Below are positions 1-64,000 of a DNA stretch of 64,000 nt, one piece after another. The stretch is taken from the NCBI RefSeq assembly GCF_963676685.1, contig NC_092351.1:25978001-26042000 (forward strand), written 5' to 3'. Source of the stretch: Mytilus edulis. Lineage: Eukaryota. How positions within the stretch are numbered: position 1 is the stretch's first letter; every line of letters begins with the position of its first letter. The notes under the pieces were generated by a model. That model ran no database searches. It saw nothing but the letters and a program-made list of their open reading frames with translations, and was not told the DNA's origin. The position numbers and the translations under genes are program-made.

Positions 1-3000
1 AGTGGGAGGGTTCAACTCTGACAAACATATTTAATTCTGCACCTTCTTTATGTGCCTTTACTTAGTCAGACTCCTGTTATTCATTGGTTGATGTCTGTCA
101 TATTTTTTCAATTATTGTTTTGTAATAAATCTGGTCCATGTTTTTTTCCATTTGAATTGTTTTATCTTTTTATCATGTCTGTGCCTTCTGTATTGAATAT
201 TTCATTATGGGTTTTGTTCATTGTAGAAAGCTGTAGAGTACACTTTACTTGTAGTTGTTTACATATACTTTATTAGGACTTAGATGGACAGTTATCTCAT
301 CATCAATCATACCACATCTTATCATATAGTTCAAAAGATAGCTGTAGCCAGGAAGACATGTCACCCTACCCAGACACATTAGTTTGATATCAAGCTGGAT
401 CACTCTTTTTTTTACTCCTAAATGCTGATAAAAGTAGTAAATAACAGTTTTCATATCTTTGGTTTGACCCAAGAATGGTATCAAACCCAAGACCATCCAC
501 ATACAGGTGAAATGCTACCACAAGACCACCAAGGCAGTTTAAATTTCAGAAGGCAAGCATCATTATGAAACAGACGTCTCCTAGCTTTGGATAGGCAGAT
601 TTGTCGGCAATATAGCCATCTCATTCCACCACAATTTGGGACAGTGATGTAGTAGTGGAACAGAGCTGCAAAATAATTTTAATACTTTTTATGTCCCAAC
701 AATAGTGGAGTGGGCACTGAGTTTTACCCTTGACTGTCTGTAAGTCCCTACGTCCAAAAATTGGTTTCCGGTTTCTAACTTTATTTTTCTTGTATTTGGC
801 AAAAAAATTAAACAGACAAGTAATGTAAAAATATTTTGCTTTATTTATGCAAAATATAAATATGACATTTGATGACAAACTGTTGTCCTGAGTATCTTAT
901 ACAGAGTTATTCCCCTTAGGTTTGTTTCCCTTTCTAATGTTCTAATGTATTAACAAATACTTTTTTACTTAATTTTCAAATATTATTAAAAGTTTCTTAT
1001 AAAATCTTTAAATAAAATACATTCCAGTTTTTAAAAAATTATAATTTATATAAAACTTTAAATCATTTAAAAAGATTTAATTAAGAACTTTTTTTAAGGG
1101 TTAATTAACAAAACTTGCTTTGGACAACTGAATCCATAAACCTCATTACTAATAATATCACATTCTGGCACACAACTAACAACAAAACAACAGTAATGTT
1201 ACTCAACAACTACCATGAGATTTCTGTTGAACTGATTTATCTCCCTTGATTTACCGGTAGTGAACATGTGCACAACATAGAAATTGATGAGGAACTATTA
1301 AAATTCCCGGTCTGTCTCAAAAAGGGATACAAAAAAAGTTGTAAACAATCATTTTCTGTTAAAAAAGCAAACACAATGCTTGTTCAGACTTGTAATGAAA
1401 CTCCAGAACAATTGTTTGTAACTATGGCAACAATATCTAGTCCCAGTTGTTTTATTCAGAGCATCATTGTTTTTTATACTATCAATAAGTATTCAATTAT
1501 TCAAAGAAATATAAAGTATATAAAAACTTTGCCATTTGTTTCATAATAAACCACATGAAAACTAAAAATGAACAGGCCATTTATAAAACTAGAGACTGTT
1601 GAAGCTAAAAAGAACAGGACGCAATGCCATTTATAGAATAAGTGAGCACATGAAAACTAAGATGAACTGAATATTAAGCCATTTACACCACAATCGACCA
1701 AATGAAAGTTTAAACAGATAATGCAAGTATAACATTTAAATCACAACTTTATAAAACTTCAAATTTCCTTGGGAAGTAGTAGGAAACATACAATTAGTTT
1801 ATACAAATTGTTGGAAAATATGTCTTCACATCTAAGTCATTACAAACTTTCTAGGTCTTCCCTCAGCTTTTAATATGGTATAAATGCCTCAAGATATAGT
1901 CAGCGAAATAAAGATACTTCACATAATTTTATTTAACTTTTAACTACTGCAGATTCATTTATTTTCGTGGGTACCAACTTTCATGGATAGAGGAAAACAT
2001 GTGTTTTCATGGATATAAAACTTTGTGGTTTAACCAATCACTGCATACAAAGTGTAGATTTTTTTATTAGTTGGTCATTTGAATTCGTGGTTCACCTGTA
2101 CCCATGAAACCCTAGAAAATTGGTATTCAACAAATAATAATGACCAGACAGATTTTTTCTGAATATATCTCAATAGATATGCCATATTTTGTCAGGTCAA
2201 CCAACTTTTCAAAGACATTTTTTTCTAAATCAGTTCAACTTTTATCATCATGGTATTTATTAAAGTAAATGAATATATGGTATACATAGAATATATAAAA
2301 TGAACAAATAAACAACGAATAAATATGAAGTTTGACAAAAATTAATGTTATGTATAAATGATAAATGTTACTTTATATATTGTACATAGTACATTGCATA
2401 TAATATTCCATCACATTCTGAATGATATAAAAATATTTCTACTTACAATGTTTGCATAATACGCTACAGACAAATATTACCTATTTTTGCCGTAAACTAA
2501 ACATCAAGTATGGTAATAACTATATTTACAAATGTTTGACAGACTTAAGCTATTCCAACAATAAATAATCACAAGTCTCCCCTTCCCTTGTAAAACCACA
2601 AAATATTGATAGCGTGAATAACAAATTTAACACATGGTGTACACAGAAGTCAAACTGGGAAAATATATTGTATCATATTAAAATATCAACATTTTTAATT
2701 GACCAAAAAAATAATAACTATAACCATTTTGTACATAACAATCTAAATTATAATATTTTTCATCAAAAGTATGAATAATCAAACAAAATTTTCTTGAAAA
2801 TCCTGATAAACTTTTCAGTTCCAAGTTCAATTTTTTTATAATCTTTACAATTCTAGTGCCAACTTTATAACATTTTCAATGCTAGTTTTAACAATTAAAC
2901 AATAATGCTAATATAAGCATCTAGCTTCATAACAAAACTAGCATAAATATTTACAGAGAGTTATATATAATTAGGATAACCAGAACATCTAGCTTCATAA

Positions 3001-5024
3001 AAAAGCTTGCTCAATATTTACAATTAGGAAAACCAGAACAAAGCTTTAAGCTTCATAAAAAGCTTGCTCAATATTTACAAATTGGCCTTGATTTAAAGGC
3101 AATGGTTGCAAAAGCTTCATGACAAAGCTGCTTACAATACACAGCATTTTTACCAAAGTAACTTTTTTTCACATATGTTTATAGCAAGTAATTCTTTACA
3201 CATATTTTTAAGTAAGAAAATTCATTGAGGCATTCAACACAGTGGCAAAAGTTGTGTTTTTCTAAATCAACTATACATTGGTCATATACATGCTACTTTC
3301 AGAAGCAGCTGAACAAAACCTACACATTCATTACATTATATCAATTTAATGATGATGTAAATATTTAATCAAAAATTGTTTTTAAAATATAGAATATTGA
3401 AACTATAAAATCTCATTTTTTACAAATTTTGCCAGTGTACCGATGACATCATTATTTTAGCACCCCATATATTCATGATTAAGGAAAAAATAATAATCAT
3501 GGAAAGAGTAAAAAAATTTGACTGACCAGCAGAACAAAATATCACATATAAAATATCTAAAAAACTTTTTTGATTAAACTAACACAAATCATATGTACAA
3601 ATATAAAGGGAGTGTATAAAAAGAAAGCGATCTTTAAAAGACCAAATTTCAAAAGGCATCTGATTTACATCAGAAAGAAAATGAATGATTCTATATACAA
3701 AACCCCTTTTATATAACCAATTTTGTTACCTTAAGATAAAGTAAAACAGAGAAAAATGATACCAGTTATTTATGCGTAGCCTTGTCAAGATATAGATATT
3801 TTAATTCATATATGAAAGGGACTTATCAGGGTTCTTAAGTGTGACTGAAAAAATTCGATGTTTTAGTAAGATGAATTCATTGTGAGAAATCTTCCATTCA
3901 TATCCCCTCAAGGACTTATGAAAGTCTGACATCTATTGATTGATTTTAATACAAGCTTGAAAAGGCAAACTGACTCCTACAACAAGCTTTCACACCTGCT
4001 AACTTTTCTGTAATAAACTAAAATGATACTAGCAGAAGCTCAGTTCTCATACTAGTCTACTGTACAGTTAAACATTTTTTTTCTTCAAAATTTGGCACAA
4101 ATATGTCATTAAACTGACATTAAAAAAATGTAAATACTGGTACATAATATCAATGTTTTTACTACAAAACTAAGATCTTGCACAGGATAATTTTGGAAAA
4201 AATCTTACAACTTAGATTAATAATATGGCTTCAACAATTTAGTATACCTACCATAATTTTTGTTGTAAGATTTTTTTGTGAGCCAGATATACCCTGTACA
4301 AGTAAAGCGTAACTGTTTTAAGGATCAATTTATTGATGAAATATATGTCCCTAATCTAGGATTATAATATACATTGTTTATTTTATATGGAGTCAGACTT
4401 TATCAAATGTTGATTTAATTCATTACAATGTGAAATGAGCCTGAAGATACCTGATAAATATTTTCTATTAATGCCATAATAATTTACTAATATTAAACTA
4501 CTTGCAAACTATTTTCTGAGGGTATGTCGGTTTGAAAGAGTGTACATATGTTTTATTTTTACTCAACTACATTTGGTAGTTAATTTGTATAAATCACAAA
4601 AATCTAATCAACTTATTAAACTGATTTGAAATAAATATCTTTCAAGAAACTTGATATCACATTCCTCATTATTGCTCGAAAAAATTACATTTCAATATTC
4701 AATATAATGCTTAATCTAGTAACCACAAAAATGTTTTCAACAACCTTATATCTCTCTCTCCCTTTCAAGTTCACAACCAAAACAACCAACTCTCAATTGG
4801 AATAACAACTCGGAATTCTACAAAACGTGGAATGACACACTATCAGCTTCACAAAGAAGCTTGACAAACTATCAGCTCCACAAAGAAGCTTGACAACTGT
4901 TATAATCAATTGTGTAAATAGTCACTGACAACATCCCAAATGCTTTGCTGAATCATCTGTGTGTTTGAGACACTGTGTAAGCATGTGTTAACTCTTCAGT
5001 ATAAAAACATTTTGATGATTCCTT

Positions 5025-36745
<31,721 letters not shown>

Positions 36746-36809
36746 TCATTGACAAAACATAAATAAATCCCTATCATCACAAGTCCTCCATGTTTCTCTC
36801 CCATATCTC

Positions 36810-36890
36810 ATTAGCATATCTGACGTCACAAACAAATAATTTCAATGACAATTCAACCAATGAGGAACAATCTTTTTATGAAAGGAATGT
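36810..36890 (-). promoter_or_regulatory. Putative KIBRA proximal promoter: CRE, CCAAT and TEAD/MCAT motifs
   Basis: TGACGTCA 36821-36828, CCAAT 36857-36861, GGAATGT 36884-36890, all within ~150 bp upstream of the ATG; TSS unknown. Confidence 0.5.
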
Positions 36891-37429
36891 GTTACAATTT
36901 GATAACACAATGTGAATCAATTACATTATTAAAGACGTGAATTAAGTATTTAAAGGTGAATATGATATTTTTTTAAACACAAATTTCCATTTTAAATCAC
37001 AGTGAGTCTACTGACTGCATGTCATATTTAGACATATTTCCTGATAAGTGCTAATTTGTAAAATTCTTCCCATTTTATAAAATTCCTACCATTGAAAAAT
37101 AATAACAACAGTTTTTTATCATCAATTTAATAAGGTACGTAGTTATCACTAAAAGTATACGTGCAAGATTGTATTTCAAATGCAGTGGCCTCAATTAAAT
37201 TTCACCATAGGTATATGTACACTCAAAATTGAAAAGATCAAAGCGAACCACAAAAAATTAGCTTGACTTAAATAAGAGAAAATCATACACTTAGAGCGGC
37301 ACGATTGTTTAATTTAATTACTTATCATCATCATTTATTGATAATTTACATCAATTAATCGTTTATTTATAAAACAGAGCTGCCTAATGCACTTTTTTTT
37401 AAAATACCGAGATATTTTTCAAAGCCTCT

Positions 37430-40400
37430 CAATTCATTAATGCTTGTCATTTCGCTGTTAATAGGGACTCCGGCCTGAAGTATGTCCAAGCTGAGACAAC
37501 TATTATAATCTCAGGTCCTAAGTGAACAGAAATTTGGATGATTTTATGGTGAAAACAAACGAATGTCTAACAAAAGGGGGATACACCCTCTACTCCCCAG
37601 AATTCGAAACTGATCTTGGTAAATTTACCAATAAATAAAGTCCTAAAAGGCTCATAAATATTTGTTCCTTATATTACTGGCAAATGCATTCGACACCGAA
37701 ACAAACCCAGGCCCTCGTTCACCTAGGTGGCCTTGCGGAAGTTGTAGTAAGGCAGTGACATGGAAACATCATGCTGTCTGCTGCGACTCCTGTGAAACTT
37801 GGTACCACATCGATTGCCAAGGAATACCAAACCAAATATACAACATAATGAATAATAGTAATATAAGTTGGCACTGTATACAATGTGGTATGCCAAATTT
37901 TAGCTCAAGCTTCTTTAACTTTACAACCTTAGAAACATCAAATATATATGACAGCTTATATAAATTCACCAAGCAGTCTTAGAGATGTAGGAAGTCCAGG
38001 TGCACCAACAGCTGCATCATCTCCAATTCCACACAAACTTCCCTGTCATGAAAAAGCTTATACAACAACAAAAAAGAGCAAAATGCCATTAAATTCTAAA
38101 CATGAATTTTCAATCAATTAAAAACAAAAAACCGGACCTACTAGAAATTATTGATACTGTCAAACCAGATATCATACTAGGTACCGAAACATGGTTAGAA
38201 CCAAACACCTCTTCTTACGAGCACTTTCCATCAGATTTATATAATGTGTATCGCAATGACAGGGCACCAAGTACCAACAACCAAAGCTATGGGGGTGTAC
38301 TTATAGCAATTACAAAAGAATTCATAAGTTCAGAGGTAAAAGAACTAGAAACTGAATGTGAAGTAGTCTGGGCAGAAATCAATATCGCTTGCTGAAAAAC
38401 ATCTTAATATCATCCTACTACAGACCACCATCTGACACAGGATTGTCTCTAGAGCAACTCCATCAATCTCTAAATCGTATCAATAGTCAATCAAATGCAA
38501 CCATCTTTGTGGGGGTGATTTTAACTTGGGACATATTGATTGGTCAACATCAAGCACAATACCATGCAAACCTGACATACAACTTCACCAAAATCTCTAA
38601 GATATAATGAATGACACAAACCTACATCAAGTTGTCAATACACCAACAAGAAATGACCGTATACTAGATCTCATAATGATTAACAACCCAACATACATCA
38701 ACAAAGTAACCACACTACCACCAATAGGTTCAAGCGACCATGATATTGTTTATGCCGAAGCAGACATCTGGCTTAAGAAAATAAGAGAAACCCCACAAAA
38801 AGTATACAAGTATAACAAAGCCAACTGGGACGAAATTAAACTTGACATATGTATCATCTACAAAACAATCATTGACAACTATGATTCTCTTAACGCCAAT
38901 GAGCTATGGGAACTATTTAAAACCAAACTCATCAGCTCTGTCGAAAAACATATTCCATCAAAGATCCTACGAAACAAACACCGATTACCGTGGATATCTG
39001 ATAAATTTTAAAAGACGTCAAATTAACAAGAAAAACAAACTTTTCAAAAGGCAAAAAAAAACAGGGAATACACTGAGAAATATAAAAAAAGATGAAAGCT
39101 CAGGTACAAAAAGAACAAAGGAAGGCCTACTGGGAATATATTGAAAAACTCATATGTGATCTTCCCATCAATGAACCAGACATTCAAATACAAAATCAGA
39201 GCAAACCTAAAAAAAACTTTTTCAATACATCAAATCAATAAAAACTGAAGGATCGAAAAGCTCTTAAATAAGATCAACCCACATAAAGCCACCGGCCCAG
39301 ATAACATCAGTGGACGCTTACTGAAAGAAATGCAGACAGAAATAGCACCAATTCTATGCTTAATTTTTAACAAATCCTACAACACTGGTATTTCACCTAA
39401 CGACTGGAAACACGCTAGAGTCGCACCAGCATATAAAAAGGGGGATAAGCATAAACCGGTCACTTATAGACCTATCTCATTAACTTGTATTTGCTGCAAG
39501 TTAATGGAACACATAGTAACATCACATATTATGAAACATCTCATATCAAATAACATCTTGTACAACCTTCAACATGGCTTTCGGCGCTCTCGATCTTGTG
39601 AGACACAACTTCTCTCCTTCATCCAAGAACTTCAATCCACAAACAACTCAAATACTCAAACAGACCTTGTAATAATGGACTTTGCGAAGGTCTTTGATAA
39701 AGTACCGCATCGTCACTTACTATACAAATTACAATATTTTGGTATTAATGGAAACACTTTAAACTGGATCTCTGCATTTCTCTCCGATCGAACACAGACA
39801 GTTGTTCTGGGTGGAAGATCATCAAGCACAGTCCCAGTCACCTCTGGGGTTCCACAAGGTACTGTCTTAGGTCCGTCTTATTCTTAGCGTATATCAACGA
39901 CCTTCCAGACATCCTTACACATAGCAAACTAAGATTATTTGCTGATGACAGTATCATATACATGCCAGTTAAATCCCAGAGTGACTGCCTAAAATTGCAA
40001 GCTGACCTTGACGCAGCTGCAAAATGGGAAGAGGACTGGATAATGGCCTTCCACCCAGACAAGTGTAATGTTCTCTCTGTCACAACTAAACGTCAACCTC
40101 TACAACATAATAACACTCTTCACAATCATACTTTAGAAACTGTTACATCTGCTAAATACTTAGGCATCACATTACAATCAAACCTTAAATGGGACAAACA
40201 CATAGATGACAATATATCGAAAGCCAACAAAACTCTCGGCTTCCTTCGAAGAAACCTGAAAACAGCAAATCAAAACATCCAGAGCCAGGCATACCAAGCA
40301 CTTGTCCGTCCCAAACTCGAATACTCTTGCTCAGTTTGGGACCCCCACACTTCAGAATCTATCTCGAAGATAGAGATGATCCAAAGGAGAGCTTCTCGGT

Positions 40401-40774
40401 ATGCCTGCAACAGGTATCATAATACTAGCAGTGTATCAAACATGCTGAACACACTAAACTGGCCCATTTTAACACAACGCAGACTGCGTGCACGCCTGGT
40501 TATGATGTACAAGATCACACATCCTCTTGTTGCTATACTATCTAGCACAATTCTCATCCCATCAGACTCAAGAACCAGAAAACATCATTTTCACACCTTC
40601 AGACACATTTATACATCAAAAGACTCGTACAGATTTTCATTTTTTCCCATATACAATAACTCAATGGAATCTTTTACCAACCGCAGTAGTAAATGCACAG
40701 ACAGTCGACTCTTTCAAAGATCAGCTTACATATGCTGTTCTCTTCACTATCTTTTAAAAATCTTCATTTATTCA
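37430..40774 (+). mobile_element. Decayed CR1/L2-group non-LTR retrotransposon (2A-like motif, PHD finger, APE endonuclease, RT)
   Basis: Frameshifted ORFs: PHD C4HC3; NFQSIKNK/GTETWL/GGV/SDHD endonuclease; YRPISLT/QHGFR/DFAKVFDKV/GVPQGTVLGP/LFADD RT; SFFPYTITQWN C-terminus; 5' boundary approximate. Confidence 0.93.
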
Positions 40775-40994
40775 NNNNNNNNNNNNNNNNNNNNNNNNNN
40801 NNNNNNNNNNNNNNNNNNNNNNNNNNNNNNNNNNNNNNNNNNNNNNNNNNNNNNNNNNNNNNNNNNNNNNNNNNNNNNNNNNNNNNNNNNNNNNNNNNNN
40901 NNNNNNNNNNNNNNNNNNNNNNNNNNNNNNNNNNNNNNNNNNNNNNNNNNNNNNNNNNNNNNNNNNNNNNNNNNNNNNNNNNNNNNNNNNNNNN
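40775..40994. other. Assembly gap (220 N)
   Basis: Run of n. Confidence 1.
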
Positions 40995-41310
40995 TGAAAA
41001 TCACACCAAATGTATTAGGAAAAATTGTAAGTTATATTGGCCAGCAAAGATTGGACAAAAAGAACTGATGACCACCAAAACAAATAAAAGGAGATTAGAT
41101 GGCTAGGGCACACTTTAAGAAAAGACAAGAATAACATCACCAAAAACATCAGAACGTAGACGAACAAGAGAAAGACCAAAACGACAATTGACATTGAAAT
41201 TAAAAGCATAGGAAAGACCTTACTGAGTTCCGAATGGAAAGGATTGCAATGGAGATAACTGGTATATATCATCCTTATATTCCAACCGACACGAAGAGGA
41301 TTAGTTATAG
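40995..41310 (+). mobile_element. 3' fragment of an RTE-clade LINE
   Basis: Degenerate KCIRK..YWP..I...EL / WLGHTLRK, and a tail acgaagaggattagttatag resembling the 46780-46812 tail. Confidence 0.7.
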
Positions 41311-41759
41311 TTATTTAAAAGGAAAAATAAACATAAAATCCAGTAATTCGAACACTTACACATTAAAATTTTTAGATTTTAGATAGCGGCCGAGTGTGTA
41401 AAATATAGGATTAAGATTCTAACTATAAGTAGAGGAAACACACAAAACTACAACCAATATTTCTATTCGGAAAAAAAAGTAGACTTTACCATCTAGAAGA
41501 GGAGGTGGTCAGTGCCAAAGTTCAAGTCGACTAAGCGCATTCATGCACCAACGTTGTAAAATTACCTAATTGGTTTCTTCAACAGTGAGATTTATAACTT
41601 TTAAGAGGGACAGAGGATACCAAGGGGTCGATAGTATATCAGAAGAAACACGAAGAAAAGACCGACAAAATACAACACAGAAAACTGAGGACTGATCAAA
41701 CGAACCATAATAAAAGCCGTGATTGATTTCAGGTGTCGCAGAAAGAAAATCAAACACTA

Positions 41760-42400
41760 GCTGCTCTCCATTGTGGCACCCGTCTTACTCAGTGATGTTT
41801 CAATCGAAGAAAACAGGACGTAATTGTGGTTACGACAATTGGAACATATACGCGGTCATCTGTGATACAGACATTCATTAATAGGCAAACATATCATGAT
41901 GACATCCGTAGATATTTTAATGGGACCACTCCAATTTCACCATAAGATCCCTTTCCCTTTGGTCAACTGCTTCTTTGTAAGCAACAGCCTTTTGTGGCTA
42001 CGACAATTGGAACACAGCTGTGGTCATCTGCATGTGATACAGAAATTATTTAATAGGCAAACATATTATGATGACATCCGTAGATATTTTGAAGGGATGA
42101 CACCAACTTTACCATAAGAAACCCTTGTGTCAAGTTCTTCTTTGCATGCAGCAGCCCTTTATCAAGAAAATCATAAAAAGAAACACAACATAAGGAATAT
42201 CTTATGAATTTGCTGCATGATATATGCTTAACATGCAGGCGATGCTGGAATGTTGCCACTATAAATAGAAATGAAAAGTTCACCACTTTAATCATCTCTT
42301 TTGTCGTAAAGTTTAGTTCTCAACCCTCAATGTCAATTTCTTAGACAAAATATATGAAGGACACTTACCGGTATCTGTGGTATCATTTGTTTCAAGTTTG
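41760..42400 (-). mobile_element. Penelope-like element RT C-terminal fragment with a local ~168-bp tandem duplication
   Basis: LETNDTTDTGKCPSY, FIRYSLCCVSFYDFLDKGLL...QGFLMVKLVSSLQNIYGCHH; unit ttgtggytacgacaattggaaca at ~41824 and ~41992. Confidence 0.8.
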
Positions 42401-42464
42401 ATGGATGCATTCGTTAACATTGCATTATCTAGTGATGGGACAGCATTATTCCCCGAGGATGTCA

Positions 42465-42775
42465 ACATCCCAGTAGTCAGCACTTCTGTGTTGACATGAA
42501 TTATCATTGATATGGCCATAGTTATCAGTTATACTGTTTACAAAAAATTTAAGTTAATTTTTTAAATACTAAGGCTTTTTTACATCAGGAAAAGATTACC
42601 TTAGCTGCATGTATTTGGCCATAATATTTAGGAATTTGGTCCTCAATGCTCTTCAAATTCGTACTTTATTTAGCCTTTTTTACTATTTTTTTTACTGGTG
42701 AGTCTTTTGTAGACGAAACGCGCGTCTGGCACAAGTTCAAAATTTCAAACCTGGTATATAATATGATGAATTTAT
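42465..42775 (+). repeat. Hammerhead-bearing interspersed repeat (mutated core CUGGUGA)
   Basis: Highly similar to 50165-50405; ctggtgagtcttttgtagacgaaacgcgcgtctggc at 42695-42730. Confidence 0.75.
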
Positions 42776-43523
42776 TCACAATCTACTGAATACATATAAT
42801 ATTATATGTAACTGGTAAAATGGCTTCTAATTTAAAATCTTACCCGATTGCACAAAATAACGAATTGATGTCTTGATGATAAATAAGACAGTTTTGAGCA
42901 GACATATACCAAATGCAGTAGCCACAATTATTTTCAATGCTAATATAATTAATGAATGCAATCTCAAAATAAAAGATAACAGTGAACCATATATACATCT
43001 GCCTTTAAAAAAAGAGAAAACTATCTAACGACTTTTACGTTTAGTTACTTCTTCATTTGTTAAAAATTTACATTCATTCACCGTTTGATTATATTAAAAC
43101 AGGACGATCTCGTGGATTTTAGTAAAACGAAATCATTGCGATATTTTGTTAAAAGTCTATATTCAATGCCTTTGTATAGCGAAATAATAGACCAACAGAC
43201 TAGTAGTCCTATACCTTCAGATCAATTTGACCCAATAAACGTGAATTAGCTCAAATTTCATTGGTATGTTTTTAATGATATTTTTACATTTAGAAAGAGC
43301 CTGACATCTAAATTTCAGACGGTATATTTGGAGCCAATTTAAGCCACACAAAATGTTATTTATAATAGAGGATAACCTGCATGCAATGAAAGTTGTCATT
43401 GATGTACGTCAAGATGTGACATATGAAAATAACACATATTCACTCAAATATTCGTTGGGGGTGTACGGGGTCAACAAGATATATAGGACAGGCTAACTCA
43501 ATTGTAGGTGAAAAGAAAGTCGA

Positions 43524-43641
43524 GTGTGTAAATCTTTCCTGGCAGTACAAAGCCTCTACACTTTCCAAGACTTCTACTGTGCCTCCTCGCGACAGCACAC
43601 GGTTAACTAGGTTATATTATCCTAGGCATCATCTGTAGAGG
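43524..43641 (+). ncRNA. Candidate HDV-like self-cleaving ribozyme at the RTE 5' end
   Basis: P1 GUGUGU(A)/(A)GCACAC, P2 CUUCUAC/GUAGAGG, P3 GCC/GAC around loop UCCUCGC, GG after P1, P4 CUAGG/CCUAG, then C43627, in HDV order. Confidence 0.6.
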
Positions 43642-46600
43642 ATTTCGGAGCAGCAAGGGCACCATAGATTCAGTGTATAGACCCACTGGCGTGTATATAT
43701 ACCCTAGCACTCATTAGCCTTGCACCAGCTATGGGTCAAATTGTGATTGGATTTTTGAATCAAAGGCTATGGAAGTTAATCCAGACATAAACTCCGGTTG
43801 ATGGAACTCGTCAGCAACAGCAATCGTCTAAGGGATGGCAACCCTTACAGAAAAGCTGCCGGTCCTCCGGGCCCAGGAGGTTAAGCGTAGAGTTAATCAC
43901 CCTGCCTTGGAAAAAAATCTTGATTACAGAAACGACTACAATAGGCACTACTTTTTCTCGTCACAGACTGGAGAAAGAACATGCTTTAACCGAAAACAGC
44001 AGATGACGCGAAGGCCGATGGAGCTACAAGCAAACTAACTACTAGAATAGGCACATGGAATGTAAGAACACTTTACCAAAGTGGTAAATGTGCACAAGTA
44101 ACAACAGAGATGGATAGATACAAGATTGAAATTATAGGACTGAGCGAAGTAAGATGGAACACATTAGGTATGAAAAATTTGAATACAGCCCACACAATCA
44201 TATATTCTGGAATCACCAAACAAAATGACCCACATGAAAAGGAAGTTGGATTTCTTATAACAAAAAGATCTAAGACAGCCTTGCTGGAGTGGAATCCCAT
44301 CTCACCAAGAATTATCACAGCACGCTTCAACTCACGTTTCCAAAAAAAAACACCCTGATACAAATATACGCCCCTACTAATAGTGCAGAAGACTGTAAAA
44401 AGGAAGACTTCTACCATTCATTACAAACAACCATAGAAAAGTGCCAAACAGAGACCTGTTGGTACTCATGTGTGACCTAAATGCCAAGGTTGGATCGGAA
44501 AGAAAGGGATGGGAGTGAGAGAAACTGGTCCTATTGGGATAGGAAAAATGAATGAAAACGGCGAACTATTTGCAGACTTCTGTGCTACCAACAACCTTGT
44601 TATAGGAGGAACACTCTTCAAACAAAAGAATTGCCATAAGGTAACCTGGGTTAACCCAGAAGGAAATGCAGAAAACCAAATAGACCACATGACCATTTCC
44701 TAGAGATGGAGGTCTTCACTGCAAGATGTAAGGGCAAAAAAGAGGAGCAGATGCAGCATCAGACCATCATCTATTTATAGGGTCAATAAAGATGAAACTT
44801 TTAGCCCAAAAAAGAACAGTTGTCAAAAGAAGAAAGTTTAACGTTGGTAAGCTTTAAATACCAAACATAAGAGAAGAATTCCAAATATCTCTTTAAAACC
44901 GATTTTCAGCTATAAGTGACCTGCAAATAGAGAACAACAATATTAATGACACATGGGAGCAGGCAAAAAATGTAATCATAGAAACATGCGAGGAAACATT
45001 AGGATACATGCAGTATAAACGCAAAAAATGGATGTCAGATGATACATGGGTTAAGGTTGAAGAAAGAGAAAAAAAAAGGTAAATGTCACCTTAAGACAAC
45101 AGAAAAGACAAACACAAGATCTTTATAGAGAGAAAGACAAAGAAGTAAAGAAGAACTGTAAACATGACAAAAGAAACTATGTTGAACAACTAGCGCAAGA
45201 AGCAGAAAATGCCTGTAGCAAAGGAGACATAAAATCTCTCTACAACACAACTCGACAACTTAATGGTAGAAGATCCCACTCAAATGCTACAGTTAAAGAT
45301 AAAAGGCAATGTGATTACACAAATTGAAGAACAATTAAAACGATGGAAAGAACATTTTGAAGAAGTGCTAAACAGACCCCCTGCAACAAACCCACCTAAC
45401 ATCGAAGGGAGACAGGTCCTAAATATCAAGACAGGAAATATAACCAAAACAAAAGTAAATGCTGCAATAAAACAACTGAATAATGAAAAAGCAGCCGGGA
45501 TCGACAATATACCCCCTGAAGCTATTAAGGCAATGGATAACATCTGTTTTGATAAACTTCACCAACTACTTAACAAAATATGGAATGACGAACATATACC
45601 TGAAGACTGGCGTAAAGAAATACTCGTTAAACTACAAAAGAAAGGCGACAAATCCATCTGTAGCAACTGAAGAGGCATTATTTTGCTTTCCATTCCTAGC
45701 AAAGTCCAAAGTCACATCATCCTACAAAGATTAAAGAAAGAAGTTGATAAATTGCTGAGAGATGAACAGGCCGGTTTCAGACAAGATAGATCATGCATTG
45801 ACCAAATTGCCACATTAAGAATCATCATTGAGCAAACCATTGAATGGCAGACATCCCTATACTTAACATATGTGGATTTTGAAAGGGCTTTTGATAGTAT
45901 ATAACCATGAAGTACATTATTAGGCATTATGGAATACATGTCAAAATAATATCCGTCATCCAACAGCTCTATGACGGTTTTACTTGTCAAGTGAGCCATG
46001 CAGAGACCCTGACAAATCCATTTCCTGTAACAACTGATGTGAGGCAAGGATGGTTCTCTCCCCTCTCTTATTTCTGATGGGTATATACTGGGTGAATAAG
46101 TAAGACAAGTAAGACTGTACATAAATGCAAATAGGACAAAATCTATGAGAGTAAACGCGAACCACCTTAACAAAACCAAAATGAGAGATGCCGAAATTGA
46201 AGATGTCCGAGAATTTACATATCTTGGAAGTGTAATCAGTACACCAGAAGGGACAGATAAACATCCAATCTAGAAAATGAAAAGCACAACAAGCCTTTGC
46301 AATCCTTAAACCAGTCTGGAGGAGCATAGCACTCAGAAAAAATACCAAAATCAGGATCTTCAACTGCAATGTAAAATCTATACTTCTCTTTGGTTCAGAA
46401 ACTTGGAAATTAACAGCTGCGTCTACCAAAACAATACAAGTTTTCATGAACAAGTGTCTTAGAAACATCATAGGAATCAAGTCGCCTAACACCATTAGCA
46501 ACAAAGAACTATGGAAAAGGACTAAACAGGAACCAATAGAAAGAACAATTACGACACGTAGATGGAAATGGCTTGAACACACGTTACGTAAAACAACACT

Positions 46601-46812
46601 AATGTAACTAGACAGGCACTAGATTGGAATCCGCAGGGTCATCGTAAAAGAGGGCGACCAAAATCCACCTGGCGCAGAGATCTTACATCTAATCTACAGA
46701 AATTTGGGAAAACATGGACAGAAGCAAAGAAAATAGTCAAAGACAGGGAAAGATTGAAAGCTACTGTTGTCGCCCTATGTCCTCCATGGGACGAAGTGGA
46801 TTGTCAAGTAAG
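43524..46812 (+). mobile_element. Decayed near-full-length RTE-clade LINE
   Basis: RIGTWNVRTL, IIGLSEVRW, YAPTN, DLNAKVG, NENGE, NQIDH, SDHH endonuclease; KKGD..CSN.RGI.LL, EQAGFR, DFERAFDSI RT; RRWKWLEHTLRK, WNPQGHRKRGRPK C-terminus; many stops and frameshifts. Confidence 0.93.
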
Positions 46813-46872
46813 CCAAAGATAGGTAAATATGGCATATAAACTCATCATAGATACTAGGATCAAAATTGTGTA

Positions 46873-46916
46873 CACCAGACGTGCGTTTCGTCTACAAAAA
46901 ATACTCATCAGTTACC
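46873..46916 (-). ncRNA. Degenerate hammerhead ribozyme copy
   Basis: Minus strand ggtaaCTGATGAgtattttttgtagacGAAAcgcacGTCtggtg; stems I and II weakened. Confidence 0.55.
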
Positions 46917-47229
46917 ATTGTAAAACAAGTATGGTAAGTGTTCAAAGGTACAAACAGTTTAATTCTGATTTGTATCCTCGAAACCACAGCCTCAATCAAA
47001 TCCTTTTCTACCTTTTGTGAATATTTCTCTTGTGGTTTACTGTTGTATTGCTGTAAATTAATCAGAGGAGGGTTTCGTTGAGAGGTTTACATGTTCTTTA
47101 TTTTTATTATATCATTTATTTATGTATTTCTCTGTTTACGTGTTCTAGCGTTTATTTGTACTGTATTCCTGTCACGTAATGTTTTCTTTTTATTGGATTT
47201 GTTTTCGCTTTATCGATTAATGACTTTTG

Positions 47230-47760
47230 TACAGCATAGTACTACTGTTGTCCATTTTCTGGCATAATACTTGCCTGAATCCCTTAGTATCATTCAAAGT
47301 TGTGATTCCAGTTTATAGATATTACACGACCCGCAGTATTTTGACCCTCGGACAACCGACACCACGTATTTTACATAGAAGATCCAAGTGTTGTTTATTA
47401 CATCCTGGCCACCATTTATAACTCGACCAACCTGGATTATTTATGAGGTGGGAACTTGCACAGGTGCAATTATTAATCAGAGGTTTAGACTTAAAATCGC
47501 CGATGAGATTCCGCACCACGTGTTTGTAAAATTTTATTTGCAATAAGGGTGGTATATGGAAAAGCAAAGGAACATACAATGTCTACAACAAAAACAGTTA
47601 AATTCATGTTTATCAAAAGGACACGCTATGAAATTTCTATTTGAAAACATGAGTTGCATAAAAAGCACGGAATTCGTAACCTATAGAGACACACCTCATA
47701 CAAAATGCCCGCTTAGACATTCATGCAATATAATTTGTATTTCTCCAGAAACAGTAAGTA
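47230..47760 (-). mobile_element. Penelope-like element fragment
   Basis: DFKSKP..CTCASS..I.NP segment; paralogous to 52090-52620. Confidence 0.6.
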
Positions 47761-48859
47761 ATATTTTATGTATAGCTCGGTCACTGATTACATATTGATT
47801 TTCTTATGGGTGCACGAGTACAATAAAAGTATATTTAGAGTTGAAAATTCACCGAAGTCATTACACATCAAACTCGAAAGGATTCATGGAATTGATAAAA
47901 AGAAATAATATGACAACTCAGATAGAGAAGAACATCCTGCAAATCTTCAGAAACCGTAGATTTTGCCATTGTTGTCCGTCTCTTAGCGAAGGTTAAAATA
48001 GACAAGGTGTCAAGAAGAAGGAATTGAGACACCAAGACTGAATCACGTTTTTATGAGATCCTCCGTGGAGATCTAGAGAAAGATGACACTTTGTCTTTAG
48101 CTTCCAGGAGCCGTGAGAGAGTTTTTCTAGATGTCCAGGAATCTCTTTTAATGATGGCAGTGTTGGTATGAGTTACATCATAGATGAAGTTGCTACTTAC
48201 TCACAAGAAGTTTAAGCATCTGTAAAGCACTCTCACCGAATCTCTCAGATCAGGATTTGCTATTCAAAGGATGAACTCATAACTTCTGTATGTGCCCATC
48301 CAAAACAAAAACATAAAAGTTATTCGAAAACTGTTACAAATCAAACATTTAAGAAAGTCGCCGAATGGGTAAAAACTCAAGCTAAAGAATCGTACTGTAA
48401 GTTAGGGAACACACAACACTAAAACCAATAGTTCTTTTTGTAGACTAGTAAGACAGTAGACTGGAACCATCTAGGAAAGGAAGTGGTCAATGCCGAAAGT
48501 CAAATAAGCGCATTCAACCAACGAATAAAAAAAGTCAAAATTGGTTTCTTCTACGTACTTCAATATACAGACACATTTGTATTTTTAAAAAGGGTTAATG
48601 AAATCAGAGATACTAGTATCTAATGCAAGCTTATCATGACTATATGTCTCAAACGCAGAACTTTCACGTCAGTCTCTACGTCTCTAATATAGTTAAATCA
48701 TTTTAAATGATCATAAATGATGGGGGCGTAATTTAAAACCTCTTTCGGAATACTATCATTAATATTAACTTAATCAATATAGATATAATTAAGTTAAGTT
48801 CATTTCTTTGCATCTTCAAGACTTGTAATGGCTAAACTTTGTGAGATTTATAAATATAA

Positions 48860-49870
48860 ATAAAGGCAACAGTAGTATACCGCTGTTCAAAACCCATAAA
48901 TCCACGGACAAAAAACAAAATCGGGGTAACAAACCAAAACCGAGGGAAACGCATCAAATACAAGAGGAGAACAACGACACAACACTAAAATGTAACATAC
49001 ACAGAAACGGACTAAGCACTAGACAAAATCCTATGAGAACAACAAATATAACATCAAAGTCAAATACATGAATTTGAGATAGATAAGTACCGTGACACGT
49101 CTCAATGTGAATTTACACTCAAAAATAAGAGAAAACAAAAAAAAGTAAAATCACAAAAAACGACACAACGGAAACAGAACGTTAAAATGTAACACCCACA
49201 GAAACGAACTATTATATAACAATGGCCATATTCCTGACTTTGTACAGGACATTTTTAAAGGAGAAAAATGGTGGGTTAAACCTGGCCATGTGAAATATAA
49301 CATTAAAATGACAAAACAACATTACAGGACTACAATATAAATAAATAGGTGAACGCAATTGACAAAGAAATACACGAATAATAGCTAACAAAAGGCAACA
49401 ATTTTAAAATTTTAATACGCCAGAAGTTGCATTTTGTCCACACAAGACTTACTAGTGACGCCCAGATACAAAAGTTTGAAAGCCGAAACAAGTACAAAGT
49501 TGAACAGCATCGAGGACCAACAGTTCAAAAAAGTTGTGCCAAAAACGGCCAGGGTTTTCTGTTAGGTACCAGAATATTCCTATTATATAGAATAATTTAT
49601 ACTTTTGCAAAAAGTAAATTTTATAAAATGACTATAAAAAAGATATATGATAAAACTGAAGTATTAACTAACTACAGGAAACAACCGAAATACATTACAT
49701 AACCAGACAAAATGCATCACAAAATATAGACACATCCGAATAAGTTAAAACCTCAACGCCAAGTGACGTCATATTTGAAATTGTAAAAAAATGACAAAAA
49801 AATGACGTCACATTTGAATTTGTAAAACAAATTATCAAAAATGAAAAATGACGTCACATTTGAATGAATA
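48860..49870 (-). repeat. Repeat tract containing a diverged copy of the hammerhead-bearing family
   Basis: 49416-49463 reads gggcgtcactagtaagtcttgtgtggacaaaatgcaacttctggcgt on minus (decayed core); flanks match 50165-50405; three TGACGTCA motifs at ~49763-49855. Confidence 0.55.
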
Positions 49871-50324
49871 ACGGAACAGAAGATACCAGGCGGACATTTA
49901 AAAATCTTAAATCACGGGAAAACAACGAAAAGACAGACAAAGTCCACAGACATCACACAGTAAAACTGGTGTGTGAGAAGGGAAACCAAATACTCCTTCC
50001 CTAGTAGCATCCGTCTTGTTGTCTAATGACAAATAAACATTCTTTGATACGTTTTTCTCATTATTTACCAGTCACGGAAAGGAAAAGTGGACGGTAATGT
50101 AGCCACAATAATGAGAACATACCTGCGATCATCTGTGAAACATACATATTTATATTTATAAATTAATTGTTTACAAAACTTTTGAATTTTTGAAATACTA
50201 AGGCTTTCCTACATCACGAACAGATTACTTTGACTGTATTTGGCAAAACTTTTAGGAATTTTGGTTCTCATTGCTCTGCAACTTCGTACTTTATTTGGCC
50301 TTTTTAACTTTTTTGGATTCGAGA

Positions 50325-50364
50325 GTCACTGATGAGTCTTTTGTAGACGAAACGCACGTCTGGC
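50325..50364 (+). ncRNA. Minimal type I hammerhead ribozyme within a ~240-bp repeat (50165-50405)
   Basis: gtca-CTGATGA-gtct tttgt agac-GAAA-c gcac GTC-tggc: intact core, stem II GUCU/AGAC, very short stem III, stem I GUCA/UGGC. Confidence 0.8.
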
Positions 50365-50484
50365 GTAAATACAAAATTTAATCCTGGTATCTATGATGAG
50401 TTTATATACGTTAACATATCATTATGACGTCCGTAGATATTTTGAAAAAACAACTCCAACTTTACCTTTATTTAGGAACCCTTG

Positions 50485-51500
50485 TGTCGACTGCTTCGCA
50501 ATATCTTCATCGTTGCGTATCCTTAATGGCAGAACAATGGGTGCACACACTTGCTTCCAACCTTTAGGAAGTAGTGTTGTCGATTATTTTTTAGCATCTG
50601 AGGAACTCTTACCAAATTTCACATATTTTCACACTCATAATTTTTTACCTGAATTCTCAGATCATTGTCAGATCTCATGCATGTTAAAATGCAACACAAA
50701 AATTTATGAAAGAAACTTAAATCTAGCTTTAATGCCAGATAAATATATATGGGATGATAAATCAGTCTCAGCATTTCAAGATGCCATAAATTCAAATGAA
50801 ATCAAAAAATTTATTAGACAGTATAAAGATAAAATTTATGACCAAGATTCAATTAATAATGCCGCAGAAGATTTAAATCAGATTTATCACTAAAGAAAAT
50901 TATTAGAAAACCAAAAAAAAGCAAGAAGAAGAAAATTAAAAAGAAAAGAGAATGGCAAGATCAAGATATAATAAATTTAAAACAAAACTTATATCGAAAA
51001 TACAAATTAATGCAAAATCATAACACAGATCCTTATGTACGAGGGGCCTTTTTTAAATGCCTGAAATCGTATCGAAAACAAAGAAGAGCAAAAATAAGAA
51101 AATTCAAACAAGACATCATGAATATACTCGATAATTTATATGATCAAAATCCCAAAGCCTATTGGCAACTACTAGATAAAATTAAAAATATCTCAAATAA
51201 TAGTCAAAACAAATCTGAGAATACTATCGACCCATCTGAATGGCAAGAATACTTTCAAAAATTAAATAAGAATGAACAATATAGTGATGATTTGATTAAA
51301 AAGAAATTTGAATCATTTCATAATGAAAATGTTTTTAATAAACTTCACTACTTAATAACACCTGAGGAAGTAGAAAAACAATAAAAAGTCTTAAGAATTC
51401 CAAATCGAGTGGATTCAGCATGATCTCGAATGAAATGATAAAATATAGCCAAAACATTTGTATCCCTCTAATACAAAAACTCTTTAATTTAGTATTTTCA
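50485..51500 (+). mobile_element. Internal fragment of an APE-type LINE (endonuclease C-terminus to start of RT)
   Basis: LRILNGR...GSSVVDY...SDHCQI; then LKNSKSSG..ISNEMIK...KLFNLVF, cut off by the adjacent PLE fragment. Confidence 0.85.
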
Positions 51501-51905
51501 AGAAGTTCCTGTATAGAGTCAGCCCCATAATAAAAAAGAAACAAGTCGGCAAGAAGAGGGGCACAATTCGTTCCCATTAGAATGCCGATAGTCTGTTGAA
51601 AAACACGCCCTCCAAACGTAACAAATATGTTGTCAATCAAGAAATCAAACATCTTGATAACGTCAGTTTCAGGGAATTTTTTGTTTGAATCGGAGTGGTC
51701 CTTTACAAAGTAGGATGTATCCCTCCCTAAGACTAGATACTTGTATATACTTTGGTCATTCTTTTTTATGAAACAAAGTAATACCAACTCTTTCAATTTG
51801 TCTTTTAGTTTGGAATGTGGAATACTTGTGTAAAGCGAAGAAAAGTCAAATGTTTTAATACTACTACAAGATGAAAGAGAGTGTGTACTCTAAAAGATCT
51901 TTGGA
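51500..51905 (-). mobile_element. Penelope-like element RT core fragment
   Basis: FLIDNIFVTFGGRVFQQTIGILMGTNCAPLLADLFLFYY, characteristic PLE RT. Confidence 0.9.
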
Positions 51906-52089
51906 ATTTAAATGTCCTGTCCCAAGTCAGGAATATGGCAGTTATTATCAAATAGTCCGTTTCTTTGTATATTGACATTTGTTTTTGGTAACAGTTCAGT
52001 GTTTCTTTTAGTCCGTTGCTTTCCTCTTATAATTGTCATGTTTCCCTCGGTTTTGGTTTGTGACCCGGATTTATTTTTTCATAATCGAC

Positions 52090-52620
52090 TTATGACAATT
52101 AAACAGCTGTATACTACTGTTGCCTTTATTTGTGCATTTTCTGGCATAATACTTGACTGAATCCGTTAGTGTCATTTAAAACTGTGTTTCCAGTGTACCG
52201 ACGGTATTTCGATTCTCTGTGAACACACACAACACATTTCACATAGGAATGCTGTTTTAATATGTTCAGGTCCCCATTATAACTCGGCCAACATGAATTA
52301 TTTATGAGTGGGGAACATGCACGAGTACAATCAAAAGGTTTAGACTTAAAATCGTCAATGAGATCATGCACCACGTGTTGTCGTTAAAATTTTAGTCGTA
52401 ATAGGTGTAGTATATGGAATAAAAAGGGAAAATATAACGACTACGACAAAAGCAGTAATGTTTATGAAAAGGACATTTCATAAAATTTCCCTTTGAATAA
52501 ATATGACGTAATATTGTATAAAGAGCGTTGAATTCGTAACCCCACAGAGATAAACCTCTAAAAAGCTGCCTGCTTTATACATTCATTCAAAGAAATCTTC
52601 ATAAATAGTTCTGTCACGGA
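52090..52620 (-). mobile_element. Penelope-like element fragment (paralog of 47230-47760)
   Basis: DDFKSKPFDCTRACSPLINN...GDLNI; nucleotide similarity to 47230-47760. Confidence 0.6.
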
Positions 52621-52809
52621 CTTCATATTGCGTTACTTGTAGTGTTATATGAGCACGAGAAAGAAAAAAAGTATAATTAGATCTGGACACTAGCCGAATG
52701 CATACAAATCGACACTTGAACGGATTTTCATATGACAGATTGAGCTTAACGTTTATTAAAATGTATCGCAGGCTAAAAACCTCATCCTTGCAACTCCTCT
52801 CCGTAGACA

Positions 52810-53300
52810 GAAGGAAGACTACTGGATTCGGCAGTTGGGTACTGCGAGACCATATTGTTGCAATGACAAAATTGATGTTAACGGTATTCTTTCAAGTCCT
52901 TGCTGCAGCTCGGTGAATGTGATGAATATTTTCAATTCTATTCCTCGACGTAGAATCGGTCATGACCAACGTAATTATATATCACATAATCTCCATGATG
53001 TCTCAATAAATGACCTTGTGTCATTTATACAAAAGCCGTTAGGTATTCATCAAATTTGCACGAATCTTTATTCATTACCCCTTTCTAACCTTTCTCTGTA
53101 CCACTGTTACCAACCTTATTCGAACCAATACAAACTTACAGCTTTCATTTCGGATATTGCAAGTCACAGACTTTAAACCTGTTTGCAATGGAAAAGATGT
53201 AAAGGAGAACAGATACTTTCTCAAATGGTGAAGTTGAAATCATCCCTTTGTAAATTTTAGGGACGCCATCACGAGTTGAGCTACGTGATATCCGATTCTA
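52810..53300 (+). mobile_element. Penelope-like element fragments (N-terminal region joined to C-terminal piece)
   Basis: YCCNDKIDVNGILSSP...DIASHRL, then LKSSLCKF.GRHHEL. Confidence 0.6.
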
Positions 53301-53919
53301 ATATGACGTGCTTCTTTCGCTTTGTAATCAACACCGTGCTAAAATTCTCGATATATCTATACTTAGCGCAGACTCCAAGATGTACATAAATGGCTGTTTA
53401 AATATGCCTCCCACGTAAATCCACATGTATCGTAACCTATGTGTAAACGATTGTGGATTTCGCTGTGTCAACAATTACAATTGTATAAAAACCCTACAGA
53501 ACATTTATTCTGATTCTGACGCATAACAAAAAGAATTTACACATTTAGAGAACGGAAAATGGACAAAAACAAAATAAATTAAAATTCCGCGAAATTCCAG
53601 TAATGATTTTGGCACATTAACGTCATTTCAAAACATGACGTCATACGAATGAAAACGTCAAAGCTGAAGGTTTTTCTATTGCGTTTACCTTCTAAACTCG
53701 AATACAATTGCATTAAAATAAAGTATTGAGGTAGGTGTTGCTTGTTTTCTGTTCTATTGCATTATTCGCACATTTACTAATTTCAGCAAGTCAACATGGC
53801 GGCTCCTTGGTTACAATATTTAACAGTAGCTTACGATAAAAAAATGTAAATTTAAAATTGCAAATGTTGGGTTTACTGAGAAGTAAAAAAAGTAATCACA
53901 TTTTTTTTCTAGCGGTTAG

Positions 53920-54337
53920 TTAAGAAATCATTCATGCAAGTTTATTAGATTTGTTTTACATTTATCGAACAGTGGGTAAAATAGAACAGCCACACACACG
54001 GTATACCCATCATCGCTTCAGTTTTTTAATGATCGTATTTGTCCTATTAGAATCGAAATAATTCATGGAAGCCATAGATTTGTTGTAAATTTACACATGG
54101 CCTGGGCCGTGATATTCGTTAATTTTATCCCTCGCTAACGCTCAGGATAAAATTCGAATATCACGGCCCAGGCCATGTGTAAATTTCCAACAAATCTATG
54201 TAAATTTACACATGGCCTGGGCCGTGATATTCGTTAATTTTATCCCTCGCTAACGCTCAGGATAAAATTCGAATATCACGGCCCAGGCCATGTGTAAATT
54301 TCCAACAAATCTATGGCTTCCATGAATTATTTCTTAA
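53920..54337. mobile_element. TTAA-bounded foldback element with a tandemly duplicated 115-bp hairpin
   Basis: ttaagaaatcattcatg ... catgaattatttcttaa termini; identical units 54085-54199 and 54200-54314, each a ~40-bp-arm palindrome. Confidence 0.85.
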
Positions 54338-55065
54338 TTCACAGATGATTCTCAGATCTGCAGTGACATCACAACATGTAACTGACCAATCGATGATTAG
54401 CATTTTTGTTATGTAAACAATGTTGATAGGTGATGCGGATAAGATTCCTCTAGATTTTCCATAGACTTATTGCAAATTAATTTAATTGATATATATCATA
54501 ACCAGTTGAATATAGTAATTTTACTCTTGTAATACTGTTAAAGACACTATATACTATCTCCATTTTGATTTTGAACATACTATAACCTCTGGTTAAAAAA
54601 TAATCGGCAATATAAATAATCAGTTATCCCCTTCAAATAGATGAAAAATCTAGAGGATTCCGGATTTCATCACCTCCTGACAAATGTGAATGCCAGGATG
54701 TCCGGATCTGAGAATATATCGAGTATTTTTTTAATGTCGTAACTACAATCCCATTCCCTTTCAACGAATGTGTCCTACCAAATTAGACTATTTAGGTTTA
54801 ATACCACCATTGATTTTCCCCTAATAGTCTTTGTTAAATTTGCAAGTCGAATTCAAGGGAATATATTTTTAAACCTATTTTCGTATGCAACCGGATGTGA
54901 CATTCTATGATTTGTTGGTATTACACCTTTATCGGGTTTGTAATAACATAAACAGCACGAAATGTGCCACATGTGGAACAGGATTTGCTTACCCTTCCGG
55001 ATCACCTGAGATTCAAACCTGGTATCTATGGTTAGTTTATTTTTCTTATACCTATACCAAATTAA

Positions 55066-56954
55066 GAGGGGGGCAAGGGGTTTAACTGTTATGCTGTTAT
55101 GGGGCATTTTAATTCTTTGTTATCTGTTATTCTGAAAATATATTTACTGTTAGCTGTTATTGTCTTATTCTTTGTTAGCTGTTATAGGACTATTATCTAT
55201 TTTGTTATCTGTTATTGTGAAAATCTATTTGCTGTTAACTGTTATTGAAAATTGGAATGTTAGCATTTTGACAGCCAATCTTCCGTAGAAATTGAAGATA
55301 ATTGAAAATTGTGATTTGAATGGATAATAGTCTCATTGGCACGCTTACCACATCTTCTTACAATGCATATATATTGGGGGTCTTTCTACTGGTAATATCG
55401 GGTGGCCCTGTATTTGCAGAAGAATTTCAGTAACATACATCACATAAACATGCATATTAAAATCAATTGGACCCAGGACCATTCCAGTATATATTATTAT
55501 TATCCTTTGTAATAAATTCCGTTGTCTGTGAACATGTAGCATTTTGTTCAAATTATAATTCACTTATTACTTGTACAATAACTTATAGTATGGATTTTGT
55601 TATAAAAAAAGCATTGGTACACCCTATAGATTTTTTTTATTCAATGACCACATAGTATCAATCTTTATGCTGTACTATTACACCACTGTCCCTGATAAGG
55701 GGAGGATTAGACATCAACTAGCATGCTAAAGTTGACGCAGTTACATTCTGTATGTGCCTATTTCCAATTCAGGAGCCCGGATTCAGTGGTTGTAGTTTGT
55801 TACTGTGTTACTAAATTTCTCGTTCACTATTTTGTGGATAAATTAGGCTGTTAGTTTTCTATTTTGAATTGTTTGACATTACTAAGTGGTATGAGTTTGA
55901 ATTATGTCTTTGGGAATTATACATCTTTTTCCTTTAGCATTTATATTATAAGTGCTACTCCCTCTCTTTTCGATTACATGAAAGAGAACCCTGACCACCA
56001 TATTTTTAAAAGCTTTTTAATTGCTTCACATGGCGAAAATTGAACCTCAGAAACCATTGATGCAAATAAATATGTGTCTTCAGTTTAATTTTTCGACAAA
56101 TACCCTTTTAAAAATCCTACAGCTTCTCCAATGCTGTACCCAAATTTTCCATATTCTATAATTTCACATAAGATGCATAATTGGTGTTTCACTTGGTGTC
56201 ATCCAAATTTTCACTAGAATTGTCACTTGAGTCAATTTCTATTATCATACGAACCATAACAGGCATGCGTGTGTCAGTTACATGTCCTGTCTCCACTAAT
56301 CTGGGTATTTTTGTATTTTATAAGTAAGTTTTATCATGAGGTCATTAAATACAAAAAATAGATTGTGCATCAATTTTTTTTTTATTACTTGTAAAGTATA
56401 CATATTGCTTTTCAGAAATAAAAAATCTAAAAATCAAATTGATAATAAAGTGTCACTGGCTGCACTACTTTTAAAAATTAAATAAAAAAACCTAAATCAT
56501 TAAAAATTGATCCATCAAATGCCCTAGATCAATTTTAATATACTACATATGTAGTATAACGTAATCAGAGATCAATATTTTAATTAGATTGGCCCTAGAT
56601 TAAAAATATCCGTATATCAAAAACAGAAACTAGTAATTTCGTTCAGAAAAATTCAACATCCATACTATTATTGAACTTATTGTACAAGTTACGGAAAAAA
56701 ATCAACCAAGGCAGAACTGCCTCAACGACCGAAACGTCTTGTTTACACAAATTACAATTTTCTAGGTCCATACCACAAGTTATATACTAAGATCCAAGAG
56801 TCATCTACTGGATTGGTCCTGGAAAGATTTATTTTCATATTTCATATTTCATTTACTGTTATCTGTTATTGTCCCTTTTCAATTCCTTGTTATCTGTTTT
56901 TCACCAAATCAATTCACTGTTTTGCTGTTATAGGGACCCCCCTTGCCCCCCCTC
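55066..56954. mobile_element. Non-autonomous TIR element with subterminal ctgttat repeats
   Basis: gaggggggcaagggg / ccccttgccccccctc TIRs, flanked on both sides by aattaa. Confidence 0.75.
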
Positions 56955-58799
56955 AATTAATTGCAACATAGAATTTAATTACACACTTGCTGCAGGATCT
57001 CAATATCGACGACTACAAGGCTAAACCGTCTGATTGGAAACACAATCTTTTAAGACCTAAATGATGCAAAACGATGTCCTACCTGCATGACAAATATCTT
57101 GTCACCGCAGACAATGACCCAAACACATCGTTTTTGTGAGTACTAGTAAATCACATCAGATAAACTGCTTGATAAATGAATCAGGTATTGCCAATTAATT
57201 TGGAAAATCGAGAAATATGGCAGTTTTTATCAAATAATTTGTTTTTTATGAATGTTGCATTGGCGTTTGTTTTTGTTTCACTGCAGGGATTCTGTTGTTC
57301 CGTTATTTTCCTCTTATAGTTGATTTGTTGTCCTTGGTTTTATTTCGTAAAACATGTTGAACTGCGTCTGTCACAAGTAAGAATCCTCTGGCCTTTGTTA
57401 GTCTTGTATGATTTTTAATCTTAGTTCATGTATTTTTGTGATTTTACTTTTTATATATTTCGGAGTAAGGTATGACGTCCATTCTTACTGAACTAATACA
57501 CATTTTTGTTCAAGGGCCGGCTTAAGCACACCTCCAGTTGCAGGATTTTCTTGCTGTGTTGAAGACATATTGGTGGCCTTCGTCTGTTTTCTGCTCTTTG
57601 GTCTGGTTGTTGTACCTTTGACACATTCCCCAATTTCATTCTCAATTTTATTAGGTATGGTGTGAACAAAAAGGAAATTATTATAGCAGTGTCAGCTGCA
57701 CTATTGCTGATAATAGTTTATCAATTAATCTTGTAAGAAATAGGACCAACAAATAGACTTGAAGCTTCGATTTATTTCTTTTTTAGGGTTTTTCTATATG
57801 ACCGGAAGTCTATTTGGATATTAACAGTGTTGGAATGAGTGTCATCATGGACGAAGATGCTACTGAATAACAGAAAATGGGGCATCCTTTTTGCAGTCTC
57901 ACAGAATATCTGAGAAAAGGATTTGCTATTAAAAGGATTGATTCATCTGTTCTTTACCAAGTCAGGTTCCTGTTGTTCAGTGGTTGTTGGTTTTTTTTTT
58001 TTTTGTAAATTGTTTTGTTATATGTTAGGCTTAACTGTTTCATAGTTTTCATGACTTGGCTTTCATAGCGAACTATACAGTATTGAAGTTTAATCATTGT
58101 TGAAAGCTGTATGGAGGCTTATAATTAATTACTTACATATACTTTTTTCAAATTTTAATGTAAAATTATCTCATTGGCTATCATACAACATCTCCTTATT
58201 TGTATGGACTAGCCAAACTTTTTTACTCAACAGTTTAAAGATTTCACAAGTAACAATTTAAAGTGACACAGGACACGATATTATTCTTTAAATAATAAAG
58301 CTATTTATATGAACATGTCTCAAAATTTATTTTGAGATATAAAAACAATAACACGGCCGCACCTTCAGTGACTTTCACATCTATATTCTCTTTCATTTAA
58401 TATTCATGGTAAAATTGGGTTTCCCTTAAGGGCTATTCCTAAAATAAACATATGGAGGAAGGGGGTTAGAAGGCACTTTATCAGAATAATTTTTTGTATG
58501 GATAGGGACAAGTCACAAAGGTCAAATTGTATTGATATATATGTGCATACAAAAAATGCAAGTATATATGTGATAGTCATAAATTTTTATTAAAAATAAT
58601 AAAGCTATTTATAAAAACATGTTTTAAAAACAATGGCACCTTGAGTGACTTTCATGACAGTTCACAATCAAGTTATTCAAATCATATTTTTTTAGATTCT
58701 GTTAAATAAAATCGATAACTGAATAAAATAAAAATGACTAGTTTCAATGCATTTGGCATTATAATAAATCAACTGCATCTCATAGTGAACAAATTGCTT

Positions 58800-58967
58800 T
58801 CAAACATTGATACTATTATCTATCCACTCAATCATTGTTGATAATTTGGTAAATCTATTGGCAGTATTGGTAAATGTCCCACACATGGCAGCCCCACTAC
58901 TCATCACTCCAGCTAATGTCCATTTACCCGTGGGATCCTCACACATCATAGGACTACCACTATCACC
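58800..58967 (-). CDS. Serine protease last exon (catalytic Ser)
   Basis: GDSGSPMMCEDPTGKWTLAGVMSSGAAMCGTFTNTANRFTKLSTMIEWIDNSINV*; candidate AATAAA on minus at 58586-58591. Confidence 0.93.
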   Translation of the reverse strand, partial: GDSGSPMMCEDPTGKWTLAGVMSSGAAMCGTFTNTANRFTKLSTMIEWIDNSINV

Positions 58968-61359
58968 CTGTAAAGGTAGAAATTGTCATGTATAAAGTTT
59001 TGGTCTCAATTGTTAATAAGGGTATGCATTACTATATTGCAAATTGGAAGAAAAATTTGTAAAAGTTCCACGGAACCCAGTGCCTCACCTTCTTTATGTA
59101 GATAATATATATTTTAGGAACTTTAATTGCAGAGTGTATGTAATGTAACTGGAAGAAAACTACGTACATAATTAAGTAAAATACGAAAAATCAAGATATC
59201 TTTTTACAAAATTTCCTTCTAGATACTAGCTTTTGATCATAAACAAGCTTGTGTCCCAAGTTTGGTAGAAATCCAAGAAATTTAAAGTAAAATATGAAAA
59301 AAGGATTTTTTTTTTTACAAAATTTACTTTTGGGTACCATCTTCTGATCATAAACATGTGTTTGTCCTTGTTAATAATCCAGGATAGTTTAAAAAAGTTA
59401 TTAAAATTTTAAATCTTTAACCACAGAGTGAATGTTATGTTAACTGGCAGGAAAACTAAGTCCATTTGTAAGTAAAATACGTATAAACAGATTTCTTTAT
59501 TACAAAATTTATTTCTGGATACTATCTTATGATCATAAACAAGCTTCTGTCCAAGTTTGGTAGAAATCAAGGATAGTTTAAGAAAGTTATCAAAATCTCA
59601 AAAACTTTAACCACAGAGTGAATATTTGTGGATGCCACTGCTGCCGACGAAAGGTAGGATTGCTGTGTCTTGCTTTTTTTAACAAATGTTGAATGCTCAA
59701 CAAAAATGTATTCATTAACAAATTCTAAAATAATACGACAATCAAATGTTCAAATGATTTTGCATGTTTTATATCTTAATGTTTAAATTGTAATATTTTA
59801 TAAGAAAATATGAACTTCACTTCTATATTTTCAGCAATAGCACAAATGCATGAATTTAAAAAAGCTTGCAAACTATGAAATAAATATAATACATGTTTTA
59901 TTCAAGTGCATACTTGCAACATTTTTTGTGTGACTCAGTTATAGATATCTGATGATACTTATTATGAAAGAAAATTGGTATTTATTTGGTTTAACAATGT
60001 ACCCTCCTCCAAATACTTCTTCATCTTCATATCTATGTTTTATTTTGTTGATTGAGTGCTGACTTTTTGTGTTATGTTTTACAGTTATGAAATATTCCTT
60101 AAACATGTATTTACCTGACATCCTGAGATGACCCCAAACTTATATCCAGCACAGTATGTTATATTGGTATTTACTTCCTGTTCCAGTGGTACTGTATTTG
60201 TTCTACATTCCTCCTCAGACAAGACATGTAACTTAGCTTCTCTGAGGTCTTGTACTGTTATAGCTTCATAGACAAAACAAACAAACGATCACTCATTATT
60301 CACAAGTTAAGTTCATAAGCTTATAAAAATCATCAACATCTGATAGTCAATGCAAGTGATAATTTCAGTTATTAAATATGAAAAACTAATAAATACAATA
60401 GTTGTATAGGAGCTGCTTAATTTTTATGAGCAATAATGATCACCCCTGATGTAATTTTTTTTTCTATGTGTACTTTTTATTGTGGACTGTTGTTTAAAAA
60501 ATCAAAAATCAACTTTATTTCTGTAGGCTATCAATGACTCTGTATCTTAGGCTCAAATTCCTAATTGTACTTCAACAAAAATGGTGTTCAAAATTTTTAT
60601 TGTTCTACGCTATCTTTACTATTTTACCAGTTGCAATACAGTGCTAAAAAACCCAAATACTGTACACATATACAACTAACATACCTTGATTAGAACTAAT
60701 ATATCCCCAGCCAGCTATGTAACAGTTACTTAGTGAAGTAAAAGCTGCCTTAGGTAAACAGGCAGGTAAGATATAGTCATTATAAGTTACAGACTTTTCC
60801 ATATGGATCAATGCCACATCATTGTATATTGGACCAATCCCTGTCCATGTTAACCTTGGATGATGAATGACCTTGTCTGCACGTCTGCTGGTGCCTTGAC
60901 CTCTAAGACGTTTGACTGATCCTAATTGAACTTCAATGTAATGAGGATTTTCTGTGTAGTTATGAGATCCTGGTCTGAAATTATCAAATATATACAAAAG
61001 TATGTCAAAATAAGCAAGAAAAGATAAATGGTTATATATTTCTGAAATCTTTACACAAAAAAACAATAACAATTAAGTAATCGTAACCAGATGTGTCATC
61101 TGAAAAACACCAAGAGAACATTGTAATAACGTACATTTGGCTATTATTGTAATTCAACAAATACAGTAAAATATAACTGATACCTACATAGCAACACAAT
61201 GGCCTGCTGTTACTACCCAGTCCTCTGATATCAATGTTCCACTACAGAAAGGTCTTCCAAGGTATGACAGGGACACAATCCATGGCCACTGACCCAAGGT
61301 GGCTATATCTCCACCAGAAACAAATGGAAGCATCAGGTTAGGGCTTTGTTCTCCACATT
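58800..61359 (-). CDS. S1A (trypsin/chymotrypsin-fold) serine protease, 3' four exons; 5' part not identified
   Basis: Catalytic triad motifs TAGHC, NDVAL, GDSGSP; CG...WPW, LPACLP, GWG; phases consistent; TGA at 58800. Confidence 0.93.
59040..59705. repeat. Intronic interspersed repeat with internal tandem units
   Basis: Recurring gatcataaacaagctt...ccaagtttggtagaaatc and ttaaccacagagtgaat blocks. Confidence 0.6.
60115..60254 (-). CDS. Serine protease exon
   Basis: VQDLREAKLHVLSEEECRTNT...YCAGYKFGVISGCQ; an alternative in-frame AAG acceptor would start at 60263. Confidence 0.88.
60685..60974 (-). CDS. Serine protease exon (catalytic Asp)
   Basis: PGSHNY...HHP...YNDVALIHM...ILPACLP...CYIAGWGYISSNQ; phase 2/1. 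Confidence 0.93.
61188..61359 (-). CDS. Serine protease exon (activation site, catalytic His)
   Basis: ECGEQSPNLMLPFVSGGDIATLGQWPWIVSLSYLGRPFCSGTLISEDWVVTAGHCVA; CAG/GTAGGT. Confidence 0.93.
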
Positions 61360-61495
61360 CTGAAACAATGGTAAAAAAAATTATAAAACAAAGAAATTTC
61401 AAGAAACTTGTAAAGTATACCCAGTCTCATAGTCATAAGTTACTACACCAGACTCCCATTTCATCTACAAAAGACTCACCAGTGACACATGAATA

Positions 61496-61942
61496 AACAA
61501 GAATGTGTCCATAGTACTCTGATGCCCCACTCGCACTATCATTTTCTATGTTAAGTGGACCGTGAAATTGGGGTAAAAACTCTAATTTGGCATTTAAATT
61601 CGAAAGATCATATCATAGGGAACATGTGTACTAAGTTTTAAATTGATTGAACTTCAACTTCATCAAAAACTACCTTGACCAAAAACTTTAACCTGAAATT
61701 TGCACTATCATTTTATATGTTCAGTGAGTCGTGAAATTGGGGTCAAAACTCTAATTTGGCATTAAAATTAGAAAGATTATATCATAGGGAACATGTTCAC
61801 TAAATTCCAAGTTGATTGGACTTCAACTTCATCAAAAACTACCTTGACCAAAAACTTTAACCTGAAGTGGGACAGACGGACGAACGGACCCACTGACCAG
61901 AAAACATTAATGCCACTCTACTATCGTAGGCTGGGCATAAAA
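61496..61942. mobile_element. Short Helentron/HINE-like repeat with one internal duplication
   Basis: Same family as 9118-9436; core gcactatcatttt...aaaactttaacctgaa present twice. Confidence 0.75.
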
Positions 61943-63151
61943 ATATTATGACGCCAAATAAAAAAAAGAAAAAGATATTCATTCTCAATAGTTTCCTCAT
62001 GGTCCCTACCTTATCCAGACACAGTAAGTCAGTTATATTAAATTTAAAGTGCTTGTAAGTCCTGAATGGTAAATATTGCTCTCATTTTGCAATGATAACT
62101 TAAAGTAAAACATTGAATTGTATTAAGCTGAAGGAAAATATTATGAATTAGCAATATCTTACTTTGTTCAAATCTAAACTGCGATTTAACTTGATTCAAT
62201 TTTAGACAGAATGATTCATACACCATGTACAACTTGTGTTCCTATAATAACATGGTTTTCTTGAAAAGTATGATAATACACTTATTCTTCATTCTGTAAC
62301 ACATTTTGTATTGCATCCATCCAAGAATAATTCAGGGATATTCTAAATATTTAACTAAGCATTTTTTATCCTTCAGATCTGGTTGTATAGTCCTAATTTG
62401 AATTCCATCCCCTAAATATAGGTATGCAATAGCAAATTTAATCACTGGAATAATTTGATTCACACTGTTTACCCGTCTCAACTTCTGCATTTCAATACAA
62501 TAGAACCTTTCAATAAATGTGAACTAACACTAAAATAATTAAAGAAATAATTAACCTATAACAAAACATATTTAAACCATAGATTTGTAAAATATATAAT
62601 AGGAAATAAGTAACAAATCTATATCATAGGTATATATACAAAAGATAGAAATACATGTTCTAAACTTGCTACAAGTTAGTAGTTAAATACCTTCACCAAG
62701 TGTTCAGATATTACACTTATGATTAGTTCTGAGTAAATAATTTATTATATTGTGCTGTTATGTGTGTTTCTTGTTTTATTTTCTCTAAATATTACAGTTC
62801 TAATGAAAAAATCTGGTCTGTATAAAAAAAATATTTTTTTTAATTACAATACAAAATATTACAAAATATAAAAATAAAAAGAATCTTTTACTTTCTACAT
62901 CAAAAGTAACAAAAAATAAACTATTGTGTGGTATTACTCCAGGACACAAAAGTAACTGCTTATACTATATAAGAGATGAGAACAATTGCTATCAATAATT
63001 AATGTACCACTTGCTATCAATAATTAATGTACCCTAACTATGTCAGAAGCTTAGTGTTTATTTCTGTTTGTGTGTCATTTGTATTAGTGAAAATCCTATA
63101 CGTTTGTCATTTAACACCTCTACAAATAACTGTAGATATGTCTCATATAAA

Positions 63152-64000
63152 AACTAGAGGCTCTAAAGAGCCTGTGTCGCTCACCTTGGTCTATGTGCAT
63201 ATTAAACAAAGGACACAAATGGATTCATGACAAAATTGTATTTTGGTGATGGTGATGTGTTTGAAGTTCTTACTTTACTGAACATTCTTGCTTCTTACAA
63301 TTATATCTATAATGAACTTTGCCCATTAGTAACAGAGAAAAATATTTGGTAAAAATTTACATAAATTTACCAAATTAATGAAAATTGTTAAAAATTGACT
63401 ATAAAGGGCAATAACTCCTTAAGGGGTCAATTGACAATTTAGGTCATGTGGACTTATTTGTAGATCTTACTTTGATGAACATTATCGCTGTTTACAGTTT
63501 ATCGCTATCTATAATAGTATTCAAGATAATAACCAAAAACAGCAAAATTTCTTTAAAAATTACCAATTGGAGGGCAGCAACCCAACAACCGGTTGTCCAA
63601 TTCATTTGAATATTTCAGGGCAGATATATATTGACTTGATTAACAATTTAACTCCTTGTCAGATTTCCTCTAAATGATTTGGTTTCAGAGTTATAAGCAA
63701 AAAACTACATTTTACTCCTGTTCTATTTTTAGCCGTGGTGGCCATCTTGGTTTGGATGGCCAGGTCATCGGACACATTTTTCAAACAAGGTACCTCAAAG
63801 ATAATTGTGGTTAAGTTTGAATTAATTTGGCCCAGTAGTTTCAGAGGAGAAGATTTTTGTAAAAGATAACTAAGATTTACAAAAAATGGTTAAAAATTGA
63901 CTATAAAGGGCAATAACTCCTAAAGGGCTCAACTGACCATTTCGGTCATGTTGACTTATTTGTAAATCTTACTTTGATGAACATTAATGCTGTAAACAGT
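63152..64000. mobile_element. Second copy of the 11320-14108 Helentron/HINE-like element (runs off the window)
   Basis: aactagaggctctaaagagcctgtgtcgctcaccttggtctatgtgcat... nearly identical to 11320 onward. Confidence 0.88.

What the first reader, a model, noticed from the sequence alone, without database searches (positions are those of the whole stretch)
43524..43641. HDV-like double-pseudoknot ribozyme at the 5' end of an RTE retrotransposon
Seen, in HDV order: G43524-UGUGU pairing with GCACAC (43595-43600, P1); CUUCUAC (43571-77) with GUAGAGG (43635-41, P2); GCC-UCCUCGC-GAC (43581-93, P3/L3, loop identical to antigenomic HDV L3); GG (43601-02) to pair with the loop CC (P1.1); hairpin CUAGG/CCUAG (P4); candidate catalytic C43627. 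It lies ~480 nt upstream of the RTE ORF. Established: HDV-like ribozymes process the 5' ends of R2, L1Tc and some RTE elements. Caveat: P3 has one mismatch, and J4/2 and the top of P2 are imperfect, consistent with a decayed copy. Inference: this RTE family is excised from host read-through transcripts by self-cleavage 5' of G43524.
Basis: partly seen in the sequence, partly recalled or inferred. Interest (0 to 1): 0.8.

Follow-up and report, generated by a model that had tools for sequence, protein, structure and literature searches.

The report
Truncated relic of RTE ribozyme

Summary
P2, P3/L3, the P1 3' strand, the P1.1 guanines, P4 and C43627 are real, conserved parts of a family-wide HDV-like double pseudoknot.

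The P1 5' strand and the cut site at G43524 are wrong:
- The window copy (43491 to about 46816) is a decayed RTE copy that begins at family position 79.
- Full-length copies run 78 nt further upstream and start at a G whose first 7 nt (GUGUGCU) pair with AGCACAC, which is window 43594-43600.
- On 43 distinct full-length 5' regions, this P1 is 94% paired and 4 of 7 pairs show compensatory changes. P2 (9 bp) and P4 also covary.
It lies in the apical loop of a hairpin within a structured J1/2 domain of about 173 nt.

Points against a canonical ribozyme:
- The middle pair of P3 is C·A in 33 of 43.
- J4/2 is 6-7 nt.
- No Rfam HDV-type model reaches its threshold.
- Self-cleavage is untested, and the RNA reads were uninformative.

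The genome holds at least 150 copies, one with an intact ORF and a target-site duplication. Two other first-reader notes in this genome (s1-832437, s1-832517) describe the same long-J1/2 ribozyme on other DNA.

Verdict: new member of a known kind, and a dead relic at this locus.

The parts
43491..46816 (+). 5'-truncated, decayed copy of an RTE-type non-LTR retrotransposon (family positions 79 to about 3.58 kb)
   Evidence: collinear with a full-length copy, L003 element positions 79-2206 matching 43491-45592 at 89.5% over 2134 nt; none of the 42 non-self matches starts upstream of window 43488, and 12 start at 43491; matches to 46300-47300 end at query 503-521, mostly 513-517, which is about 46816; the first 78 family nt are absent from the whole window.
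43491..43570 (+). Remnant (3' half) of the J1/2 peripheral domain. It contains hairpin 43496-43501/43504-43509, hairpin 43515-43520/43532-43538, and 43541-43546, the 3' strand of a helix whose 5' strand is cut by the truncation (only 43491-93 remains).
   Evidence: Column-to-window map. Helices supported on the family alignment: 40 pairs, 92.1% of cells paired, 21 pairs changed on both sides.
43521..43531 (+). It is not the ribozyme's P1.
   Evidence: 0 compensatory changes, and pair 127-207 is unpaired in 28 of 41; flanked by the covarying stem at columns 110-116/132-141.
43571..43579 (+). P2 5' strand (CUUCUACUG). U43578 is A in the family.
   Evidence: helix 181-189/243-251 is 96.6% paired, with 4 of 9 pairs changed on both sides. 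Found independently by RNAalifold. Mapped.
43581..43593 (+). P3 (GCC/GAC, with a C·A in the middle) enclosing L3, UCCUCGC at 43584-90
   Evidence: outer pairs are kept in 42/43 and 40/43. The middle pair is unpaired in 33/43, C-G in 8, A-U in 1 and U-A in 1. L3 positions are conserved in 38-42 of 43.
43594..43600 (+). P1 3' strand (AGCACAC), orphaned here because its partner, family nt 1-7, is missing
   Evidence: columns 1-7/204-210 are 94.3% paired, with 4 of 7 pairs changed on both sides (for example GUGUGCU/AGCACAC against GUGUAUU/AAUACAC). Mapped.
43601..43602 (+). GG that pairs with the L3 CC (43585-86) to form P1.1
   Evidence: 96.5% paired. G in 42 of 43 at each position.
43607..43625 (+). 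P4 hairpin (43607-13 with 43619-25)
   Evidence: 95.2% paired, with 4 of 7 pairs changed on both sides..
43626..43632 (+). J4/2 (GCAUCAU) with the candidate catalytic C43627
   Evidence: G236 in 43/43 and C237 in 41/43. The remaining 4-5 nt vary.
43633..43641 (+). P2 3' strand (CUGUAGAGG)
43990..46819 (+). Broken ORF remnants (AP endonuclease, reverse transcriptase, DUF6451) spread over all three frames
   Evidence: One search lists stop-free pieces in three frames. RVT_1 at 34.2 bits on 45671-45901, and DUF6451 at 54 bits on 46281-46604.

Best explanation
The window contains a dead, 5'-truncated copy of an RTE-type retrotransposon from what is most likely a Mytilus mussel genome.

In full-length copies the first roughly 230 nt fold into a large HDV-like nested double pseudoknot with these parts:
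- P1: element nt 1-7 paired with a strand about 190 nt downstream.
- J1/2: a multi-helix peripheral domain of about 173 nt.
- P2: 9 bp.
- P3: 3 bp around an L3 loop whose CC pairs with a GG to form P1.1.
- P4.
- J4/2: carries an invariant G-C.

The inferred mechanism is as follows. The element is transcribed as part of a longer host or repeat transcript. The ribozyme cuts just 5' of G1. The resulting RNA, which starts exactly at the element's first base, is copied back into the genome.

The window copy begins at family position 79, probably because reverse transcription was incomplete. It therefore keeps P2, P3/L3, the P1 3' strand, P1.1, P4 and J4/2, but lacks the P1 5' strand and the cut site.

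Shown here: the truncation, the family 5' boundary, the conserved and covarying fold, and the domain content. Inferred: self-cleavage, co-transcription and any role in translation.
For: Truncation:
- Searches place the start of homology at 43491, which is family position 79.
- Searches show the first 78 nt are absent from the window.

Family 5' end at G1:
- Upstream flanks are unrelated among copies.
- 35 of 40 matches to a full-length 5' region reach its position 1-3.
- G occupies column 1 in 35 of 43 distinct rows.
- For copy L017, RNA reads from uninterrupted paralogues of the flanking repeat diverge exactly at the element's first base. Their continuation matches the sequence after the element's 3' end, giving a 9-10-bp target-site duplication.

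Fold:
- One search tested 57 pairs. 92.1% of cells are paired against 84.1% in shuffles (0 of 500 shuffles reach the observed value) and 31-45% when partners are slid.
- 34 pairs change on both sides.
- P1 is 94.3% paired, P2 96.6%, P1.1 96.5% and P4 95.2%.
- RNAalifold found P2 and P4 unaided.
- The catalytic C is kept in 41/43, the preceding G in 43/43, and the L3 positions in 38-42 of 43.
- 28 of 43 distinct copies keep the whole core by loose criteria.
- One clade gives a sub-threshold hit to Rfam drz-agam-1 that aligns P2, P3/L3 and P4 (23.4 bits, E 0.72).

Element type and abundance:
- L017 has one open frame of 1046 codons containing Exo_endo_phos, RVT_1 and DUF6451.
- The closest proteins are Mytilus 'craniofacial development protein 2-like'.
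- All 150 scored candidates in the genome match the model.

Precedent: large HDV-like ribozymes with structured J1/2 domains (PMC4908430, passages read), and HDV-like ribozymes at RTE 5' ends (PMC6765202 and PMC3774820, passages read).
Against: - No self-cleavage has been shown.
- No Rfam HDV-type model hits the window at E<=10. None reaches its gathering score on five full-length copies. One of the five gives 23.4 bits against a threshold of 37.
- The middle pair of P3 is a C·A mismatch in 33 of 43 distinct copies.
- J4/2 is 6-7 nt.
- One nucleotide, an invariant U, lies between P2 and P3.
- Single-sequence folding energies are no better than shuffles: z = -0.45 for a full-length copy and +0.98 for the window fragment.
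- RNA reads from four runs gave almost no coverage of the ribozyme region and no pile-up of 5' ends at G1.
- The compared copies are related, so the covariation counts overstate the number of independent events. I can name only about two independent double changes in P1.
- A uniform 5' end could also come from an internal promoter.
Confidence: 0.8

Rival explanations
1. The loop GUGUGU (43524-29) serves as P1 with GCACAC, and the window RNA self-cleaves 5' of G43524, either as a cryptic site or as a second natural site of the family.
For: In the window and in its own subfamily the six pairs are contiguous. Across the family, 5 of the 6 pairs stay pairable, with 86.6% of cells paired. All other core elements are present.
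Against: No compensatory change occurs, and the middle pair is broken in 28 of 41. The strand sits in the loop of a covarying hairpin. Homology runs through the site, and no match starts at G43524. One low-identity match starts one base before it. P2 in the window has a U·U that the family lacks. The minimum-free-energy fold of the fragment does not form this pairing.
Confidence: 0.06
2. The conserved 5' fold is a structured untranslated region that binds the element's protein or helps translation, and it does not self-cleave. The uniform 5' end at G1 comes from an internal promoter that starts transcription there.
For: - The C·A mismatch in P3 is present in 33/43.
- J4/2 is long.
- No Rfam match reaches threshold.
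- No RNA 5' ends were seen.
- Published work ascribes protein binding and translation roles to such 5' regions (PMC6765202, passages read).
Against: The topology is specifically the HDV-type double pseudoknot. P1 uses the very first 7 nt and covaries. The G-C of J4/2 and the L3/P1.1 nucleotides are nearly invariant. The C·A variant is carried by an intact, duplication-flanked copy that has a 99.6% identical twin, so it has not stopped transposition.
Confidence: 0.12
3. The resemblance is a chance arrangement of short complementary strings in AT-rich DNA.
For: The single-sequence folding energy of the window fragment is no better than shuffles.
Against: The stretch is part of a repeat family with at least 150 copies. 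It scores 143.5 bits against the family model. Its helices covary.
Confidence: 0.01

Closest known systems
HDV-like self-cleaving ribozymes at the 5' ends of non-LTR retrotransposons (RTE, R4, L1Tc, Drosophila R2). Source: Ruminski et al. 2011, known only as cited in PMC6765202 and PMC3774820; the paper itself is not held.
   Same: The ribozyme sits at the extreme 5' end of an element that appears to lack its own upstream promoter. The first P1 nucleotide is the first element nucleotide. It has the nested double pseudoknot with P1, P2, P3, P1.1 and P4, a G at +1 paired with C or U, and a conserved cytosine in J4/2.
   Different: J1/2 is a multi-helix domain of about 173 nt. The middle pair of P3 is C·A in most copies. 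J4/2 is 6-7 nt. One U lies between P2 and P3. No Rfam model reaches threshold. Cleavage is untested. The window copy lacks P1.
Large HDV-like ribozymes with a structured J1/2 peripheral domain, such as drz-Agam-2-1 (PMC4908430, abstract and passages read)
   Same: A folded domain is inserted between P1 and P2. In that paper a helix in J1/2 brings P1 and P2 together and speeds cleavage.
   Different: Here the domain has at least six covarying helices rather than one P1.2 helix. No kinetic data exist. The size of the mosquito domain was not read from the paper.
Rfam RF01787 drz-agam-1 ribozyme
   Same: In one clade (locus L020) the model aligns to P2, P3/L3 (near-identical string) and P4.
   Different: The score is 23.4 bits against a gathering score of 37. 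The other four copies tested and the window give no hit.
Twister-variant ribozymes at the 5' ends of RTE-type and other non-LTR elements (PMC8501958, abstract only; PMC7761336, passage)
   Same: The proposed job is the same: 5' processing of a retrotransposon RNA out of a longer transcript.
   Different: It is a different ribozyme class and fold.

Membership tests
HDV-like self-cleaving ribozyme (the family's full-length copies) | Nested double pseudoknot made of P1, P2, P3, P1.1 and P4 | tested here: met
   P1 is 94.3% paired (4/7 pairs compensatory), P2 96.6% (4/9), P1.1 96.5% and P4 95.2% (4/7). P3 is weaker (see its own row). Shuffle control: 0 of 500 reach the observed value. Slid controls: 31-45% paired.
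HDV-like self-cleaving ribozyme (the family's full-length copies) | Cleavage site immediately 5' of the first P1 nucleotide (here also the element's 5' end), with G at +1 | tested here: met
   Only the position was tested, not the chemistry. Flanks diverge right before G1. G occupies column 1 in 35 of 43. The empty site and target-site duplication at L017 are shown.
HDV-like self-cleaving ribozyme (the family's full-length copies) | Conserved catalytic cytosine in J4/2 | tested here: met
   C in 41/43, with the preceding G in 43/43. J4/2 is 6-7 nt; that this is longer than usual is my recollection of the family, not a tested fact.
HDV-like self-cleaving ribozyme (the family's full-length copies) | Three-base-pair P3 closing an L3 loop with two C's for P1.1 | tested here: inconclusive
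   the outer pairs are kept, but the middle pair is C·A in 33/43, C-G in 8, A-U in 1 and U-A in 1. L3 is conserved.
HDV-like self-cleaving ribozyme (the family's full-length copies) | Score at or above the gathering threshold of a curated Rfam HDV-type model | tested here: not met
   1 of 5 copies hits drz-agam-1 at 23.4 bits against 37, and the others give nothing. A large J1/2 insertion is expected to lower such scores.
HDV-like self-cleaving ribozyme (the family's full-length copies) | Site-specific self-scission | not testable with these tools
   The RNA reads gave near-zero depth over the ribozyme and no 5' end pile-up.
   0 compensatory changes, and the middle pair is unpaired in 28/41.
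   homology starts at 43491 in the window, and the family extends 78 nt further upstream.
RTE-clade non-LTR retrotransposon | Single ORF with an N-terminal AP endonuclease followed by reverse transcriptase, and no ORF1 (feature list recalled) | tested here: met
   Copy L017 has one open frame of 1046 codons and no other frame of 150 codons or more. Exo_endo_phos and Exo_endo_phos_2 hit. RVT_1 (117.8 bits) and DUF6451 hit.
RTE-clade non-LTR retrotransposon | Short element of about 3.2-3.6 kb with a short-repeat 3' tail rather than poly(A) (recalled) | tested here: met
   One copy is 3579 nt. L017 is about 3.6 kb and ends in a GGTGA-type short repeat before the target-site duplication.
RTE-clade non-LTR retrotransposon | Reverse transcriptase groups with RTE in a phylogeny | not tested
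   No reference sequences were at hand. As a hint only, the closest proteins carry the name 'craniofacial development protein 2-like', a label I recall being used for RTE/BovB-derived endonuclease domains.

The most novel reading that the evidence does not exclude
The nearly invariant 11-nt hairpin loop in J1/2 (window 43521-43531) mimics the P1 5' strand and can pair with the P1 3' strand at 5 of 6 positions across the family. It could be a built-in competitor that gates folding into the active ribozyme, acting as a conformational switch on self-cleavage. In 5'-truncated copies like this one, it could stand in for P1 and give cryptic cleavage at G43524. A linked oddity is the conserved C·A in P3, which is carried by lineages that kept transposing and might make cleavage sensitive to protonation.
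Probability: 0.08. Interest if true: 0.55.

Novelty: new member of a known kind. Interest (0 to 1): 0.33.

Why it matters
HDV-like ribozymes are already known to trim the 5' ends of RTE and other non-LTR elements, so the principle is not new.

What this adds is a well-populated family, apparently in mussels, with at least 150 copies. It has an unusually large J1/2 domain supported by covariation and a tolerated C·A in P3. At least one copy is intact and flanked by a target-site duplication, which makes the family a convenient natural series for testing how peripheral domains and P3 mismatches tune HDV-type catalysis.

For annotation, the practical lesson concerns 5'-truncated copies. They keep a convincing-looking ribozyme core and can mislead motif hunters into calling a false P1 and cut site. 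The family 5' end has to be established first.

Tried and rejected
- **Rfam scans of the window.** The scans of 40000-50000 and 43480-43700 at E<=10 gave no HDV-type hit. On five full-length loci there was only one sub-threshold drz-agam-1 hit.

- **Folding energies.** Single-sequence energies gave no support.

- **RNA evidence.** The look-up of sequencing runs listed no holder recorded as RNA. Four raw-read RNA runs of the same species label were laid on L017:1115-2414. Depth over the ribozyme was about 0, with no begin pile-up at G1, so cleavage could be neither supported nor refuted. The reads did fix the insertion boundary.

- **Model placement at 43461-69.** The covariance model's global alignment put model positions 1-9 on window 43461-69. 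I rejected this as forced, because a profile of the first 83 alignment columns finds nothing there even at E<=1000 and BLAST finds nothing.

- **Alternative J1/2 helices.** RNAalifold's 48-50/171-173 conflicts with 47-52/74-79. I kept the latter, which has 4 of 6 compensatory pairs. Helices 40-42/179-181 and 43-46/170-173 are mostly invariant and remain open.

- **Alternative P2 partner.** CCUCUAC at 43553-59 as the partner of the P2 3' strand was rejected by eye on the alignment: it stays unchanged in the clade whose P2 3' strand changed.

- **Extra model hits.** Four low-scoring hits fetched were decayed copies. They were not added to the alignment, so all counts rest on the 47 rows of A1 (43 distinct).

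- **How A1 was chosen.** The rows are the 47 of 63 unique loci whose match reached query position 5 or less. The 16 dropped rows were 5'-truncated or partial, and the window copy was among them.

- **Papers.** Ruminski et al. 2011 (PMC3308841) is not held. What I say of it comes from citing passages. Its supplements and those of the other papers were not seen and may list RTE ribozymes from molluscs. A search for Mytilus + HDV + ribozyme + retrotransposon found 2 papers, both on hammerhead retrozymes.

- **Phylogeny.** No RT phylogeny was made.

Full report
**1. The observation.**
- GUGUGU at 43524-29 and GCACAC at 43595-43600
- CUUCUAC at 43571-77 and GUAGAGG at 43635-41
- GCC-UCCUCGC-GAC at 43581-93, with a C·A in the middle of P3
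- GG at 43601-02
- CUAGG/CCUAG at 43607-11 and 43621-25
- C43627

Rfam found no HDV-type family at E<=10, either in 40000-50000 or in 43480-43700.

**2. The window copy and its 5' end.**
I searched the window's own genome with 43300-44100. This gave 43 matches, from 40 of 180 candidates scored.
- None of the 42 non-self matches starts upstream of window 43488.
- Twelve start at 43491.
- None starts at G43524. One 70%-identity match starts one base before it.

Aligning 26 copies with their upstream DNA showed that other copies continue about 78 nt further upstream than the window copy. Their flanks become unrelated just before a G that opens the string GUGUGCU.

The window copy is collinear with a full-length copy from element position 79: L003 79-2206 matches 43491-45592 at 89.5% over 2134 nt. 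The missing 78 nt are nowhere in the 64-kb window. Homology ends near 46816. The ORF is broken into stop-free pieces in all three frames, and two of the eight pieces tested still hit RVT_1 and DUF6451.

The window therefore holds a decayed, 5'-truncated copy.

**3. The family fold.**
I aligned 47 full-length 5' regions, 43 of them distinct (A1). These were the 47 of 63 unique loci whose match reached the first five positions.

RNAalifold, which cannot draw pseudoknots, found P2 and P4 on its own, plus several helices between them and the 5' end.

I then counted the full double pseudoknot together with seven of the upstream helices:
- 57 pairs, with 92.1% of cells paired, against 84.1% in shuffles (0 of 500 reach the observed value) and 31-45% with partners slid by 1-3 columns.
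- 34 pairs have changes on both sides.

| Helix | Columns | % cells paired | Pairs changed on both sides |
|---|---|---|---|
| P1 | 1-7 with 204-210 | 94.3 | 4 of 7 |
| P2 | 181-189 with 243-251 | 96.6 | 4 of 9 |
| P1.1 | 195-196 with 211-212 | 96.5 | 1 of 2 |
| P4 | 217-223 with 229-235 | 95.2 | 4 of 7 |

Examples of compensatory change:
- P1: GUGUGCU/AGCACAC against GUGUAUU/AAUACAC, and a U-A to C-G change in locus L073.
- P2: CUUCUACAG/CUGUAGAGG against CUCUUGCAA/UUGCAAGGG.

The first pair of P1 is G-C in 18 rows and G·U in 17.

P3 is the weak point. Its outer pairs hold, but the middle pair is C·A in 33 of 43, C-G in 8, A-U in 1 and U-A in 1.

The J4/2 cytosine is kept in 41/43, the preceding G in 43/43, and the L3 positions in 38-42 of 43. 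By loose criteria, 28 of 43 distinct copies keep the whole core.

**4.
Paired with columns 205-210, it shows no change on both sides, and its middle pair is unpaired in 28 of 41. The other five pairs remain pairable (86.6% of cells), which I take up in the novel case.

The strand lies in an 11-nt, nearly invariant loop closed by a covarying stem. That stem is one of at least six helices of a J1/2 domain of about 173 nt. On 40 pairs, 92.1% of cells are paired and 21 pairs change on both sides.

Mapping the columns onto the window gives these coordinates:

| Element | Window coordinates |
|---|---|
| P2 | 43571-79 with 43633-41 (window-specific U·U at 43578/43634) |
| P3 | 43581-83 with 43591-93 |
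| L3 | 43584-90 |
| P1 3' strand | 43594-43600 |
| P1.1 G's | 43601-02 |
| P4 | 43607-13 with 43619-25 |
| J4/2 | 43626-32 |

**5. The element and its activity.**
Copy L017 has one open frame of 1046 codons. For that reading I joined two adjacent fetched stretches in a script. The frame contains Exo_endo_phos domains, RVT_1 at 117.8 bits and DUF6451.

The copy ends in a short GGTGA-type repeat and is flanked by a 9-10-bp duplication of the target. Its 5' region is 99.6% identical to that of a second copy, L019. It carries the C·A in P3 with every other core helix intact. The mismatch has therefore not stopped transposition.

The closest proteins are 83-99% identical entries from Mytilus edulis and M. 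trossulus named 'craniofacial development protein 2-like'. Homologues of about 870-910 aa combine the same three Pfam families. I infer from this that the genome is a Mytilus. The RTE clade fits by architecture and size, but I made no phylogeny.

A covariance model built from A1 finds one hit in the window, at 143.5 bits. It matches all 150 scored candidates in the genome at E<=1e-23.

**6. RNA evidence.**
Four raw-read RNA runs were laid on L017:1115-2414. Depth over the ribozyme (1423-1642) was about zero, and there was no pile-up of starts at G1. Cleavage is therefore untested.

The upstream flank proved to be another expressed repeat. Reads from its uninterrupted paralogues go loose exactly at the element's first base (37-123 reads per run), and their continuation equals the DNA after the element's 3' end. 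This fixes the insertion boundary to within one base.

In one run, reads cover only 1643-1990, all with the first mate on the + strand. Coverage begins right where the ribozyme ends. I cannot explain this.

**7. What is known.**
- HDV-like ribozymes process R2, L1Tc, baggins and RTE elements. The cut coincides with the element's 5' end in R4, L1 and RTE (passages read in PMC6765202 and PMC3774820).
- Large HDV-like ribozymes have structured J1/2 domains that bring P1 and P2 together (PMC4908430, abstract and passages).
- RTE-type elements can also carry twister variants (PMC7761336, passage; PMC8501958, abstract).
- The primary paper on RTE ribozymes is not held.
- A search for Mytilus with HDV, ribozyme and retrotransposon found only two hammerhead-retrozyme papers.
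- Two other first-reader notes in this genome describe an HDV-like ribozyme with a long J1/2 at an RTE 5' end. I saw them only after reaching the same reading.

**8. Verdict.**
This copy is a truncated relic that cannot cut at the family's site. At family level this is a new member of a known kind. Its points of interest are the very large covarying J1/2 domain, the conserved P1-like loop and the tolerated C·A in P3. Self-cleavage remains to be shown.

Noticed in passing
window 42689-42732 (+) and 46870-46915 (-): Two sub-threshold matches to the type I hammerhead ribozyme model (18.6 and 17.5 bits against a threshold of 34). The second keeps the conserved boxes and lies about 55 nt beyond the RTE copy's 3' end.
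   Followed up: no
loci L043-L059 (e.g. G000:C13:12869833, C13:16576935, C7:1050171): Eleven or twelve near-identical full-length copies share at least 1.5 kb of upstream DNA (85-97% identical). This DNA is made of AT-rich tandem repeats and ends in a T run directly before G1. A ribozyme-cut RNA could not carry this flank, so these copies were spread at the DNA level or inside a larger unit.
   Followed up: partly
L017:1115-1414 (flank of the intact copy): The flank is another repeat that is well expressed in all four RNA runs, with depth of about 60-260 across 1115-1290 and about 12-75 across 1291-1414. Reads are mostly 90-95% identical, so they come from paralogues.
   Followed up: no
L017:1643-1990: In run X22 only, reads with the first mate on the + strand cover the element from just after the ribozyme's last pair, at depth 7-18. 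No reads cover the ribozyme itself. This could be a diverged or truncated expressed copy, or loss of the structured region in library making.
   Followed up: no
window 43461-43469: GUGUACGGG, 22 nt upstream of the truncation point, resembles the family's first nine bases at 7 of 9 positions, and the covariance model's forced global alignment picked it up. A profile search finds no real similarity there, so I treat it as chance.
   Followed up: yes
loci L067 and L069 (G000:C1:61699843 and C1:61609721): Two decayed copies about 90 kb apart share their upstream flank, which suggests a local segmental duplication.
   Followed up: no

Follow-up and report, generated by a model that had tools for sequence, protein, structure and literature searches.

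A truncated, probably inactive retrozyme copy in Mytilus edulis, likely inserted by a Naiad reverse transcriptase via a predicted common hairpin

The insert and its surroundings

The window, a stretch of 64,000 nucleotides from Mytilus edulis (contig NC_092351.1, positions 25,978,001 to 26,042,000), harbors a hammerhead-bearing insert, damaged relatives of it and fragments of Naiad, a clade of Penelope-like elements (PLEs). The following features were identified.

50150..50405, + strand: 5'-truncated solo copy of the 364-bp unit of retrozyme family 1, aligned to the array monomer; 90-92% identity to the best other genomic copies
50323..50366, + strand: type I hammerhead (Rfam RF00163, 30 bits), cut after C50360
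50361..50405, + strand: 45-nt tail from the cut to the fixed 3' end of the family, the putative start of reverse transcription (from locus ends and read exits)
49900..50149 (left limit approximate), - strand: left flank, decayed Naiad 3' UTR, antisense to the insert (aligned to an intact Naiad 3' end; score 70, shuffle maximum 44)
50406..50497, - strand: right flank, decayed end of the Naiad reverse transcriptase (RT) ORF (score 47, shuffle maximum 38)
51497..51859, - strand: Naiad RT fragment outside the insert, given for context; 87% amino-acid identity to an intact 1000-aa Naiad frame
42425..42775, + strand: decayed copy of nearly unit length with a CUGGUGA core and a hairpin remnant at its 5' end
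46834..46915, - strand: short 3' fragment that stops at the fixed 3' end; stem II broken
49416..49670, - strand: decayed copy with a mutated core, nearest to family 2
61444..61494, - strand: hammerhead-only remnant with a mutated core, upstream of a trypsin-like exon on the same strand

The insert comprises 256 nt and corresponds to unit positions ~154-364 followed by 1-45, counted from the ribozyme cut. About 110 nt of the unit are missing, and the copy contains one hammerhead and no Naiad-type hairpin, which in full units begins 7 nt beyond the 45-nt tail. An element at 50165-50405 had originally been predicted; its 3' end was confirmed at 50405, and its start was moved to ~50150. The two flanks are collinear across the insert with the end of the Naiad ORF and the 3' UTR (joint score 104, shuffle maximum 42) and lie antisense to it. 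This indicates that the insert interrupts an old Naiad remnant, in agreement with the predicted interruption of a PLE remnant. Pfam contains no family that matches the Naiad fragments of the window. The motif TTTATAT at both junctions (50149-50155 and 50401-50407) was considered as a target-site duplication and rejected, as it overlaps element sequence.

All four related copies that had been predicted in the window are present, and each is damaged in its core or stems. The hammerhead at 42695-42730, with CUGGUGA, lacks the 5' strand of stem I, and the hairpin model described below matches 42425-42484 of the same copy at 24.6 bits. Stem II is broken in the hammerhead at 46873-46916, and the core is damaged in those at 49416-49463, in the copy nearer to family 2 than to family 1, and at 61444-61488. 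The window also contains more scattered Naiad fragments of varied age and orientation (41665-42415, 47252-47567, 52135-53305, 54716-55047 and 56960-57217). A fragment at ~50500-51381 resembles, by its motif, what we take to be the endonuclease end of a LINE. Two broken LINE-type elements with RVT_1 matches are located at 37647-40754 and 43990-46819, and trypsin-like protease exons (Pfam PF00089) at 60647-61426 on the - strand. A near-perfect palindromic repeat with a 115-nt period occupies 54055-54333; miRNA matches at 54091-54297 scored far under the gathering scores and were discarded as unrelated. A tandem array of alternating 500/502-bp units extends over 11686-13992, with another copy at the end of the window (63151-64000).

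The hammerhead and its families

The hammerhead at 50323-50366 is real. Every catalytic residue predicted within 50325-50364 is present, with the 5' strand of stem I at 50323-50328, CUGAUGA at 50329-50335, stem II (GUCU/AGAC) at 50336-50339/50345-50348, GAAA at 50349-50352 and the cleavage triplet GUC at 50358-50360. The Rfam model Hammerhead_1, proposed beforehand as a check, matched this region at 30.0 bits (E 0.0022), which is under its gathering score of 34; array copies elsewhere in the genome reached 27.7-33 bits. The 32-nt core occurs in 3,596 exact copies in the 1.37-Gb genome and the control in none, thus the hammerhead is not a chance occurrence. Stem III of the window copy, ACGCACGU, is non-palindromic: A50356 breaks the palindrome at a site where 36 of 37 matched copies harbor a G. 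A second substitution, A50324, forms an A-G mismatch in stem I, where a C is found in 36 of the 37. The lowest-energy fold differs from the active fold in the window copy and in a typical copy alike.

Across six sequences of five families, which are related rows, 71 of 72 stem cells are paired (98.6%), the unpaired cell belonging to the window copy, and double changes occur in 4 of the 12 hammerhead pairs. The 8-nt palindrome of stem III is kept across these related rows with differing letters, three of its four pairs showing double changes between families. The covariation among copies that had been anticipated was thereby found both in the hammerhead stems and in the palindrome. These alignments indicate that selection acts on the ribozyme in this lineage. 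Conservation of the palindrome suggests that dimer folding is still useful, and dimers may therefore form. However, the proposal of a minimal hammerhead that cleaves as a dimer calls for refinement. Helix III consists of two pairs and a four-base loop, and monomers of the published mussel retrozyme cleave by themselves at ~0.1/min according to the accessible part of the report (PMC7229834). Thus the ribozyme does not belong to the minimal PLE type that lacks helix III, and dimer-only cleavage is not expected.

Family 1 was defined from the 30 best genomic matches as a 364-bp head-to-tail unit with a GC content of 36%. Seven units were seen at locus L018, and further arrays at L002 and L027. 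The arrays are plain head-to-tail repeats with one hammerhead per unit, so that the tandem genomic copies looked for on the basis of the original prediction do exist. Sister family 2 has a 356-bp unit with 82% identity to family 1, and sister family 3 a 350-bp unit with 68% identity; a pattern covering families 3-5 yielded 4,460 genomic matches. Two longer families of ~549 and ~535 bp (L166-L169, L180-L182, L105 and L145) carry a hammerhead like that of family 3 and no Naiad-1 or Naiad-2 hairpin, and have a different fixed 3' end, at cut+371. In unit size, copy number and type of ribozyme, the family agrees with the non-LTR retrozymes already known from mussels, and the hammerhead, the 364-bp arrays and the covariation between families uphold the predicted retrozyme identity. 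The window copy is an ordinary insertion of this published kind of element.

Transcription was assessed in four raw RNA runs that carry the same species label and derive from other animals; three of them are stranded. At 85% likeness to one unit, 5,483 of 8.7 M, 6,679 of 8.3 M, 8,926 of 7.3 M and 3,369 of 12.7 M reads were recovered, that is 265-1,217 reads per million for the family group, mostly family 2-like rather than family 1. In the three stranded runs, reads from the ribozyme strand outnumbered those from the other strand along most of the unit. Read ends did not pile up at the cut in any of the four runs, and some reads wrapped around the unit, which circles and tandem read-through explain equally well. 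In each run, 27-72 reads from these other animals exit the family at the position of 50405 into mixed flanks.

Around the insert itself, RNA depth was zero at 49850-50128 and 50439-50531 in the four runs, whose donors may lack the insertion. Together with the truncation and the single hammerhead with two rare substitutions, this indicates that the window copy is probably dead. As copying appears to have halted after 256 nt, the insert was left with one ribozyme and no hairpin, and should be able neither to form circles nor to be recopied. The predicted circle of ~250-400 nt is therefore excluded for this copy.

Insertion ends and a hairpin common to retrozymes and Naiads

Insertion ends of family 1 were mapped at the first 30 exact-core matches on contig 1, of which 25 were kept. 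Four were left out because their array or flank is shared with another row (L033, L035, L036 and L045; the anchor also failed in L035 and L045), and L058, with a 3' end at +45, because its 5' anchor failed. The 3' ends are located at cut+44 to +55 in 23 of the 25 loci, and the 5' ends are spread across unit positions 80-322. A constant 3' end combined with scattered 5' ends is the pattern left by target-primed copying that always begins at one point. The 25 loci revealed no target-site duplications, which in this type of retrozyme exceed 4 bp when present; the longest word shared across the junctions was 5.0 nt versus 5.2 nt in mismatched pairs. Genome-wide, a 22-nt pattern from the tail occurs 7,932 times and a 15-nt tail pattern joined to the start of the hairpin 1,348 times, the two patterns differing in length.

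Directly beyond this end, at cut+53 to +112, a bulged hairpin of ~60 nt is predicted in family 1. Unit positions 53-114 match the sequence directly before the ORF of Naiad-1 over 62 nt with 84% identity. The hairpin also precedes the ORF of Naiad-2, which shares 56% amino-acid identity with Naiad-1; here the outer pairs are changed and 21 nt are inserted. In L141 (4906-5003, - strand) this 21-nt stem-loop follows the second helix, a site that evidently tolerates insertion. The bulged stem is predicted alike in retrozyme 1, retrozyme 3 and Naiad-1 (z -2.3 to -3.6), and its bulged residues are invariant. Among nine related and non-independent sequences, 115 of 117 cells are paired (98%), and double changes occur in 4 of 13 pairs, each contributed by a single Naiad row; the count is limited to the outer two helices, since the inner stem of Naiad-2 is wrongly placed in the alignment. 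The double changes keep the pairing, which indicates an RNA structure. A pseudoknot was considered and set aside, as the helix it requires is disrupted in Naiad-1 and predictions favor the nested fold.

Among the sources sampled, the hairpin was confined to the two kinds of element. All 30 sampled hairpin matches fall into Naiad-1 (9), Naiad-2 (3) or retrozyme families 1-3 (18). A covariance model of the hairpin, run against 41 sources (288 kb), matched Naiad loci and two retrozyme remnants, with no match under E 0.5 in the sampled PLEs with C-terminal endonuclease or in family 4/5 arrays. No Rfam family matches the hairpin. The elements also have the insertion end-point in common: of 17 Naiad-1 3' ends, 15 lie 2-7 nt short of the hairpin, which is the offset of the retrozyme, and the Naiad hairpin is preceded by the element's own 3' end in 11 of 12 cases. 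Two further families served as controls. In family 3 the hairpin begins at cut+39, and all 16 distinct arrays end at cut+32 to +42, nine of them at +34. The end thus shifts with the hairpin, which shows that its position tracks the hairpin and not the ribozyme. In family 4, which has a related, family 3-like hammerhead and no hairpin, 8 of 11 ends fall at cut+369 to +373.

Naiad elements with intact frames are present in the genome, with 1000 aa in L073-L076 (Naiad-1) and 1053 aa in L141 (Naiad-2). The frames comprise an N-terminal GIY-YIG domain, a CxC and a DKA motif and a C-terminal RT, and the fragments in the window match them. A search of Naiad locus L075 revealed no Rfam hammerhead up to E 1. 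Another Naiad locus contains a retrozyme fragment (L074:8538-8780) whose hammerhead is interrupted by an inverted Naiad 3' end. The mere closeness of Naiad remnants to the insert carries no weight as evidence for a helper, given how abundant such pieces are (the RT search gave 20,556 first-look candidates). The PLE sample, based on 150 GIY-YIG hits with 30 loci and nine extended ones, covers part of the PLE families of the genome. It includes several families with open frames of RT plus C-terminal GIY-YIG (755-959 aa; L142-L149), and L142, L146 and L147 possess small hammerheads of their own with 6-nt palindromes. Such a hammerhead-bearing PLE was at first clearly favored over Naiad as the helper. 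This candidate was rejected, since these elements lack the hairpin and their terminal regions and ORFs show no similarity to the unit besides inserted retrozyme copies.

The hairpin and end-point common to both elements, the behavior of families 3 and 4 and the absence of the hairpin from the sampled hammerhead-bearing PLEs point to the Naiad RT as the likely helper that copies the retrozyme. The original suggestion of a PLE helper thus stands at the level of the clade, namely Naiad, by way of the common hairpin and end-point. It falls for the fragments around the insert, which are broken and no source of RT. As judged from these footprints, we consider it quite likely that the window copy, a truncated and probably inactive solo copy of the 364-bp repeat, was inserted by a Naiad RT via the predicted hairpin.

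The following sequence of events would account for the observations. Arrays would be transcribed mostly from the ribozyme strand, as seen for the family group. The hammerheads would cut the transcripts to unit length and a host ligase would close the circles, as published for the mussel retrozyme. Genomic footprints suggest that the Naiad protein binds the hairpin at cut+53 to +112 and nicks AT-rich DNA, and that copying begins on the RNA at a point ~4-8 nt 5' of the hairpin. Copying of circles or multimers with a random stop may then cause the observed pattern of fixed 3' ends, variable 5' ends and head-to-tail arrays. Early stops would leave clipped solo copies like that in the window, and long runs would leave arrays.

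Three other roles of the hairpin were weighed. It might be a trace of ancestry only, the retrozyme having arisen from a piece of a Naiad 5' end and now being copied by a hammerhead-bearing Penelope of the Neptune or Poseidon type. Open-ORF elements that bear hammerheads are indeed present in this genome, and Xenopus retrozymes match the pLTRs of hammerhead-bearing PLEs in the portion available of a recent preprint (bioRxiv 10.64898/2026.07.22.740005). However, the unit resembles neither the ORFs nor the terminal regions of these elements, inserted copies aside, and the hairpin is absent from them. Moreover, families 1 and 3 resemble each other most closely in the hairpin (88% versus 65% for the body), and the 3' end follows it; this origin without a Naiad helper is therefore unlikely. 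Alternatively, the hairpin might be a processing signal, an undescribed ribozyme or a nuclease site that cuts the RNA just 5' of it, with the RT starting at the free 3' end. Naiads, described as devoid of hammerheads in the accessible text of PMC8557442, might need another way to release unit-length RNA. The invariance of the bulged residues would suit such a site, and 5' ribozymes occur in other retroelements according to the part seen of PMC7761336. Yet 389-769 reads per stranded run cross from the tail into the hairpin with no pile-up of read ends there, Rfam holds no match, and a second cut would destroy the published circles of 350-390 nt, which makes processing a decidedly improbable explanation. 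We regard it as very improbable that the hairpin is a DNA-level or promoter element borrowed from the Naiad 5' end for transcription, with the fixed end caused otherwise. The hairpin does lie at the 5' end of full-length Naiads (9 nt from the start of L073), the region that holds an internal promoter in Penelope according to the accessible text of PMC8557442, but the pairing kept by double changes speaks for an RNA structure, and 3' ends fixed just upstream in both types of element would be left unexplained. That the window copy is itself a working ribozyme with a local role is extremely improbable: its catalytic core, stem II and four pairs of stem I are left, but its active fold reaches -2.0 versus -6.7 kcal/mol in a typical copy, its palindrome duplex -3.1 versus -13.3 kcal/mol, its folding is not above shuffles, and its flanks show zero depth in the four runs from other animals.

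The use of a Naiad helper remains the preferred reading, and at the level of the families it leads to a wider proposal. Mussel retrozymes are probably chimeric parasites that travel as circular RNA, combining a hammerhead that makes the circles with a captured Naiad hairpin of ~60 nt that docks the RT and sets its start. The parasite would thereby mark out the shortest signal that a hammerhead-free PLE clade needs for initiation, and families within one genome would use different helpers by way of different signals.

Relation to known systems

The link to Naiad at the family level, well supported by sequence footprints, outweighs the window copy in importance. In 2020 it was still an open question which enzyme spreads animal retrozymes, and how a Penelope-type RT selects its start site is known from one element only. 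With a 60-nt signal, a start predicted 4-8 nt ahead of it and young Naiads whose ORFs are intact, the two questions can be addressed together. If the proposal is true, a parasite defines the minimal initiation signal for a PLE clade without biochemistry so far, and the hairpin could be used as a short tag that directs an RT to insert circular RNA. No published account of a link between retrozymes and Naiad or of this hairpin was found, the search covering sources outside supplements and most subscription papers. The comparisons below refer to the accessible parts of the cited papers.

The non-LTR retrozyme of Mytilus galloprovincialis comprises ~5,000 hammerheads in repeats of 350-390 bp and forms abundant circles (Cervera and de la Peña 2020, PMC7229834). 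The elements analyzed here resemble it in the type I hammerhead, low GC, thousands of copies, more than one ribozyme family and abundant RNA. Their units of 364, 356 and 350 bp with a GC of 36% correspond to the published size and a GC below 45-50%, a likeness judged from the description of the published repeats; the window copy differs from the published repeats as a truncated solo. The accessible text of PMC7229834 leaves the helper unnamed, suggests PLEs and describes neither a fixed 3' end nor a Naiad hairpin; the review PMC7761336 (2020) likewise treats PLEs as likely helpers only.

Naiads lack canonical hammerheads according to Craig et al. (2021, PMC8557442), in whose main text the words "stem-loop" and "hairpin" are absent. 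The retrozyme shares with them partial tandems, 5' truncation, the lack of a clear target-site duplication and AT-rich targets, and the hairpin and insertion end-point reported here are common to both. The two differ in that Naiad is autonomous and without a canonical hammerhead, whereas the retrozyme has a hammerhead and no ORF.

Retrozymes of frogs have been tied to the pLTRs of PLEs, with only Neptune and Poseidon detected there (Li, Clavereau and Pollet 2026, bioRxiv 10.64898/2026.07.22.740005). Like these vertebrate pLTR-derived retrozymes, the mussel elements are non-autonomous hammerhead repeats linked to PLEs with many solo monomers. The vertebrate link, however, is one of pLTR homology, mussels not being among the groups named, whereas the mussel link consists of a short hairpin from a hammerhead-free clade. 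Compared with the pLTR of a hammerhead-bearing PLE, the unit does not flank an ORF with RT and C-terminal GIY-YIG, and its helix III is not reduced to the conserved pair.

The closest biochemical parallel is Poseidon_Ac, which in vitro initiates reverse transcription internally, 5' of the region bound by the protein on the RNA (Frangieh et al. 2024, PMC11167929). A fixed internal start 5' of a region needed by the protein, a nick in AT-rich DNA and insertion ends that mark the starts would be common to both systems, as judged in the mussel from genomic footprints. Poseidon_Ac belongs to a different clade, its signal lies inside the ORF of an autonomous element, and it uses two start sites; in the mussel system a single start zone is observed, and a non-coding parasite shares the signal.
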